Virus record (IMG/VR): IMGVR_UViG_3300012202_000001
Coordinates: 1-60,071 of that record
Origin: a virus
Taxonomy: Duplodnaviria; Caudoviricetes
Reading direction: 5' to 3' (one strand)
Length of the DNA: 60,071 bases
In this document: piece after piece, positions 1 through 60,071 of the stretch
Position numbering within the stretch: position 1 is the stretch's first letter
Layout: each line of letters opens with the position of its first letter
The notes under the pieces: generated by a model
Databases searched by the model: none
What the model saw: only the letters and a program-made list of their open reading frames with translations
What the model was told of the DNA's origin: nothing
Made by a program: the position numbers and the translations under genes

Positions 1-123
1 CCCCCGCATCTCATGCAGTTTCCACCCTGCTTGTAAAACAACTCGCGCCGGAACTCACTGTAGTCCCTTCCCGTCCGCTTCGTCCTTTTGTCCTTTGTCT
101 TGATGATCGGCATGTAGGGTCCA
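1..123. repeat. Terminal direct repeat (left copy), circular-assembly overlap
   Basis: 1-123 is identical to 59949-60071, and the HNH ORF at 59780-60061 runs through the repeat. Confidence 0.95.
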
Positions 124-693
124 TTCGTTAACCTCTGAACAGAGGAATTCTATAAACGTTTCCAGACTACACTCACCTTCCATGACTTTGTATTTCTCAA
201 ACGTTGCCTCAATCACCGACCAAGCCGACTCCTGAAAGTCGAGTGTGACCCTGTGCCGGAGTTCCAAGTGTTGATCGGGCGCCGTATCATGCACATCTTT
301 CAGGAAGTCCGCTGGCTTCTTCTTGGCGGACTTGCGCACAGCCGGATCCTGGCGCTTACTCTTCGACATCTGGACCAAGACGCCAGCAGAGCCCAAGGGA
401 ATCTCGGCTAACTCTTCGTGCGATATGTCGGGCGCGAGTTCCCGATAGCGGCCAATCACGAGGTACAGGTACGACCGGCTGGCCGGCGCCGCATCGAGGA
501 GCCATGCGTGGAAGGAATGAAAGCCTAAGATTTGCCAGTCCCGATCTTTGTCGACGTCGATACAGCATTTCGCAATGTCGGACCAGTCGCGGAATTGCCG
601 GTCAAAGTTGCGGACATACGAGTCTCGCGCTTCGGCCCTTTCTTTTGGGCTAAGCGTGACTTCTCTAATTTCCGGACACGTAATCGTTCCCAT
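55..693 (-). CDS. Hypothetical phage protein
   Basis: 212 aa ORF in the leftward replication-region operon; no motif recognised. Confidence 0.7.
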   Translation of the reverse strand: MGTITCPEIREVTLSPKERAEARDSYVRNFDRQFRDWSDIAKCCIDVDKDRDWQILGFHSFHAWLLDAAPASRSYLYLVIGRYRELAPDISHEELAEIPLGSAGVLVQMSKSKRQDPAVRKSAKKKPADFLKDVHDTAPDQHLELRHRVTLDFQESAWSVIEATFEKYKVMEGECSLETFIEFLCSEVNEWTLHADHQDKGQKDEADGKGLQ

Positions 694-944
694 AACCTCA
701 TCCTTTCGATGGCGTAATCCTTTCGGTTTTGTATATAGCGCACGGCAATGCTAGGCAACAGCGGTTTTTTCCCTGATCGGTGTGCGTACTTCGCCGGCAC
801 AAGTTGACTGTCCGCCCATCTTTCAGCTTGCTCTTGCGAATTACATATCCAAGAAGAAACAGCGAGAGCGGAAAACGGCACTGACGTGAGATAGCACAAC
901 AAATCAGCGATGCATCCCGGCGCGAGTGTGGGGCTCTTACTCAT
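525..944 (-). CDS. Hypothetical protein
   Basis: Start overlaps the stop of the 941-1417 ORF; also overlaps the downstream gene by ~170 nt. Confidence 0.45.
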   Translation of the reverse strand: MSKSPTLAPGCIADLLCYLTSVPFSALAVSSWICNSQEQAERWADSQLVPAKYAHRSGKKPLLPSIAVRYIQNRKDYAIERMRLWERLRVRKLEKSRLAQKKGPKRETRMSATLTGNSATGPTLRNAVSTSTKIGTGKS

Positions 945-1417
945 CTTCGAAACTCAGGTGGACCGTCTTTCCGCTTGGAATCGAGTTCAGTCAGGAGCGC
1001 ATCGGAGTCAGGAGTATTCCCCCCGGCATAGATTTGCTCCATGCGTCGAAACAGCCACTTCATATCGTTCTCGTTGTAGCCTTTGCCGTGGCGCGACAGG
1101 CAGACGGCATCGCATCGCGCGTTGGTTCTGACTCGCAGTTCAGGGGGATCGTAGGAGATGCAGAGATCGATAATTTGCCCGTACATGGGGAAAAAGATTG
1201 CCATCGTGCGATGTTTCTCAAAAGCAAAATCAATCGCCTCCAGGGAGAAGTTGGCGAGATCCCTGTGCCAGTCGTTTATTTCCTCCGGCGTGATTGCCCC
1301 CTTGGCCGGGAAGGCGTTCAGCATCTTCTGAAGGTACTTGTCGATTGCGTCTTGCTTCTGCGAAGACGGCATCATTGTGTACGCGGGTCTGGTCTTGCTT
1401 CGTGAGGATCGGGGCAT
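941..1417 (-). CDS. Putative helicase loader/inhibitor-like replication protein
   Basis: W..DL..FSLEAIDFAF..HR....FFP...QI pattern resembles phage helicase-loader-type proteins; follows an initiator-like gene; true start may lie ~40 nt downstream. Confidence 0.5.
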   Translation of the reverse strand: MPRSSRSKTRPAYTMMPSSQKQDAIDKYLQKMLNAFPAKGAITPEEINDWHRDLANFSLEAIDFAFEKHRTMAIFFPMYGQIIDLCISYDPPELRVRTNARCDAVCLSRHGKGYNENDMKWLFRRMEQIYAGGNTPDSDALLTELDSKRKDGPPEFRR

Positions 1418-1721
1418 TCACACTCCTTCCGAAACGATCAAGCGGTTCTACGCTGTAGTTGCTGAGACGGGAAAGGAAACTGCGAGGACGCTCGCCTGGG
1501 GGATGATCATGCGACAGCATGTAATGTTTCAGCCAGTGAGCAAATTCCACTTCAGACAATCTTGGGTTAGCTTCTAGGAATATCTTGAGATGTCGAGCTT
1601 CACTGCCGTCCCATGTACAAGGTTTCTGGTATCGCCAGTAGTAGGCTCTCTCGATCCATCCGCGAAACTTCGAGAATCGATTGTCGAACAACGGCGGGGG
1701 AGTGAGTTCGAAATCACTCAT
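1230..1721 (-). CDS. Replication-initiator C-terminal-domain-like protein
   Basis: Position and helical pattern (YYWRYQKPCTWDGSEARHLK..FL) resemble C-terminal domains of phage replisome organisers; no N-terminal DNA-binding domain. Confidence 0.4.
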   Translation of the reverse strand: MSDFELTPPPLFDNRFSKFRGWIERAYYWRYQKPCTWDGSEARHLKIFLEANPRLSEVEFAHWLKHYMLSHDHPPGERPRSFLSRLSNYSVEPLDRFGRSVNAPILTKQDQTRVHNDAVFAEARRNRQVPSEDAERLPGQGGNHAGGNKRLAQGSRQLLPGGD

Positions 1722-2020
1722 GGTTTCGGCACCGGCTGTATCGTGACCGGCTGCTTTTTATTCTCTTCCGCCATCATCTTCCCGTACATCACCCGGCGCA
1801 GACGACCGGACTCCCTCATGCAGTCGGTTAAGCTCATGGTCTTGGATGAATCGAATAAGACGGCTTGCTTTGGAGTTTTCGGGGCTAGCTGGGGAACTTT
1901 CTTGACTCTTTTCACTGCCTCTCGATACTCGTGCTTGGATACCAGTTCTGCACTTCCATCCGCCCACTCTGCACCCGAAAACCATCGCGGGAGAATGCCA
2001 AGCTCTCTCTCTGAGTACAT
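1718..2020 (-). CDS. Hypothetical protein, first gene after the structured leader
   Basis: GGAG RBS upstream of ATG; ATGA coupling to the next gene. Confidence 0.65.
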   Translation of the reverse strand: MYSERELGILPRWFSGAEWADGSAELVSKHEYREAVKRVKKVPQLAPKTPKQAVLFDSSKTMSLTDCMRESGRLRRVMYGKMMAEENKKQPVTIQPVPKP

Positions 2021-2306
2021 AAACTTATCTCCATAGGTGGGACATTCCCTTTTGGTTCTAAGGGGATTTGCCTCTCCTGCGAGGGAGAGAGCAAGCTTTC
2101 ATGTTTAGCTGAGTGTTTACGTTCTTGAACGCACGTCTGCTTAGTCTCTTTACAGTCTCTCGACTGCACCAATGAGGACCGGGGCGCATGTCCCTTTTGC
2201 CAGATCTACCACTGGCGCGGAGCCCGGATTTCGCAGATTTGTGGATTCTTCCTGTGCCTTGCAGGTAACGTTTTGAGAGCGGCCCGTTGTTTTTCGGAAA
2301 AGCGAC

Positions 2307-2336
2307 TTGCCGCGAAGCAACCGTCTGGGGTAGGAT
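2307..2336 (+). promoter_or_regulatory. Candidate antisense-RNA promoter
   Basis: TTGCCG-18 nt-TAGGAT pointing at the terminator at 2383-2413. Confidence 0.35.
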
Positions 2337-2382
2337 TCGGGCAGTCCCGTTTCTGACCCAGAAACACTCAGATCAAGCAAGA

Positions 2383-2413
2383 AGCCCACGCGCTTAACGT
2401 GGGCTGTTTTTTT
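2383..2413 (+). terminator. Intrinsic terminator, antisense to the replication operon
   Basis: AGCCCACG-cgcttaa-CGTGGGCT followed by G and T7. Confidence 0.75.
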
Positions 2414-2419
2414 GCAAAA

Positions 2420-2449
2420 ATTATTCCGTGTTGAATTAAGCAGTGTCAT
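2420..2449 (-). promoter_or_regulatory. Candidate sigma70 promoter for the structured RNA and replication operon
   Basis: ATGACA-18 nt-AATAAT on the minus strand; start predicted near 2413-2415. Confidence 0.45.
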
Positions 2450-2867
2450 GAGGAGATCGGGAGATCGCCCTAGGCATCCGGATCTCTACGGCGCCTAGGG
2501 CAATTATTTCGTTCACGGATGTGAACGTCACCGTTTGTACGATACCGAACGAATCCTGTCAATAGCCTTCTCAGGCACTCTTGCACAGGATTTCCACAGG
2601 AATGGGTACGCTAACGGACTGTCAATGGTCGGCCTGTTCTAATACCATCCCTACCCGAGAAAGGATTTCATACTTGCCTATGAACTCCCCACGTCCCAGT
2701 TACGAGTATTGGCGCATGACTCTCCGTATCGATGCCCGACGCCACGGCAAGCTAACCGTTGTGGATAACTTGGGCGACTTCGTGCTCATGATGTTTTACG
2801 AAGAAGGCGCCGAGCCCAGCATTGACGGGCTTCTCCGCGCATCTGAAGGACCAGCCTAAACTCACGG

Positions 2868-2896
2868 TTGACAGCGCGGTAATCTTGGCGTACGTT
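2868..2896 (+). promoter_or_regulatory. Sigma70-like promoter of the rightward operon
   Basis: TTGACA-17 nt-TACGTT, 8 nt before ATG 2905 (leaderless geometry). Confidence 0.6.
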
Positions 2897-2904
2897 TGCC
2901 AACG

Positions 2905-3075
2905 ATGACCGCGCACGGCACACAATTTCCTGAAAACATCAATCTTCGGGTTACGACCATCCTCTACCGAGCCGTAGAGAAACTGGCCAAGGACGAAAAA
3001 CGGCCTATCGGGATGATGGCGCGGATCCTTGTGGAAGAAGCTGTCGAAAGTCGAAACGGAAAGAAGAAACGGTGA
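2905..3075 (+). CDS. Ribbon-helix-helix (Arc/CopG-like) regulator, 56 aa, not in ORF track
   Basis: Hand translation MTAHGTQFPENINLRVTTILYRAVEKLAKDEKRPIGMMARILVEEAVESRNGKKKR; GTGA overlap with the next gene. Confidence 0.75.
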   Translation: MTAHGTQFPENINLRVTTILYRAVEKLAKDEKRPIGMMARILVEEAVESRNGKKKR

Positions 3076-3533
3076 GTTACGAGGATACGCGCGTCTCCGT
3101 TGCTGATTCCCAGGGTGGAATCAGGAAGATTGTCTACGCTCACAAGGGGACCGGGATTAGCTTTGTCTCGCAGCCGCCGCGCGAGGGCTTCGAAGCGTTG
3201 GTGACGATGAAGGACCAGTCGTACCACATTCGGGTCATGGCGACTTGCCAGGATGCGCGCACTCACACAAGAGCGGGATTCAGACGTCGCACGCAAAACA
3301 TGATTGACAGCGACAAACTGCAAGAGGAGCGGCGAGTGTGGCGTGTCCTCTACTGGCACCTGAAGGCCATGTTTGAAGCCGCGGATTCCGGAGTGATCGC
3401 AGTCGAGGACATCATCATGCCCTACATTGTGACTCCGGACGGGCGCACGATCGCCGAGCACGTTGCTCCCAAGCTGGCCGAGATGCGCGAGTTTACGCAC
3501 GACAAACTACTCACCGCAGGGGGATTAATGTAA
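3072..3533 (+). CDS. Hypothetical phage protein
   Basis: WRVLYWHLKA.FEA..SG....EDIIMPYIV.PDGRT pattern; coupled in operon. Confidence 0.7.
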   Translation: MSYEDTRVSVADSQGGIRKIVYAHKGTGISFVSQPPREGFEALVTMKDQSYHIRVMATCQDARTHTRAGFRRRTQNMIDSDKLQEERRVWRVLYWHLKAMFEAADSGVIAVEDIIMPYIVTPDGRTIAEHVAPKLAEMREFTHDKLLTAGGLM

Positions 3534-3928
3534 TGGCCGTGAAAAAGAAAGCAGCGAAGACTAGCCGCAAAAAGGGAGCCGTCCATAAACCAGCCAAGCG
3601 GATTCCGCGCCAGCAGATTATCCCAGGCGTCGGGGACGAGAAGATTGCAGCCATCGAGAATGCCGCGTTGGACTATGCCGAGATTCGCGACCAGCGGCAA
3701 GCATTGACCGCTCAGGAAGTGGATTTAAAAAAGAAGCTACTCGATCTCATGCACAAGAAAGAACTGACCGAGTACAAGCGAAATGGGATCTCGGTGAAGG
3801 TTGTCTTGGAACAGGAGAACGTAAAGGTGCGCGTGAGAGAGTCGGAGGATGATCTTCCCGCCGACATCGGGCCGGCGCCGGATGCGGATGTGAGTGCAGA
3901 CTCGGTTGCAGTTGATTCAGAAGGGTAG
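3533..3928 (+). CDS. Hypothetical protein (basic N-terminus, coiled coil, acidic tail)
   Basis: TAATG coupling; composition. Confidence 0.75.
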   Translation: MAVKKKAAKTSRKKGAVHKPAKRIPRQQIIPGVGDEKIAAIENAALDYAEIRDQRQALTAQEVDLKKKLLDLMHKKELTEYKRNGISVKVVLEQENVKVRVRESEDDLPADIGPAPDADVSADSVAVDSEG

Positions 3929-4132
3929 ATGCCGTTTCCTAAGATCATTACCGAGCTTACAGCAGCAGGGTACGTATTCCAAAAGACGACTCGCTGTAGT
4001 GCTTGCGGTGTGCCGATTCAGTTCTGGAGAACTCCAAAGGGAAAGAGTATGCCAATGGTCGTATCCCCAGACGGTTCATGCGAGAGCCACTTTGCCACAT
4101 GCCCGAAAGCAAAAGACTTTCGCAAGAAGTAG
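3929..4132 (+). CDS. Small zinc-binding phage protein
   Basis: CSACG..I.F.RT.KGK.MP...SHFATCP. Confidence 0.75.
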   Translation: MPFPKIITELTAAGYVFQKTTRCSACGVPIQFWRTPKGKSMPMVVSPDGSCESHFATCPKAKDFRKK

Positions 4133-4722
4133 ATTTCGATCCTGAGCGCCACGAGTACAGACAGAATGGCATCATTTACCCGCACGTCACGAAGGTCATT
4201 GCGAGATCCGGAAAGTGTGATTGGTCCTGTGTCGATGAAGAACTCAGACTGCATTCGATCAAGCGAGGACAAAGTGTTCACTGGCTCACCCAGCTTGAAG
4301 ACGAAGGCGCCCTCGACTACCGCACCGTTCCCAAGGGTTTGCGCGGTTATCGAAAAGCATATCGAACGTGGAAACGTCAGTCTGGTTTTAACGTCATCTG
4401 GATTGAACGCAAATTCATCAGCCGTTACGGGTTTGCGGGGACTCTCGATCGAGCCGGTTCCTTCCCGGCGACAACCATGTACGGGTCGGGTACGTCAGGC
4501 GTGGTCGATCTCAAAACGGGAGACATCGCGGACTGGGTGCGCTATCAGTTGTGTGCCTACACCCTTGCAGTGGACCCACGTCCCGCCATCGCGCGAACCA
4601 TTCGCAGAATTGCACTGCGATTGTGTGCCGATGGAAAGTACCGCGTAAAAGAGTTTCCCATGCAGACCTGGGACAGCGACTTTGCCGAGTTCATGAAAGA
4701 TTTGAGGAGAGTGAATGCCTGA
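4099..4722 (+). CDS. PD-(D/E)XK exonuclease (probable partner of Bet)
   Basis: PHVTKVI, FAGTLDR, VVDLKTG and YQLCAY motifs; start chosen at ATG 4099. Confidence 0.8.
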   Translation: MPESKRLSQEVDFDPERHEYRQNGIIYPHVTKVIARSGKCDWSCVDEELRLHSIKRGQSVHWLTQLEDEGALDYRTVPKGLRGYRKAYRTWKRQSGFNVIWIERKFISRYGFAGTLDRAGSFPATTMYGSGTSGVVDLKTGDIADWVRYQLCAYTLAVDPRPAIARTIRRIALRLCADGKYRVKEFPMQTWDSDFAEFMKDLRRVNA

Positions 4723-5404
4723 AATTATCGAGCAGGAACAGGAACTCAAGCAGCAAGCTTTGACGGTTGTGGAACGCGCTACTCTGGTAAAGATCACCGA
4801 CCAGACGAGCTATGATGCGGCGTGCGACCTATTGCAGAAAGAAATAGTTCCGTTCAGAAAGAAGTGGGCAGACTACTGGAAGCCGCTAACAACTGCGGCC
4901 TGGGGCGCGTACAAAAAGGTTCAGGACAAATTCAAAGAAGGCGATGAGCCGGCAGAGAAAGCCGAGCGCTGGGTCAAACATGCAATCAGGGTGTGGGACG
5001 ATGAACAGATTCGAATTGAGCAGGAACAACAGCGTAAAGCGCAGGAAGCGGCTGAGAAAGTCGCAGAGGAGGAACGTCTACGTGCGGCAATTGTTGCGGA
5101 AGAAGCTGGAGCGAATGAGGCAGAAGTATCCGCAATCGTCGATGCTCCTGTTGTTGTCGTTGCAGAACCTGTCGTTCCTGCGTACAGCCGAACAGCCGGA
5201 ATCAGCCGGCGTGAGAACTTTAAGGCAAAGGTCGTGGATCTCCATGCGCTCGTAAAGGCGGCTGCCAAGGACAAGGCTCTACTGGCCTACTTGGAGCCAA
5301 ATCAGACTGCGCTAAATAATCGCGCTAAAGCTGACCGGCAGACGCTCAATATACCCGGAGTAGTTCCCTACAATGACGCTATTGTGTCCGCGAGAGGGCG
5401 ATGA
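4715..5404 (+). CDS. Coiled-coil protein of the recombination module
   Basis: Long E/A/K coiled coil ending in LNIPGV; lies between exonuclease and Bet. Confidence 0.7.
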   Translation: MPEIIEQEQELKQQALTVVERATLVKITDQTSYDAACDLLQKEIVPFRKKWADYWKPLTTAAWGAYKKVQDKFKEGDEPAEKAERWVKHAIRVWDDEQIRIEQEQQRKAQEAAEKVAEEERLRAAIVAEEAGANEAEVSAIVDAPVVVVAEPVVPAYSRTAGISRRENFKAKVVDLHALVKAAAKDKALLAYLEPNQTALNNRAKADRQTLNIPGVVPYNDAIVSARGR

Positions 5405-5898
5405 GTTTTACGGCAAAAGATTTAACGGGTCTTGTCTTCGGGCGCTACATAGCCATGTGGCCCGTTGGGCGTCGCGGAAATCCAAGCCGAATCATGTATC
5501 TCTGCGCTTGCAGATGTGGGCAAATTCGTTTAGTGGAAAGTAGCGGTCTGACACTGGGAAGGAATCGCAGTTGTGGCTGTTTACGAATGGATGCACTGAA
5601 GGCCGGCGTGCGTCGGGTACATGGTCATCGTGCTTCTGCGAGCCCGACATACCAGTCTTGGAAAGGAATGATTGGCAGATGCGAGTATCCAAAGCATGTA
5701 GGGTTTAAGAATTACGGAGGTCGTGGGATAAAGGTTTGTACGCGCTGGCGTAATTCGTTCTCTCGATTTTTGTCTGACATGGGACTAAGGCCACGCGGAA
5801 AAACGATCGATCGCATCAACAATAACGGGAATTACGAACCGTCGAATTGCAAGTGGGCCACTCGAAAAGAACAGCGTGCCAACCAGAGGAGGGTGTAG
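5401..5898 (+). CDS. Free-standing HNH-type homing endonuclease
   Basis: [51 protein letters not shown]. Confidence 0.85.
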   Translation: MSFTAKDLTGLVFGRYIAMWPVGRRGNPSRIMYLCACRCGQIRLVESSGLTLGRNRSCGCLRMDALKAGVRRVHGHRASASPTYQSWKGMIGRCEYPKHVGFKNYGGRGIKVCTRWRNSFSRFLSDMGLRPRGKTIDRINNNGNYEPSNCKWATRKEQRANQRRV

Positions 5899-5900
5899 CG

Positions 5901-6992
5901 ATGCCCAATGAATCGTTAGAAATATCTCACAAACCACAACTAACAGTTACGTCCGAACAGGCAAAGATCGCTCGCAACACAATCGCCAAAGGATTGAGCG
6001 ATGATGAGTTCGCTATCTTCCTCTACAACTGCCAACGTCAAGGCATTCACCCGCTAGATGGCTTACTTGTGCCGATCTCGCGGAACGACAAGGACGAAGG
6101 TAAGCGACTCACCTTCGTAACTACGGTAGATCTACTTCGTTCTCGCGCGGCAGAGAGCAACGAGTATGCCGGCAATGACGACGCGCACTTTGTGTACGGG
6201 CAAGGCGAGTATCCCGAAACGGCCACTGTGACGGTGTGGCGAAACGTTGAGATGTCTCGATGCGCCTTCACTGCATCGGCCCGATGGACCGAATACTACC
6301 CCGGAGACAAACAAGGGTTCATGTGGCGGAATAAACCCCACGTCATGTTAGGAAAATGTGCAGAGGCTCTGGCTCTTCGGAAGGCGTTTCCGAAACAACT
6401 CGCTGGCCTGTATCTAGCAGAAGAATTACAGAGGGAATCGATACAAGGTAATCAGAGTAGACCCCCCGCAAGAAAGCAGGAAAAGCCCGTTGGTGATGTA
6501 GTTTGCGCGGACTGCCGACAGACGAATGGGCATGCCGCGGATTGTAAATATGCCAGTAAAGGGAAATGCCCTGAATGTCGAGCGGAGGGGGGGCATCTTC
6601 CTTCCTGTAAATACCGCAAGACGCAGGAGGCGCAGACGCAGGAAGCCGAACCGGAGAAGAAGCCGGAAACGTTGAAGTGGCTGGTGCAGGTGGAAGCGAT
6701 CGATACGCGGGAGAAGACTGTAAAAGACAAGGCCGGGAAAGAATCCAAGCGCCCGTACCGCATGCTGACCTGCATCAACGCAGCCAACGAGAACGTTACG
6801 CTCTACGCCTGGGACACGAAACATTATGAGCGCATCGACGCGATCAAGGAAAAGACTCGTTGCGTTTTCTCGGTAAAGAGTTCTGTCAGCGGTAACACCA
6901 CGTACTACTCGATCGAGGAGATTATCGAGATCACCGGGGAGAAGAAACAGGCAGAGCCGCAGGATGAGATGCTTCCACCAGAAGAGAAGTAG
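5901..6992 (+). CDS. bet: Phage recombination protein Bet/RecT-family annealase with C-terminal extension
   Basis: IAKGLSDDEF..FL..C...G.HP, MW.NKPHVMLGKCAEALALRKAFP..LAGLY.AEE. Confidence 0.85.
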   Translation: MPNESLEISHKPQLTVTSEQAKIARNTIAKGLSDDEFAIFLYNCQRQGIHPLDGLLVPISRNDKDEGKRLTFVTTVDLLRSRAAESNEYAGNDDAHFVYGQGEYPETATVTVWRNVEMSRCAFTASARWTEYYPGDKQGFMWRNKPHVMLGKCAEALALRKAFPKQLAGLYLAEELQRESIQGNQSRPPARKQEKPVGDVVCADCRQTNGHAADCKYASKGKCPECRAEGGHLPSCKYRKTQEAQTQEAEPEKKPETLKWLVQVEAIDTREKTVKDKAGKESKRPYRMLTCINAANENVTLYAWDTKHYERIDAIKEKTRCVFSVKSSVSGNTTYYSIEEIIEITGEKKQAEPQDEMLPPEEK

Positions 6993-6994
6993 AG

Positions 6995-7426
6995 ATGCCG
7001 AGAAGGAAGAAGATCAAAGTGACGCGCCGGAAAAACGAATTTAGCCGTGCTCTGCAAGCCGCCAAATCAGTTCTGAAGGCGAAGACCAAGCAGCGCGACC
7101 GCATGATGACGGAGTTACGGCAGTTGAATACCGATATTCCGAGTCTGGAACGCACGGTGAGAGCATTAGAAGCGCAACTTGGGGGCACAGGTGCGGTCGG
7201 TCCGCTTACGTCCCAGACCGACAGTAGGCAAGTGGGTGGAGTGCCCCCAAAGGTCCACATTCGGCCAATGTTGGACTCGGAATCTGGTATTCCGCAAGAA
7301 GTTCTCGCCCAGCTTCCCCCAGAAGACTTCTCCAGGTTTGGATCCCACTTCGGGGAAGAGGCGCCGGAGAAAGAGGATTACCTGCCGGAGATCGTAGGGA
7401 AAGAAGTCATACCGGAGAAAAAGTAA
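6995..7426 (+). CDS. Hypothetical protein
   Basis: Tightly packed operon ORF. Confidence 0.7.
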   Translation: MPRRKKIKVTRRKNEFSRALQAAKSVLKAKTKQRDRMMTELRQLNTDIPSLERTVRALEAQLGGTGAVGPLTSQTDSRQVGGVPPKVHIRPMLDSESGIPQEVLAQLPPEDFSRFGSHFGEEAPEKEDYLPEIVGKEVIPEKK

Positions 7427-7743
7427 TGAATCGCAAGCCAAAAGCTAAGTGGATAAAATTCATTCATCCCCTCGGTGGCGGCGACTGGTATCACTGGGGA
7501 GATCTTTCGGTGTGTGTTGCGAAAGAAGAAGGCTTCTGGCATATTTCGATCTCTCTGCCCTATCGCTATCCGACTTGGGATGAAATTTTAGCCGCTTGGT
7601 ACGATCTGGTTCCCGGCGCCTGTGAAGACTTCGAGGGAGCCATCATCCTTCCGCGCAAGAGTGAGTACGTCAACATACATCCCAACTGCTTTCACGTTCA
7701 CCAACTTAATGATTCGGAGATTCCATCCAGCATCATCCTATGA
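7426..7743 (+). CDS. Small phage protein
   Basis: WHISIS...RYPTWDEI..P.KSEYVNIHPNCFH motif, recalled as common in phages. Confidence 0.75.
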   Translation: MNRKPKAKWIKFIHPLGGGDWYHWGDLSVCVAKEEGFWHISISLPYRYPTWDEILAAWYDLVPGACEDFEGAIILPRKSEYVNIHPNCFHVHQLNDSEIPSSIIL

Positions 7744-8942
7744 GCCCGACTCCGCTTCTCTTCCTCAGTGACGATCCAACCTCCGGCACCGGCCTAGGCC
7801 GCATCACGCGCGACTTGGCGACTCGCGTTCACAAGTACCTTCCCGACAAGTTCCGCGTGGCGACCTGTGGCTATGGGGGAAACTTTTCCCGCGAACTCGG
7901 CTTCCCGCAGTACTCCATCAAGATGCAGGACTGGGTTTGCTACAACCTGCCCGAGATATGGAAAGACTTTGCCGGCGATGAGCACGGCATCCTCATGCCG
8001 ATTTGGGATTGCTCCCGCTTGCTGTGGCTGGCCCGTCCTGAAAATTGCGAAGACCCTCGCCTGAGAGAATTTCTGCAGGAAAAACATTTCGACACTTGGA
8101 CCTATAGTCCGATGGATGCGCACGGAGTCGACGGCAAGCTTACAGGCGTGCTGAAACACACGCTGGAGGGATTCGATCGCGTGCTGGCGTATTCCAAGTG
8201 GGCTTACGACATTCTGGAAAAGACGCTCGACAAGAGCCGCTTCAACGATATTGACTGGCGCCCACACGGCATCGATACGAGCATCTGGTATCCCCGCAAA
8301 CGTATCGTCGCGCGGCATGGGTTTGGAGACAAGTTGGGAGCCAAGGACTTCCGTAACAAGGTCACGCGTATTCCCGATGACGCTTTCCTGATTGGCATCG
8401 TGGCAACGAATCAGGCACGCAAGGACTGGGGACTAGGAATGTCGGTCATCGCCGAGATCGCGAAGCAGCGCAATACGTGGTGCTGGCTGCATACCGACCG
8501 GCTGGAGAATGCCTGGAGCATCCCGATTTTGAGCCAGTGGGATTTTAAGATTCATGAGAAGGCCATCGTTACTACCGTCGACTATAGCGACGACAAACTC
8601 GCGTGGGCGTACTCAGCGTGTGACCTTACCTTGGGCATCGGCGCAGGGGAAGGCTTCGGTTTTCCGATATTTGAATCACTGGCTTGTGGAACACCATGTC
8701 TCCACGGCAGGTATGGTGGTGCACCGGAACACATGCCAGATTGTATGTTAGTCGATCCTTTCTTCCACCGAATTGATGGGGTTTACAGCTTAATGCGTCC
8801 CTGCTATCGCGTTGAAGACTGGGTCGAAAAAGCAAATGCACTGCTTGGCGTTAAAAGTGCTTTATCGATGCTTCCCGCTCACCTAGATTGGTCTAATCTC
8901 TGGCCGTCATGGGAAGAATGGTTTGAGAAGGGTTTGAAATGA
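7740..8942 (+). CDS. GT-B (GT4-like) glycosyltransferase
   Basis: SDDP..GTGLGR, PHGIDT, VATNQARKD, GEGFGFPIFESLACGTP. Confidence 0.9.
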   Translation: MSPTPLLFLSDDPTSGTGLGRITRDLATRVHKYLPDKFRVATCGYGGNFSRELGFPQYSIKMQDWVCYNLPEIWKDFAGDEHGILMPIWDCSRLLWLARPENCEDPRLREFLQEKHFDTWTYSPMDAHGVDGKLTGVLKHTLEGFDRVLAYSKWAYDILEKTLDKSRFNDIDWRPHGIDTSIWYPRKRIVARHGFGDKLGAKDFRNKVTRIPDDAFLIGIVATNQARKDWGLGMSVIAEIAKQRNTWCWLHTDRLENAWSIPILSQWDFKIHEKAIVTTVDYSDDKLAWAYSACDLTLGIGAGEGFGFPIFESLACGTPCLHGRYGGAPEHMPDCMLVDPFFHRIDGVYSLMRPCYRVEDWVEKANALLGVKSALSMLPAHLDWSNLWPSWEEWFEKGLK

Positions 8943-9619
8943 GGCCCCTCGTCTACATCGTCGCGTCCCGCGGATGGGCCGGTTTCATGGACTGCATCAG
9001 AACGTGGATTGACACTGCCTCAACTCCCTACAACGTGCATATCTCGATGGGTTTGGATGTGATGCCGGCGCTACAGCAGGGATACGAAAGCACAACGGAA
9101 CCGATTCTTTGTTACCTTCACGACGATTTCAAGATTTTGGAGGACAATTGGGACGCTCGCGTTCTCAAGGAGTTTAATGATCAGTCTGTGGGAATGGTGG
9201 TTACTTGTGGAGCAAGAGGTCACGGAGTTCGACATCTATATGAAACGCCGTATCACCTTCCCAACTTGGCGCGACAGAACTTCATGTCAAACATGGTCGA
9301 TGCCGAAGTGCATGGCGAACGATTCACCGGAGAGCGTGATGTTGTAGTAGGAGACGGAATGGCGTTATTCGTACGGCGGACGATCTTAGACAAGGTAGGT
9401 GGTTGGCCGGTGGATAAACCCGTGGGGTACTGGCTATATGCCGAATGGCTTACTTGTGAGACTCGGCGGCAGGGTTTCAGAATTCGTCTTGTGGGCATTA
9501 AGTGTCAACACTTGGGCGGAAAATCTTCCGGCTTTATCTCGCCTTCGATCTCGTACGAAGAGGCCCACCGATGGTTGTTTGAAAACAATCGGGATGTGTT
9601 ACCAGCATGGGTGGAGTAG
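8939..9619 (+). CDS. GT-A (GT2-like) glycosyltransferase
   Basis: ILCYLHDD (DxD-like), DGMALFVRR..L..VGGW, CQHLGG. Confidence 0.8.
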   Translation: MRPLVYIVASRGWAGFMDCIRTWIDTASTPYNVHISMGLDVMPALQQGYESTTEPILCYLHDDFKILEDNWDARVLKEFNDQSVGMVVTCGARGHGVRHLYETPYHLPNLARQNFMSNMVDAEVHGERFTGERDVVVGDGMALFVRRTILDKVGGWPVDKPVGYWLYAEWLTCETRRQGFRIRLVGIKCQHLGGKSSGFISPSISYEEAHRWLFENNRDVLPAWVE

Positions 9620-9677
9620 AATCAGGGCCGTCAGGTGTTGAAGCACCGGCAAAGCCTATCGCTACGAAGGAGCGAAT

Positions 9678-10169
9678 ATGACGACCCCGAGCACATCTTA
9701 CCGCACGATCGAACTCACCCAAGGGAAAGTAACAATCGTTAACGAGAAGCACTACGATTGGCTTTCGCAGTGGAAATGGTGTGCTCAACGCAATAATGAC
9801 AATTTTTATGCAGTGAGAACTTTCTGGATCGGTAATCATTGTTTCGGCTTAAAAATGCACCGCGTCATTCTTGGCCTGACTGCCGGTGATAAGCGCCTCG
9901 TCGATCATGTCAATTTAGATGGACTTGATAATCGAGAAGAGAACTTAAGAATCGCGACAACATCCAAGAATGCAATGAATAGACATGTTACGAAAATAAG
10001 TAAAAGCGGTCTTAAGGGAGTATTTTTCTATCGGGGAAAATGGAGAGCATCGATTGGACTGAACAACCGCGACATTTTTCTGGGTGATTATGCAACAACC
10101 GAACTTACTCATGAGGCATACTGCGAAGCAGCAGCAAAATATCACGGCAAGTTCGCGAGGTTTGCATGA
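9678..10169 (+). CDS. HNH-AP2 homing endonuclease
   Basis: IELTQGK, MHRVILG, VDHVNLDGLDNREENLR, SGLKGV..KWRASI..YHGKFAR. Confidence 0.9.
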   Translation: MTTPSTSYRTIELTQGKVTIVNEKHYDWLSQWKWCAQRNNDNFYAVRTFWIGNHCFGLKMHRVILGLTAGDKRLVDHVNLDGLDNREENLRIATTSKNAMNRHVTKISKSGLKGVFFYRGKWRASIGLNNRDIFLGDYATTELTHEAYCEAAAKYHGKFARFA

Positions 10170-11608
10170 AGGTCTGTTTAGTGACACCCCCGAGCGGATT
10201 TTTGCTAGATCAGCGTGTGTTTATGAGTTTAGGTATTTTGAAGGTGGGGGCAGTTCTGGAACAGGCAGGACACGAGGTCGATCATCTCGATCTCTCAGGA
10301 GTATCGAACTATGAGGATATTTGCCGGGATTATCTGCGCACTGGTAGCAATCCGGCTGGTGTGGTTTACGCGATCACTGCTACGACTCCTCAAATGCCAG
10401 CAGCGATCCGTATTCGTGAAGTCCTCGGAGGCAAGTGTATTATGGGTGGACCACATCCTACCCTGCTCGCTGCCGCCGCCAAGCGAGGGAACGCAAGAGC
10501 CATCAAAGCCCTGGGACATCTACTCGATGCGTTTGACACTATTGTGGCCGGCGATGGAGAAAGAGCCATCTTCCGAGCGCTCAAAGAGTACGGACTGATC
10601 GACGCGGACGATCCGAAGAGTGACCTGTGGCAAACCTCTAAGGATTTCACCGATTCCCCTTGGCCGGCACGTCACCTTGTTGATGTAAAGAGTTATCACT
10701 ACACGATTGACGGAGAGCAAGCCATTCATTTAATCGGGCAATTAGGATGCCCGATGTCATGCACGTTTTGTGCAGGAAGAAACAGTCCGATGCTACGACG
10801 TATGAGACTTCGTACTCCGGAAAACATTGTCGCGGAAGTGCTCCATTTACACGATAAGTACGGATTCAAGGGCTTCAATTTTTTCGATGACGAACTAAAT
10901 ATAAACAAACTGCTTCCCACTCTCTTGCGCGGTTTGATAGAGGCTGCGCGAGATCGAGGAGTGGAGTGGCGGCTGCGAGGTTTTATTAAGGCGGAACTGT
11001 TTACAGAAGAACAAGCTGCGCTCATGTACGAAGCTGGCTTCCGTTGGATACTGATCGGATTCGAGAGTGGATCTGATCGCATTCTCACAAACATCGAGAA
11101 GCGTGCGACGAAAGCGGAGAATACGCATGCCATGCAAATTGCGCACGATCACGGACTGAAGGTTAAGGCACTAATGAGCATTGGCCATGCTGGAGAGTCA
11201 GAACAGACCGTTCGGGATACCTACGATTGGCTTATCGAAACGAGGCCAGATGATCTGGACGTCACGGTAATTACGCCATATCCAGGAAGCCCGTACTGGG
11301 ATGAAGCTGTCGAAGTTGACGGAGGTATGTGGAGGTACAGCGCACACAAGACAGGCGATTATCTCTACATGGAAGAGATCGACTTTAGCGCCGTGGCCGA
11401 TTTTTATAAGGGCGTGCCCGGTGAGTACGTTAGCCATGTGTGGACCGATGCGCTAGCGGCTACTGAATTGTGTGAATTGAGAGACTGGTGCGAGTTCGAT
11501 TCCAAAGCAAGATTAGACATCGCCCTTCCACAGTCGGCAGCAGCGGTAATGTACGACCATTCAACAGGAATGACACCAGCCATCCTTCGTTCGTCGGTGA
11601 GTAAATGA
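10166..11608 (+). CDS. B12-binding radical SAM enzyme (class B methylase-like)
   Basis: N-terminal cobalamin-binding fold (SLGILKVGA..MGGPHPT..GDGE); CPMSCTFC motif; FFDDEL, IGFESGS, TPYPGSP. Confidence 0.9.
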   Translation: MKVCLVTPPSGFLLDQRVFMSLGILKVGAVLEQAGHEVDHLDLSGVSNYEDICRDYLRTGSNPAGVVYAITATTPQMPAAIRIREVLGGKCIMGGPHPTLLAAAAKRGNARAIKALGHLLDAFDTIVAGDGERAIFRALKEYGLIDADDPKSDLWQTSKDFTDSPWPARHLVDVKSYHYTIDGEQAIHLIGQLGCPMSCTFCAGRNSPMLRRMRLRTPENIVAEVLHLHDKYGFKGFNFFDDELNINKLLPTLLRGLIEAARDRGVEWRLRGFIKAELFTEEQAALMYEAGFRWILIGFESGSDRILTNIEKRATKAENTHAMQIAHDHGLKVKALMSIGHAGESEQTVRDTYDWLIETRPDDLDVTVITPYPGSPYWDEAVEVDGGMWRYSAHKTGDYLYMEEIDFSAVADFYKGVPGEYVSHVWTDALAATELCELRDWCEFDSKARLDIALPQSAAAVMYDHSTGMTPAILRSSVSK

Positions 11609-12114
11609 ATATGGGACGACCAAAACTAGATGACAACGGCACGCTGGCGGCGATTTGGGAAAGAACTATTAAAACGAAGCGTTGCTGGCTTTATGGAAAG
11701 ACTGACCGTTATCACTTTTTGAAACATGAAGGCAAGACAACGACCGTACATCGGTTCATCTACAAGATGACTGTCGGATCGGTCCCCGACGAACTAGACG
11801 TTTGTCACCGTTGTGATAATCGTCAATGTATTCGTCCAAGCCATCTCTTCCTTGGCACACCCGCAGAAAATAGTGCCGATATGGTCAAGAAGGGTCGCGC
11901 TGCTACAGGTAGTCGAAACGGAAAATCCACACATCCAGAAGCTACTCCACGCGGAGAAAAAGTAGGGACTGCAAGATTAACCGCACAGGATGTCGTTAAG
12001 ATCAGAGCCCTGCGATCTCAGGGATTGACATATCAAGAGATTGGGAAAACTTTTAACGTGCATCTGAGCACGGTAGCCTACGCTCTCACAAAGAATTGGA
12101 AGCACGTCGCATGA
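11605..12114 (+). CDS. HNH homing endonuclease with C-terminal HTH
   Basis: CWLY, HRFIY, VCHRCDNRQCIRPSHLFLGT..ENSADM..KGR. Confidence 0.9.
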   Translation: MNMGRPKLDDNGTLAAIWERTIKTKRCWLYGKTDRYHFLKHEGKTTTVHRFIYKMTVGSVPDELDVCHRCDNRQCIRPSHLFLGTPAENSADMVKKGRAATGSRNGKSTHPEATPRGEKVGTARLTAQDVVKIRALRSQGLTYQEIGKTFNVHLSTVAYALTKNWKHVA

Positions 12115-12187
12115 ATATTCCATTTTACGAAATACGAACAGCGCTTCTGTAAGTACGTTTGCGGACTGACAAACCAGCGAGGATCAA

Positions 12188-12910
12188 ATGAATGTTAATG
12201 CGACGTTCCTAGTTTGCAATCGTCCCAGACTCACGCAACAAGCACTGCTTTCTCTCGGCCCCACTGACGATGACGTGATGACCGTCACCGTCAGCGAAGA
12301 CAGCAAGTGCAACGATGAGACCCAAAAGGTATTGAGTGATTGGTATCAGTCCAACCCCAAGAATAGACATCTCTGCGGACACACCGCAGAGTACGGAACC
12401 GGATCACTGCGCAATCAAGTCATCGCAGCCAGTGAAAAATACTTTAACCGTGGAAGTCACCTCTACCTCAGTGATAACGACGTGTTCTTCTATCCTGCCA
12501 TTTTCGAAAAGCTGGTTCCGATCTATGAATACGCCTGGACTTTGGGATTTAAGGTACTGGGTGCCTACAATCATCCGTTCCATCAGCCGATAAATTCGAC
12601 TCCGGTCTATGGCGGCGGGAGAGCGATCATCTCGCGGGTCAACGAAGTGCATGCGCTCGCGCTGCAATCCATGCTCATGAAGTGGGAAGTGTGGGACAAG
12701 TACGGGCCTTTTGACGACACTCCAGTGGGACGGGTCCGCATGAGCGAGGACGTTGCTTTCACCAACAAGATCAAAGCTGATGGCGGACGTATCGGAGTGG
12801 TGAGCCCTGCGCTGGCAGTGAACACCGGCATCACCGACAGTTTCGGGGAAAAGATTCCCGGTTGGGAGATTGTCCAGAAGGAAGCACCGTTCGGGGTGTA
12901 CTTCGAATGA
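12188..12910 (+). CDS. GT-A (GT2-like) glycosyltransferase
   Basis: NRPRLT..AL.SL, LYLSDNDV, WDKYGPFD, SEDVAF. Confidence 0.8.
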   Translation: MNVNATFLVCNRPRLTQQALLSLGPTDDDVMTVTVSEDSKCNDETQKVLSDWYQSNPKNRHLCGHTAEYGTGSLRNQVIAASEKYFNRGSHLYLSDNDVFFYPAIFEKLVPIYEYAWTLGFKVLGAYNHPFHQPINSTPVYGGGRAIISRVNEVHALALQSMLMKWEVWDKYGPFDDTPVGRVRMSEDVAFTNKIKADGGRIGVVSPALAVNTGITDSFGEKIPGWEIVQKEAPFGVYFE

Positions 12911-13470
12911 GTCTGCCCACGTTTGATGACGCGATGGTCCTCACGAGCACGATCAGCAATATCTACTGCTTGCAGGTGGTGGAGTGCTTAGCGATGTATG
13001 AAACACTCTGCGAACTGCCGGAAGCAGCGACCGTGGTTGAAGTGGGATGTGACTATGGGCGTTCTTCAAGCCTGATTTTTCAGATGGCGAAAGCGAAAAA
13101 TTTCCTAACCATCCATATCGACCCTTGGCAGTCGAACCCAGACCGCGGAAAAGACTGGATGACGGTCATGTGTGAACGCTGTTCCTACCACCCGTTTATT
13201 TTGCTGCGCATGACCACGGAAGAAGCGGCGCCGTTTATCGAGCAACTGACCCCTCAAGGAATCGATCTCGCTTTCATCGATGGATCTCACGATCAACCTG
13301 TCGTTGAAAACGATATGAAAATAGTCGCCTCTCGCGTCAAGCCAGGGGGATTTCTTACCGCGCACGATTACCCGTCAGGAGGAGTTTCAGAGGCAATCGA
13401 TCCATTCGTTCGAAATGGATGGAGCAAACACAAGCAAGCTGGCGGATTCGGAGTGTGGAAGAGACTGTGA
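12907..13470 (+). CDS. Class I SAM methyltransferase (Methyltransf_24-like)
   Basis: VVEVGCDYGRSS, IDLAFIDGSHD, VKPGGFLTAHDY; ATGA coupled. Confidence 0.85.
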   Translation: MSLPTFDDAMVLTSTISNIYCLQVVECLAMYETLCELPEAATVVEVGCDYGRSSSLIFQMAKAKNFLTIHIDPWQSNPDRGKDWMTVMCERCSYHPFILLRMTTEEAAPFIEQLTPQGIDLAFIDGSHDQPVVENDMKIVASRVKPGGFLTAHDYPSGGVSEAIDPFVRNGWSKHKQAGGFGVWKRL

Positions 13471-14045
13471 ATACTGACGAACTGCTCGCTCTGGCTACTT
13501 CCATTGAAGGCCAGGGCTTCGCCGACGAGCCGAAACAGGTTTGCACTTACACCAGTTTCGAACTGAGATTGATAGCAAACTGCCTTCTGGAACTGCCTTA
13601 TGGCTCGCGCGTGCTGGAGATTGGAGTTTATGGCGGACGCTCAACTTCTCTCCTGTTCCAACTGCAGAAAGAACTCGGACTGGACATTCACCTGATCGAC
13701 AATTGGTCCTGGGATTCTGTGCGAGCGCTGCGCATATTCACCACGATGGTGCTCGAACACTTTAGCGAAGTTCCATTCACGTTGCACAAGATGCGAAGCG
13801 ACTACGCCGGTGCATACAAATGGTGTGAGCCCGTTGGATTTCTTCACATTGACGGCTGGCATGAAATGCCGGGGATTGAGTCCGACTGTCAACTATTTCT
13901 GCCTTGGGTCATATCAGGTGGAACCGTAGCGTTCCATGACTGTGATTATCTGCCGGTTGAGCAGTGTATTGACAAGTACGTACGCAACGCGGGATGGCAG
14001 CAGCTTGAAAGCGCAGGACGTTCGACCACTTGGAGAAAGCCGTGA
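13467..14045 (+). CDS. Class I SAM methyltransferase (Methyltransf_24-like)
   Basis: VLEIGVYGGRST, FLHIDGWHE, GGTVAFHD; GTGA coupled. Confidence 0.85.
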   Translation: MNTDELLALATSIEGQGFADEPKQVCTYTSFELRLIANCLLELPYGSRVLEIGVYGGRSTSLLFQLQKELGLDIHLIDNWSWDSVRALRIFTTMVLEHFSEVPFTLHKMRSDYAGAYKWCEPVGFLHIDGWHEMPGIESDCQLFLPWVISGGTVAFHDCDYLPVEQCIDKYVRNAGWQQLESAGRSTTWRKP

Positions 14046-14716
14046 ACCTAGCGGTAATCACACCTTGCCTGTATCCGGACACGGCGCGCATTCATTACCT
14101 CATAGACTCATGCGCCAAGCATAATGTCTCGCTCTCGTTCCACGGAAGAGGAGAGGTCTTCGGCGGCTGGAGTGCGATGCTCATGCGCTACACGCTCCCG
14201 CACATGCGGTCGTTGGCTGAACAAGGTTACTCCCATGTTCTCTTTGTGGACGCTATCGATTCTTTGTTCGTTGCCGGCATTAACGAGATTGCAGCCAAGT
14301 ATGAACGGCTTTGCGGAGACCACTCAACTTTAATCTCGGGCGATTCCGACCCGACTCCGCGCGGCGTCTACATTGACCCTGGACCGTGGAAATATTTAAA
14401 CGGAGGCGGGTATATCACGCCAATCGCGCCGTGGGTGTGCATGATTGAAAACCTGCACGAACTCTATCCCGAAGAAGGAAACTATCAAGTGTGGCTTGAA
14501 AAGCATTGGCCGCTCCCTGATTCCTATGTCGATTACGATTGCAAAATCTTTCAGCCGATGGACGGGAATCCTGCCGTAATGCCGGTCGGAGGGCGAGTGC
14601 TCAACGCGCTTACCGGATCCTGGCCTTGTATCCTGCATTTCCGCGGCGGCTATTGTGATCCTGTGACCGGGAGAGATGAACGAATGAAACCTTGGGTAGA
14701 GGCGCTTACACGATGA
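14042..14716 (+). CDS. PLOD/procollagen-type GT-A glycosyltransferase domain protein
   Basis: VLFVDAIDSLF, WKYLNGGGYI, DYDCKIFQ, PCILHFRG. Confidence 0.7.
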   Translation: MNLAVITPCLYPDTARIHYLIDSCAKHNVSLSFHGRGEVFGGWSAMLMRYTLPHMRSLAEQGYSHVLFVDAIDSLFVAGINEIAAKYERLCGDHSTLISGDSDPTPRGVYIDPGPWKYLNGGGYITPIAPWVCMIENLHELYPEEGNYQVWLEKHWPLPDSYVDYDCKIFQPMDGNPAVMPVGGRVLNALTGSWPCILHFRGGYCDPVTGRDERMKPWVEALTR

Positions 14717-15273
14717 CCTTCGAACAGGTGATGGAGTTCACGCGCGGAGTAAGCGCTCCGGATGCGTTTCAGGATGTCGAGTGCAAAGCTTTCTACGATG
14801 CTTTGCTGCATGTCCGGCCTGGGGGGATCGTAGTCGAGATCGGATGCCAGCTTGGGCGGTCATCGTCGATCATTGCGCAGATGCAGCCGGTCATCCACTA
14901 TCACGCCATTCATATTGACCCGTACACCGAGCAACCAGATTACCTGCGCGGCTGGACTGACATGATGTGGAGAGTCGGGAACCGGGACCATGAGTTTACC
15001 TTGATGTGTATGCGCACCGAGCAAGCCGAATGGCTTCTCAGCAGGATTGGCGAGATCGATCTAGCGTTTGTCGACGGAGACCACGAGTACCCATCGGTGA
15101 TGATCGATTTGAAGCTGGTCGCGGAGAGAGTGCGGCGGGGCGGGTATCTGACAGCGCATGATTTATCGAATGAAGGCTTGCCGGGAGTGAGCAAGGCTCT
15201 CGGAGAGTATATCGATGCGAAGTGGCACACGGTCGGGACCTTCGGCAGTCTGGGAGTGTGGATCAAAATATGA
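14713..15273 (+). CDS. Class I SAM methyltransferase (Methyltransf_24-like)
   Basis: VVEIGCQLGRSS, IDLAFVDGDHEY, GGYLTAHD; paralogue of 12907-13470. Confidence 0.85.
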   Translation: MTFEQVMEFTRGVSAPDAFQDVECKAFYDALLHVRPGGIVVEIGCQLGRSSSIIAQMQPVIHYHAIHIDPYTEQPDYLRGWTDMMWRVGNRDHEFTLMCMRTEQAEWLLSRIGEIDLAFVDGDHEYPSVMIDLKLVAERVRRGGYLTAHDLSNEGLPGVSKALGEYIDAKWHTVGTFGSLGVWIKI

Positions 15274-15779
15274 TCGGGCTCAACGTAGGCAGCGGACAGC
15301 GACCCTTTCATTCCACAAAAGAAGTGACGTGGATCAATATCGACTCACAGCCGAAATGGAATCCGGATGTGCTGTGCAGCGGTGTGGATCTTCCCTACTC
15401 CGGCTCTACGGTCGATTACGTTGTCCTGCATCACGTCTTAGAACACTTCGGATGCGGCGAAGGTGAAGGGCTGGTAAAAGAGGCTTACCGCGTGCTCAAG
15501 CCGGGAGGATCGCTACTCGTCTTCGTCCCAGACTTGAAGAAACTCGCGGTGGGATGGCTCAACAGCCAAATATCAACTCAGATCTACATGACGAATCTCT
15601 ACGGCGCCTACATGGGAAGTGAAGACGATCGCCACAAGTGGGGCTTCGACGTCACCAGCCTGTACAACTTTCTAAGGTCTTGTGCTGCATGGAAAGCCGT
15701 ACACGCAGGAACCCCGAACCTCCCCGGCGCCGATATTGCGAGGGATTGGTGGATCCTTGAAATGGAGTGCGTGAAATGA
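15270..15779 (+). CDS. Class I SAM methyltransferase (Methyltransf_11-like)
   Basis: LNVGSG, WINID, HVLEH, YRVLKPGG.L.V.VPD. Confidence 0.85.
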   Translation: MIGLNVGSGQRPFHSTKEVTWINIDSQPKWNPDVLCSGVDLPYSGSTVDYVVLHHVLEHFGCGEGEGLVKEAYRVLKPGGSLLVFVPDLKKLAVGWLNSQISTQIYMTNLYGAYMGSEDDRHKWGFDVTSLYNFLRSCAAWKAVHAGTPNLPGADIARDWWILEMECVK

Positions 15780-15797
15780 CGCTTAGGCTGGAAAAGT

Positions 15798-15828
15798 GTC
15801 CCAAAACTGTCCCAAATAGTTTTGGGAC
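15798..15828. repeat. 11-bp inverted repeat with an internal direct copy
   Basis: GTCCCAAAACT-gtcccaaat-AGTTTTGGGAC. Confidence 0.8.
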
Positions 15829-15843
15829 GGGGAAAAGCCCTCG

Positions 15844-16593
15844 ATGAACGGCATTCTGACACTGACCCGCAATAACCTCGCCCTCACCCAGCGAGCAATT
15901 CACTCTTTCTTGCGCCAAGACATCGTGACAGTCGTAATGGCAATCGACAACGGGAGCACAGACGGGACCGTCCCCTGGCTGAAAGCTTACGGCTGCCTTC
16001 TCCGTGCCGAGCCGGAGAATCGCGGGGTGAGTGCCGGCTGGAATTGTGGCCTTAAAATGTTCTTTGAAGCCGGCGCCGAAAATGTTCTTGTCGTAGGCAA
16101 CGATACGTGGCTTCCGCCCTACTTCTACCGGGAACTGCTCTCTTACAACCTGCCGTTCATGACTGGAGTAGCCGTCGACAACATGGAGCAGGTACAGCCG
16201 AAGCCCAGCAAGGCTCCTCTGGACCCGCATCCTGATTTTTCCGCCTACTGCATCCGTAAACGAATCTGGACAGAGGTCGGACCCTTCGATGAGCGCATGA
16301 AGCATTACGCCTCGGATTGCGATTGGCACATTCGGGCTCACCGCAAGTCTTATGGTCTGTGGAAAGCATCGTGTGAGTTTTACCACGAACGGTCGAGCAC
16401 GCTCAGGAATGCGTCTCCGGAAGATGCGCAGCAGATTCAGGAACAGGCGAACAAGGATCGGATGACGTTTCAGGCGCTCTACAATTGCCTACCAGGGCAA
16501 CCGGAGTACGAGGCGATATTCGCACAAAGCCCAGAGCCGCAGAAGGTTCCTTCTCGGGTATCGAATGACAACACTTTAGAAACCGGCACTTAA
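15844..16593 (+). CDS. GT2 glycosyltransferase
   Basis: IDNGSTDGT, NRGVSAGWN.GL, VVGND, VGPFDE, SDCDW. Confidence 0.9.
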   Translation: MNGILTLTRNNLALTQRAIHSFLRQDIVTVVMAIDNGSTDGTVPWLKAYGCLLRAEPENRGVSAGWNCGLKMFFEAGAENVLVVGNDTWLPPYFYRELLSYNLPFMTGVAVDNMEQVQPKPSKAPLDPHPDFSAYCIRKRIWTEVGPFDERMKHYASDCDWHIRAHRKSYGLWKASCEFYHERSSTLRNASPEDAQQIQEQANKDRMTFQALYNCLPGQPEYEAIFAQSPEPQKVPSRVSNDNTLETGT

Positions 16594-17437
16594 CCGGCCA
16601 ATCGCAGCCCGTCAACTGCAGCGGTGGCTTCTCTTTCATATTCTTGATGGTCTCCAACTTGCGCATGGCGATGTCGAGAAAGTACGTGCGCTGCCACTGG
16701 GGAAGCGCCGGCATCTCTACCCGGTAGACCAGATCGCGCATGACATCATCTTTCAGCATGGCATTGAGCCACGTTTCGCGGCTGATTTCTTCGTGATCCT
16801 CGCGCCAGATCTCCACCCAGGACTCTTTGAATCCGGCATTGACCGTACCCACTCGCCGGCGAAAGCGGATGTGGGTGTGCCCGATTACATGCTTGAGCGC
16901 CTTGGTCCAGTAAGAGTGCCGGCGCCCGTTCCGTTCCTGGCCGATCACCAGCACAATCAAACTCATGGGCAGGTTGTAGGCCGCCATTTCCCCCAGCGTG
17001 AACCAGTTGCGGCATTCCGAGTAGTGCCGGTCATCGTTCCAGTGGGAGACCAGTACAATGCGCCGCAGCTTGTCGCCTTCCGGGGACATTAGACAAGAAG
17101 AAGTCCAATTTTGGACTCTTTCTGGAACCACCCAGGGCTTGTCTGCCGCCTTGCGTAAAGTCGTTACCAGAAGGTCGGCTAGGTGGGCATGATTCATGGC
17201 ACAGGCGTAGACCACCTCGCCGTCTACTTCGATTCCAGGGGAAGTAGCCAGATCTAGGACAGTTTCCCCCGCTATCTGCCCCCAGGAAGCCCTCTCCTCG
17301 CATTCCTGTGCCGTCAGGACTCGATATAGGGTTTCGCGTAGGGTTTCGGTCGTGGAGAGCTTATTTCGCTTCCAGCGGCGCCAGAACGGGATGCGGGGGC
17401 AGGTTTCTAAGCCACTTAACAGTTCAGGGGAAGTCAT
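16403..17437 (-). CDS. Cas4/PD-(D/E)XK-like Fe-S nuclease-fold protein (possibly degenerate)
   Basis: N-terminal CPR and C-terminal C-x5-C-x4-CC cysteines; catalytic residues not obvious. Confidence 0.5.
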   Translation of the reverse strand: MTSPELLSGLETCPRIPFWRRWKRNKLSTTETLRETLYRVLTAQECEERASWGQIAGETVLDLATSPGIEVDGEVVYACAMNHAHLADLLVTTLRKAADKPWVVPERVQNWTSSCLMSPEGDKLRRIVLVSHWNDDRHYSECRNWFTLGEMAAYNLPMSLIVLVIGQERNGRRHSYWTKALKHVIGHTHIRFRRRVGTVNAGFKESWVEIWREDHEEISRETWLNAMLKDDVMRDLVYRVEMPALPQWQRTYFLDIAMRKLETIKNMKEKPPLQLTGCDWPVKCRFLKCCHSIPEKEPSAALGFVRISPRTPVALVGNCRAPETSSDPCSPVPESAAHLPETHS

Positions 17438-19965
17438 CGTCCTAAAGCATGCAGCGCTTCCTTCCGGTTGGTGACTACCGGATTGGTTGGTTCCTTTCGC
17501 CTAGCCGCCGCCGCGGCCAGGATCCTAGACACATTCCGGGGACCGAGGAAGGCGCGCACTTCCGGAGTGAGATTCACAGGTTTTCCACGGCCTACGGCTT
17601 TATTGAACCGTTGCTGGCGAGCCGCGATTTCATCCGCATTAAGCTTGCTAGCGCGTTTCGAGATGTCGCTAAGGCTTGAGCCGGGAGGGAGTTCTGCCTT
17701 CGCGCGCGCAAATGCTGTGTTGTCTGTGGAAAAGTCCATCTGCTGCAACGTTTCCACAGCCGATTCCGTTATGCCATTGATAATCTTGACCTTATCAGCG
17801 CCGGGAATGTTCGACAGAGCGCGTATCTCTTCCGGAGGAGCCTTTTCCAGCCAGGAGACTACAGCCGGATTGCGCAGTGCTCGCGAACCAAAGTATTTTC
17901 CGCCCTCGTATCCAAGGGCACCCATAAAAGGCAAACTCGAAGCACCTTGGGCAATCTCACCCCCAGCCCCACCCAGCATCCCGCCGAGATAATGGACGAT
18001 AGACCCCAGAATGACGGACCCGCCGATGATTCCAATATCTCGCGCATTGTAGCTTCCCCAGTTACGCGAACGGTCCTCAAGATCCTTGCGCGCCCGTTCT
18101 ACCGTATTCACTTCCGGCTGTGGAACCTTCTCCGGAAGTGTTTTCAGCGCCGGCCTAGCTGTCGATCCTTCCGGAATCGGCTTCGGTTCGGTCAGTTTCA
18201 CCGGCCCTGGCGCTTTGCCAATAGTTTTCTGGGTCTCGTAAATCTGGGTTACGAGATCAGCCGCCTCGTTGCCGCCGTACTGGGGATACTTGCGCAGGAT
18301 GTCGACTGCCCGGTTCCCGGTTTCGCCTTGCGTCCGCAGCAATTCATTCTTGATGGCGTATGGGTCCACTGCCTGAAGTGTTCCCGCAACCGGCGAGCCC
18401 GATCCCTTCGGACCACTTGGCGTGTGGAAATCTTTGCGCCAGTTGGTATAGAACTCTCGCGCCTCTTGCCACTCAGCGGTTGCGCCTTTCGATTCCGCCA
18501 TCTGCCCCATCATGTCAATGATAGTGTCGTCCACCGCTCCCAGAGCCCGTTTCATGACCGGGGCAATGGAAGGCGAACGCATCGCCGTTTCAGTTGCAGT
18601 CTTCATGCTCTGCAACTTCCCCCAGGTGACCGGATCACCTTTTCCAATATCAGCACCGTAGCGTCTCGCAATATCCATGTTCACAATGCCATCAACCACA
18701 GCTTTATTATTCGCTGGCAGCGCTTCGTAACTTCCCTTCATCCCTTGCGACGTCATCACTTCGCGCCGAATCGTGCTGGTAGCTCCCGCGATCTCTTCCT
18801 GGGGTTCGACCATCTTCGTCATGCGCCGCAATAAACCGGCCTGTTCCGGAGCTAGGCCAGCCTCTTCCGCTTTGATCTTATCCAGCAATACTTGCGACTC
18901 TGCTACCGGCTCTCCCGGTTGATCGACGCCAATCTTTGCTTTCACGGCGTCAAACTTACGGTTGGCTTCCTGCCATATCCCGTTTTCGACTTGCTCAATC
19001 TTTGTTCTCGCCGCTTTACTCGTTTCCTCCACTTTTACGAGTGATTCCTGGCGCTGAGTCTTTCTCGTCTCCGCTTCCTGGGTTTTACGAACGTTCTCTG
19101 CTTCAATTTCCTTGTTCTTCTTCTGCAGCGCAAACCTCTCCTCGCCCTCGCGGAAGCGCGATGCCTGTATTTTTTCCGTGTTGTCTCTGATCGTTTCTTC
19201 GAGCTTGGCTTTATTCTCAGGTACGGCTTTCTGGTAGCCTTCAGCCTGTCGCCTTACCTCTTGTCGCAGACCCGATTCCGGTCCTGTAACCTGTCGACCA
19301 ACCCGCTGTGCTCCCGCCTTAAACCGTCCAATCCGCTCTTTGATGGTTGCGGGGGTCTGCTCTCCTGCCATCGCTGCCGATCCCGACATTCCAGCTAGGC
19401 CCAACAGAAATTTCTGAGCATTCTCTGGACTGATTTGCCCACTTCGAATTGCATCCGCAACCTGCTGCGAACTCTGCAAGCCAAAATAACTAGCCGCGGC
19501 CAACATGCCGGCAGGACTGAGCTTGCTTACAACAAAAACCGCCAGCGTCTTGGGATCCATTAAGCCACCGGCCAGTTGTGCTGCAACCCCCTCCCCTTCG
19601 TAGAACATGGACTGCGCACCGCGGCCCATCTGCTCAAGAAATGGTCTGGTTCCTGCTGGCTTGCCTTGGGTGAATTTCTCTGGAGTCGCTTCTCTCTGGT
19701 ATTCCGTTGCCAGTCGTCCGGCTTCTCCCGCGATCTCTCCGAATCTCTCCTGGGGGTTTTTAACGAAACTCGACACATCGTATGTCGGCAGTGCGCCAGA
19801 TCTCCGCGCTTGCATGTATTTCTGGCCGGCAGTTTGCGGAGTCTGTAGTTGATCGAGGATGCCCTTACGCATCTCCGGAGCTAAGCCCAAGAGAACCTGC
19901 TTCTGCTTGTCTTCAGGTAGATTTCGCAGCTTCTCGATGGCCTGTTCTTTTGTCAGATCTCCCAT
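17434..19965 (-). CDS. Large internal virion/ejection protein
   Basis: 843 aa, helical A/E/K/G-rich with hydrophobic patches; last of three such genes after the tail genes. Confidence 0.6.
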   Translation of the reverse strand: MGDLTKEQAIEKLRNLPEDKQKQVLLGLAPEMRKGILDQLQTPQTAGQKYMQARRSGALPTYDVSSFVKNPQERFGEIAGEAGRLATEYQREATPEKFTQGKPAGTRPFLEQMGRGAQSMFYEGEGVAAQLAGGLMDPKTLAVFVVSKLSPAGMLAAASYFGLQSSQQVADAIRSGQISPENAQKFLLGLAGMSGSAAMAGEQTPATIKERIGRFKAGAQRVGRQVTGPESGLRQEVRRQAEGYQKAVPENKAKLEETIRDNTEKIQASRFREGEERFALQKKNKEIEAENVRKTQEAETRKTQRQESLVKVEETSKAARTKIEQVENGIWQEANRKFDAVKAKIGVDQPGEPVAESQVLLDKIKAEEAGLAPEQAGLLRRMTKMVEPQEEIAGATSTIRREVMTSQGMKGSYEALPANNKAVVDGIVNMDIARRYGADIGKGDPVTWGKLQSMKTATETAMRSPSIAPVMKRALGAVDDTIIDMMGQMAESKGATAEWQEAREFYTNWRKDFHTPSGPKGSGSPVAGTLQAVDPYAIKNELLRTQGETGNRAVDILRKYPQYGGNEAADLVTQIYETQKTIGKAPGPVKLTEPKPIPEGSTARPALKTLPEKVPQPEVNTVERARKDLEDRSRNWGSYNARDIGIIGGSVILGSIVHYLGGMLGGAGGEIAQGASSLPFMGALGYEGGKYFGSRALRNPAVVSWLEKAPPEEIRALSNIPGADKVKIINGITESAVETLQQMDFSTDNTAFARAKAELPPGSSLSDISKRASKLNADEIAARQQRFNKAVGRGKPVNLTPEVRAFLGPRNVSRILAAAAARRKEPTNPVVTNRKEALHALGR

Positions 19966-19971
19966 AGGATT

Positions 19972-21447
19972 TTACTTTGGAGGAGGCGTCGCTTGGTTTT
20001 GCTGGCGAAGCGCTCGCATGATGTCATCAACATCTTGGTCAACCGCTCCTGCCGGGGTGATGCCGGAAGCTTTCAGAGCAGCTTCTTTTTCTCTTTGCAA
20101 TTCATGGGCTCCATCTACCAACTGACGCAAAAGTTCAGGAGGGAAGGCTCCGGTCGTCACATTATTCAAAGCTTGCTCAAGCGAAGTTCCCCAACCAAGT
20201 TTAACGACATACGCCAAGGCTTGACCCGTAAAGCGACCGGCGCTTTCTCTTTCCAGCCTTACCGCAAGACGTTTCTGGTTCACCGCGTCCTCCGGCTTGG
20301 TGGCAACTTCATCGGCAAACTTAACCAGACCAACTGCGGTATCGTATTCCTTCTGCGCGCTCGCTTGCGGTCCAGTGAGACGTCCACCAACCGGCGCACC
20401 TTTTGAAATCACACCGGCCCCAGCCGGAGGCGTGACCCTAGACCGAGCTTCCCCTGGAGTCTTGGGAGGCGCGGCTGTCGGCGCCTCAGGTTGACGCAAG
20501 CCGGGAGGAGTCGCACCTGGGAATGTCTTTCCGCCTGTTCTCTGGATCGTCACCGGAACGATTGTTCCGTTAGGCTGCGTTACCATCGCAACGTATTGCC
20601 CTGTCGTTTCCCCAGCCGTTTGCATGGCCTTCCAGCGGGGAAAGAACGCCTTTTGCTCTGGTTTCATGTCTGCATACTTCACCGGAGGGTCGAAGGCGTT
20701 CTCGTAGGCTTCGAGTGTGGTCTGATTCGCCGTTGGCGGCTTCTGTCCACCCTTCGGCGAGACCGCTTGCCCTTGGAAATCAACTTCTTCAGGAGGTCCA
20801 CCCTGCTCCAGCGGCACCCGCCAGTAATGCTTTTTCCCTGCTTCGTCTGTGGTCTCGGTGAGTTGACCCTGATACTTGGTTGGCGTTTCCTTGGGCTCCA
20901 GTGGCGCCCCACCGTAGGCGTGAGCGAAATACGGTTTCTTTTCCTCAGCGGTCATCGGGCGGCCAAACTGGCGCTCGAAAGAGTTCTCGATCTCGCGCAT
21001 CTTGTCCGGAGTCTGTCCTGGCGCATAGGCCGCGGATTCAATTCCCGCCATCCTGTCGCCGATACTCTTCTTGGCGGCTGCTGGAGTGGCAGGAGCCGCT
21101 TGCCGGCCCTTGTGGCGACCGATATGCGCCTGGATGAATCCACCCAGCTTGCTCAACGCGCCGGGATTATTTTCCGGATGATAGAGATCGGTGAAGACAC
21201 CACGCGCATCGTGCAATGCCTGATCGATGCTTTGTAGATCCTGCTGATACGTGGGCGAGCTTTTATCGAGTTGCGAGCGGCGCTGATTGAGAGTCTGGAC
21301 GTCCCCCAGGATCTGCTGGGTCTGGTTCTGCAGTTCGGCATCAGACAAAGCTTGGCGCCGCTGCTTTTTCTTCTCAATCGATTCGACGCCATAGGTGGAC
21401 CCGGCAGCCGCGGAGAAACCCTGTGCGAGATCTTCAAGAAATGGCAT
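19972..21447 (-). CDS. Internal virion/ejection protein
   Basis: Q/P/A-rich, 491 aa; synteny. Confidence 0.55.
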   Translation of the reverse strand: MPFLEDLAQGFSAAAGSTYGVESIEKKKQRRQALSDAELQNQTQQILGDVQTLNQRRSQLDKSSPTYQQDLQSIDQALHDARGVFTDLYHPENNPGALSKLGGFIQAHIGRHKGRQAAPATPAAAKKSIGDRMAGIESAAYAPGQTPDKMREIENSFERQFGRPMTAEEKKPYFAHAYGGAPLEPKETPTKYQGQLTETTDEAGKKHYWRVPLEQGGPPEEVDFQGQAVSPKGGQKPPTANQTTLEAYENAFDPPVKYADMKPEQKAFFPRWKAMQTAGETTGQYVAMVTQPNGTIVPVTIQRTGGKTFPGATPPGLRQPEAPTAAPPKTPGEARSRVTPPAGAGVISKGAPVGGRLTGPQASAQKEYDTAVGLVKFADEVATKPEDAVNQKRLAVRLERESAGRFTGQALAYVVKLGWGTSLEQALNNVTTGAFPPELLRQLVDGAHELQREKEAALKASGITPAGAVDQDVDDIMRALRQQNQATPPPK

Positions 21448-21453
21448 GATTAT

Positions 21454-22089
21454 TTATCCCACAGCCCCACTAGCGCTGGACTCTCCGATGTTTCCTGTGT
21501 CGAGGCCACCACCACCACCGAATAAGCCTTTGATACCCTTAATGCCACCGCCGCCGATAAAGGCCGAACCAATGTCTGCGATGCTCTTGAAAATATCGTT
21601 CATCTTCGCGGCTTTTTGCTTCTGAATTGTTGCCTCTGCTCCGAAAGCCGCCTCATGCGCGGAGAGACCTGTACTCAGCAGTCCAGAGCCCATACCCCCC
21701 AGGGTGGACGCGGCCCCACCCAGTAATCCGCCTTCGAGTTCGCTGGCTTGCTTTCTTTCCGACTCTCCAATCTGTTGTTGCTGCGCCGCTGTCCCGCCGC
21801 TGCGCGTACCGAACTCCGACAGAGTTTTCAATTCCTGCCCTCCGCGCTCGCTGATATGGGAATAGGCAGGACCGAGGGCGCGGGAGAGTTGGGTTTGATC
21901 GCCGGAGATGATTGCATTCCAGAAATCGGATGCCTTGCTTATATCTTTTTCGCCTTCTGACGTTCCAAAGCTGCCAATGCCCCCGAGCGCTCCGGCTTCG
22001 CGATACTCGCCCTTTGTCGGGCCTTGCCCGATGCCGAAGAAAGACGGCATTAGTAAGTTGATCCAGGGTTGGATGAGAAAGCGAATCAT
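21454..22089 (-). CDS. Pilot/ejection protein
   Basis: G/A/S-rich with glycine-zipper-like segments; synteny. Confidence 0.55.
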   Translation of the reverse strand: MIRFLIQPWINLLMPSFFGIGQGPTKGEYREAGALGGIGSFGTSEGEKDISKASDFWNAIISGDQTQLSRALGPAYSHISERGGQELKTLSEFGTRSGGTAAQQQQIGESERKQASELEGGLLGGAASTLGGMGSGLLSTGLSAHEAAFGAEATIQKQKAAKMNDIFKSIADIGSAFIGGGGIKGIKGLFGGGGGLDTGNIGESSASGAVG

Positions 22090-22110
22090 GTTGTTCTCCC
22101 GCGAATCATA

Positions 22111-22893
22111 CTACGGCTCAAACATCGCCATAATAGGGTTGATGGTGTCAATCGCCAGTATCAAGGGCAAAGCGATACTCGTCGGACATACGCCCCCGAC
22201 CGTTGCTAGGTTTACGTTTCCAAAACGCATGTTCACAGCATTGAAGAGAAGCCGCATAACCTGGGTAACCGCCACAAACGACGAATACCCCGCAGAAAAC
22301 ACCGATTGCGTTTGCCCGAAATAATAAATGCCAGGAGTCAGCGTCACCGGAGCAATGGTGTTAGTCGACACGAAGTTGATCGAAGTGTCGTAGAGGCCCG
22401 AATACAAAACTTGATTACCACTTGCATCGTAGATTGCGACCGAAGCGTTCCCCACCCCGGTTCCCCCGCCCAGAAACACAGACACCTTCGAAATCGTGAT
22501 GGTGACGTCTAAATTAAATTGCCACGCCCACAGAACATTCGTGTCCGCCAGGGTTATGTTTGAATTACTCGCAATCTGGAGGCCAACCGGGACGCTGAGG
22601 AATCCCGGCCCGACCATATAACCTTGCCCCGGAGTAGAAATCACCAGACCACCGCTGGGAGTGATGACGGTTGTGTTCGTCGTATTGTTATTGACAACCG
22701 TAGTCCCGCCAGCGCCGGCCAGCTTATCGTTCAGCGACACGATGGCTTGATGAGCATCCAGCAAGCCGTTAAAAAGCATGCGCACGTTGTCGCGAATCTG
22801 CGAAGGTAAGGGAATGTTTTTCCCTTCGTGCTCAATCGAGGTTGGGATGGTGTACGCACTCGGCAGTCGAAATGAAGTGGGATTACCGCTCAC
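22111..22893 (-). CDS. Tail-associated/fibre-like protein
   Basis: Short coiled coil followed by a T/S/V-rich beta domain. Confidence 0.55.
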   Translation of the reverse strand: MSGNPTSFRLPSAYTIPTSIEHEGKNIPLPSQIRDNVRMLFNGLLDAHQAIVSLNDKLAGAGGTTVVNNNTTNTTVITPSGGLVISTPGQGYMVGPGFLSVPVGLQIASNSNITLADTNVLWAWQFNLDVTITISKVSVFLGGGTGVGNASVAIYDASGNQVLYSGLYDTSINFVSTNTIAPVTLTPGIYYFGQTQSVFSAGYSSFVAVTQVMRLLFNAVNMRFGNVNLATVGGVCPTSIALPLILAIDTINPIMAMFEP

Positions 22894-22925
22894 ACCAAAG
22901 CCTCCGTAGTGGTATCATGCCACGC

Positions 22926-23447
22926 ATGAAGAACCTGCAGGAAGAATGGCGTCCAGTAATAGGGTATGAAGGACAATATGAAGTGTCCAACTCTGGACGC
23001 GTAAAAAGCCTTAAACGTAATGCTCAAATGGGTCTTTACGTAACCAAACCGCGCGGCTATCTCGGTGTCGTTCTTCATAACAACGGAGTTCGGAAAGCAC
23101 ACTTCGTCCATACTCTTGTAGCCGCAAGTTTCATCGGACCCAAGCCCAAGGGTAATTTCGTCAACCATAAGGACGGGAAAAAGCCGAACAACGTTCCCTT
23201 GAATCTGGAATATGTAACAGCCAGCGAGAATGCGCGTCATGCTTGGCGTTTGGGCTTGTACACACCGCACACACCTAAAGGAGAAGCGAGCCATTTTTCG
23301 AAGCTCACCGAAAAAGACGTCAGAGATATTCTGGAAAAAACCAAAGAAGGATGGTCCCTCAATCAACTCAAAAGACACTTCAACGTGAGTCGCGTTACAA
23401 TCTGCCGCATTCGCACTCGCAAAACGTGGACTCATCTCAGACCTTAG
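22926..23447 (+). CDS. NUMOD4-HNH homing endonuclease, antisense to the tail operon
   Basis: EEWRPVIGYEGQYEVSNSGRVKS, VNHKDGKKPNN..LNLEYVTASEN; TGGTATCAT extended -10 just upstream. Confidence 0.9.
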   Translation: MKNLQEEWRPVIGYEGQYEVSNSGRVKSLKRNAQMGLYVTKPRGYLGVVLHNNGVRKAHFVHTLVAASFIGPKPKGNFVNHKDGKKPNNVPLNLEYVTASENARHAWRLGLYTPHTPKGEASHFSKLTEKDVRDILEKTKEGWSLNQLKRHFNVSRVTICRIRTRKTWTHLRP

Positions 23448-25539
23448 CCCCTATGCCGCTTGGACCTCCAACGATTTTCAATATACTGAATGCTTCTGTG
23501 CTCCCCCACTGCTTGCATTTCACTTCCAAGTCATTTTCAAACAGATAGAACGGCCCTGTTGAAAACACCCGCAGACTCATCAGTTTGAATTTGTTTACTG
23601 GAACTGTAACTTTTATCTTCGCTTGAACCAAAGCTCCACCAGAACTAGAGAGCGTTAAGGTGATCGAAGGCCAAGCATCAAAACTCAGCACCACCGTTAA
23701 AGGAGTTGCAGAAGCATAGGCAATGTTAAGTTCTCGGATGTGTCCCCATCCCGTTAATCCCAGAGAGGTAAGCTCACATTGCCAGTTGGTCGTTTGCTCC
23801 GGCCAAGGCTCGAAGACAATGTGACTGTCCCATACGCGCCATGCCACCGAGTCAGTCACGAGCACGCGCACGCTATGCGAGACGAAAGGCGTCACACAGG
23901 AAAACGCAATCGTTGTCTGCTTGGGAAACGTTGCCGGAATCTCATTCAAAGCATGCAACGAAAGATCGTCCGAACTCTGTAGTTGGAACGTCTTTGCAGC
24001 ACCAAAGCTATCAGCCGTGATAATCACGCCTTGAACGAACTTATTTCCTTTCGTTCCTCCGTCATCCCAGTCAGTCGGGCGGTTGAACTGATTCTCTGGC
24101 TCCTGAATCAGCGAAGGTTGCCATACCCGGATGGCGTAGCGGCTCGAAAGAGACCACGCGAACATGGTTTCGATGTCGCGCGAATAAATGCCGTCTCCCG
24201 CGTTGAAATCGATGACCAGCGCCGTCCGGCCTTCAGTAGTGTAGGTCGATGCCACCATTGCCGAACTTGGTACAAAAGCTTGGTAAAGCTCCGTTGCCGG
24301 AGAAATGTTAAGTGTCGATGTGCATCCTCCTCCGGTTCCGGGTCCGCCACCAATGCCGCCACCGCCAACCTGGATCGGAACACCAATGGGCGGCGGCGGG
24401 GGAGCCTGACTTGGCTGATAAGCAATGCCTAGGATCGGCGATGCTATCGCTGCAGTTAAAGCGGACCCGCCATCTCCTGACGTGCCGGATGTCCCATTGC
24501 CGGCAATCGTGCTTATCACGCCTCCACTTGTAATAGCGCGAATCCGAGCTTCGTTTGGCAGATTGATATTGCCGAAGCCCATGCCCAGAGTTCTGGTTAC
24601 TGAGTCGATGGCTAAGCTGTTGTTGAATCCGAGGGTCGCGGCAGTGGCTACTCCTCCATCCCCTGAATACCCTTCGGTCCCCTCAGAACCTGAGCCTTGA
24701 CCGGAAATCCTGCCTACATTTCCATTGGCGATCGACACCCCAAAGATAGTTGCCAATGCTCCGGAAAAGTTAGCAGCCCGAATCAAGTTACTCTGTGCCC
24801 AAATGACGTTTCCCTGGGAATCGCAGACTATGCCAGTGGGAACAAATATGGTTGCACTCGTGGCTGGTCCGCCGTCTCCAGAACTTCCAAATGATCCCGT
24901 CCCCACCACCGTGTTTATGATTCCCGTAACATGATCGATCTTTCTAATGCGGGAAAGGTCCAGCAAAAACACGTCGCCATTCGGGCTAAGAGCCAATTCA
25001 TTACCACGGCTGGAAGTCGCACCGGATTGTATCTTTGCGAGTATTGCCGGCCCTCCATCACCCGAGAATCCAGTCACTCCTGTCCCGCCTATGGCTTTAA
25101 TGTTTCCCGCAGGGATGCTCACGTTGCAGATGGTCTGCGTAGTCGCTTGCATGTTGATGCAGAAGATTTGCGAAGTTAAGCCAATGACGTATAGATTGCC
25201 GGAAGCATCCAGAGCGATGGAAAGACAGTTCAGACTTGCATTGCTAGCAGGGCCGGGAATATTCGTTTGACTAAAAACACCTGCTCTCCCAACGATGTGC
25301 GTAGCCACAAACGATGGAGAGATTTTGTAGAGTGCGGCGCCGCTAAAGTCAGAAACGTAAATGTTTCCGCTGGCATCCAGGCAGATGCCGGCACAGTTTC
25401 CGCTGGGAGCATTCGCACTAAATACTGAATCACCTGAGACCGTTGGACTGTGGATGATGCCCGAGCTATCTACATAGCGAATTCCTCCGCTCGCCGGAGA
25501 GAACCCGCTATTCGGAGTGAAGTAAAAAGCAATCGCCAT
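23437..25539 (-). CDS. Tail protein with NHL/teneurin-like beta-propeller repeats
   Basis: Repeated G(F/Y)SGDGGPA..A and LDASGN.Y motifs; Pro/Gly linker; beta-rich C-terminus. Confidence 0.7.
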   Translation of the reverse strand: MAIAFYFTPNSGFSPASGGIRYVDSSGIIHSPTVSGDSVFSANAPSGNCAGICLDASGNIYVSDFSGAALYKISPSFVATHIVGRAGVFSQTNIPGPASNASLNCLSIALDASGNLYVIGLTSQIFCINMQATTQTICNVSIPAGNIKAIGGTGVTGFSGDGGPAILAKIQSGATSSRGNELALSPNGDVFLLDLSRIRKIDHVTGIINTVVGTGSFGSSGDGGPATSATIFVPTGIVCDSQGNVIWAQSNLIRAANFSGALATIFGVSIANGNVGRISGQGSGSEGTEGYSGDGGVATAATLGFNNSLAIDSVTRTLGMGFGNINLPNEARIRAITSGGVISTIAGNGTSGTSGDGGSALTAAIASPILGIAYQPSQAPPPPPIGVPIQVGGGGIGGGPGTGGGCTSTLNISPATELYQAFVPSSAMVASTYTTEGRTALVIDFNAGDGIYSRDIETMFAWSLSSRYAIRVWQPSLIQEPENQFNRPTDWDDGGTKGNKFVQGVIITADSFGAAKTFQLQSSDDLSLHALNEIPATFPKQTTIAFSCVTPFVSHSVRVLVTDSVAWRVWDSHIVFEPWPEQTTNWQCELTSLGLTGWGHIRELNIAYASATPLTVVLSFDAWPSITLTLSSSGGALVQAKIKVTVPVNKFKLMSLRVFSTGPFYLFENDLEVKCKQWGSTEAFSILKIVGGPSGIGAKV

Positions 25540-25541
25540 GA

Positions 25542-28340
25542 TCAGAAACTCGAATCGATTTCTATGTACAGATCGCCCCAGTGCTTTTGATTGCGTGTGT
25601 CCCCCGCGTTATACGCCCCGGTGAGGAAGATCACGCATCCGGTTTCCCCTCCCACCCGAGTGAGCGGTCGCACCGTCCCGTCATTGTTCGAGGTCAGGGT
25701 GCCATTGATGCCAGGGCCTTCTTCCAAGATGTGAAGGATCGTCGGGTACTGATAAACATCCCGCACCCAGCCTTTCGTGAGGGTGCTGTAGACCAACGTC
25801 TGCACCACCGAAATTCCGTTCACCAGCGCAACGTAATCGTAATAGATGTAGCCATTGGCGGCATTCAGTTTTTGCAACAGCGGTTGCGTGTCGTCCGGAG
25901 GATAAACAATGAAAGGACCGCGGACTACCGGAGTGGGAGTAAAGCCTTCGTGGGGAAACAGATTGTAGAGATCTTCATCGGTGATGGACTCTGCCCCTTG
26001 ACCGCCATGCGAGACCGAAATCCCGTCCTTGGTTCTGAAGTACACATCCCGGCCACCGTCCACGCACAAGCAGCGTTGCAGGTAAAGGCCGCGATCGGAG
26101 ATTGATTCCTGCAGGGTCCACGTCGAGCCCAGAGTTCCACTGACCGTGGAGAGCGCATTGAAGAAGTTGGGGAAGATCAGCCATGCGCGCTCGGTCGAGA
26201 ACACCATGCCGATTCCATTTACGATGCAGCCATTCTGCAAGGGCTCACTGGGGCTGGTGACGTCCTGGGAGTTGGTCTCCGGCGCCGAATCTGGGTTGTT
26301 TCCCTTGCACCAGTAAAGCGTTCCCGGTCGCAAGTTGTCGCCACAGGCAAAGAAGAACGAAATGTTGTCAGTCGGCCCCCAGAGATAGGCTAACGGCTGC
26401 GCGGCCAGATTTGGCTGAGTGATGAAGTAAAACAAATTACTGCCTTGTGGTGGAAAGACACTCTGTACCGCGCCACCCACAATCTGCTGGGTCGAGACCA
26501 GCATGTGACGATTGTCACTAGGCCGGTTATAGAGGGTGAAGGCTGTCCCCTGATTCGGATTCGCCCCGCTCGATCCGATAGTGACAATTGTTCCCGGCAG
26601 CCAACGGATATTGAACAGGTCTCCCGAGAACCACGTCACCGCACCATTCGCGCCTACGTTAACCGTTCCACTGCGAGGGAGATCGATAGTTGGGAAAGGT
26701 TCGAAGTTATCGAACTGCAGAACCGGATTCGCGACAATCGCCGCATCCAGCAATTGATCGGAGAAGGGCGCATTCGAGTTTGGTCCTGTCCCCACGTACG
26801 TAAAGTTGGTGAGGGCGCTATCAATGCGATAGAAATCAATCTTGTCGACTTGGGGATCGGTCGAAGCGGTTGCCGAAATCGTGTTAGCCAGGACGGAGGC
26901 CGCCTGTTGCGCGGAGGCTGGCGAAGGATTCGAGGTTGCTCCCGTCGCCGAGGATCTGTAGACATAGCGATACTGCGCGCCGGTGATGACGTTGGTGGCA
27001 ATGGGCAGAAGATTGACCGTATTCCCCGAAACCACCGATTGCACGATGAGGCGCCGCTGCGAGTGGAACCAGTAGTCGTAATCGACTTCGAGCGGATAGT
27101 TCCCGGCTGCCGGAAACGTGACTACCACGGTTGCCGCGTTGGTTTGTCCGCCCCCATCCAGGGTGATGGTTTTCGGCATGAGCGGATAGCCGTTCTTGGC
27201 GGTGAGCGTCTGACCGGAAGAGGACAACTGCTGTCCCCCAGTCGGCGCCGCCCATGTTGGTTGTCCACTAGAATTCGCGCCGATGCCCCAAATGGTCTCG
27301 TCTTTCGAGTTGAGGGTCAGGGTGTAGGCGCCAGGAAATGGAACGTATAACGTCGCTTCCGCAGCGAAGTTGAAGTCCTGATATCCTTCGCTCTCCAGCG
27401 CCGGCTGGAACAAGGCTTTCGATCCCTGCTGAATCGTTGCCTGATAAGAAACGTTGGACTGGACTCCCGCGGTCTGCTGAATGGTCAGCGCGATAGCCGA
27501 AGGCACCGTCGCAACAATAAACTGGCCGGCGCCGATGATGATGGTTTGCCCCGGTTCAATGCCGGTGAATTGCGATCCTGATACCCAACTGACGTTCAAG
27601 CCATTGGTATTGACCGTGCCCGAGATGTTCGAATAGATCGTCCAGGCCATCGGGTTGGCTTGCGTACCAAACGGACTGGCATCAAACAGCAGAGAGCTTC
27701 CGGTGGTTGCTCCGGATGGAGGTACTAGAGCGCGAACCGGCCCCGATCCACTCGAATCTCCAGAATTTTTCCAGATATAGTTTCCGGTTGGTCCGCTATG
27801 TGGCGAATCTCCCCAGTAGGTGACGGTCACATTCCCCAACAGGGACAGTGAAAGCGACGCAGCCACGACGCCGATAACCGGCGCTATTTGCGGCTCTTTG
27901 ATGCCCATCTTGAAGGTCGTCTGATCGGAACGAACCTTGTCCATCTTGTTGCTGTCGCCGACATACATCCAGGGCTGAACGGAAGTGTTGGGGCGGAATG
28001 CAACCAGGGAAATAGGATTGCCGCTGAATCCGCTGTCGACTAGGGTCGTATTCGCGTACAACGTGTTCCCGACTCCCGCCACTAAAATAAAGCCCCCTGC
28101 CGGTCCTGCTGGCGTGAGGTCATTCAAGCGGCGCAAGCTGTGCGCGCCGGGTGGGGGAAGAGTGAGCACCGAGGAATCCTGAGAAGCCCGAGGCGTAATG
28201 CCGCCAACAACGTAGGCGCGGCAATTTTGGCCATAAACGAACTTATTCGTCGGCATCAAATCCATCGGCCTGGACAGATTCATGCCAGCATAATGCAACC
28301 TCGTGCCATCAGTTTCTCTTTGATATTGCTTCTCCGGCAC
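25542..28340 (-). CDS. Tail nozzle/stabilisation-like protein with a PA14-like insert
   Basis: 932 aa, beta-rich; [26 protein letters not shown] is PA14-like; follows the adaptor gene. Confidence 0.55.
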
Positions 28341-28839
28341 CAGCCCCCCACTTCCTTCGATTTCTAGACTGCTCTTTTACTGTGGCCCAACAACAGTTGC
28401 TTGGTTCGTAGTTTCCATTGTTGTCAATTCGCTCAATCGACATCCCGTCTGGACGTGGACCCATGTCATCTCGAAAGTTTGGAAAAGAATGCTGCCAGCG
28501 TTTACACATCCGAATTCCACGTCCGCCATACAGGTAATAGTCTTTCGACTTGCGGTTGTAGCATCGACGCTTAATCGCGCTCCACACACCATATAAAGCC
28601 GTGTTCGTTTGCCCATGCACATATTTCCGTCGTGCAGAAAGTTCCCGTCTCAAACACCCGCAACTTTTCGTATGGCCGCCCTTTAATGCAGTCGCAAATA
28701 CTGTCGTCAGCTTTTTGCAATCGCAATGGCATAACCATCTCGCCGGAGATCGTGCGACAAGTTTCTTTACTACCAACCTGCCGAATCTTCGTTTCCGTAA
28801 ATCCTCCGGAACAACATCAGGGCGAGTTCGTTTTTGCAT
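28309..28839 (-). CDS. Free-standing HNH-type homing endonuclease
   Basis: [43 protein letters not shown]; paralogue of 5401-5898. Confidence 0.88.
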
Positions 28840-28870
28840 CGCCCTAATATACGATACAATCTTTTGTCCA

Positions 28871-29032
28871 TTACCTTCTCGTTGCAGTCTTTTTGTATCT
28901 CACGGTTTTGTGCTTCTTGCTCTTGGCGGGAATCGCCATCGGGGTTAGGCTGCTTTTATATCGTCTGCCGGCAACCTGCTTGCCTTTCGGTTTCGTATGA
29001 CCGCCACCCATTTTCTTCTTGGTCTTCATCAT
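28871..29032 (-). CDS. Small Lys-rich basic protein
   Basis: GGAG RBS; [18 protein letters not shown]... Confidence 0.6.
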
Positions 29033-29064
29033 GCTCTCCTGATTCGAAGATTCAATTTCATTCA

Positions 29065-30372
29065 TCACTGTCTCGGTTTCGTTATGTCTTGCCTTTTTCC
29101 CTCTAAATGAACGGTGTCACTAAACAGTCCCATTTGCGACAGGCGCTTGTTCTGCGCTACGCAGAGACGCAAAAAATCATTTTCCAGATCCTGTGTCGAC
29201 CTGAAATCTTCCCCACCCTGCTTGAAGGCAGCCAGCACTTGCGCGTAGCCCAAGACCACATCGAGAACGTCACGGCTGATTTGCACAAAGTCGGTATCGA
29301 GCATCGGCAATGGCGCATTCCCGACTATGACCACGCTTACCCCAGTAGTCGTCGCCGGAGTCGGACAGACTCCTACCAGATCCATCCCGGCAATGACCAG
29401 AGTCGGCCAAGCCGTCGCATTGTTCTGCCACTCTGGCGAGTAGCCGTCCATCTCTGCCAGGGGAACGGTATCCGCAGGGGATCCGGCGATGGTTCCACTG
29501 ACCAGCCAGTTTGACTGCTGCATGACTTTCAAGCCAGCGGTGTATCGCTTCAGGCAATAGTCGGCGCGCTCGCGATCGGTAGCCTCGCTTTCGCGTCCCA
29601 GGAGATCGGCCAGGGCTCCCCACTTTGCCAACCATACCCAGTCGTCAGGAATGCTCATGGGAGTAGGAGTAGGCGGATTGAACGGTGTCCCGCACTGTAA
29701 CGAGATCACATCGTAGTCAGCCGGAACGTTCGGGATAGCGTCCACTTCCATTTCGAGCGGCGCCCCGGTAATCACGCTCCAATGCTCAGGCGCGGCATGC
29801 GTATTTATATAGCCGGGAGAGAATCGGTCGAAGGCGAGAGTATCCTCGCGAGCTAATGTGACCGGACTTCCGTATCCGGAATTAGGGAAGAATCGCACCC
29901 GGCGCGGTTCCAGGGTTGAGTCAGGGAACACCAGAGAACGGATAAGCGGAGCAGAAGCGAGAAACGGTAGATTTTGCAGATTGCAGCCGGCATATTGAAT
30001 GATCTCGTCACGTCTGCGCTGTAAGGCGCCCTGAAGATCAGCCAAGGCGAATTGCGATGTCCCCGTCCACGTTGCCCCAGTTGGCGGCTCCAGCAAGTGA
30101 TACTCCATGATAGTGTACACGTTCGTGTCGACCGTGGTGCGGATGCGGGGAGAATTGTTCATCTGGCTCGTGTCGTACCACGTTCCAGCATTGGTCGCAG
30201 TGAAGGCGTAGGGCTGGTTCCAGATCTCGGTCAGCGCGTTGAAAGTCTGCAGCGATTCCCAGATGTAGTATTTGATTTCTTGGTCAGTCCAGTAGACGTT
30301 ATTTGGATCAGCCAGCCGCGAGGCGAGGATTTGTCTCGCTTGCAGGAACGTTACCCAAGAGAAGTTCGGCAT
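29065..30372 (-). CDS. Head-tail adaptor/tail tubular-like protein
   Basis: LA.RL.DP...YWTD.EI..YI pattern; synteny. Confidence 0.55.
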   Translation of the reverse strand: MPNFSWVTFLQARQILASRLADPNNVYWTDQEIKYYIWESLQTFNALTEIWNQPYAFTATNAGTWYDTSQMNNSPRIRTTVDTNVYTIMEYHLLEPPTGATWTGTSQFALADLQGALQRRRDEIIQYAGCNLQNLPFLASAPLIRSLVFPDSTLEPRRVRFFPNSGYGSPVTLAREDTLAFDRFSPGYINTHAAPEHWSVITGAPLEMEVDAIPNVPADYDVISLQCGTPFNPPTPTPMSIPDDWVWLAKWGALADLLGRESEATDRERADYCLKRYTAGLKVMQQSNWLVSGTIAGSPADTVPLAEMDGYSPEWQNNATAWPTLVIAGMDLVGVCPTPATTTGVSVVIVGNAPLPMLDTDFVQISRDVLDVVLGYAQVLAAFKQGGEDFRSTQDLENDFLRLCVAQNKRLSQMGLFSDTVHLEGKRQDITKPRQ

Positions 30373-30579
30373 CTATCGTTTGCGGCGAGATCGCTTCTTC
30401 CCCTTCTTGCGCTTCTTCGACTGTCCCGATTCCGAAAGGGCGATGGCAATCGCTTGACGGCGCGAAGTAACTTTCTTCCCACTACTACTGCGCAGCGTTC
30501 CATGCTTGAACTTGTGGAGTTCTTCCCCAGTCCGCTTGCGCTTGGCCCGTTTCGAGGCACTACGTTTCAGCCGAGGCAT
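30373..30579 (-). CDS. DUF6496-like small basic protein
   Basis: HKFKHGTLRSSSGKKVTSRRQAIAIALSE. Confidence 0.7.
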   Translation of the reverse strand: MPRLKRSASKRAKRKRTGEELHKFKHGTLRSSSGKKVTSRRQAIAIALSESGQSKKRKKGKKRSRRKR

Positions 30580-30581
30580 CG

Positions 30582-30794
30582 CTACCGTCCTATTTTTCTG
30601 CCGTTCTTATCCACCACCAGACCAATGTCGGATCGCAGTTTGTCCAGTTCGTCCGTAACATGTTTTTTGGCCACATCGAGTTCATCGCTGATATATTTCT
30701 GCGCGTCCTTGAGTTCAGAAAACACGTAGCGATGCAGAGCCATTCCGCCCACCATGCCCAGCAGAAACGCCAGCACGACATACACGTAATTCAT
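30582..30794 (-). CDS. Single-TM lysis-cassette protein
   Basis: MNYVYVVLAFLLGMVGGMAL followed by an amphipathic helix; overlaps the holin stop. Confidence 0.6.
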   Translation of the reverse strand: MNYVYVVLAFLLGMVGGMALHRYVFSELKDAQKYISDELDVAKKHVTDELDKLRSDIGLVVDKNGRKIGR

Positions 30795-31333
30795 AGAATC
30801 CCCACCTTTCCTTGTTGGGCGAGGATTTGCGTTTTGGCTGCAGATCCCGCCGACGATCCAAAATAGTAGGCCACCACCGAAGTCCATGCGGTGCCGAGAG
30901 CCCCGATCATAACCAGCAACACATCATGTCCAGCATCGGGGATGGAATGAAAAAACATTAAGCTGAGTGTGCCAAAAAATCCCAAGGTTACCCCAATGGC
31001 GAGCATCCCTGGCATGCGATCCTTGACCGCCACTTCTCTTGCGCGCGCGCTGGCTCTATCTGCCGCCGCCACCTCTTCCAGCTTCTCTACACTGTCGTAG
31101 CCCATCTTGGCCATCGTCTCGGCATACTCTTTTTCCGCCGCATCAAGCTTGACGCGCCCCTCTTCAGTGGTCGACAAATTCTGCATTACGCCAGCAATGT
31201 CCGGCGCCTTGACCGTTCCACCAGTAACTTTCGTGAGAATGGAAGCGGCAATCGATCCAGCGGGACCCCCAAACACCTCCGCGGCAGTCGCCAGATACGG
31301 AACCGTTTTTTTGAAAAATGCCCCAACACCCAT
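30791..31333 (-). CDS. Putative holin
   Basis: ADRASAR.RE, two C-terminal TM helices, YYFGSS.GS..K motif. Confidence 0.7.
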   Translation of the reverse strand: MGVGAFFKKTVPYLATAAEVFGGPAGSIAASILTKVTGGTVKAPDIAGVMQNLSTTEEGRVKLDAAEKEYAETMAKMGYDSVEKLEEVAAADRASARAREVAVKDRMPGMLAIGVTLGFFGTLSLMFFHSIPDAGHDVLLVMIGALGTAWTSVVAYYFGSSAGSAAKTQILAQQGKVGIL

Positions 31334-31336
31334 GAC

Positions 31337-31654
31337 TTATCTCCCCAAGTGACCCACGAAGAACTCGACCACAAACTTGGCTACTGCCGTCATAAAGCCG
31401 CCAAGCATGGCGTACAGCAACGGTTTCGCCCGATTCGTTAGACTTAATTTCTTATTCAAGCTGGCAATCATCTTGTCGCGCTGGAAAATCGATTCGTGCA
31501 ATTCTGCAATGACTTGATCTCGATCGGATAGTGCCGTTTTGAATAATCTCAGTTGCCGCCAGTTCTCATTCAGTTGATCACGCAGTTTTTCAGGATCCGT
31601 ATCGGTGTAATGCATACTTCTGTCCGGACTTTCCTCCTCATCGCGACCATTCAA
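31337..31654 (-). CDS. Coiled-coil protein with C-terminal TM (lysis accessory)
   Basis: Composition and position. Confidence 0.6.
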   Translation of the reverse strand: MNGRDEEESPDRSMHYTDTDPEKLRDQLNENWRQLRLFKTALSDRDQVIAELHESIFQRDKMIASLNKKLSLTNRAKPLLYAMLGGFMTAVAKFVVEFFVGHLGR

Positions 31655-31863
31655 AATGTGTCCCCGTAGGACCTTGCCTTGGCATCCACTTGCTGCTGTA
31701 AATCCTTGGTGAGAGCGACCATGCGCCTGATTTCTTTTTGCGCTCTCATCATGTGCCGATACCGGGTGCTGCGATCGGGCTCACCCAGAGCCAATTCCAG
31801 AAAACCGTTGATGGAGGTAAGGATATTCACTTGATCATGAATCAGTCGCCGTATGGCCTTCAC
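31651..31863 (-). CDS. Stand-alone HisKA (DHp)-like mini-protein
   Basis: LIHDQVNILTSINGFLELAL..AQKEIRRMVALTKDL matches the H-box two-helix pattern; no ATPase domain. Confidence 0.6.
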   Translation of the reverse strand: MKAIRRLIHDQVNILTSINGFLELALGEPDRSTRYRHMMRAQKEIRRMVALTKDLQQQVDAKARSYGDTF

Positions 31864-32251
31864 TCACGGCTCCTTCCGGACTTTTATTAGCGACCACCTT
31901 CAAATCATGGTCACCACTTTTCCACATCGCCTCTCGTACTCCTCTGCTTTGGATAATGCAACCTTCAGAAGCCGTGCCTGGGAATCCTTTCTTGTCTCCA
32001 TGAATTCCAAAATCTTCCCGGCCCAACATCTCATTCTCTCGATCAGGTTCAAGCCAGAGCACGTATGCACCATGCTTCTCAGTGTCGACAGGTTCCTTCA
32101 TCTTGTAGAGTCCGACCGGAATCGGCCCTTGATCCTTTATGTGCGTCGCGCTGGAATCGTTTTTGTATTGCGGTGATCCGCTGTAGCCGACACCATTAAG
32201 GTCTCCCTTGTCGGAATACATTCTGCCGGTCGAGATCTCGTAGACCCACAT
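31835..32251 (-). CDS. Tlde1 (DUF2778)-family L,D-transpeptidase-fold enzyme, probable endolysin
   Basis: W.YE.STG, GYSG, GPIP.G.Y, F.IHGD..GTASEGCII. Confidence 0.8.
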   Translation of the reverse strand: MWVYEISTGRMYSDKGDLNGVGYSGSPQYKNDSSATHIKDQGPIPVGLYKMKEPVDTEKHGAYVLWLEPDRENEMLGREDFGIHGDKKGFPGTASEGCIIQSRGVREAMWKSGDHDLKVVANKSPEGAVSEGHTATDS

Positions 32252-34048
32252 CTATTGCACTCCATTGGTAAACAGATTCACCATATCGATATCGGCGCCG
32301 GGATCACGTCCATCAAGTGCTTTGGCGTGCACTGGACTGGTGAGCATGAGATGGTAATCCCCGCCGATGCTGCCGCTGTAGTTGACAAACTGAATGGTTG
32401 ACCAGTCGGCGACAAACAGATTTCCAGCCGGCCAGTCAGCCGGCAAAGGGCGCTGTGAACCTGCGGTAATGAAGGCGTTGCCGGAAAATTTACTGCTGCC
32501 GAAATAACACGCATTCACGATCCGCAGAGGAGTGCTTCTGCCTGATCCAGCCGGCATGACGGCACAGTTATCGGCTCCACCTGCTGAAGCCGACATCCCG
32601 AAAATTCCAGCCAGGGAGATGCTGTTCAAGTAGCTGATGTTTTCGAGTGTCGGGGTGTTCGTAGAATTGCTTTTAGGTACGCCTCTTACCGATAACCATG
32701 CCAGAGGAACGGCTCCCGTTGCCAGCGAAAGCCGACTGACCTGGGTAATGTGGTTAATCAGCACATCCGACATGATTTCTTGTGGGGGTGGGGGATTCGC
32801 CGTGATGTAAGCGCTGGCCAACTGCCCAAGATTCGTAGAACAAGCGAAACAGGTAGCGTACTGAATTCCATCCGCGACCAGATCGTGAATACTGACCCGG
32901 TGTTGGCCTTGACTCCATCCTCCATCGTCGTTAGGTCCACTGTCGATTGCCGCCCAGGCAGCAACGTTTGAAATCTTGCTATAGCGAATCACTAGATCAG
33001 TGATCGTACAAAGGGAACATAAGTTGGTGCCATTCGGCCCAGCTTGGCTCTTGGGACCGCTCAGAATACCGAATCCTACCTGAGTAAAGCCTCCCCAACT
33101 GTTTTCCATGACATTGCCTTCGAGCAGGATGCGACAACCGTTTTTCAATTCGAATAGATTTTTGACGATGTACTTGACGCCGATGAAATTCGGATCATTG
33201 GGATTCCAGGCTTGCGGCTTGTAGAGGTAGTTGCGCCGGATCTCGACATCGTTTGGTCCGCAACCATCTGCCGGCCCCCCGCCAAACAGGATATTTTCGG
33301 CGGCAGCTTCGAGAAAGTTGTTGACGATTTTGAATGGCCCTGACGCCGGTATGCCTGTACCTACGCCGCCGCTGATAGCCTGAGAGTCAATACAGGATCC
33401 GGTAACGGCAATGCAGTGAAACTCTTCGAAATCGGAATCGATGACGGCGACGTACTGGCCGTTATTGAGGGTGAAACCGCGTCTGGTTTCCTCTTTAGGA
33501 TTCCCCAGCATGCGGTTACGGTCAAAGATGATGTACTTCGCGCCGTTTCCCGTAGCGAAGGCAACCAGTTGTGCACCAGCTTTCTTCGTCCAGGCAATGC
33601 CGATGAAGCGCAGGTGATCGCCTAAAGTTGCCGGAGGTTTGCCGGGAGCAAAAGAAAAGACTGCGAGTTCGGCCTGATTCGCAGCCGTTACGCGCGTGCC
33701 TTCGGGCGGCAGGTTGCCATCCGACTTGATCGTAATCCAGTGCTGATCATCACATCCTTTAGCGGAAAAATTAAATGGGGCATCCCAGGACGCGCCATGT
33801 GCCAGCAGTAAAGTTGTTCCACAAGAAATCGTGTTGTAGGCAGTTTGTAAGTTCTGCCCTGCTGCCAGGGGAACCACGGCGCCGGGAGACGGAGTATTCG
33901 CGAGCGCGGTATTGAGGCAGCGCTGGGGAAGCGCAGCCGGTCCATCGCTGGTGTTGCCGATCCAGACATTCGCCGGTGAGCAGTAACGATTATCTTGAGC
34001 ATGCGCGATTCCGACTAGCACGATGGCAGCGTACAGTGCATTTCTCAT
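32252..34048 (-). CDS. Secreted right-handed beta-helix (polysaccharide lyase-like) protein
   Basis: Signal peptide ending AHA-Q; NNFLEAAAENILFGG, KNLFELKN..RILLEGNVMENSW. Confidence 0.75.
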   Translation of the reverse strand: MRNALYAAIVLVGIAHAQDNRYCSPANVWIGNTSDGPAALPQRCLNTALANTPSPGAVVPLAAGQNLQTAYNTISCGTTLLLAHGASWDAPFNFSAKGCDDQHWITIKSDGNLPPEGTRVTAANQAELAVFSFAPGKPPATLGDHLRFIGIAWTKKAGAQLVAFATGNGAKYIIFDRNRMLGNPKEETRRGFTLNNGQYVAVIDSDFEEFHCIAVTGSCIDSQAISGGVGTGIPASGPFKIVNNFLEAAAENILFGGGPADGCGPNDVEIRRNYLYKPQAWNPNDPNFIGVKYIVKNLFELKNGCRILLEGNVMENSWGGFTQVGFGILSGPKSQAGPNGTNLCSLCTITDLVIRYSKISNVAAWAAIDSGPNDDGGWSQGQHRVSIHDLVADGIQYATCFACSTNLGQLASAYITANPPPPQEIMSDVLINHITQVSRLSLATGAVPLAWLSVRGVPKSNSTNTPTLENISYLNSISLAGIFGMSASAGGADNCAVMPAGSGRSTPLRIVNACYFGSSKFSGNAFITAGSQRPLPADWPAGNLFVADWSTIQFVNYSGSIGGDYHLMLTSPVHAKALDGRDPGADIDMVNLFTNGVQ

Positions 34049-34057
34049 AAACCCCTT

Positions 34058-34294
34058 TCAACGTTTCTTGCCCCCAGGATCGTATGTAGCAGGATTCGGG
34101 CATGGGGGACTTCCGCTATAGGGATAGCCGTTGATCATCGAAGGGCAGGTATGCCGTGTGGCGAGTGCTACTGTGACTCCGACTGTCGCTCCGATAGCTG
34201 CTCCATAAATCAAGGGGTGCCGTCGCATCGAGGCGCATCCAGTGAGACTTAAATAAAACGCGAACACCATCGCTACTCGCATCGAGCTTTTCAT
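34058..34294 (-). CDS. Small lipoprotein
   Basis: Lipobox LTGC. Confidence 0.55.
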   Translation of the reverse strand: MKSSMRVAMVFAFYLSLTGCASMRRHPLIYGAAIGATVGVTVALATRHTCPSMINGYPYSGSPPCPNPATYDPGGKKR

Positions 34295-34307
34295 GCTGCC
34301 CTCCTGT

Positions 34308-34664
34308 CTACCAGGGAACCTGAGTTCCAGGCATGACACCGCTACTTCCAGCGGCAAATACTTCCGACAGATTGCGGTCACTCCTCATCTGGTTGTTGAA
34401 ATTTGTGAGCGGTCCGCTAGGAACAATTCCGGACAAGCCATTCGAACTTGTCCATGCGCCGGTCGTCAGGTTGACCGTAATCGTCACGAGCGTACTGTAC
34501 ACGCCGATATTGAACGAGGCCGGTGCGCCCGAGCCAATCTGGAAACTAAAGGTAGCAGTGTTCGCCAGGAAGTCGACCGTAAAGCCAGTGCATGCGCCTT
34601 GCGTGTTGTTCTCCTGCGTGACCCCGTTGATGACTACAAGTTTTCCGGTCGTAAGAGTGATCAT
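34308..34664 (-). CDS. Putative virion structural protein
   Basis: T/G/N-rich beta protein in the structural operon. Confidence 0.6.
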   Translation of the reverse strand: MITLTTGKLVVINGVTQENNTQGACTGFTVDFLANTATFSFQIGSGAPASFNIGVYSTLVTITVNLTTGAWTSSNGLSGIVPSGPLTNFNNQMRSDRNLSEVFAAGSSGVMPGTQVPW

Positions 34665-35194
34665 GAGTGCTCGATTCTGCGGTAAATCCGCTTGATTTGC
34701 TCTAGGAACTGCTCGTACGAGGTGTCGCGCTTCATGTAGTTACACTGCTTGCAACATGAAACACAGTTCTCGATCGTGTAATTTTTCTGGCTGTCCTTTC
34801 GATCGATGCCGTTGAAGATGAAATCACCTTTGTTCGTGATTACTTTTGTGTGGCACCGTCGAATACGCGATGGGATGATTCCGCAATAGTGACACTCGCC
34901 TTGAAAGAGAACTTTCGCTTCGTCATCCGCGAGTTCCCATGCGATCTCCCGAATGACAGAGTTGCTTTTGTACTGTCTAAGAATCGCCTTGAATCCCGAA
35001 TCGCCGCGAGTGATGCAGTCTCGACATTTAGTGCTACCGCCACTTCGCAGGTTGTTTTGCTCTACATGTCTTTCATTTCCGCAAGAGCAGCGACAGATCC
35101 ATCGCGTGCGATGGTTCCCTTGCTCCACTCGTCGAAGTACAGTCCACTGCCCAAATTGCATGTTCTTGATTAGCGATGCGTCGAGTAATTTCAC
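34661..35194 (-). CDS. HNH-type homing endonuclease
   Basis: WICRCSCG, CHYCG, NGIDRKDS.K.YT.ENCVSCC.QCN.MK. Confidence 0.88.
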   Translation of the reverse strand: MKLLDASLIKNMQFGQWTVLRRVEQGNHRTRWICRCSCGNERHVEQNNLRSGGSTKCRDCITRGDSGFKAILRQYKSNSVIREIAWELADDEAKVLFQGECHYCGIIPSRIRRCHTKVITNKGDFIFNGIDRKDSQKNYTIENCVSCCKQCNYMKRDTSYEQFLEQIKRIYRRIEHS

Positions 35195-36240
35195 CCTAAA
35201 AACTCCAACTTTAGACTTAGTTTGAACTGCATGGCCGTGCCAGTGCTCGTGTAATCGAAGCCGTATTGCAGGTTCGTAGAAGCTTTACAGGCAACCACCG
35301 CAGAGGTCACATAAACCGTCGTGGTCGTGTTGCCGTTCAAAGCTTGGCTTGATGAGTCTCCAAACGTGATCGCGGTTGGTGTTGTCGAGTCCGTAGGATC
35401 GGTCCACGTCAACTGAAATCCGCTGGTTCCACCCAGGATCGAAGTTGTGCCGGCAGTTGTAATCTTGGCATAGACCGAGACTCGATAGAGACCGGCACCA
35501 GCGGCGGGAACCGCATAGAGCGCTGTACCAGCAGCAATCGCCGCAGCCTGTGCCGTGAGATCGATCGCGGCAACTAGCGATGGAACCCCGGCACCGACAG
35601 TCGCTACCCCGTTGTACGTCCCAACCTTCCCCTGCAACGTCAAAGTAGTTAGCTTCAGGGCTCCGGTGAAATCACCAGCGGTCCCATTGCCCAGTGCTAG
35701 GGAAGCGGCCCCGAGGCGTGAGATGCCTGCATCAACTGTGTTTCCACCTGCGTTTCCCCAAGCAACTACGGCCACTCCGGCGTTTAGAGAACCAGAGGTA
35801 AAACGGAATGCAGCAGATGAAGCAAAGTCAATCGAGATGGTGGCATTGTTGGCGAACCCTATGGTTGCGTTGCCGCTGTTGCTTGTTATGAAAGCATCGG
35901 CGTTTACCGCTGCTACGATTCGCGGAACACTAATAGCTGCTGTTCCGGATGAACCAGAATGCGTTATGTTCAGTGTGCTTGCACCGTTCGTTCCCGCCGC
36001 GAGACTGGATCCGATCTTCCAGTCATCCGCCGCCGAGGCTGCCCCGGTCCAGTATTGTGCTTGTAAATCCAGAATCGGCGAACCGTTAGTGGTCGCGTTG
36101 GTCGCGGTCGTCGTGTTCTGCAGGATGAGATCTACGTTGGGTGCCGTATCCGAAATCGAGACTGGAGGAGTGAGAGCCCCACCCCCGCCGCCGCCCCCGC
36201 CAGCGTTGCTGGTTCCACCGAAAACTACTTGTCCACCCAT
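35191..36240 (-). CDS. Fibre/spike-like structural protein
   Basis: Poly-Gly N-terminus; A/T/G/S-rich; DAGISRLGAASLALGNG. Confidence 0.65.
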   Translation of the reverse strand: MGGQVVFGGTSNAGGGGGGGGALTPPVSISDTAPNVDLILQNTTTATNATTNGSPILDLQAQYWTGAASAADDWKIGSSLAAGTNGASTLNITHSGSSGTAAISVPRIVAAVNADAFITSNSGNATIGFANNATISIDFASSAAFRFTSGSLNAGVAVVAWGNAGGNTVDAGISRLGAASLALGNGTAGDFTGALKLTTLTLQGKVGTYNGVATVGAGVPSLVAAIDLTAQAAAIAAGTALYAVPAAGAGLYRVSVYAKITTAGTTSILGGTSGFQLTWTDPTDSTTPTAITFGDSSSQALNGNTTTTVYVTSAVVACKASTNLQYGFDYTSTGTAMQFKLSLKLEFLG

Positions 36241-36253
36241 GTCACCCCTTGCC

Positions 36254-36667
36254 TTAGCGCGTTAGTTTCGCAGTGAGAGTTACCGGATTGGTAAGCGTCG
36301 GCACGCTCACGCGCGTGTACAGAGCCCAGTACGTCACCATCTCAATTCGTCCCACATTGTTCGAGTTCAGATTGGCCGCGGTCGTGAACTTGGTGTTGGT
36401 CACAAAGAAAGCATCGCTGTCTGTATCCGAGGTTTGGACATCGATTTCGAAAGTTCCTGGCGCCCCGGAGAATTGAAACTCCAGCGAGTACCCTACCGGA
36501 TAGAAGAACCCCGACTTGGTGCGTTCCAGTTGAACCGCGATCGAAGACTGGCCGGCAACGATGGCCTGACTCTGCAGCAACACGGCATATTGACCAGGGC
36601 GCAGCAGTTGAGCTTTCCCCGGTCCCAGATAAATTCCCGGCGCTACTGCAATGGCAGTCGGCAGCAT
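36254..36667 (-). CDS. Virion structural protein (paralogue B)
   Basis: Shares QAIVAG..SIAVQLE..KSGFFY..FSGAPGTFEIDV with 36677-37096. Confidence 0.7.
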   Translation of the reverse strand: MLPTAIAVAPGIYLGPGKAQLLRPGQYAVLLQSQAIVAGQSSIAVQLERTKSGFFYPVGYSLEFQFSGAPGTFEIDVQTSDTDSDAFFVTNTKFTTAANLNSNNVGRIEMVTYWALYTRVSVPTLTNPVTLTAKLTR

Positions 36668-36676
36668 AGAGTGATC

Positions 36677-37096
36677 TCAGTGGGTTGCGATGGCGGAAAT
36701 CGTCACCGGATTAGGCCACGTCTTAGCAAACAGTCGAATGAACTTGGGAAAGAATGCAGCCGGCATATCCCAGCGCGCAAAATTATTCGCGTTCGCCGCT
36801 GTGATCGTCGTCGCACTGGCAACGTAGCTGTTTCCAATGTCCGACTCCGAGAATTCCACGTCTATCTCAAAGGTTCCCGGCGCCCCCGAGAAGGACAATT
36901 CTATGGCGGCTCGCGGCACATAAAAGAAGCCGCTCTTGATCCACTCCAACTGCACCGCGATACTGCGCGTGGTTCCGGCCACGATGGCTTGATTCAACCA
37001 AAGTTGCTGCGACTCTCCGCAACGCAACAGCGAAGCCTTGCCATCGCCCGGATACGGACCTGGAGTAACTGGGGGTGTTGGTGAAAGCGCCATCAC
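36677..37096 (-). CDS. Virion structural protein (paralogue A)
   Basis: Shares the same motif blocks with 36254-36667. Confidence 0.7.
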   Translation of the reverse strand: MMALSPTPPVTPGPYPGDGKASLLRCGESQQLWLNQAIVAGTTRSIAVQLEWIKSGFFYVPRAAIELSFSGAPGTFEIDVEFSESDIGNSYVASATTITAANANNFARWDMPAAFFPKFIRLFAKTWPNPVTISAIATH

Positions 37097-37161
37097 ATCC
37101 TCCCTGTTCCTGCTAAAATAACGCTGCGGTCAAACACCGCAATCTCATTCGGAGTGAGATT

Positions 37162-37689
37162 ATGGCCAAACGCAGCGGAAAATATCGCATTTACCGTGCG
37201 CCTGTTGTTCAACCGCTTGATCAATCTATCAGACTGATATCTCTCACCAAAGGCCAAGTCACTACAGTTGACGCCGCGAAGTACGAATGGCTCATGCAGT
37301 GGAACTGGATTGCTCACTGGAATGTCTGCACGAAATCCTTCTACGCATGTCGCAGTAATGGTGGACAAGCTATGCACCGCATGCTTCTCGGACTGAAACG
37401 AGGAGAGTTTGGTGATCACAGTAACCATGACACTTTGGATAATCGCCTCTCGAATATTAGAAGGTGTACGCGAAATCAAAACATGCAGAACCGTCGCTTG
37501 TTTTCTAATAACACGTCGAAGATGACTGGAGTGTCTTACCACGCTCGCGACAAATGTTGGCAAGCCTATATAAACACTGACGGCAGGAGAACATACTTGG
37601 GATACTTTGGCACCAAAGAAGAAGCCGCGAAAGCGCGACTCGCAGCCACCGTTGAACAACATGAAAAGTTTCGCTATATCCATCATTAG
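37162..37689 (+). CDS. HNH-AP2 homing endonuclease, antisense to the head operon
   Basis: ISLTKGQ, MHRMLLG, DHSNHDTLDNRLSNIR, WQAYI..YLGYF.TKEEAA. Confidence 0.9.
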   Translation: MAKRSGKYRIYRAPVVQPLDQSIRLISLTKGQVTTVDAAKYEWLMQWNWIAHWNVCTKSFYACRSNGGQAMHRMLLGLKRGEFGDHSNHDTLDNRLSNIRRCTRNQNMQNRRLFSNNTSKMTGVSYHARDKCWQAYINTDGRRTYLGYFGTKEEAAKARLAATVEQHEKFRYIHH

Positions 37690-38771
37690 AATCGGCCTAT
37701 GTTTAAGCCCATCGCCGTGGTACCGAAGCCGTCATCGGAACCAGATCCAGTGTCGCACCGCACTTTATTCAGGTAGAGTTCCAGCAAGCCGGAGTCGGTG
37801 ATTTTAAGCGGCTTGATTTTCCGCTGATAAACTTTCTCTGCAGCCGTCGCCAGAAACTTGTAATCCGCACCCGCCCCGCGCTCGACATTCTCTCCCTTGT
37901 TCGCTTCCTTCCACAGATAAGACTGGACGCGCGCCTGTTCAATCACTATTTCTTCCGTTAGGGGATAGGGCACCGTGTCGCTGGGGTTCTGCAGCCGCGG
38001 CCCACGATAAATGTAGTGGTAGCTGTAGGGAAGAATACTCAAGGGATGCGGCCACAGTTCATAGAGCATGAATCCGAACGTGGGACTCGGTGTAGGCGAA
38101 GGCAAAGTGTTGGGGTTGATGCGATTGTCAATCTCGTAAGGGACCACGTAGGCCGGATCGGTGAAGATAGTCCGCTGCGGATCATCGAAGGTCAGATCGC
38201 GCTGTGACTTGCTCCAGTAATCGAGCGCGTAATTGTTAGTCGTATCGCGCACGTCCATAAAGCGCTTGAAATTGTTGACCGTCGTCTGTCCAGAGACCGC
38301 ACTGACCGGCGCGGGAAAGTATGCCTGATAAATCATGTATGCCTGTCCGGGACCTTGCGGCTCTCCCCAGGCGCGATCGAGAAACAGGGTTCCAAAAGGC
38401 GGATTGCTGGTGGTGTTATAGTCCACGATGTTGTAGAGCGAGTAGGAAGGATTGCGGAACTGGCAGACGGTCAAGGCCGCAAAGGGACTGGAAGCAACAT
38501 AAGTTGCCCAGGCTGCCGAGGCGGTCACATCGCCGATGACTTGCGTACTCCCGATTCGGGTAGTCACCGTCCCGGAACTGTTTGCCACTGCCGCAGTATT
38601 TGAGGGAAACAAGAGCCCCGGAGTGATCCAGTTGGATTCGCGGCACTGGAAGGACCACAACTGTTCATCCTCGATAACGCCCAGCGCCTCATCTAGCAGG
38701 GTACGCGCGTAGATGTCGGAGAGATTCGGAATCTCCAGCGTCATGCGCTTCGACATGGTATTCAAAGACAT
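37686..38771 (-). CDS. Head completion/adaptor-like protein
   Basis: ELWPHP motif; follows capsid-associated genes. Confidence 0.55.
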   Translation of the reverse strand: MSLNTMSKRMTLEIPNLSDIYARTLLDEALGVIEDEQLWSFQCRESNWITPGLLFPSNTAAVANSSGTVTTRIGSTQVIGDVTASAAWATYVASSPFAALTVCQFRNPSYSLYNIVDYNTTSNPPFGTLFLDRAWGEPQGPGQAYMIYQAYFPAPVSAVSGQTTVNNFKRFMDVRDTTNNYALDYWSKSQRDLTFDDPQRTIFTDPAYVVPYEIDNRINPNTLPSPTPSPTFGFMLYELWPHPLSILPYSYHYIYRGPRLQNPSDTVPYPLTEEIVIEQARVQSYLWKEANKGENVERGAGADYKFLATAAEKVYQRKIKPLKITDSGLLELYLNKVRCDTGSGSDDGFGTTAMGLNIGRF

Positions 38772-38990
38772 CTAGCGCTTGATCCCTCTCTTTCCCGGCG
38801 CAGTCTTGCCTTTCTTCTTGCTGGTTGTCTGCTTGCCGGTTTTCCTCATAAAGTACGTGCCGGCATCTCCCTTTTCCATTGCCGCTTTTTGTGCATATCG
38901 GTACTTGGGAGTGGGGGCCTTTTGGTCCGCCTTGTCCAACTTCTCATCTGCCGCGTCTGCCATCTTCCAGAATCCGGTTGGGTCTGCCAT
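38772..38990 (-). CDS. Small basic hypothetical protein
   Basis: AGGAG RBS; K-rich C-terminus. Confidence 0.65.
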   Translation of the reverse strand: MADPTGFWKMADAADEKLDKADQKAPTPKYRYAQKAAMEKGDAGTYFMRKTGKQTTSKKKGKTAPGKRGIKR

Positions 38991-39010
38991 AAATTCTCCT
39001 GCTCTCCCAT

Positions 39011-39054
39011 AAAAGAAAAGGCGTCTTAGCGCCTTGCCGCGCCAAAGACGCCCT
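39011..39054 (-). terminator. Intrinsic terminator after the capsid genes
   Basis: GGCGTCTT..AAGACGCC stem followed by TTTTCTTTT on the minus strand. Confidence 0.75.
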
Positions 39055-39080
39055 AAACTCTCCCCTTAAACAATTCTTCT

Positions 39081-39443
39081 CTAGTATTGGCCCCCAATAA
39101 AGAAGAACTGGAAGTTCTTGGTCGACAAATTTACGGCTGCCGACACTTCCGCGCCGATAGCCGGCGTGCCAGCCGTGAAGTTGAAATAGCGAAACCGCCA
39201 CGTCTGCCTTGGCCCCGTTCCAGTGGCTTGCGGGATGGCAATCGTGGTCCCATCAGTCGAGACCGCCATGCCGGGGATGGAATCAATGTAGGTCTGAAAC
39301 GGCAAGCCAGTGATTACATCTCCCCCCGAGACTGGCGGACCCAATGCAAATTGAACGTAGGACGCAGGACCGGCTCCGAAGGCAACGTATAAGCGGCGTC
39401 TTCCCACCAGATCCGGGTAACCGTGCAGCAGTGTAATTTGCAT
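39081..39443 (-). CDS. Capsid decoration-like protein
   Basis: AGGAG RBS before MQITLLHGYPD; C-terminal GAEVSAAVNLS. Confidence 0.6.
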   Translation of the reverse strand: MQITLLHGYPDLVGRRRLYVAFGAGPASYVQFALGPPVSGGDVITGLPFQTYIDSIPGMAVSTDGTTIAIPQATGTGPRQTWRFRYFNFTAGTPAIGAEVSAAVNLSTKNFQFFFIGGQY

Positions 39444-39453
39444 TCGAACTCTC

Positions 39454-40134
39454 CTAGTCCTGCACGATCGGCACGTTATCAAGAAGGATGCGGAACAATC
39501 TGCCGGTACTTCCGTTGAAAGGAATATCGAAAGACGTTCCGATGATCTGCCCAAACAGAGCATAGGTTAAGGCCGTGCTCTGGGTAGGATCATCCACCGT
39601 TCCATTGTTGGCAACCGTTGACATTGCGATCATGTCGCCGACCAACGGAGTGGCGTTAGTTAAAGTGGTAGTTGCCAGGACGGAAGCGACTCCAAGCTCC
39701 TGTACCCACCCGAAATTTCCCGGTGTGATCACGTTCAGGAACACGAAGGGACGAATCGGTTTTCCGCCGCCACCAATGGATTTGTCATAGCTTGTGACAA
39801 CGTTCATCGATACTGGTAGCTGGCCGCCGATGTTGCCAATGTCTTGACTTACGGCTGCCTGGGAAGGAATCAGTCCGATGGTTCCCGTCTTTACGTTCGC
39901 AGCCGTCGCACCCGAGTCGACCTGAATGCGGCGATAGCGACCCGCATATAGAATCCCGGTCGATGGTCTGCAGTTGCGGAACGCTTCCAGGCTGGTGCAG
40001 TCGAAGTAGTCGCCGAGATTCAGCCCACCCGCGTTATACGGGAACCCGGTGTACACATCTGCCATGCCCGAAGCAGACGTGTCATTTGCGCCGTTTAGGA
40101 CCACCCAGGCGGGTAACGCTTGTTGCAGAGGCAT
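39454..40134 (-). CDS. Capsid cement/decoration-like protein
   Basis: Directly after the capsid gene; GNFGWVQELG motif. Confidence 0.6.
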   Translation of the reverse strand: MPLQQALPAWVVLNGANDTSASGMADVYTGFPYNAGGLNLGDYFDCTSLEAFRNCRPSTGILYAGRYRRIQVDSGATAANVKTGTIGLIPSQAAVSQDIGNIGGQLPVSMNVVTSYDKSIGGGGKPIRPFVFLNVITPGNFGWVQELGVASVLATTTLTNATPLVGDMIAMSTVANNGTVDDPTQSTALTYALFGQIIGTSFDIPFNGSTGRLFRILLDNVPIVQD

Positions 40135-40173
40135 TGTGATCTCCTTGAGCTAAATCCCAACTTAAAATCTGCC

Positions 40174-41490
40174 TTACGAGCTAAAGCCGAACAGCACGGT
40201 CGAGTGCCGGGGAAGCGGATTGTAGAGATTGGTTCCCAGGCGCATGTACAGCGCATCGATTGAAACGTTGTTCGGGAAGGGCGCGCGTCTCAGACCAAAG
40301 TTCCAGCCCGACTTGTCGGTCGGTCGCAGCTTGAAATCCTTCGAGGTGAGCATGTAGAGCACTTCGCCCACGGTGTTGGTCGCATTCGAAGGCAAGCCGC
40401 TGCCGGTCGGAGAGGTACCCACGTTTACGCCCCCGGCAGTGTACTGCGGAGTGACGATGGTCGAGGTTACGGTCGAGACGCCGGAGCCGTCCACCAACTG
40501 CGTGTTCCCCGCGGCCCCCGAAGCCGGCGCCAGCGGAATGTAATTGCCGGCAATCTGCGATGGTGCCAGGGGATCATCGTAGATGTCGAGAGAATTGAAC
40601 TTCAGGCTGTCCCACTTGATGTCGTGCCGGGAGTTTGATACGTCGCGCCGCTGCGAGTCCAGGGCATTGGCAATGGCGGCGAAGCCAAACACGTTCGTAA
40701 TCCCCAAGTCAACTTCGCCCCCGGTCACTCTGGCCTGTGCCCATCCTTTCATCAGCGCATTGAAATCAATCTGGCCCACGCCGTTGGTCGCGAGCGCTGC
40801 CTGGGAAGCGCCGGAAGTTGTTCCCCCCAGCCAGATCGGAGTCGAGTTCAACGCGATTCCGATTGCGCTGTTACGGGTCGAGCCTCCGTAGGTCGAGTAA
40901 ATATTTCCAAACGGGGAAGGATCGATGCCGTTATTCAGCGACTCATCGAGCCCGTTCGAATTTAGAGTGCGATTGTCCGAGATGCCGACTGCGGATGCTT
41001 GGCCATGCCGGAAGCTATCCATTTCAAGCATGGTATTGATCATGCTCGTCATGTTCTGGATCAGCACTTCGTACATGTCGTAGATGCGCGCGGGTCCGGA
41101 ATTGACCACGCCCCCGCCCGATCCATCATCCAACTCCCAGTCATCGATCGGCACCCAGGAGACATACGCCTTGGGGAAAAACTTCATCCCGGAAGTAATC
41201 TGCTGGCGAAGCACCGTAACCGTCGATCCCGGCGAGAGCGCCGCGCCCTGAACGTGTCCATAGAGGAAGTTCTCGCGCATGGCGGAACCACCCAGGAACG
41301 GGTCCGCGACTCCCTTGCGCCGCAGCACGGCTTGGAATGCTGTGTCCACGAACAGATTGTCGAAGACCACATTTTTGCGGACACTCTCAAGGTTGCTAGC
41401 ATCTATTTCGTTGAAGAGCGGGTCCGTGATGAAGCAGAAGCTCAACGAAAACAACCGTTGGATGAAAAGCACCAGCAACTTGATAATCAT
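40174..41490 (-). CDS. Major capsid protein
   Basis: 438 aa, after the scaffold gene; N-terminal D.LF..T.F..LR and C-terminal GTNLY..PRH pattern. Confidence 0.75.
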   Translation of the reverse strand: MIIKLLVLFIQRLFSLSFCFITDPLFNEIDASNLESVRKNVVFDNLFVDTAFQAVLRRKGVADPFLGGSAMRENFLYGHVQGAALSPGSTVTVLRQQITSGMKFFPKAYVSWVPIDDWELDDGSGGGVVNSGPARIYDMYEVLIQNMTSMINTMLEMDSFRHGQASAVGISDNRTLNSNGLDESLNNGIDPSPFGNIYSTYGGSTRNSAIGIALNSTPIWLGGTTSGASQAALATNGVGQIDFNALMKGWAQARVTGGEVDLGITNVFGFAAIANALDSQRRDVSNSRHDIKWDSLKFNSLDIYDDPLAPSQIAGNYIPLAPASGAAGNTQLVDGSGVSTVTSTIVTPQYTAGGVNVGTSPTGSGLPSNATNTVGEVLYMLTSKDFKLRPTDKSGWNFGLRRAPFPNNVSIDALYMRLGTNLYNPLPRHSTVLFGFSS

Positions 41491-41541
41491 TTTCGTTCGC
41501 TCCTATGCAATGGACAAAACTTTGTCGGAACTCCTCCGGCC

Positions 41542-42390
41542 TTACTGGACAGTGGAGGAACGTTCTGCAAACTCTTTTTGGATGTTGGCATGAGTGTTGG
41601 CTTTACGCTGCTCAGGCGTCATCTTCAACGGATCCTGGCGCTTGCCTTCGGCGACTGCCTTGCTCACACTGGAAAATTCCGATTCCCGCGGAATGCGCAC
41701 GTTGGGATTGTTGCCAATCTTTTCCGACCATTCCTTGTCGGAAGCCTCGCGCGCTTCTTTGCGGATGGCGTCGTCGTGCTTCTTGGCTTCTTCCGCCTTA
41801 ATGGTGGATTCGCGTGCGGCAAAATCGTATTTCTTGGCCGCCCACTCCGCAGGTGACATGCGATTGGCGGAAGCCTCGCGGATAAGAGCCGTGGGCGAGT
41901 CCGGCATCTCTTTGCCATGCAGTCGGCGATAGTTCCATTGCGTATCGGCGGCAAACGAGAAGGCGTTACCGAGATCAGTCGACAGTTCTTTCTTGATGTC
42001 GACAAAGCCAGGGCTTCCCGGCGTAGTGCCGGCGCCGGCCACAAACTTGCCGTCTGCGGCGCGCGGGGCGGGGGAACCGGCAGTGGGCAGGGCATCGAGA
42101 ATTTCTTTGGGCAGATACCCGGAGTCCTTGACTTTGCCGATAAACGCTTCCGCGGCAGCCAGCTTGGTGGAGAGCACGGTATCGCGATCGGCCCAGTTGG
42201 CCAGCGCCGGCGCGATCGTCCGGTCGTATTCCTCGCGTTGCGCGCGCAGAGCCAGTTCGCCTTTTTCTTGGGCTTCGTTGGCGGATGACACTATCCGCGT
42301 CAGACCTTCCATCTTGGCCTGATCGAAACCCTTGATGTCGTCATCACTCCAGCCGGTTTCCTTCAAAACTTCTGCCACAGTTTTTGCCAT
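41542..42390 (-). CDS. Scaffolding protein
   Basis: Helical A/E/K-rich; immediately upstream of the capsid gene. Confidence 0.65.
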   Translation of the reverse strand: MAKTVAEVLKETGWSDDDIKGFDQAKMEGLTRIVSSANEAQEKGELALRAQREEYDRTIAPALANWADRDTVLSTKLAAAEAFIGKVKDSGYLPKEILDALPTAGSPAPRAADGKFVAGAGTTPGSPGFVDIKKELSTDLGNAFSFAADTQWNYRRLHGKEMPDSPTALIREASANRMSPAEWAAKKYDFAARESTIKAEEAKKHDDAIRKEAREASDKEWSEKIGNNPNVRIPRESEFSSVSKAVAEGKRQDPLKMTPEQRKANTHANIQKEFAERSSTVQ

Positions 42391-42407
42391 AGGTGCTCCT
42401 CAGAACT

Positions 42408-42710
42408 CTAATAAGGTGGAGACTGCTGCGGCGCTTCGTTCTTAGGCTGGCTCACCAGCGCAGTTTGGGCTTCCTGAATCCCTTCGGCAGCCTTCGATAG
42501 TCCCGCGGCCATGACCGGGCTTTGTTGGGCCAGCGCCTTGCAAGCCTGATAAAGCTTGGCCAGCATCATGCTCTCCTGGCTGGCTGGCGCCTGGGAGGGC
42601 TGTCCAGCTTCGGGACCACCACCACCGGGGGGAGAGGGTTGCGGCTGTCCGCCGCCTGGACCTGCTGCGCCGGGGCCGGCGCCGGGATCTGGGGTTCCGG
42701 GTGCGCCCAT
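42408..42710 (-). CDS. Pro/Gly/Gln-rich head-region protein
   Basis: TAATG coupling; composition. Confidence 0.65.
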   Translation of the reverse strand: MGAPGTPDPGAGPGAAGPGGGQPQPSPPGGGGPEAGQPSQAPASQESMMLAKLYQACKALAQQSPVMAAGLSKAAEGIQEAQTALVSQPKNEAPQQSPPY

Positions 42711-42853
42711 TATCGCTTTTTCCCTTTTTTGGTGTGCGCCGTCTTCAGCAGATGCTTTCCTTTACCGCCGCCATGCCCACCTTGTTTCGCACTGCGGTGA
42801 TTCTGTGCAGCATGGTGCTTGACCATGCGGAACTTACCTTTTTTACGTGGCAT
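42710..42853 (-). CDS. 47-aa K/H/G-rich basic peptide, not in ORF track
   Basis: MPRKKGKFRMVKHHAAQNHRSAKQGGHGGGKGKHLLKTAHTKKGKKR; GAGG RBS. Confidence 0.65.
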   Translation of the reverse strand: MPRKKGKFRMVKHHAAQNHRSAKQGGHGGGKGKHLLKTAHTKKGKKR

Positions 42854-42929
42854 CGCCGACCTCTCAGGAATTGGAAAGAGAAGCATGAAAGGGGAGCAAA
42901 GGCTGCTCCCCTTAGATTTCTACTCGGGC

Positions 42930-43022
42930 TTACTTGCCCCGACGCTTCCGTCCACCCTTGTGCCGTTTCTTGCCGCCCTTCTTCATGTGGGAACGCTTGC
43001 CGCCGCGATGACGCTTTGCCAT
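42930..43022 (-). CDS. 30-aa protamine-like peptide, not in ORF track
   Basis: MAKRHRGGKRSHMKKGGKKRHKGGRKRRGK; GGAGG RBS. Confidence 0.7.
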   Translation of the reverse strand: MAKRHRGGKRSHMKKGGKKRHKGGRKRRGK

Positions 43023-43031
43023 ATTTCCTCC

Positions 43032-43073
43032 AAAAAAAGACGGCTCTGAAAACCGTCTTAGGTTTCAGAGCCG
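43032..43073 (-). terminator. Terminator/attenuator in the head-operon leader
   Basis: 11-bp stem CGGCTCTGAAA/TTTCAGAGCCG followed by TC and T7, directly before the GGAGG RBS. Confidence 0.7.
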
Positions 43074-43124
43074 CTGGCAATTCCCAAAGTAAAGGCTGTC
43101 GGCGAATCTCGCTGTACGTCTGAA

Positions 43125-43153
43125 GACTTACAGCAACGAAAATTTTAAGTCAA
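43125..43153 (-). promoter_or_regulatory. Candidate late promoter
   Basis: TTGACT-17 nt-TAAGTC. Confidence 0.45.
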
Positions 43154-43163
43154 GCGAAATCGC

Positions 43164-43625
43164 TTATTGCAGCGCGATGCTAACTGTCGCTGGAGCCGGA
43201 ATCGTGATGGTCAGTATGTCCGGTGTGGTGGTACTAACTGCATCCACCATCGCACTAATAGCGTCTCCGGGGTCGGCGGCAACGCCAGTAACCGGCACGT
43301 CAGCGGATCCATCGGCATTGAACACCGCGGTTCCGAAACTAACATTGGCGGGAGTAGCGGCGCTGAGTACGAGCGTGTCCGCGGTGGTGATGGGAAACAC
43401 CGTGCCATCCGGCTTGGTGGCGGTGACGTGTGCGGTAGCGGTTTCTCCGACAGCGATAGTCTTGGGCATAAGCTTGATCCTCACATGGGTAACGTGTTGG
43501 TGCTTGAACTCGTGTTGCAGTATGACACGGATGCGGCGCAGTTCTTCCGCCGCTTTAGCGATTTCTTCCAGGATCTCAACGAATACCCGGTCCAGACCGT
43601 GATCGAGATTAAGGTAGCGAGCCAT
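43164..43625 (-). CDS. Ig-like domain protein
   Basis: N-terminal helix, then a T/A/V-rich beta sandwich (IAVGETATAHVTA..DGT). Confidence 0.65.
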   Translation of the reverse strand: MARYLNLDHGLDRVFVEILEEIAKAAEELRRIRVILQHEFKHQHVTHVRIKLMPKTIAVGETATAHVTATKPDGTVFPITTADTLVLSAATPANVSFGTAVFNADGSADVPVTGVAADPGDAISAMVDAVSTTTPDILTITIPAPATVSIALQ

Positions 43626-43628
43626 GCA

Positions 43629-43862
43629 TCACATTCCCAGAACTTCGCGCACTTTTTCCCGCTGCGCCGCTGTGGCGCGAGTCTTTTCCTTGAGCACAAT
43701 CCGCTGTATACCACCTTCGCTAATGTGATAGGTGAGTTCGCCGGTAGTTTTACGTTCGCGAATCACCCGCAGAATAGTTTCCGGGGGGACTTTACCGTCA
43801 ACGAATGTCGTCTCCGTCAAAAGAAAATCAGTGTTGGTCCGTATCAAGTCATCCTCACGCAT
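43629..43862 (-). CDS. Hypothetical protein
   Basis: Operon ORF. Confidence 0.6.
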   Translation of the reverse strand: MREDDLIRTNTDFLLTETTFVDGKVPPETILRVIRERKTTGELTYHISEGGIQRIVLKEKTRATAAQREKVREVLGM

Positions 43863-43863
43863 G

Positions 43864-44463
43864 TCATTGAACCGTCAACTCCGAACCGTCGTCTGGATTA
43901 TTCAATCGCCTGATCGACGCGGCTAATTCATTACGCGTAGTCAGATTAGGCACTTTCCTTTTCCCGCCACATCGCATCTGCGCCAAAGCATCAGACAGTT
44001 GAATCGCCAGCAATGCTCGTTCTTTTTTTTCGATCATATAGGGGAGAAGGGCGCGAAGAACTGGTCCAACTCGCTGCCCTTGCAATCGCCAGTAAAAGCA
44101 TTCGTGCCGGCGATCTTTCTTTTTGTAAAAATGGAACTCGCCAGCAAATTTCTTATGCAACCACTTGGTAACCGCCTCTGAGTACATCATCACTTGCAAC
44201 CTCAGAGTGGTTTGATTGAAGCCTTTCTTGTTTACAAATATGCGCGCGTAAATCGTGCCTTCACCGTCCACGATGCCAGCCGCGTACGCTAAATCGCTAG
44301 GGGATTCAGGAATTCGGGAGACAACGCGAGCATTCGGAGAGTGCCCTTCGGCATACTTCAACCACGTCTTAAATTCTCCGTTGGTATAAAACCGTTTTGC
44401 TGGTTCACCGCAACCGCACTTGCACAACCTAGGAAGTTTTTTGGACGACTCTCGGTTCTCCAC
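43864..44463 (-). CDS. Free-standing LAGLIDADG homing endonuclease
   Basis: LAYAAGIVDGEGTI, LLPYMIEKKERA; N-terminal CKCGCG; overlaps the portal 3' end. Confidence 0.85.
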   Translation of the reverse strand: MENRESSKKLPRLCKCGCGEPAKRFYTNGEFKTWLKYAEGHSPNARVVSRIPESPSDLAYAAGIVDGEGTIYARIFVNKKGFNQTTLRLQVMMYSEAVTKWLHKKFAGEFHFYKKKDRRHECFYWRLQGQRVGPVLRALLPYMIEKKERALLAIQLSDALAQMRCGGKRKVPNLTTRNELAASIRRLNNPDDGSELTVQ

Positions 44464-46483
44464 CGGCGCCCCCTTTCTGAGCGGTTTTCGGTGGTTTCTG
44501 CATGCTATTAGGCCGCCCTCCACCTTTTCCTTGACCGGGGCCACCTCCACCTAACCCTAAAGCAGCAGCTAATTGTGCTGCCGCTGCTTTAACTTTTAGC
44601 ATTTCAATTTCCTCGTTCATCCACTTCTCAAACTCTGTGTTACCTTTTGCCTCTCCAAAATTCTCGACGCCAATTTTCGGCATGATTGTGGCCCAACTTA
44701 TTGGTGCTCCCATCTTTTTCAGCAGAATCAATTTCTGCTGTTCGTCGCGCTGCGTGATTTTCAAAAGCGTGGACGGCACCGAGATCAGCCGCAGGTTGGA
44801 CGCAAAACGTTTGGCGCGGTCCATGTGCGAAAAGATGGATGCTTGTTCGGGAGATCTCCACAGCGTTTGATTGTCCGCAGTCGACGGCACCATCTCTTCC
44901 GGCATGTGGGAAGGCACCATCGAAGCCGGATCGAAATCGAAAACTTCCGGTGTGATGTTATCTCCGCCGATGATTTGAATGATGCGCTTAGTGTCGTACC
45001 ACTGGATGATTTGGGTTTTCAGCCGGAAGGCCACTTTAGCGTTAGCCGCTTCCATGCCGGCAGCAATGCCTTTGGCAATTGGTCCAATCTCTTCGAGCGC
45101 CTTATCCATCGTCTCGCCCGACACGTTGAATTTCAAGTTAGCGAGGTTGCCCAGATCCTGAATGCCTAACTGCTGTTCGCGCATCTTCATCAGCAGATCG
45201 AGAAACTTGAAATGCACTTCTTCGACTCGCACTTCATCGGGCAGGATGGATTGCAAAACCTTTTTGGGCTCGCCGTCGACTCCCAGGCGCTGATCCTGCT
45301 TGAAGATGTCGAAATTCTCGATTGTCGGCCCACCCGTTTCTCCGCGGTTATAGCCCATCGGAGGATTCAGGGTGGTACGCAGGACTTGATCCATCTTGCG
45401 CTCAAGTCTCCGCTTGGTCACTTCGATTGAGCCCACATCGCTTACCAGGGAGCGGCCTATGGGCTCCCATGCCCAGTCGTCTACGTCGTACTGCACCGGA
45501 GGCATGGTGCCATCCCAGTCGAAGTTTGGCCCGTCATACATGGGCGCTTCGACGCTGGGAGAGGTAATCAGCAAGCGCAACTGCGGGTAGATGCGGCAGT
45601 CTTCGAGACGCGCCTTGCGATTAAAGGGAGAACCATCCTTGATACCGCCCACAATGTCTTGCCCGACCGAAGGCACTTCATAGAACCATGAAGTACCGGG
45701 ATCACCCATCGGCAGCCGATAGCCGGTAGTGTTGATGCGAATGTCGCGCACGAAGGTATAGCGGATCTCGCAGAACAAATCGCCCCAGTGCCGCGCTTCG
45801 TTTTGTCCATAGCGGAAACGTTGCGCGAGGTCGGCACGCCGGCATTGCACCCGGTTTTTGTAGCTGACATCTGAAATCGGCTGCAGCTTGTCCTGATAAA
45901 GCGGAAAGCGTGCGTGCGCCTCGGCAATCGGCATGTACTCAAAAATGGTATTGGAATACGCATCCTGCACATCGTTCGAGGAAGGGATCTGGACCGGAAT
46001 CACGTCCAGCAGTCCCAGGGGCTCGAAAATCAGGCGGCGCTCGCCGAAGCCGTAATCTAGGGCTTTCACTTTCGGCCAGATGTAGCCCCGTCCCATGACT
46101 GCGGAGAACTGCAAAGCTTTTCTGACCGAGCGCGGGAAAGCCGCTTCGAGATAAACCCCTTTGCACACTTTATTGATCATGGTGGCAAAGGAGCGGTACT
46201 GGGAGGCATCGGTCGAGTAGGAACCAATCTCGCGCACGTCGGAGATGGTCTCAATAAATTTCCGGATGTCGTACTTCAGACCGTTGGTGGTCAGGTTGGA
46301 CCCGACACAATCGTCAATCACGCCATCAAAGATTTTCAGATTGCGCGACAGGTCTTTGTAGGAGCGCTGATCTTCCAGCCAGCCTTCGCCTTCCTGTAGT
46401 TGTTCATCGACCCAGGCGGCGCGGCGGTCGGCTGGTTCTTCGAAGCGCGGAACCTGCCAGTCCATGTGTTCGACATCGCCCAT
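44429..46483 (-). CDS. Portal protein
   Basis: 684 aa between terminase and scaffold; size and position fit a podovirus portal. Confidence 0.75.
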   Translation of the reverse strand: MGDVEHMDWQVPRFEEPADRRAAWVDEQLQEGEGWLEDQRSYKDLSRNLKIFDGVIDDCVGSNLTTNGLKYDIRKFIETISDVREIGSYSTDASQYRSFATMINKVCKGVYLEAAFPRSVRKALQFSAVMGRGYIWPKVKALDYGFGERRLIFEPLGLLDVIPVQIPSSNDVQDAYSNTIFEYMPIAEAHARFPLYQDKLQPISDVSYKNRVQCRRADLAQRFRYGQNEARHWGDLFCEIRYTFVRDIRINTTGYRLPMGDPGTSWFYEVPSVGQDIVGGIKDGSPFNRKARLEDCRIYPQLRLLITSPSVEAPMYDGPNFDWDGTMPPVQYDVDDWAWEPIGRSLVSDVGSIEVTKRRLERKMDQVLRTTLNPPMGYNRGETGGPTIENFDIFKQDQRLGVDGEPKKVLQSILPDEVRVEEVHFKFLDLLMKMREQQLGIQDLGNLANLKFNVSGETMDKALEEIGPIAKGIAAGMEAANAKVAFRLKTQIIQWYDTKRIIQIIGGDNITPEVFDFDPASMVPSHMPEEMVPSTADNQTLWRSPEQASIFSHMDRAKRFASNLRLISVPSTLLKITQRDEQQKLILLKKMGAPISWATIMPKIGVENFGEAKGNTEFEKWMNEEIEMLKVKAAAAQLAAALGLGGGGPGQGKGGGRPNSMQKPPKTAQKGGAGGEPRVVQKTS

Positions 46484-46896
46484 CAGGAAGCCACTCCCTC
46501 TTTCTTCTCACACGCCATCACCGGCTCGATCGTCCAGGGCTTGCGCTTGTCTCTTCGTTGCTGGGCTTTTTCGATGGCTCGCGCCATGAATTGCTTGTTG
46601 GTGGAATCGCTCGAATCTCGTAAGCGTTGTCGCAGTTCATCGATGGACGCTCTTTCGATTGCGTCCTCTACTTCTTTTCGCTTTGCCTCTTCCATCTCAT
46701 GCTGCAAGATTTCCTGCTGGCGAAGTCTTTTGCTCCACATCTCTATATCGCTGGCGTGGTAACACAAAATTCGTTCGAAGCCTTGCGGCGGATTATCAAT
46801 CAGCGCAGAAGGGGGATTCCAGATGAAATCGTGGACCCGGTTGTACCAGAAGGCCACTGGCTTGGACATCTGTACTTGATGTTGACGCTCTTTCAT
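46483..46896 (-). CDS. Hypothetical protein
   Basis: ATGA-coupled start at 46896. Confidence 0.6.
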   Translation of the reverse strand: MKERQHQVQMSKPVAFWYNRVHDFIWNPPSALIDNPPQGFERILCYHASDIEMWSKRLRQQEILQHEMEEAKRKEVEDAIERASIDELRQRLRDSSDSTNKQFMARAIEKAQQRRDKRKPWTIEPVMACEKKEGVAS

Positions 46897-47048
46897 CGCC
46901 AGTGAGCACCCAGTCCGGTAGCGCCTAAAAGCAAGCTGAGAAAGTAGCAAGCCAGCGCGGCCCAGCCCAGAGACCAGCTAGGCGGATTCCAGCGCGCGGC
47001 TACGCATGCCAGCACGAAAGCGAACACCAGCAGAATGATTGAAATCAT
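46893..47048 (-). CDS. 51-aa two-TM membrane protein, not in ORF track
   Basis: MISIILLVFAFVLACVAARWNPPSWSLGWAALACYFLSLLLGATGLGAHWR. Confidence 0.6.
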   Translation of the reverse strand: MISIILLVFAFVLACVAARWNPPSWSLGWAALACYFLSLLLGATGLGAHWR

Positions 47049-47057
47049 ATTTTGCCC

Positions 47058-49979
47058 TCAAAAGTCTTCCATCATTTTCTGCGAGAGGTAGTCAGTCAGC
47101 GCCAGTGTAGCAGGTGTACTTATGATTTCCGGCAGCTTGTTAGTGGGAGGCCGGTATCTCCGGTTGGTGCGATCCGCCATAACATCGAAATGATGGCGAG
47201 TGAAATAGCTTTGGGCCGCAGCTCTAATGCGGTCATCAAACTTTCCCGACTGGTGCTCCATCTTGCTTTTGCCGCGATTGGCGGCCAGCTTTCTTTCGAG
47301 CGAACCTAATTCAGCGATGAGGTAGCGCGAGTTCGCCTTGTACCAGCCGTTGACGATGGCGTCGATGAAACGGTTCATCAGCATGGGCACCGACCATGCA
47401 GTCGAATACCAGCCTTCCTTGTTACCTTTGTTTTCGCCAATCTTCTTATTGTCGTAGCGGGTATCGATGTGATGGTGGGTAAAGCCCATCAATTTAAGTT
47501 GTAGTTGGCAGTCGTCACCTGGACGTTCGCGTTGTTCAATGGCAAATTTGCAGCCACGAGGATCAATTGTGTTCTTTCCGTACCAAGCGGCAAGGCAAGC
47601 AGCGAATCCAACCATCTGAGGAGCGTTAAGTCGGTTAGAACAGAGTTCGGCGCATTGTTCATCTACTTCTTCCTTTTTCATGCTGCGAGCCAGAGACATT
47701 ACGCTGCGTTCTTCGTCTTCATGCCCCAGCCCGTCTGCGGTGTCAATGCCAATGGAATAATCTTCGGGCTCGCCTTCATGGTCGGGGCGCCGGTTAGGTT
47801 CTTCGAAGATCAGCAACTTATCCAGAGCTTTTCTTTCATTGGACTCATCGAAAGGCTTCAGCGGGACCAGCATCCAATCGTAGCGTTGCGAGCGATTGGA
47901 AGTCCATTCGACCCGGATGCGCGGGGTATCGTAGTCGATTTCGTCGACATGGGGCTCGAAGCCGTCGTCGATCGAATTACCCACCACCGCGTAGCCTTGA
48001 AATTCTTTCTTGCGGCCAGTGTTCACGGTCTCTACCACGATGGGATCAAACACCAGATCGTTTTTCCCCTGCAGGGCTTCGTAGTCGTCTGCCGGCATCT
48101 GGGAAAACCAGATTTTCTGGGAGTGGGTACGGGCATACTCGCGATACTTAAATTCCCAGAACCACTGCTGGGGACGCGACATCTTCCAGTCTTTACCCAC
48201 TACTCGCTCAAGGTAATCCGTGCTGTGAATGTAGAGTTCAGCGCGGCGAACGTGTTTCCGTGTAATTTCCAGCGCTTGCCAGTCAGCAGGCACCGGATTG
48301 GTGCGCAGCCAGTCGGGCTCGGGATAGAGATCAGGCGCCATCGGCCACGGTATAAAAACAGGTCGTAGACGGGAGAGCCCTTTGGGCCAGTCTTCTTTTG
48401 CGGCACGCCACTTATCGGCTTGCCATCCCACACTTCCATTGCCGGTTCCTTCCAGAATGAGAAAAAGTTTAGCCGAAGAGTGCGCAGCCGGCAGCAAGCC
48501 TTCCTCAATCGTCTTTTTAGGGTTGGGGATGTCGCCAATTTCCGAAAGATGGATCAGGGTCGGAGTCCAGCCTTGCGCGATGCCCGTAGCCTGGGTACCG
48601 GACTGAATCGACATCATGGATCCATTGCCGAAGGCGATCAGCTTCTTGGTGTCTTTGGAGCGTTGCGGGACCAGCCACCAGGGAAGGCGCTGGATGCAGG
48701 TTTCGATGATGTTCTGAATCAGTTCCGACTTATCGAGAATGACCGAACCCATGACCGCCTGGGTATGAGGAACGAACAGGACCCGATGCACGAATTTGAG
48801 TGCAACCTTAGTTGTAACTCCTAACTGCCGCGCTTTGAGAATTAAAAATTCGATCGAGCGGGTAAGGTCATCATGTTCGGCGACCAGATTGTCGAAGACT
48901 TTCTGCGCGACCCGGTTCTGGAATTTAAACACTTCGCCGCGGTGATCGACTACCCAGGCGTAGCGCGACTCGAAATACGAGGAATCGAGAGCGCAATTTT
49001 TGCTTGCATAGCCCCAAGCAACATAGTTGCCAGTCGTTGTTTTCATGGAGATTACTTCGGACTCTCCATCTGGAACGATGTCTACTATTTTGTCGCACGC
49101 GGCACGCATCGTACCCATGACGCGCTTTTCTAGTCGCTGCCGTTTGATTGGCTTACACCACACCAGAAAGCGCGCGTATTCTGACCTTCCGCCGATTATG
49201 TAAAAGCAGCTCGCTTTCCGCGCTCTGCCTGTTTTTCCAGTATTGTCCGCCTGATATGCTGAATACTCAAAACCTAATTTACGAAATGCCGCTTCGATGC
49301 CTGCATGTACCTCGGGATTCGCTTCGAGAGACTGAGTGAAATAGGTTCCGCTTCCCTCTCCATCGTAAATTCCCCCCATCCAGGCGGCTGTTCGTAAATC
49401 AGGAGGATCGTTCGCGTAGACATCAACTACACGCCGCAGAGTGCGTCCAATTTTCGGCGTAATCCATCTGATTTCACTTCGATAAGTTGCCCCGTTGGAC
49501 CAAAGATGGTCCTTGGTGCAACGAATGGTTCTGCCAGATTCGAGTGTTATTCTTACGACCGGAGCACGGCGTCGATGGATTTCAAGAACCTCCGCCGTTT
49601 TTAAGCGTTCAAAATTAGCAGTTCCCTTTTTTGCTTTTGTGAACTGACGTTCTTCTCTTTCCCATCCGATAATTTTGTCTCCCGCCTTCATCTCGCCCAA
49701 CGGTTTGAATGTAAAATCCGCCATCCAAATCGGCGCTTCGGGGGTGTTGCACATCACCTGCTCGTTCTCCACCCAGCGGCGCACATTTCTAGCGCGGCTC
49801 TGGGTGAGGTTGGCTTTCAGGGTGAAGTAGGAACTGCGTTGATTGGATTCGACGGCGGTGATGGACTTGATGTAGGCGATGAACTCGTTGACTTGAGAGA
49901 TGGAATGCGCGACCGGCATCCAGCCTTCGCGCGAGGCAAACGCATCGAGATTGCGCAGGATCACACTTTCTGAATACAT
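47058..49979 (-). CDS. terL: Terminase large subunit (intein-containing)
   Basis: Walker A ILKARQLGVTT, Walker B IHLSE, LEGTGNG coupling motif, nuclease IGIDTADG..DDRI. Confidence 0.9.
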   Translation of the reverse strand: MYSESVILRNLDAFASREGWMPVAHSISQVNEFIAYIKSITAVESNQRSSYFTLKANLTQSRARNVRRWVENEQVMCNTPEAPIWMADFTFKPLGEMKAGDKIIGWEREERQFTKAKKGTANFERLKTAEVLEIHRRRAPVVRITLESGRTIRCTKDHLWSNGATYRSEIRWITPKIGRTLRRVVDVYANDPPDLRTAAWMGGIYDGEGSGTYFTQSLEANPEVHAGIEAAFRKLGFEYSAYQADNTGKTGRARKASCFYIIGGRSEYARFLVWCKPIKRQRLEKRVMGTMRAACDKIVDIVPDGESEVISMKTTTGNYVAWGYASKNCALDSSYFESRYAWVVDHRGEVFKFQNRVAQKVFDNLVAEHDDLTRSIEFLILKARQLGVTTKVALKFVHRVLFVPHTQAVMGSVILDKSELIQNIIETCIQRLPWWLVPQRSKDTKKLIAFGNGSMMSIQSGTQATGIAQGWTPTLIHLSEIGDIPNPKKTIEEGLLPAAHSSAKLFLILEGTGNGSVGWQADKWRAAKEDWPKGLSRLRPVFIPWPMAPDLYPEPDWLRTNPVPADWQALEITRKHVRRAELYIHSTDYLERVVGKDWKMSRPQQWFWEFKYREYARTHSQKIWFSQMPADDYEALQGKNDLVFDPIVVETVNTGRKKEFQGYAVVGNSIDDGFEPHVDEIDYDTPRIRVEWTSNRSQRYDWMLVPLKPFDESNERKALDKLLIFEEPNRRPDHEGEPEDYSIGIDTADGLGHEDEERSVMSLARSMKKEEVDEQCAELCSNRLNAPQMVGFAACLAAWYGKNTIDPRGCKFAIEQRERPGDDCQLQLKLMGFTHHHIDTRYDNKKIGENKGNKEGWYSTAWSVPMLMNRFIDAIVNGWYKANSRYLIAELGSLERKLAANRGKSKMEHQSGKFDDRIRAAAQSYFTRHHFDVMADRTNRRYRPPTNKLPEIISTPATLALTDYLSQKMMEDF
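48996..49751 (-). mobile_element. Intein (252 aa) with a LAGLIDADG motif in terL
   Basis: Starts CNTPEAPIWMAD..KPLGEMKAGD; block B CTKDH; WMGGIYDGEGS; ends TTTGNYVAWGYASKN followed by +1 Cys. Confidence 0.9.
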
Positions 49980-50786
49980 TCAGCGTTTGGCGTCCAGCAG
50001 TTTTTGCCGGATAGGCTGGATTTTTTCCTGCATCACTTCGCAATCCGGAAAGACAAAGTTTTCGTCCTCCACCATTTCTTCGGCTTGCTGCATGGTTTTG
50101 GCCGGGGCGTCGGTATCAGGTAGATCAGCCTCCGCACTCTCACTTCCGGCATAGAACTTGTCGATAAACGTCGTTTTCGCGCGGGGCAAGGCGCCCAGAA
50201 TAGTATCGATAGCGTCGCGGTCGCGGTAGCCACCGGGGGTTTTGGCATATTCGATTCGCTTCTCCAGAATTTCGGGATGAGCTTCGAGGGCTTTCAGCTT
50301 GTACTTATTGACGCTGTACTCACGCGCCGCCAGCAGGATTTCGCCCAGCAGGGCTCGGGGATCGACGCCGGCAGCCAGGGCGACTACCTCTATGGTCAGG
50401 CATTCCCGGTCTCTTTCCGGGATCTGATCCCATTTCTCAAGGAATTGCTGGCTTATCTCCCCGTCCGACATGCGCATTGCCTCGATGGCGCCGGAGATAC
50501 CGCTTTTTGACTGTTCTTTCAGGAGTTTGTTTATGGGAGGAAGTAGTCCAATTTTGGACTTGTCTACTCCAAGACGCCGCACAGCCTCAACAGAGCGATC
50601 AAGCAGAGGATAGTCAGGAACAACGTCAAGGTTAGGATTTTTTGGCGTCGCGTTTTTCGATAAAGGCTTTTTCTCTGGGTCCGAGGTCTGTCCATTGTTC
50701 AAGGGTCGATTCTGAGCCCTGGATGGTTTCTTCGAGGTCGGCTTGCTGGGGAGTTCGGACGACGGTAAGGGTAGCTTCTCGGACAC
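49980..50786 (-). CDS. Putative terminase small subunit
   Basis: Directly upstream of terL; helical; start uncertain. Confidence 0.45.
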   Translation of the reverse strand: MSEKLPLPSSELPSKPTSKKPSRAQNRPLNNGQTSDPEKKPLSKNATPKNPNLDVVPDYPLLDRSVEAVRRLGVDKSKIGLLPPINKLLKEQSKSGISGAIEAMRMSDGEISQQFLEKWDQIPERDRECLTIEVVALAAGVDPRALLGEILLAAREYSVNKYKLKALEAHPEILEKRIEYAKTPGGYRDRDAIDTILGALPRAKTTFIDKFYAGSESAEADLPDTDAPAKTMQQAEEMVEDENFVFPDCEVMQEKIQPIRQKLLDAKR

Positions 50787-50916
50787 TGCGCTTCTCCGGG
50801 TAAAGAGCAGCGTAGAACGCCTGTGCCACGTTTGCAAGGCGATTCAGGGCATCGGCAATCTTCTCCAATGCCCTTTCGTCGCGTTCCAGTCCTTCGAGGG
50901 CGCGGTCCATGTCCAC
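50632..50916 (-). CDS. Hypothetical protein
   Basis: Operon ORF. Confidence 0.55.
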   Translation of the reverse strand: MDMDRALEGLERDERALEKIADALNRLANVAQAFYAALYPEKRSVREATLTVVRTPQQADLEETIQGSESTLEQWTDLGPREKAFIEKRDAKKS

Positions 50917-51330
50917 TTATTTCTCTTTGGTATCGCGCCGGTACTTGACGCTGCTGATGGTATCGCGACCCTGCTTGTCGGTCACGCGCGTAGGAACGGC
51001 TTGGCCTGTTTCGATGCGTGCGGCGGTAGGATCGGTGACATTCATCTCGATCTCGCCTTCAGCCGCATTAAGCGCGGCATACTCTTCGGGATCGGTTGAG
51101 ACCACAAGTTCTCCCTCTTTGCGCAGCGCGCGTTCGCCTTGGCCTTCCTGTTCCACTTCCCGGCCCAGGTCTTTGCCCTTGAAGTGAAAACTGATCTTGA
51201 ACCATGCTCCATCGGGATAGGCGAGGTTATCGTTCAGGTGGCAGCCGCGCATGAGTACATCGAGTTTGTCGTGGGCGGCTTTCTTGATTTCCGCGGCGCT
51301 CAAGGCCAGCGGAAGTATTTGCTCTGGCAT
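50917..51330 (-). CDS. Hypothetical protein
   Basis: AGGAG RBS. Confidence 0.65.
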   Translation of the reverse strand: MPEQILPLALSAAEIKKAAHDKLDVLMRGCHLNDNLAYPDGAWFKISFHFKGKDLGREVEQEGQGERALRKEGELVVSTDPEEYAALNAAEGEIEMNVTDPTAARIETGQAVPTRVTDKQGRDTISSVKYRRDTKEK

Positions 51331-51339
51331 CGGTTTCTC

Positions 51340-51603
51340 CTAACGAACGATATGGGTTTTCTCTTTTTCTTGTTCTCGTTCCGGGGGCTCGCATAGCTCC
51401 CAGTCTTCGGAGAGCACGTCGGTTTGCGAGGCCAGCCAGGGCACGAGTTGGTTATCCACCGTTTTCATGTACAGATAAGGGAGCGTCATTTTACTGTTCT
51501 CGTTCGGAATCTGCAGTTTGAGCCACATCCCTTTTCCGTTCCATCCGGATCGGGCTATGACCGCTCCACTCTTCGCCGCTCGGATTGCTTCGCCGAAATC
51601 CAT
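51340..51603 (-). CDS. tad2: DUF2829 / Tad2-family anti-defence sponge protein
   Basis: MDFGEAI.A.K.G..IARSGWNGKGMWL..LPYLYMKT....VPWLASQTDVLSEDW signature. Confidence 0.75.
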   Translation of the reverse strand: MDFGEAIRAAKSGAVIARSGWNGKGMWLKLQIPNENSKMTLPYLYMKTVDNQLVPWLASQTDVLSEDWELCEPPEREQEKEKTHIVR

Positions 51604-51811
51604 TTTTGTTTTTCCTTTCTGCTTCGTGTCTCGCTTTGAGGGCGAGGAACATTCTGTGGGTCGGAGGATAGATGGATCCGTACTTCATGGTTTCCACGTC
51701 CGAAACAAAATCGCGCGAGCAGCCCAGCAGTCGTCCCAGTTCGGTCTGGGTGAAATGAAAGCGTTTCCGAAACTTCTTAAACTGCCGCGCCAGGATGATC
51801 ATGTCACGCAT
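51491..51811 (-). CDS. XRE-family HTH regulator
   Basis: FRKRFHFTQTELGRLLGCSRDFVSDVE. Confidence 0.7.
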   Translation of the reverse strand: MRDMIILARQFKKFRKRFHFTQTELGRLLGCSRDFVSDVETMKYGSIYPPTHRMFLALKARHEAERKNKNGFRRSNPSGEEWSGHSPIRMERKRDVAQTADSEREQ

Positions 51812-51936
51812 GGTTTTTTGTGGAGACAGTGGCAGGTGATGCCATCTCAAAGGTTGCCCTTTTTAGGAGTTCCATTCTCTTGTCTCCTCTCCCGATAAAG
51901 AAACTCTCACCTGCCACCGGATCACCGCACAGCGTA

Positions 51937-52158
51937 CTACACTTGCGAAACGTCTTTTTGCGCTTCTTTAGTCCCAACCGTAAGCCAGCCAACCAGAGCG
52001 ACCGTCACCGCCGAACAACTAAGATTATTTTCCTTGGCCCACTTCATTAACTTCTCGGTAGTCGCGCTCGCCGTCTCGCGCAATTCTGGCTCGATCGCCA
52101 AGGCGCCGCGCACTAATTCATTCACCGTGGTATGGAGCAGGTACTCGATAGTCTGCAT
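51937..52158 (-). CDS. Hypothetical protein
   Basis: Operon ORF. Confidence 0.5.
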   Translation of the reverse strand: MQTIEYLLHTTVNELVRGALAIEPELRETASATTEKLMKWAKENNLSCSAVTVALVGWLTVGTKEAQKDVSQV

Positions 52159-52256
52159 CAGTCACTTCCGAAAGCGATACTCATGGATCCACCGCGCCAC
52201 CACCCGCGGCAGCCAGAGGGAATGAATTTTATGCTTCCACGAAAAGTAGAATGTGC

Positions 52257-53015
52257 TCATATCCTTCCCCAAAGTACAGAAGCGAACTTCTCCACGTCCG
52301 TGCCTTCTTTAACGTCGTTCCAGGTAACGAATTGGATGTACTCTCCTGCGCTCGCCGTATCGGCATCGTTCCAGAATGTAGCTCCTGCGAGGGCTGGCGT
52401 GATACGGGCAGGTTTGGTTTGATCCCAAGCTGATTTGTTGCGGTCTGCTCCGGTGCCGTCGTTGAACTCGATGTGCACGCAAGGAAGCTTGGTCTTGTTG
52501 GCTACGGGCGGGATCTTCGGCCAATCATAATCCGGTCCCTGAATCCAGTATTGAATTCCGGGTACGCCGGCTTCGACCGCAGTCTTGTCACAGCCAGTGG
52601 CAAAGTCGAGCACTGGCTTGCCCCTGAGGTAGCAATCCATGTGCAGCAGGAACTGGATATCAGGGCTATTCAAGGCCGTGATCATTCGAGCATTGCGCTC
52701 CGGCACTGGCGGGAATGATCCATCGGGATTCTTAACCGTCCAAGGGTCCATACACAGAGCAAAAGGCGCTCCAGTCGCATTGCATTGGTTCCCCATTTCT
52801 AGAACGGCTTGCCGAATGAAATCGCTGGCAGAGCCATACGATAAGGCGATCACTCCGAAACCTTCACCGCCCAGATTCTTCATGGCTTTAAGTTGGTGGG
52901 TGATTACGTTTGGGTTTCTGCTGTCGTAACCTGTGATTGAGGCGCCATCTTTGCCATGCCACCCCAGCCAGTGGAACATTATAGGTCTGCCGAGTGTTTC
53001 AGTTAAATCCGTCAT
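52257..53015 (-). CDS. GH99/GH71-like glycoside hydrolase
   Basis: FHWLGWHG, GYDS.NP.VI.HQL..M, QFVTWND.KEGT.VE. Confidence 0.6.
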   Translation of the reverse strand: MTDLTETLGRPIMFHWLGWHGKDGASITGYDSRNPNVITHQLKAMKNLGGEGFGVIALSYGSASDFIRQAVLEMGNQCNATGAPFALCMDPWTVKNPDGSFPPVPERNARMITALNSPDIQFLLHMDCYLRGKPVLDFATGCDKTAVEAGVPGIQYWIQGPDYDWPKIPPVANKTKLPCVHIEFNDGTGADRNKSAWDQTKPARITPALAGATFWNDADTASAGEYIQFVTWNDVKEGTDVEKFASVLWGRI

Positions 53016-53043
53016 TTTTCTCCACTCGTGATCTGCTCGATGG

Positions 53044-53292
53044 TCATCGATTCCATTCTTTTGCTTGGAATTGTGGCGACCATGATTTCATTTTCTCCGC
53101 AAACTCAGGTTGAAAATGCTCTGCGATAGGAGTCTGCTTCGGGTCGGTGTAGATAATCTGCGATCCGCAGTCTTGACATTCCCAGAGATCACCCATCCAG
53201 AGTTTGTAGGGCCGATCCTGAGCCATCTCAACAAACGATGTGCCGTTCTTCTTGAGCCGCATCGCCCGGTTACACTTTGCGCATACAATCAT
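53044..53292 (-). CDS. Zn-ribbon protein
   Basis: CAKC..DLWECQDCG. Confidence 0.65.
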   Translation of the reverse strand: MIVCAKCNRAMRLKKNGTSFVEMAQDRPYKLWMGDLWECQDCGSQIIYTDPKQTPIAEHFQPEFAEKMKSWSPQFQAKEWNR

Positions 53293-53918
53293 TTTGGTTC
53301 CTCTTTCTCGGTGGGGTGCGAGGTCTGCGCCGGGGGCTGAGCGGCTGTCGCAAATAAGCGTCCGAGATGATACGTTGCCTGCTCTGCTTCGGCAGTTTCT
53401 TCCACCGGATGAGTCGGCCAGAACATCATGGCAACAAGATTTCCCTTCGAGTCCATGATATTTGCGGCTTGATTGTCAGTTTCCGGTTCCACTAGGCGAA
53501 ATGGAGGGACCCAGTATTTCAATTCCGGCGTGGGTGCTACCGGAGACTCCGCCTCTGCCCGTGCTTTCTGAACGTCCTCCCATTTCTGCGGACAGTTCGA
53601 CCAGTCTGCCGCGACCTTCTCCAGGGGTTTCAAGGCAGTGAGTATTTCGCTAATTGCTGCTGCGAATTCAGAATGCCAGCGGTCATCGTCCCACTCGTAT
53701 GAGCCTCGGCCTTCCGTAAGCCATTCTCGGCCATCAATAGCCTTCTTAATTGCTGTTACGCCTTCCGCAACAAGTGTGCGCTCGCGTTCAAGAATCGCGG
53801 GATAGTCCGGGCAGCGGCCCCCCTCCTTCCCTTCCTCCCCATCCCCCACCTTGACATGCTCCAAATTTCCCCCACTCTCCATATATCCCCACTCCCGCCC
53901 CTTCCCTTCGTCACTCAT
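53289..53918 (-). CDS. Hypothetical phage protein
   Basis: ATGA coupled. Confidence 0.6.
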   Translation of the reverse strand: MSDEGKGREWGYMESGGNLEHVKVGDGEEGKEGGRCPDYPAILERERTLVAEGVTAIKKAIDGREWLTEGRGSYEWDDDRWHSEFAAAISEILTALKPLEKVAADWSNCPQKWEDVQKARAEAESPVAPTPELKYWVPPFRLVEPETDNQAANIMDSKGNLVAMMFWPTHPVEETAEAEQATYHLGRLFATAAQPPAQTSHPTEKEEPK

Positions 53919-54343
53919 CCCCCACCCCTCGCCGCTTTCCTCTCCCTCATCGCCCTCAACGCCTCCGAAGGCTTCATCGCTATATATTTCTCCATCCGAC
54001 TTACTCCCTCCGACCCCTCTCCACCGTCTTTGCCTTGCTTTCCTCTATCCTTTTTGCCGCCTCCGTCCACTGGATCCCGCTTGCCGGATGATTCCTTACC
54101 CGGTGTATGTCCCACGCTCTTAATATCCCGTCTTTCTCCAGACTTTCCAACTCTTCTGGGCACCCCTCTACCGGACACTTCATCCGGTACATCCCTGCTC
54201 TCCCGTTTGCCCTCTCTGCCATTTTCTACCTTCCTCAATATCCACTCATTCAAACTCAATTGCTCATCCGCCGCTAAATCCTTACAACGTATGTACTGCC
54301 CTTCATCCCGAAATCGTAACTGTACCTGAGGCCGGAATTTCAT
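53915..54343 (-). CDS. RHH/HicB-like N-terminal domain with a low-complexity charged tail
   Basis: QVQLRF....Y...K.LA..EQLSLNEWIL. Confidence 0.55.
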   Translation of the reverse strand: MKFRPQVQLRFRDEGQYIRCKDLAADEQLSLNEWILRKVENGREGKRESRDVPDEVSGRGVPRRVGKSGERRDIKSVGHTPGKESSGKRDPVDGGGKKDRGKQGKDGGEGSEGVSRMEKYIAMKPSEALRAMRERKAARGGG

Positions 54344-54816
54344 AAGAGCACCGTGTTCGGAGCCGCAAACTCCCCAAAATACCTTACCGCCGCCGCATCA
54401 TACGCTCGCGCTGCCGCTTCCTTCGTCTTAAAGTACCCCAGGCTTACCCGCTTCATGTTTACGTATATCTGTGCGTTCCACTTCTCATGCGGCTTGAAAA
54501 ACGTCACTCCCTTGTAACCACTCGTATTGTCCACCCTCAACCGCCGCTGATTATGCTGATTGTTCGCCTGGGTCGCTATCCTTAAATTCTTGCGCCGATT
54601 ATCAAGCGTTACCCCGCTCTTGTGATCCACTATCTTTCCTTCCGGAAACCCCATAATCTCCCGCGCCATACTTACCCGCTTCCCCTTCTTCCCTTTCCTC
54701 TCCGCATACCAGTCCCGATGCCTCTTCCTCGCCACCCACCTGTACCTCCTCAGCCACTCGTAATCCCTTTCATCTACCGCCACCTTCTTCCCCTTCCCTA
54801 ATTCAATTAACTTCAT
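54340..54816 (-). CDS. HNH-AP2 homing endonuclease
   Basis: VDHKSGVTLDNRRKNLR, NTSGYKGV, LGYF.TKEAAARAYDAAA..YFGEFA. Confidence 0.9.
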   Translation of the reverse strand: MKLIELGKGKKVAVDERDYEWLRRYRWVARKRHRDWYAERKGKKGKRVSMAREIMGFPEGKIVDHKSGVTLDNRRKNLRIATQANNQHNQRRLRVDNTSGYKGVTFFKPHEKWNAQIYVNMKRVSLGYFKTKEAAARAYDAAAVRYFGEFAAPNTVLL

Positions 54817-54852
54817 ATCATAGCGTCTACTCTTTACTTCATATCATGTCAA
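54810..54852 (-). promoter_or_regulatory. Leaderless promoter with a tandem 12-bp operator-like repeat
   Basis: TTGACA-17 nt-TAGACG-7 nt-ATG; ATGATATGAAGT occurs at 54836-54847 and 54810-54821. Confidence 0.6.
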
Positions 54853-55201
54853 GTTATTATTTCACTTTCCCGCTTTTTTCTAAAAATCAGCACGCCAAAA
54901 GACGTCAGTGACGCCGTGGGACGGGCCACTCTTGGACAACTATTCCACTCCGACATCCTCTAGACGGGACTAACAAAGGCTTGGACAGTTGGGGATAACA
55001 TGTTGATAATGCTACACCTATGCTAATTCCAGCCAATAGGCAGGGAACGCGGTACCCTGATATGAGAATGACGCGCCAAACCCCCGCCAATCGTCCGCGA
55101 ATAGGGGACTACTTCAGAGCCCACGACGGGCGAATATCACACGACGGGCGGACAGGGGAAAAGCTTTCGTCCGCCATCGTGAGAGGCAGAGAAACCAGAC
55201 G

Positions 55202-55408
55202 ATGATGCGTCAGCGTTGGCGTAAGGTAAACGTTTGTGCATGTGACGTTTGCGGGAAAGAGTGGGAAAGCAAGAAGCAAGCGCGGCAGTGTCCGGAGTGT
55301 GGGACACGTTCATGGAACGGGGCACAGAGGAGCGGGAAGGCGCTGGGGAGAAGGTTGGGGCGAGTGGTGGTACCGGAGAGTGGGAAGGTACGGGAAACGA
55401 GTACGTAG
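55202..55408 (+). CDS. Small Zn-ribbon protein
   Basis: CDVCG.EW..CPECG.RSWN. Confidence 0.6.
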   Translation: MMRQRWRKVNVCACDVCGKEWESKKQARQCPECGTRSWNGAQRSGKALGRRLGRVVVPESGKVRETST

Positions 55409-55483
55409 GCAAGAGGAAAGGCTTCTAGGGTCTATTCTAGAAGCCTCTGTGGAACCGTACCGTTCACGGTTGGAATTGGAAGG

Positions 55484-56212
55484 CTAATCCTGTTCAAACC
55501 TAAACTTTCTGCTGGGTTTGTCAGAGACCAGCTTGTCGAGTTCGGTTTTGATGGCGGCGAGATCGGCGGCAACGTTGCGGCGAAGGTTCTCCGACTCGCG
55601 AAACATATCAGCCGAACGTCCGGAGAGAATTGACCGGCACTGATCGGCCAACGTGGCGAGTTCGCTGTCGTTTGTGACGTTGCGCAAGTCGAAAGTCTTC
55701 AAGAAGTCTGTAACGTTGGTGATGGCAGTATCGCGAAGGATCTTCTGCTTACCGTCATCTGTGGGGGCAAGGCGTTCGCGCAAGTGGGAAACGAGATCGG
55801 CCAAAGATTGGCGCATGACGGCGGTAATCTCATCCGAAGCCGATTGCCACTTGGAAACCTGTTTAGCCTTCTCCTCCTCGAATAGATCGCGAGAGATCGA
55901 TTCCAGCGATTCCGGAGTGCCAAAGGACAGGAATTCCCAGTCGCAATAGAACCGCGAGCGCACCACGTCCGCGCTTGGGTAGTCGCGGGAATTGTAGAGC
56001 GAGCGCAGCCGGACACGCGCATCATCCCGCAGCGATTCATACGCGGTAATGAAGGCTTCCACTTGGATAGCGCGTTTTGCTTTGAAGGCGCGCAAACTGG
56101 TCACCACTTGCGGGATGAGTTTGTTGGGTAGCAGGTAGATGCCGACATCAAACGGTAAGCAGAGATCGTAGAGCGCTCGCCGCATTTCGCCGTCTGATTT
56201 CCGCCACTGCAT
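55484..56212 (-). CDS. DUF3150-like protein, probably N-terminally truncated
   Basis: CLPF..GIYLLP, LYNSRDYPS..VRSRF, FDLRNVTNDSEL, RKFRF. Confidence 0.6.
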   Translation of the reverse strand: MQWRKSDGEMRRALYDLCLPFDVGIYLLPNKLIPQVVTSLRAFKAKRAIQVEAFITAYESLRDDARVRLRSLYNSRDYPSADVVRSRFYCDWEFLSFGTPESLESISRDLFEEEKAKQVSKWQSASDEITAVMRQSLADLVSHLRERLAPTDDGKQKILRDTAITNVTDFLKTFDLRNVTNDSELATLADQCRSILSGRSADMFRESENLRRNVAADLAAIKTELDKLVSDKPSRKFRFEQD

Positions 56213-56402
56213 TTTTGCCGATGTCGTTTACTCCGGAAATTCCCCGCATTACGTCCCACTGCATGAGTGGAGTTTGATTCTGTTTTCCGTTCAAGCTTCC
56301 AATGATGGTTTGCACAGTCGAAACCGAATCCGCCGACCGTGCGGAGATTAGAGGAATCGAGCATCCTCTAGCTTTCCGAAACTGCTCTTGAAAGTTATTC
56401 AC
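56148..56402 (-). pseudogene. N-terminal fragment of a Ycf46-like AAA ATPase
   Basis: FRKAR..SIPLISARSAD..PLMQWDVMRG resembles the N-terminus of such ATPases; no Walker motifs; runs out of frame into the DUF3150-like gene. Confidence 0.45.
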
Positions 56403-56535
56403 CGTTTGCCCCCATGTGCTTAAACAACACAACAATCAAAACAAAACCTGAGATCACTACTCCAACGGGTCCCAGCAAAACCAGAATCGCCACAACTACC
56501 GCCATTGTTACCAGTACGCCTAAGGTCAATTGCAT
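56395..56535 (-). CDS. 46-aa hydrophobic membrane peptide, not in ORF track
   Basis: MQLTLGVLVTMAVVVAILVLLGPVGVVISGFVLIVVLFKHMGANGE; GGAGG upstream. Confidence 0.55.
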   Translation of the reverse strand: MQLTLGVLVTMAVVVAILVLLGPVGVVISGFVLIVVLFKHMGANGE

Positions 56536-56570
56536 GCCCCTGTCCTCCGTCCGGATGTACCGGAGAGATG

Positions 56571-56646
56571 TTTATAGAACGGAATTCAATAGATTGCAAC
56601 AATAAATATTATTTCTATTGACAGATATTCTGCACTCATGCAATAT
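56571..56646. promoter_or_regulatory. Back-to-back divergent promoters in an AT-rich spacer
   Basis: Minus strand: TTGCAA-17 nt-TATAAA (56599-56571); plus strand: TTGACA-17 nt-CAATAT (56618-56646). Confidence 0.6.
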
Positions 56647-56656
56647 TTACTTCGCA

Positions 56657-56860
56657 ATGAAGAACACACAACGGAGTAAAGCGAAAATGCAGAAACGACA
56701 GACGACTAACGACCACAAAACTACGGTGTCGTTTTCGATGTCGCAATTAGTAATCGAACGAGTCAAGACTTTGGCAGCACACGAAGACCGGCCAGTGTCT
56801 TGGATTGCGCAACGACTGATAACCGAAGCCTTGGACGCGCGCGAGGTTCAACGTGCCTAA
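56657..56860 (+). CDS. Ribbon-helix-helix regulator
   Basis: TVSFSMS..VIERVKTLAAHEDRPVSWIAQRLITEAL; similar to 2905-3075. Confidence 0.75.
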   Translation: MKNTQRSKAKMQKRQTTNDHKTTVSFSMSQLVIERVKTLAAHEDRPVSWIAQRLITEALDAREVQRA

Positions 56861-56914
56861 ACTCAACCCCGATTGTCCGGAATCTAATTTTCGACAAACG
56901 AACTGTCACTGCGA

Positions 56915-57463
56915 ATGAGTCTTGTTCAACGAATCCGCGAGCGAGCAGTAAGAGAACAAAGGTTTGAAATTGACGGAGAACAAACCATGACCACTTTGGC
57001 AATTCCCTTTCCCGAACCTTTGGCTGTACCGGGTTGCGTTGGCAGTGTTAACGCCATTGGACTTTGTTTGTTGGCTCGTGGGGTTCCTCGTGGGGCATAT
57101 AGTAGTCCGCTTTATGGCTGGTTGGAGCTACGGGAAAGATTCTTGAATAAACGTCTGCTCTGGGGAGGGCCGGACAAAATGAAAAATGAAGTATTGCGAA
57201 CAGTTTTGACAAGCAGTGTGGCAGAGCACATTCACGCTTTCCGTGCTCTTAATGAATGCTCACAGCAGGACATCATGCGAGGACGCGAAGCGCTGCGCGA
57301 CTGGATCGGGACACAACGGGAAACCACGTTCAAGGACCTGGGAGACCTCGGCGTGCTGTCTGTCCTACTGGAAGAGTTTGCCAACTTCGCAATCTACGTT
57401 AGCGAAGAGTTAAAAGAGGAGAATCGCGATGTCTACCTGTGCCAACGCGGGGGGAATGCGTAA
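56915..57463 (+). CDS. Hypothetical protein
   Basis: ORF; internal GGAG-ATG start possible. Confidence 0.55.
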   Translation: MSLVQRIRERAVREQRFEIDGEQTMTTLAIPFPEPLAVPGCVGSVNAIGLCLLARGVPRGAYSSPLYGWLELRERFLNKRLLWGGPDKMKNEVLRTVLTSSVAEHIHAFRALNECSQQDIMRGREALRDWIGTQRETTFKDLGDLGVLSVLLEEFANFAIYVSEELKEENRDVYLCQRGGNA

Positions 57464-57476
57464 CGACAACTGAGCC

Positions 57477-57623
57477 ATGTCAAACGTAAATTTCGCTTCG
57501 ATTAGAGACTCCATCGTGGACTGGCTGTACACACTCTTTTTAGGGCTGATGTGCGGCTGGGTTCTGTACGGGCTCTATCTCTTGGCGCACATGATTCTGG
57601 AAAGCTTGGGGGTGAGGTGGTGA
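57477..57623 (+). CDS. 48-aa single-TM peptide, not in ORF track
   Basis: MSNVNFASIRDSIVDWLYTLFLGLMCGWVLYGLYLLAHMILESLGVRW; GTGA overlap with the recombinase. Confidence 0.5.
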   Translation: MSNVNFASIRDSIVDWLYTLFLGLMCGWVLYGLYLLAHMILESLGVRW

Positions 57624-58315
57624 AAGCGTTCAGCTACCTTCGCGTCAGCGGCTTGGGGCAAGTCGATCGCGACGGCTTCACTCGGCAAAGAGAGACGATC
57701 CAGAAATACGCCGACTCCAACGACATCGAAATTATTGAAGAGTTCCGCGACGAAGGCGTCCCAGGGAAAACAGAAATGGCTGACCGGCCTGGACTCGCTC
57801 TACTGCTCTCACGACTGGAGACTAACGGGGTCCGGCTGGTGATCGTGGAGATCTCCGACCGACTGGCGCGCGACACCGTGGTGAATGAGTTGATCGTGCG
57901 CGAGTTCCAGAAACTAGGCGTTAAGGTCATCTCCGCGTCTGGGGGAGTAGACCTCACGGCTGGCGACGACCAGAATCCTACGGCAAAGCTTATCCGGCAG
58001 ATCCTAGCGGCTGTGGCTGAGTTTGACCGCTGCATCATCATCCTGAAGACGAAGGCCGCACGCGATCGAGTGCGAGCTAAAAATGGGAAATGCGAAGGCC
58101 GATGGGCGTACGGGAAAAAGCCTGGGGAAGAGTTCGTACTGGCGACCATCCTTCAACTTGCTCACAACGGACACTTTGCGGAATACATCGCCCGGTATTT
58201 GAACGACCAAGGCGCCAAGACGCGCTACGGGAAGACATGGAACTCAGGAACCATCTGGAAAATCATCGCGCGCAACAAACAGGCTTCTTTGAAGCAGAAA
58301 GGTTGCTCTTTATGA
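57620..58315 (+). CDS. Serine recombinase (resolvase family, short C-terminal domain)
   Basis: YLRVS, DEGVPG..RPGL, DRLARD, RQILAAVAEFDR; no Zn-ribbon/coiled-coil domain of large serine integrases. Confidence 0.9.
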   Translation: MKAFSYLRVSGLGQVDRDGFTRQRETIQKYADSNDIEIIEEFRDEGVPGKTEMADRPGLALLLSRLETNGVRLVIVEISDRLARDTVVNELIVREFQKLGVKVISASGGVDLTAGDDQNPTAKLIRQILAAVAEFDRCIIILKTKAARDRVRAKNGKCEGRWAYGKKPGEEFVLATILQLAHNGHFAEYIARYLNDQGAKTRYGKTWNSGTIWKIIARNKQASLKQKGCSL

Positions 58316-58461
58316 GTCGAGTAAAACTTGTAGCGTTTGGGGTGCTGTTGCTGGCAGGAATGGTGCTGGCAGCGTTCGCACCAGCCTTTGCCGATGGTGG
58401 ACCGCTGATTCTGTGTCCTCCAAGGTCGAAGACCTGCGTGTGCACGCTGCCTCGCTGCTAA
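58312..58461 (+). CDS. Secreted Cys-rich micropeptide (49 aa)
   Basis: ATGA-coupled to the recombinase; signal peptide ending AFA; mature DGGPLILCPPRSKTCVCTLPRC. Confidence 0.65.
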   Translation: MSRVKLVAFGVLLLAGMVLAAFAPAFADGGPLILCPPRSKTCVCTLPRC

Positions 58462-58481
58462 AGGGATAGCAAAGCAACACC

Positions 58482-58518
58482 AGCCCCCTTTCGGGTTCCA
58501 GTCCGGAGGGGGCTTTTT
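58482..58518 (+). terminator. Intrinsic terminator between convergent operons
   Basis: AGCCCCCT..AGGGGGCT followed by a T run. Confidence 0.75.
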
Positions 58519-58564
58519 AATTGTATCCATTTCTTCTCCACGATTGAGCCCCCACGACTCCGAA

Positions 58565-59086
58565 CTAGAACGTGGTATCGGAGTCCAAAATTGGACTAAA
58601 AGGCAGCGACGTGCCGGGAGGTAGATCGGGCTTCTTCGCCTTGCGTCGAATCTCCTGCAAAGCTTTTACCGTGTTCGGGTAAGCGAAGGCTTGCTGGAAG
58701 TGTTTTAGGGTGATCTCTTCTTCTCGGATGGTCCAGCGATTCAGCCGTTCGTCTTTCTTCCAAGAATGGATCATGATTCGGGCGCCGGCCAGGAGAACGA
58801 GTTTGGCTTCAAACGACGACAAAACTTTGTTCCGGCGCGTGGCGTGATTGGCTGCGCTGGTCACCTGCACGTAGATGCGCTCTTGCTTCTGGGGATGCTC
58901 TGCGATCAGATCGAAGCAGTTCCACAGATCAACCTTGATTTCGACCAGGGGCGCATGTCCGCACGCTCGACAGGGAACTCGTTTGGCTGGATCCTTTGGC
59001 GGGAATCGTTTGATCGATTCAACCGTGGCGACGAGATAGCCTTCATCGGCGAGGAGTTCGCGCGATCGTACCTGGGGAGTGCTCAT
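58565..59086 (-). CDS. PD-(D/E)XK nuclease, Holliday-junction-resolvase-like
   Basis: LL..EGY.V..VE, DLWNCFDLIA, IYVQVTS. Confidence 0.6.
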   Translation of the reverse strand: MSTPQVRSRELLADEGYLVATVESIKRFPPKDPAKRVPCRACGHAPLVEIKVDLWNCFDLIAEHPQKQERIYVQVTSAANHATRRNKVLSSFEAKLVLLAGARIMIHSWKKDERLNRWTIREEEITLKHFQQAFAYPNTVKALQEIRRKAKKPDLPPGTSLPFSPILDSDTTF

Positions 59087-59790
59087 CGTGCAACCTCGGC
59101 TGGTTTGAACACTCTGGCGATGTGCTGCGCCAGAGGAAAGGGAATCTTGGCTATCTGGGCTGAGGCAGCTTTGCGTTTGGGACTGTTTTTGCCGTGAAGC
59201 CGACCCGGAGAAATCGTTCCGCTTGCTTTCATCTCTGCGTAACTTCCAAACCAGTCACCACTTACCTTTGTGCCTTCTGCGGCTAGGTGCGCCTTTACGG
59301 GTGCCACGCTCACGCCGAATCGCAGATCGCCAGCTACAACACGCCGACCCACCATCCCTACATCGCCCCACAGGTAGTAACTACCGAAATTCGCTCTTGC
59401 TCGCCCTACCCACGGCTGCGCCCCTCTCACATTCTCCACGATCAAGGGAATGTATCGTCCGGCTGCTTCTGAGGCTTCGCGCTGAATTCGAAAACAGGCT
59501 TCGAATAGTGTGTTATCAGGAGGCGGCAGCGCCTTCGCTCGCTGCCATGGCATTGCGCGGTAGGAGTACGCCTGGCACGGCGGACTCGCGACGATCACTG
59601 CCGCGTCTTTGAACTCTGAGCCGTGAATCGAGCGCACGTCGCGCAAAACTAATTCTCCTGGATATCCGCCTGTTCCGTAGTCGTGCGCTTCTATGTCGAA
59701 TCCGATCACGCGGTAACCTTCCGAGAGAAACCCGTCCGCCCATCCGCCGAGACCGCAGTAGAGATCGATGGCCACTGGCTTATTGTCCAT
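59083..59790 (-). CDS. Compact C5-cytosine DNA methyltransferase
   Basis: Motif I AIDLYCGLGG, motif IV SPPCQ, motif VI ENV, C-terminal AKIPFPLA.HIA. Confidence 0.8.
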   Translation of the reverse strand: MDNKPVAIDLYCGLGGWADGFLSEGYRVIGFDIEAHDYGTGGYPGELVLRDVRSIHGSEFKDAAVIVASPPCQAYSYRAMPWQRAKALPPPDNTLFEACFRIQREASEAAGRYIPLIVENVRGAQPWVGRARANFGSYYLWGDVGMVGRRVVAGDLRFGVSVAPVKAHLAAEGTKVSGDWFGSYAEMKASGTISPGRLHGKNSPKRKAASAQIAKIPFPLAQHIARVFKPAEVAR

Positions 59791-60061
59791 GTTCCTTCCG
59801 GTGACATTTTCCGCATAGTCCGCCTTCCACCTGTCCGCGCTTCGGTCCTACGACATCATCTCGAATCGCGCCGCCCATTCCGCGGCTTCCCCGGTGCGAG
59901 ACGTGAAACGAGAAGTTCGATTCGATGTCCGCGACGAAGATAGTCACGCCCCCGCATCTCATGCAGTTTCCACCCTGCTTGTAAAACAACTCGCGCCGGA
60001 ACTCACTGTAGTCCCTTCCCGTCCGCTTCGTCCTTTTGTCCTTTGTCTTGATGATCGGCAT
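59780..60061 (-). CDS. Small HNH/Zn-finger nuclease-like protein
   Basis: CMRCG..HVSH..LCGKCH.KEH. Confidence 0.65.
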   Translation of the reverse strand: MPIIKTKDKRTKRTGRDYSEFRRELFYKQGGNCMRCGGVTIFVADIESNFSFHVSHRGSRGMGGAIRDDVVGPKRGQVEGGLCGKCHRKEHGQ

Positions 60062-60071
60062 GTAGGGTCCA
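59949..60071. repeat. Terminal direct repeat (right copy)
   Basis: Identical to 1-123. Confidence 0.95.

Follow-up and report, generated by a model that had tools for sequence, protein, structure and literature searches.

A putative stand-alone DHp mini-protein encoded among candidate lysis genes of a phage from soil metagenomes

The DHp fragments of Escherichia coli EnvZ ('domain A') and of NtrB are helix-loop-helix modules with an H-box of the type H-E/D-x-x-T/N and no ATPase domain, and both are laboratory truncations of complete kinases. Domain A of EnvZ comprises about 67-70 residues. The DHp domains of EnvZ and NtrB are described in the available text of one study as sufficient on their own for phosphatase activity, with a constitutive phosphatase phenotype in vivo; within the H-E/D-x-x-T/N motif, the same text reports the T/N residue to be required for phosphatase activity only and the acidic residue for kinase activity only (PMC3510030). 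Spo0B, ChpT and PhyT are dimeric histidine phosphotransferases, DHp-type helical histidine carriers without kinase activity; they contain a further domain at the C-terminus and work within a defined phosphorelay, neither of which is present in the case reported here. Such an additional C-terminal domain is found in Spo0B. ChpT resembles the typical histidine-kinase structure, according to the available text of PMC3433190.

Direct manipulation of two-component signalling by phages is barely documented, and one clear case, PIT4, was found (PMC10714779). PIT4, an early gene product of Pseudomonas phage LSL4 that binds kinase domains, shows that phages target two-component kinases (PMC10714779). 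PIT4, MgrB, SafA and Sda are, like the protein reported here, small, and they interfere with two-component kinases; none of them is described as a DHp homologue in the literature covered. Stand-alone DHp mini-proteins of the same size and the same domain-only architecture are already known in bacteria from clusters of the ESM Atlas, and the kind itself is therefore not new. What is new here is the viral carrier, the position in a lysis region and the absence of a co-encoded regulator. No paper on a phage-encoded DHp-only protein, or on a HisKA/DHp domain in a phage or a lysis cassette, was found in the main texts of the literature searched.

A gene encoding a 70-residue stand-alone DHp-like protein (the mini-protein) was identified in a phage genome. 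The window, which is the whole stretch of DNA that was analysed, is a complete phage record; it measures 60,071 bp and carries direct terminal repeats. Whereas the EnvZ and NtrB fragments were made in the laboratory, the mini-protein, which is about the size of domain A, is the product of a natural, independently translated phage gene; it has only 8 residues before its histidine and no known cognate regulator. The HisKA and SPOB_a domains of complete sensor kinases of the HD(F/L)NN(I/A)LT type have the H-box, the position of the histidine and the predicted hairpin in common with the mini-protein, whereas the latter scores below the cut-offs of both families and lacks HATPase_c, sensor and receiver domains. 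The mini-protein is carried by a phage that looks virulent; its gene is located in the lysis region, and the genome contains no regulator gene.

The genes of the phage include those for a major head protein, a terminase and two HNH endonucleases. Neither a tRNA nor a tyrosine integrase was found in the 60,071-bp genome, and its DNA was detected in soil metagenome DNA runs only. When 185,579 prokaryote species (GTDB), represented by a single genome each, were scanned with alignments of the mini-protein and of its 105-residue neighbour, no relative was found; these genomes therefore contain no prophage copy and give no clue to the host. Among GenBank phages, the mini-protein had a single chance match (E 0.9) and the neighbour had no relative. 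Because of these results the carrier is considered an uncultivated, probably virulent soil phage. The complete genome was searched for the Response_reg domain and for HATPase_c (PF02518), and neither gave a match at E<=1. Sensor, receiver and ATPase domains are thus absent from the 70-residue open reading frame and from the rest of the genome, which bears out the original prediction that a sensor and an ATPase domain are missing. Any phospho-partner must therefore be encoded by the host. The two HNH genes (28309-28839, minus strand, phrog_374, 1.1e-60; 34661-35194, minus strand, phrog_1035, 7.5e-12) are located amid structural and lysis genes, like homing elements.

The mini-protein gene (31651-31863, minus strand) was recognized from its open reading frame, its homologues, the ratio of synonymous to non-synonymous differences and the predicted hairpin of its product. 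It starts with GTG at 31863-31861 and ends with TGA at 31653-31651. A Shine-Dalgarno sequence of the AAGGAG type, GGAAGGAG (31870-31877, minus strand), is located 6 nt 5' of the GTG, and the ribosome-binding site GGAAGGAGCCG is kept in three of the four DNA copies of the gene (window, L003 and L004) and differs in L005. The start codon is a weak one, GTG or TTG, in all four copies. In the frame of the mini-protein, pS is 0.66-0.82 as against a pN of 0.18-0.21 in each of the six pairs among these copies, a pattern that points to strong purifying selection, with synonymous differences saturated and non-synonymous ones few. Codons 4-10, including that of the histidine, show synonymous differences between the copies, and this holds for L005 too, where the upstream gene overlaps by 4 nt only. 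Since pS is far above pN and codons 4-10 vary synonymously, the frame is considered to be translated and under purifying selection, N-terminus included, and the open reading frame is almost certainly a real gene, as had been predicted. Plus-strand open reading frames of 50-51 residues across the locus were rejected, since it is the frame on the minus strand that agrees with the pattern of substitutions.

The upstream gene (31835-32251, minus strand) overlaps the mini-protein gene by 29 nt at its 3' end. This agrees with the predicted overlap with the stop of an endolysin gene as far as the overlap goes; the 'endolysin' is a Tlde1/DUF2778 protein with a lytic role that is inferred from position. 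The predicted ATGA coupling to the next gene is not borne out, as the junction reads TTGA, where the next gene starts with a TTG (31654-31652) that overlaps the TGA stop (31653-31651). An ATG immediately after the stop shares the reading frame of the mini-protein rather than that of the downstream gene, and by our reading would open just about 26 codons. A true ATGA overlap is found two genes further, at 30794-30791, between the genes of a 180-residue and another 70-residue protein.

The H-box RRLIHDQVNILTSINGFLELAL spans residues 5-26 (31786-31851, minus strand) and was assigned from a BLASTP alignment of histidine on histidine and from motif conservation. The original prediction had pointed to an H-box followed by a second helix; the H-box it quoted, IHDQVNILTSINGFLELAL, corresponds to residues 8-26, and a second helix is indeed predicted at residues 31-65. 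His9 is encoded at 31839-31837, Asp10 is the residue at His+1 and Asn13 that at His+4 (H9-D10-Q-V-N13), so that the H-E/D-x-x-T/N pattern is present with a histidine of the phospho-acceptor type, an acidic residue at +1 and T/N at +4. The histidine, of which conservation in homologues had been named as a check, is present in all ten alignment rows with a known N-terminus. Asp10 occurs in nine of these ten rows, the tenth having Asn, and Asn13 in all twelve rows. The motif pattern would fit selection for acting on a phosphorylated receiver and not for autophosphorylation, which with few sequences is suggestive only.

Codon 12 is ATG in six of the ten full-length rows and GTG in the window's own gene. 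Two database entries (P0009 and P0011) have been called from this codon as proteins of 58 residues without the histidine. A histidine-less product started at codon 12 is conceivable; that residues 2-11 are conserved speaks for production of the long form.

The mini-protein family comprises 11 distinct members with 44-69% identity, all from uncultivated soil phages or metagenomes. The alignment contains 12 rows for these 11 proteins, because P0009 and the L004 gene are one protein, P0009 being called from codon 12. A word-index search with the single protein returned two proteins among two candidates, one of them the window's own, whereas the alignment-based search gave nine proteins from 55 candidates. 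An exhaustive phmmer search of 1.84 billion representatives gave three proteins at E<=0.001, one of which is a true homologue of 73 residues. The other two (P0004 and P0005), which are long tandem-repeat or low-complexity sequences with four matching stretches each, were judged spurious. No kinase was found at E<=0.001 in this search, and neither it nor the GTDB scan provided a sequence-level link between the phage protein and the stand-alone bacterial DHp proteins. A metagenome scan yielded six loci from 240 pattern matches, three of them close (65-69% identity) and three distant. An IMG/VR scan with the single mini-protein had no result, the mini-protein has no family in PHROGs, and none of 1774 candidates for fused or longer forms scored at E<=10.

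Several lines of evidence, each below its own threshold, link the mini-protein to the DHp domain. In hmmscan, HisKA (PF00512) was the first of 24,736 Pfam models (E 5.7e-4), with residues 13-56 aligned to positions 15-58 of the profile; the score of 20.3 bits is below the curated gathering cut-off of 26.9 bits. The search against PF00512 that had been proposed as a check thus places HisKA on top, at a score that does not reach the curated limit. SPOB_a (PF14689) was second (E 0.015), its 15.3 bits being below the 28.1-bit cut-off. Both families belong to the His_Kinase_A clan. When six members were tested at E<=1, SPOB_a was matched by five (best E 0.0017) and HisKA by four, none of them above the cut-off. 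SPOB_a is also present in the precomputed annotation of one homologue, and the L003 homologue matched none of the Pfam families at E<=0.1. When all six frames of the 60-kb genome were scanned with PF00512, the mini-protein's open reading frame was the sole match (genome-wide E 6.8e-5, 19.3 bits).

A language-model feature search of the ESM Atlas gave similarities of 0.98. Of the three clusters listed, the first is an unannotated 75-residue cluster and the second and third are proteins of 72-75 residues with HisKA in 41% and 80% of members, respectively; the ten best family-bearing matches all point to one family or clan. Of the three distant metagenome loci, L006 encodes a complete GAF-HisKA-HATPase_c-REC kinase, and L007 and L008 each encode a REC-HisKA protein that lacks an ATPase domain. 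These loci were found with a query-derived motif among 241 million records, and their pairwise E-values are not corrected for that scan. Residues 7-61 of the mini-protein align by BLASTP with residues 304-355 of the L006 kinase (42% identity over 55 residues), His9 being placed on His306, which is inside an above-cut-off HisKA match of this hybrid kinase. The BLASTP alignment with a REC-HisKA protein has 35% identity. An hhalign comparison of the mini-protein family with the segment of the L006 kinase had a probability of 95.9%, and by gap-free extrapolation His9 falls on column 11 of the HisKA profile, like the histidines of two above-cut-off matches. Against the family profile, the kinases of L006-L008 reach about 22 bits only.

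The REC-HisKA genes L007:1327-1971 (plus strand) and L008:751-1428 (plus strand) encode fusions of a receiver and a HisKA hairpin of 214 and 225 residues, respectively, and represent natural kinase-less REC-DHp proteins. Each is located 3' of a helix-turn-helix regulator gene with a receiver-like N-terminus.

The structure of the mini-protein was predicted by AlphaFold2 from a three-sequence alignment, and the AlphaFold check that had been proposed gave a confident hairpin (mean pLDDT 94.4, pTM 0.74) with helices at residues 2-27 and 31-65, a three-residue loop and a C-terminus 5 residues past helix 2. The second C-terminal alpha/beta domain by which Spo0B-type phosphotransferases are recognized is absent from this predicted fold. 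In Foldseek searches of the PDB the best matches are encapsulated ferritin-like hairpins, and the matches include the kinase DHp domains of KinB, WalK, HK853 and an EnvZ chimera at 20-28% identity. No match was found at E<=0.001 in the PDB or among viral models, and the hairpin fold is generic. Against PDB sequences, a three-member profile gave nothing at E<=10 and the single protein gave chance matches only.

Taken together, this convergent evidence and the predicted fold support the stand-alone DHp hairpin of the original prediction, and the mini-protein is very probably a remote DHp homologue. It is not a sensor kinase, because neither the protein nor the phage genome contains an ATPase domain, HATPase_c being neither attached nor co-encoded. 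A convergent or chance likeness to HisKA, in an otherwise unrelated helical hairpin, would agree with the position of every family match below its curated cut-off, with the empty PDB profile search and with the lack of specificity of the fold searches. This is improbable, as the partly independent lines (hmmscan, language-model features at 0.98 and the alignment of histidine on histidine) pick a single clan, and HisKA ranks above all other Pfam models for the window protein.

The mini-protein gene is located among genes that resemble a lysis block. The upstream gene encodes a 138-residue Tlde1/DUF2778 (LD-transpeptidase-like) protein, a candidate endolysin that was identified by Pfam (PF10908, 2.6e-15, 57.3 bits against a cut-off of 30.1) and by PHROG (phrog_24118, 4e-36 over residues 1-121). 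In a comparison with 58 GenBank phage records, all 20 listed matches cover residues 1-121 only. The protein contains an H-G...S-E-G-C-I stretch, which we take to be the LD-transpeptidase catalytic motif. Its last 17 residues, beyond the family match, are encoded by the leader and the first 29 nt of the mini-protein gene. Similar C-terminal tails are present at 31835-31885 of the window, L003:3470-3516 and L004:240-289, in two Tlde1-like proteins and one unrelated zinc-ribbon-like protein (L004). The tails are alike because all of them are read from the conserved leader and first 29 nt of the mini-protein gene, and since unrelated upstream proteins share such a tail, the gene seems to travel together with its own ribosome-binding site.

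The downstream gene (31337-31654, minus strand), assigned from its TTG start, its context and a predicted helix, encodes a 105-residue protein made up of a single long helix (predicted at residues 21-104) with a hydrophobic or amphipathic C-terminus. Similarity to clusters named XhlA in the ESM Atlas (0.86, under the bar of 0.9) is a lead only, and XhlA (PF10779) had no match in this protein at E<=10. Charged residues occur in the C-terminal segment of all four homologues; a true membrane anchor is therefore uncertain. The next gene (30791-31333, minus strand) encodes a 180-residue protein with C-terminal hydrophobic segments, which matches phrog_1544 (6.7e-11), a family of unassigned function, and no Pfam family. 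Comparison with the GTA_holin_3TM protein encoded in L009 gave no significant similarity (E 1.0), so that position and architecture are the sole grounds for naming the 180-residue protein holin-like. The gene at 30582-30794 (minus strand) encodes a 70-residue protein with an N-terminal hydrophobic segment, which is a candidate spanin or holin accessory by its sequence and a weak match to the Rz-like spanin phrog_1152 (E 0.11), with no Pfam family. An embedding of the mini-protein gene in a lysis cassette is a reasonable reading of this gene order, and the gene looks like an insertion into the cassette in one sub-lineage.

Other genes were observed around this block. A 598-residue protein encoded just 5' of it (32252-34048, minus strand) carries a signal-peptide-like N-terminus and matches neither a Pfam nor a PHROG family, and similar N-termini occur at comparable positions in L004 (810-1853) and L009 (3732-4949). 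The 598-residue protein gene separates the lysis block from a small open reading frame (34058-34381, minus strand) with a lipobox-like LTGC behind a hydrophobic N-terminus and weak matches to Rz-like spanin and Cor-like PHROGs at E 0.05-0.25, which may encode an outer-membrane spanin or an exclusion lipoprotein. A highly basic 68-residue DUF6496 protein (E 1.8e-7) is encoded immediately 3' of the block (30373-30579, minus strand). In L009, a DUF5675 protein (L009:5581-6012, plus strand; E 2e-27) occupies the enzyme slot of the cassette beside a GTA_holin_3TM holin, which suggests an endolysin candidate.

The neighbourhood bears on whether the mini-protein has a role in lysis itself, as a small dimeric helical module that works with the long-helix (XhlA-like) protein or the holin and times or regulates lysis without involvement of host signalling. 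The 105-residue protein is encoded directly 3' of the mini-protein in all four loci with DNA context, stop and start overlapping or abutting, whereas the upstream neighbour varies (Tlde1 in two, zinc-ribbon-like in one and a membrane protein in one). On the minus strand from 32251 to 31337, no promoter-like or terminator-like site occurs between the genes. In L009, moreover, a homologue of the partner is flanked by genes for a DUF5675 protein and for a holin of the GTA_holin_3TM family (3.8e-14) in the same cassette. However, the 10-kb loci of two more distant phage contigs (L009 and L010) contain partner homologues with 45-52% identity and no mini-protein (best profile E 0.42), and since the block that is most conserved is retained in these homologues, the hairpin is dispensable for the partner. 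That the two genes are adjacent may reflect the insertion site only, and the kept histidine and Asn at +4 are unexplained by a purely structural role. A complex prediction for two copies of the mini-protein with residues 1-78 of the neighbour, scored for the neighbour only and without controls (0.00), speaks neither for nor against a partnership. A role confined to the lysis machinery is rather unlikely.

Two further explanations place the mini-protein in host signalling. As a poison of kinases, it would form mixed four-helix bundles with the DHp domain of a related host kinase and block autophosphorylation or signalling in a dominant-negative manner, for which its H-box is suitably close to the HD(F/L)NN(I/A)LTSINGF type of host-like hybrid kinases (the alignment with the L006 kinase), and PIT4 is a known phage protein that binds several kinase domains (PMC10714779). 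Yet the searches, whatever the protein length, revealed no close relative among full-length kinases. Nothing therefore indicates that the gene was recently captured from one particular host kinase, as specificity of heterodimers would presumably favour, and with just 8 residues before the histidine, the protein lacks the N-terminal stalk that takes part in kinase dimers; such poisoning is improbable. The mini-protein could otherwise be a histidine phosphotransferase or a phosphate sink, in which His9 takes the phosphate from a phosphorylated host response regulator and drains it or passes it on to another receiver, as in Spo0B, ChpT and PhyT. The invariant histidine, SPOB_a as the family most often matched by members (five of six) and named in one annotation, and the kinase-less REC-HisKA proteins in metagenomes are in keeping with this, and bifunctional DHp-type transferases are documented in the available text on PhyT (PMC5898713). 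Transfer or storage of phosphate is distinctly improbable, since the extra C-terminal domain of Spo0B and ChpT is absent from the mini-protein and a stoichiometric sink needs high expression, yet the start codon is weak in every DNA copy.

The invariant H-D-x-x-N points instead to dephosphorylation or sequestration of a response regulator, and this reading is favoured here. The mini-protein would be a minimal, kinase-less DHp hairpin of the His_Kinase_A clan, in which an H-box helix 1 (His9-Asp10-x-x-Asn13), a loop and helix 2 retain the half of the DHp domain that docks the response regulator. Because the N-terminal signalling stalk, the sensor and the ATP-binding domain are missing, it cannot autophosphorylate. 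Made with the late or lysis genes and probably dimeric, the mini-protein may bind the receiver domain of one or a few host response regulators and act as a constitutive phosphatase or sequestrator, in line with the behaviour of the engineered EnvZ and NtrB fragments, by which a host two-component pathway would be kept OFF until the phage cycle ends. Some action on host two-component signalling is rather probable, while the specific activity of a regulator-directed phosphatase or sequestrator is put forward tentatively. For a protein with the task of altering host transcription, a place in a late operon is odd. The original prediction, by which the mini-protein would interfere with host two-component signalling during lysis as a decoy, a phosphate sink or a dominant-negative inhibitor, is plausible and fits the literature, whereas envelope stress as the targeted pathway is pure conjecture. 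It is very unlikely that the hairpin serves as a phospho-sensing lysis clock, in which reverse transfer of phosphate from a host regulator sensing the envelope or energy state would gate the XhlA-like or holin proteins and a histidine-less isoform from codon 12 could act as an antagonist; if true, it would mean that the phage times lysis by reading host two-component signalling.

The family is small and comes from soil metagenomes only, with no cultured host. A natural viral DHp protein of 70 residues without a kinase would be the counterpart of the 'domain A' fragments that have been used for decades to dissect kinase and phosphatase activities, and evolution would have been shown to use the same trick as the engineered domain A. 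Such a protein would also be of use as a compact OFF-switch that is genetically encoded and acts on a signalling pathway, and it would open a way into the large, unstudied class of DHp mini-proteins that stand alone in soil bacteria.

Follow-up and report, generated by a model that had tools for sequence, protein, structure and literature searches.

The window, by which we mean the whole stretch of DNA analysed here, corresponds to a complete virus record, 60,071 bp long and carrying direct terminal repeats. The region of interest carries the following features:

56618..56647, plus strand: promoter-like site (TTGACA, 18-nt spacer, AATATT, with TG; 10/12 matches)
56657..56860, plus strand: RHH (Arc/CopG-like) regulator, first gene of the operon, with ATG 56657 as the start chosen by us
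56915..57463, plus strand: 182-aa ORF, 97% identical in L004
57477..57623, plus strand: 48-aa hydrophobic ORF of doubtful coding status, 89% identical in L004 versus 97-98% for its neighbours
57620..58315, plus strand: small serine recombinase, 231 aa, whose GTG start overlaps the stop of the preceding ORF
58312-58461, plus strand: micropeptide gene, 49-aa ORF MSRVKLVAFGVLLLAGMVLAAFAPAFADGGPLILCPPRSKTCVCTLPRC, with ATG at 58312 and TAA at 58459-58461
58312..58392, plus strand: putative signal-peptide part, 27 aa, ending in AFA
58393..58461, plus strand: predicted mature peptide and stop, 22 aa DGGPLILCPPRSKTCVCTLPRC
58485..58522, plus strand: intrinsic terminator, a 12-pair hairpin at 58485-58512 (7 GC) followed by the T-run CTTTTTAATT

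The peptide gene closes an RHH-recombinase operon

The same-strand ORFs that lead from the RHH gene through the 182-aa ORF, the 48-aa ORF and the recombinase to the peptide gene follow one another at distances of 54, 13, -4 and -4 nt, and these tiny gaps or overlaps support their reading as one operon, at the end of which the ATG of the peptide gene overlaps the TGA stop of the recombinase gene (ATGA, 58312-58315). The first product matches Pfam RHH_5 (E 6.6e-7, 29.4 bits versus a cut-off of 26) and the PHROG Arc-like repressor (E 9.8e-5), both on 56681-56860, and the recombinase matches Pfam Resolvase (E 1.6e-26) and Recombinase (E 5.2e-6) as well as the PHROG_95 integrase (E 2.7e-37, over profile positions 88-309 of 651 only); the 182-aa ORF has no Pfam, PHROG or credible NCBIfam match. 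The terminator hairpin begins 23 bases past the stop codon of the peptide gene and has a fold z-score of -3.3 relative to shuffles. The overlap, the two Pfam assignments and the hairpin with its T-run thus bear out the initial annotation, which had placed the peptide gene last before a terminator in an RHH-recombinase operon. Promoter-like sites number 2 in the region compared with 1.8 expected in shuffles, the site listed above, which heads the operon, being a consensus match only and weak when taken alone. Two small hydrophobic ORFs had also been pointed out nearby (57477-57623 and 56395-56535); both exist as ORFs, but the coding status of the former is doubtful, given a soil-run variant contig in which one extra nucleotide is inserted after 57485. 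As for the features of a moron, a self-contained accessory cassette, a terminator or hairpin is present and other copies of the gene have their own SD sequence. The window showed no separate promoter for its copy, which is coupled to the recombinase gene and has that gene and a 173-aa ORF as neighbours.

The layout described initially, a 27-aa signal sequence ending in AFA followed by a 22-aa peptide with four cysteines, is reproduced by a rule-based check in which the N-terminus has two K/R residues and then a hydrophobic core (best 12-aa Kyte-Doolittle mean 2.77), and alanines at -3 and -1 before D28 form the A-x-A of a Sec-type signal. Going by these sequence rules, signal peptidase I most likely cleaves after AFA and the product would be exported by the Sec pathway, to act in the envelope or outside the cell. 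The predicted mature peptide carries a net charge of +1 to +3 and four cysteines spaced C-x6-C-x-C-x4-C, which may pair in two disulfides. AF2 modelling of the phage pre-peptide places a helix at residues 3-22 with pLDDT of 82-86 and reaches a pLDDT of only ~54 in the mature part, so that the signal helix alone is modelled with confidence. The lipobox consensus has a Cys at +1 directly after the hydrophobic core; a lipoprotein reading was considered and dropped, as no lipobox is present (L-I-L precedes the first Cys, which lies 8 residues past AFA). In relatives with tandem repeats the A-DGGP junction recurs inside the protein, and its A may belong to the module and not only to a cleavage site.

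The mature peptide is conserved across unrelated phage backgrounds

Relatives of the peptide were found by a word-based protein search (two), by scans of viral, metagenome and genome collections and by a full profile search, and the search proposed at the outset for similar signal-plus-DGG peptides in phages and hosts has thus returned relatives in both. Those in phages occupy at least five other phage backgrounds. With five phage copies compared in 10 pairs, the 66 nt that encode the mature part give pS of 0.47-0.88 versus pN of 0.04-0.22 (pN/pS about 0.08-0.26), and +0 is the sole frame without stops in six of six phage copies; conservation of the ORF, on which the initial annotation had made its reading depend, is evident on all three counts. 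Antisense ORFs on the minus strand (58225-58530, 58263-58445 and 58310-58480) were examined and rejected, none being open in all copies.

The constraint falls on the predicted mature part. Six phage-type sequences show little conservation in the signal part but are nearly fixed from A-F-A-D onward, with AFADGGPLILCPP, K40 and all four Cys unchanged, and none of 11 phage-type sequences departs from the four Cys, D28-P31, L34 or P37. Thirteen of the 22 mature positions are invariant across unrelated phage backbones, and the mature peptides of the window and L010 are identical at 20 of 22. A GGAG-type ribosome site lies 6-10 nt 5' of the gene in L003, L008, L010 and L011, and the window has a weak AAAGG 9 nt 5' of the ATG. 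The soil-run variant contig differs from the window by 10 SNPs in 57917-58306 and by none in 58312-58560, a weak addition only. A chance ORF, or plain non-coding DNA separating the recombinase gene from the terminator, a suspicion to which the very short length, the absence of a family match and the weak ribosome-binding site in the window lend some ground, has a negligible probability given the strong purifying selection on the peptide across phage lineages and hosts, the +0 frame that alone stays open in all copies and the good ribosome-binding sites of other copies. We conclude with high confidence that the gene is real, encodes a peptide of secreted type and is homologous to the host family described below.

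Recombinase coupling is confined to one lineage

The initial annotation had presented the peptide as coupled to the recombinase, which stands for the window's lineage (the window, L004 and L009/L010) and fails elsewhere. L009/L010 represent a relative of the window's phage in which a recombinase C-terminus 66% identical to that of the window is followed by the peptide and a terminator, and further on by a 173-aa gene (70%), an HNH gene (64%) and then homologs of window 55-693 onward; in L010 the peptide gene begins 22 nt past the recombinase stop and has its own SD. By comparison, the peptide is the sole feature that L003 (with L005, L006 and L007), L008 and L011 have in common with the window, and in L003, L008, L011 and L062 its gene lies in an early region with no recombinase beside it. 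Likewise, in the L002 phage, whose recombinase is 44% identical, no such peptide follows the recombinase.

This early region holds a phrog_149 exonuclease (E 1e-34 to 1e-41) in L003, L008 and L062 and an Erf-like annealing protein in L003 and L062, in place of which the window has a RecT-like one. GC-rich hairpins follow the gene in five of the six copies folded, among them L003, L011 and L062; those of L003 and L011 are nearly the same, and L010 has an equivalent hairpin with a T-run, the fold after the L008 gene being indistinguishable from shuffles. Because its copies occupy differing phage contexts, the peptide gene behaves as a small mobile accessory cassette, and recombinase coupling is a feature of one lineage. 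Very short ORFs at the ends of operons in viral metagenome contigs can thus be real, mobile genes.

DGGP Cys-loop peptides form a family shared with Acidobacteriota

The family to which the peptide belongs combines a hydrophobic signal or anchor sequence at the N-terminus, a head of the form (A)DGGP-[IL]-x-[LMTV]-C-[PN]-P and a short, basic loop ending in a second Cys. The first Cys stands 3-4 residues past DGGP and is followed by x-P, and the second comes 3-9 residues later (C35-x6-C42 in the window). D28, G29, G30, P31, C35 and P37 are invariant in a 19-sequence family alignment, and the D, G and P of the head in an alignment of 25 host sequences. A profile search recovered 18 representatives at E 2.7e-17 to 7e-4, and the peptide has no match in Pfam, PHROGs or NCBIfam. 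No paper on a DGGP peptide family was found in the literature searched, supplements, possibly with small-ORF catalogues, lying outside that search, and we regard DGGP Cys-loop peptides as an undescribed family common to Acidobacteriota and their phages.

The host side of the family emerged from a scan of one genome per prokaryote species, which gave matches in two Acidobacteriota MAGs (G001 and G002). Both encode a 61-aa protein MKRT[VI]RIAVLMVGLVGTFIAAAVQQVPAADGGPLLLCPPKSKTCKTTPARPVEPRQDATTR in a housekeeping neighbourhood (transketolase-like, CBS, DUF255 thioredoxin-like, M20 peptidase, MOFRL). In a phylum-wide sample of 401 genomes the 19-member profile had matches in 10, five of these being weak and unconvincing on inspection; of 201 genomes sampled from the bacterial family to which those MAGs belong, 49 had a match (E<=1e-4), the latter count referring to sampled MAGs of unknown completeness. 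Each of the 32 host loci retrieved has an ORF of 43-61 aa in which the N-terminal hydrophobic segment is conserved, the Cys number exactly two and the head reads D/E-G-G-P, or GIGP in one locus. A convergent DUF255 gene lies downstream in each of the 32, and a gene for a ~308-aa membrane protein lies upstream on the same strand within the 1.5 kb covered in 26; the order membrane protein, peptide, DUF255 also recurs in five 20-kb regions. In this one Acidobacteriota family the host peptide gene is single-copy, syntenic and chromosomal. One host genome has three tandem peptide genes.

The upstream membrane protein has no Pfam family, and an ESM Atlas search returned only hypothetical proteins of Acidobacteriota. 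Its model comprises seven transmembrane helices and two C-terminal helices (pLDDT 79.4), and a fold search against the PDB gave nothing at E<=0.001, the best hits being generic 7-helix receptor bundles (TM ~0.4, E 4e-3), a resemblance that, judged from the model, appears to be one of topology only. Complex prediction with residues 1-270 of this protein and the host mature peptide (residues 23-61) scored 0.00 and 0.01 relative to a mark of 0.32 and, run without controls, is not evidence either way. Neither the 7-helix protein nor the DUF255 neighbour has a homolog in the window or the phage loci (tblastn E>0.3), and the phage copies are members of the family by sequence, not by locus.

Phage peptides retain the host core and add a second cysteine pair

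Phage peptides start at DGGP directly after the AFA site and have four Cys compared with two in host peptides. Over the core DGGPLxLCPPKSKTC, either L010 or L003 is identical to the hosts G001/G002 at 14 of 15 positions, and the window at 13 of 15; other host lineages have different loops. Phage-host divergence in this core amounts to pS of 0.81-0.85, with synonymous sites near saturation, and pN of 0.03-0.06 (pS 0.82-0.85 and pN 0.03 when L010 and L003 are compared with G001/G002). The phage tail C-V-C-T-L-P-R-C resembles the host-type C-Q-S-T-L-P-T of P0013. The four-Cys form itself is absent from the 602 Acidobacteriota genomes searched, and the pattern scan of species genomes gave host-type loci only; the copies seen all come from viral or phage-like settings or, in the case of six proteins (P0002-P0004, P0008, P0012 and P0014), from contigs without an assigned context.

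Homologs of the major-head protein of the window's phage occur in 2 of the 201 genomes from the bacterial family of the MAGs (36% identity, E 2e-59), and an Acidobacteriota host fits for this reason. Taken on these indirect sequence matches, the window's soil phage probably infects Acidobacteriota.

A candidate mimic of a host envelope peptide

The initial annotation had listed a mimic of a host peptide among several readings, and this one gains support from the homologous chromosomal peptide of Acidobacteriota with its 14/15 core identity. We consider it roughly an even proposition that the phage peptide mimics, in disulfide-stapled form, an envelope or secreted peptide of the host and acts on the natural partner of that host peptide. 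In such a scheme the Sec pathway would export the pre-peptide and signal peptidase I would cut it after AFA, releasing a mildly basic 22-residue peptide into the periplasm or the medium, and two disulfides would there link its four cysteines. The phage versions reproduce the head and loop of the host peptide with hardly a letter changed, and their tail bears the second Cys pair; the mimic thus stabilised might occupy the natural envelope partner of the host peptide, as agonist or antagonist. Host envelope physiology, or access to the envelope, would thereby be shifted in favour of the phage while the regulatory/recombinase operon is expressed. As a counterpoint to mimicry, the near-identity over 15 residues could reflect a shared structural constraint and not a shared target.

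A more far-reaching proposal, which we put forward as speculative and on balance unlikely, is that the DGGP peptide serves the Acidobacteriota family as a signal outside the cell or in the periplasm, with the upstream 7-helix protein as its possible sensor, and that several unrelated soil phages captured it and re-engineered it with a second disulfide as agonist or antagonist. If true, this would be the first phage mimic of a peptide signal in a diderm soil phylum and a first handle on peptide signalling in Acidobacteriota, which are among the most abundant soil bacteria and whose phages and envelope or cell-to-cell peptides are little known. The finding joins a conserved, unannotated host micropeptide locus with phage copies under strong selection. 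A synthesisable 22-residue molecule and a defined host locus (7-helix gene, peptide gene, DUF255 gene) are now in hand, and both can be used to ask whether phages of diderm soil bacteria manipulate the peptide systems of their hosts.

Heat-stable enterotoxin type peptides offer a precedent in concept, being encoded on mobile elements, exported by Sec, stapled by disulfides and similar to an endogenous peptide ligand of the organism they exploit; they bear no sequence relation to the DGGP peptide, whose setting is instead a phage and its bacterium. By analogy, the peptide would work most like phage-borne copies of host peptide genes, and could alternatively resemble small secreted exclusion proteins. 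An example of the former is the Clostridium difficile phage phiCDHM1, which is reported to carry an agr cassette of host quorum-sensing peptide genes (PMC3901668). The likeness lies in a phage that carries a homolog of a host secreted-peptide gene, which suggests that the phage manipulates a peptide system of its host or eavesdrops on it. The DGGP case differs in that the peptide gene stands alone, with neither processing enzyme nor sensor kinase, is unrelated to AgrD, and has a host counterpart that is itself only putative as a signalling system.

Alternative explanations

Superinfection exclusion or receptor masking, by which the secreted peptide would bind an envelope component that this phage or its competitors use and block adsorption or DNA entry at a target unrelated to the role of the host peptide, is unlikely in our estimate though still of appreciable weight. 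It would suit a small exported-type product of early or regulatory operons that travels as a mobile cassette in several phage lineages, and small secreted blockers of receptors or DNA entry are an established class. Within this class, T5 Llp and Cor are small phage exclusion proteins that derive from early or lysogenic genes, are exported and have their action in the envelope; they are lipoproteins, and we know of no host homolog for either. The DGGP phage peptide has no sequence relation to them and, unlike Llp, no lipobox, and exclusion leaves its close head and loop match to a chromosomal host peptide unexplained. A further member is HXS, reported to be a bacterial periplasmic anti-phage effector with a signal peptide and His-x-Ser repeats that blocks DNA entry and needs an rSAM maturase (PMC13128918). 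It shares with the DGGP peptide a short product with a signal peptide, destined for the periplasm in a phage-bacterium conflict, but the DGGP peptide is phage-borne and Cys-based, and no maturase adjoins its gene.

We find it distinctly improbable that the peptide is a Sec-dependent bacteriocin-like or toxic peptide, with the host 7-helix protein as immunity function and the phage copy killing or inhibiting non-immune neighbours. A small basic product (+1 to +3), putatively cysteine-bridged and preceded by a signal sequence, would fit that role, as would a host gene that comes, in 26 of 32 loci, after the gene for a multi-pass membrane protein without a known family. Bacteriocin loci are typically variable, however, and the host gene is present in single copy, retains its synteny and is conserved vertically; none of the phage copies has an exporter or immunity gene beside it, and no bacteriocin family in Pfam or NCBIfam is matched.

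The headline of the initial annotation, a phage communication signal, is not borne out in its arbitrium-like form. Such a peptide would report phage density and bias lysis-lysogeny through the RHH/recombinase module, and its sharing of an operon with a repressor-like RHH protein and a recombinase, to which it is translationally coupled in the window and which precedes it by 22 nt in L010, speaks in its favour. In arbitrium (AimR-AimP-AimX) the peptide is processed to six residues, taken back up through an oligopeptide permease and different from phage to phage, which lets each phage respond to its own kind, and a gene for the cognate TPR/RRNPP receptor adjoins the peptide gene. AimP of Bacillus SPbeta-group phages is alike in being a short phage pre-peptide that bears a secretion signal and is encoded where lysis-lysogeny is regulated, and differs in all further respects considered: a scan of the ORFs found no AimR-type receptor gene here, the mature product would have 22 residues and four Cys instead of six linear residues, and it is conserved across unrelated phages, has a chromosomal host homolog and probably a diderm Acidobacteriota host, whereas arbitrium peptides are phage-specific. 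The absence of an RRNPP receptor noted initially is upheld for the 20 window ORFs compared with Pfam and the 30 compared with PHROGs, none of which is of TPR/RRNPP type. Because, in addition, the recombinase linkage is lineage-specific (it is missing in L003, L008, L011 and L062) and the mature peptide is not diversified between phages, an arbitrium-like signal is very unlikely; a peptide near-identical in unrelated phages, and host-like besides, could not serve as a private channel. Its predicted disulfides and 22 residues also set it apart from the 6-residue imported peptide of arbitrium, as described in PMC6536502.

The faintest of the functional readings, and one we hold to be highly improbable, is a RiPP-like precursor matured before export by the B12-binding radical SAM protein that the window encodes at 10166-11608 (Pfam E 1e-23), in the manner of the signal-peptide-bearing, rSAM-matured effector described in PMC13128918: the only radical SAM gene of the window lies ~11.8 kb off across the genome ends in a glycosyltransferase cluster, no maturase adjoins any peptide copy in phage or host, and no such enzyme is among the conserved neighbours of the host locus.

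Multi-unit relatives

Several members of the family have more than one unit. P0005, P0006, P0007, P0011 and P0015 repeat a unit ADGGP-x3-C-x-P...C...NLP two to four times per precursor, and in P0008 and P0009 the DGGP unit is fused with a second unit type, ADGSDPMPLC. A Pfam Sex_peptide match of P0005 (E 1.1e-5, 25.9 bits versus a cut-off of 25) was judged to be a chance hit between short Cys loops. When the peptide was submitted to ESM Atlas, the best score was 0.84, to unnamed clusters, and a 'PagK phage virulence factor' cluster at 0.77 fell below the lead threshold. Finally, both unit types are found on a viral contig of 109 kb, where small genes encode them side by side; the contig also encodes a secreted protein of 465 aa with a DGGP module at its end.

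Possible recombination boundary between the recombinase gene and the peptide cassette

The sole recombinase found in the window is a short protein whose gene overlaps the start of the peptide gene (58312-58461, +), and it is preceded by a small hydrophobic ORF:

57477-57623 (+), 48-aa hydrophobic ORF
57620-58315 (+), recombinase, 231 aa, matching a large serine integrase profile

When one soil-run contig is compared with the window, nine of the ten differences fall within 58165-58306, a 142-nt stretch at the end of the recombinase gene; the 255 nt that come next (span compared: window 58312-58560) carry none. This pattern may mark a recombination boundary where the peptide cassette begins. The recombinase itself covers the N-terminal third only of the integrase profile (positions 88-309 of 651), and phage integration, multimer resolution and DNA inversion are all candidate roles for it. 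In phage L002, where the recombinase shares 44% identity with that of the window, the slot after this gene is occupied by an overlapping ORF rather than by a Cys peptide:

L002 3992-4657, relative of the window recombinase, 221 aa
L002 4590-4838 (+), ORF overlapping the recombinase gene, with a C-terminal hydrophobic segment

The initial annotation had listed the 48-aa ORF among small transmembrane peptides near the peptide gene. Its identity to L004, which belongs to the window's own lineage, is 89%, versus 97-98% for its neighbors, and one variant contig from a soil run carries a 1-nt insertion after 57485, within the ORF; its coding status is doubtful.

Peptide family in other phages and metagenomes

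In the Erf-type phage lineage, the ORFs immediately upstream of the peptide gene are small, Cys-rich and zinc-finger-like, with weak PHROG matches to families without assigned function:

L003 1416-1661 (+), zinc-finger-like ORF
L011 1345-1587 (+), zinc-finger-like ORF
L062 977-1475 (+), zinc-finger-like ORFs

A 109-kb viral contig (L061, GC 0.47) encodes larger and paired forms, the paired ORFs being one of DGGP and the other of ADGSDPMPLC type:

L061 4876-6273 (+), 465-aa signal-peptide protein with a C-terminal DGGPLPLCPP module and a Cys- and Pro-rich tail
L061 11773-11913 and 11914-12084 (both -), adjoining small secreted-type ORFs

Seven metagenome proteins (P0005, P0006, P0007, P0008, P0009, P0011 and P0015) are tandem-repeat precursors, built from two to four DGGP Cys-loop units with NLP-type linkers between them; in two, P0008 and P0009, an ADGSDPMPLC unit is mixed in. 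The match of P0005 to Pfam Sex_peptide (25.9 bits, barely above the cut-off of 25) is probably due to chance.

Host 7-helix membrane protein

In 26 of 32 host loci, the host peptide gene lies directly downstream of a gene for an Acidobacteriota-specific membrane protein family (orthologs in alignment A4), for which Pfam holds no model:

L012 (host locus) 4674-5600 (+), 7-helix membrane protein

Its AF2 model (pLDDT 79.4) shows no more than weak, generic similarity to 7-helix receptors.

Radical SAM and glycosyltransferase cluster

Elsewhere in the window, a radical SAM gene is embedded in a glycosyltransferase-like gene run (7740-16593), which may constitute a cassette for glycan or DNA modification:

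7740-8942, 8939-9619, 12188-12910 and 15844-16593, glycosyltransferase-like genes
10166-11608 (+), radical SAM protein with a B12-binding domain (Pfam matches: Radical_SAM, E 1e-23; B12-binding, E 8e-8)
13419-14045, methyltransferase-like gene
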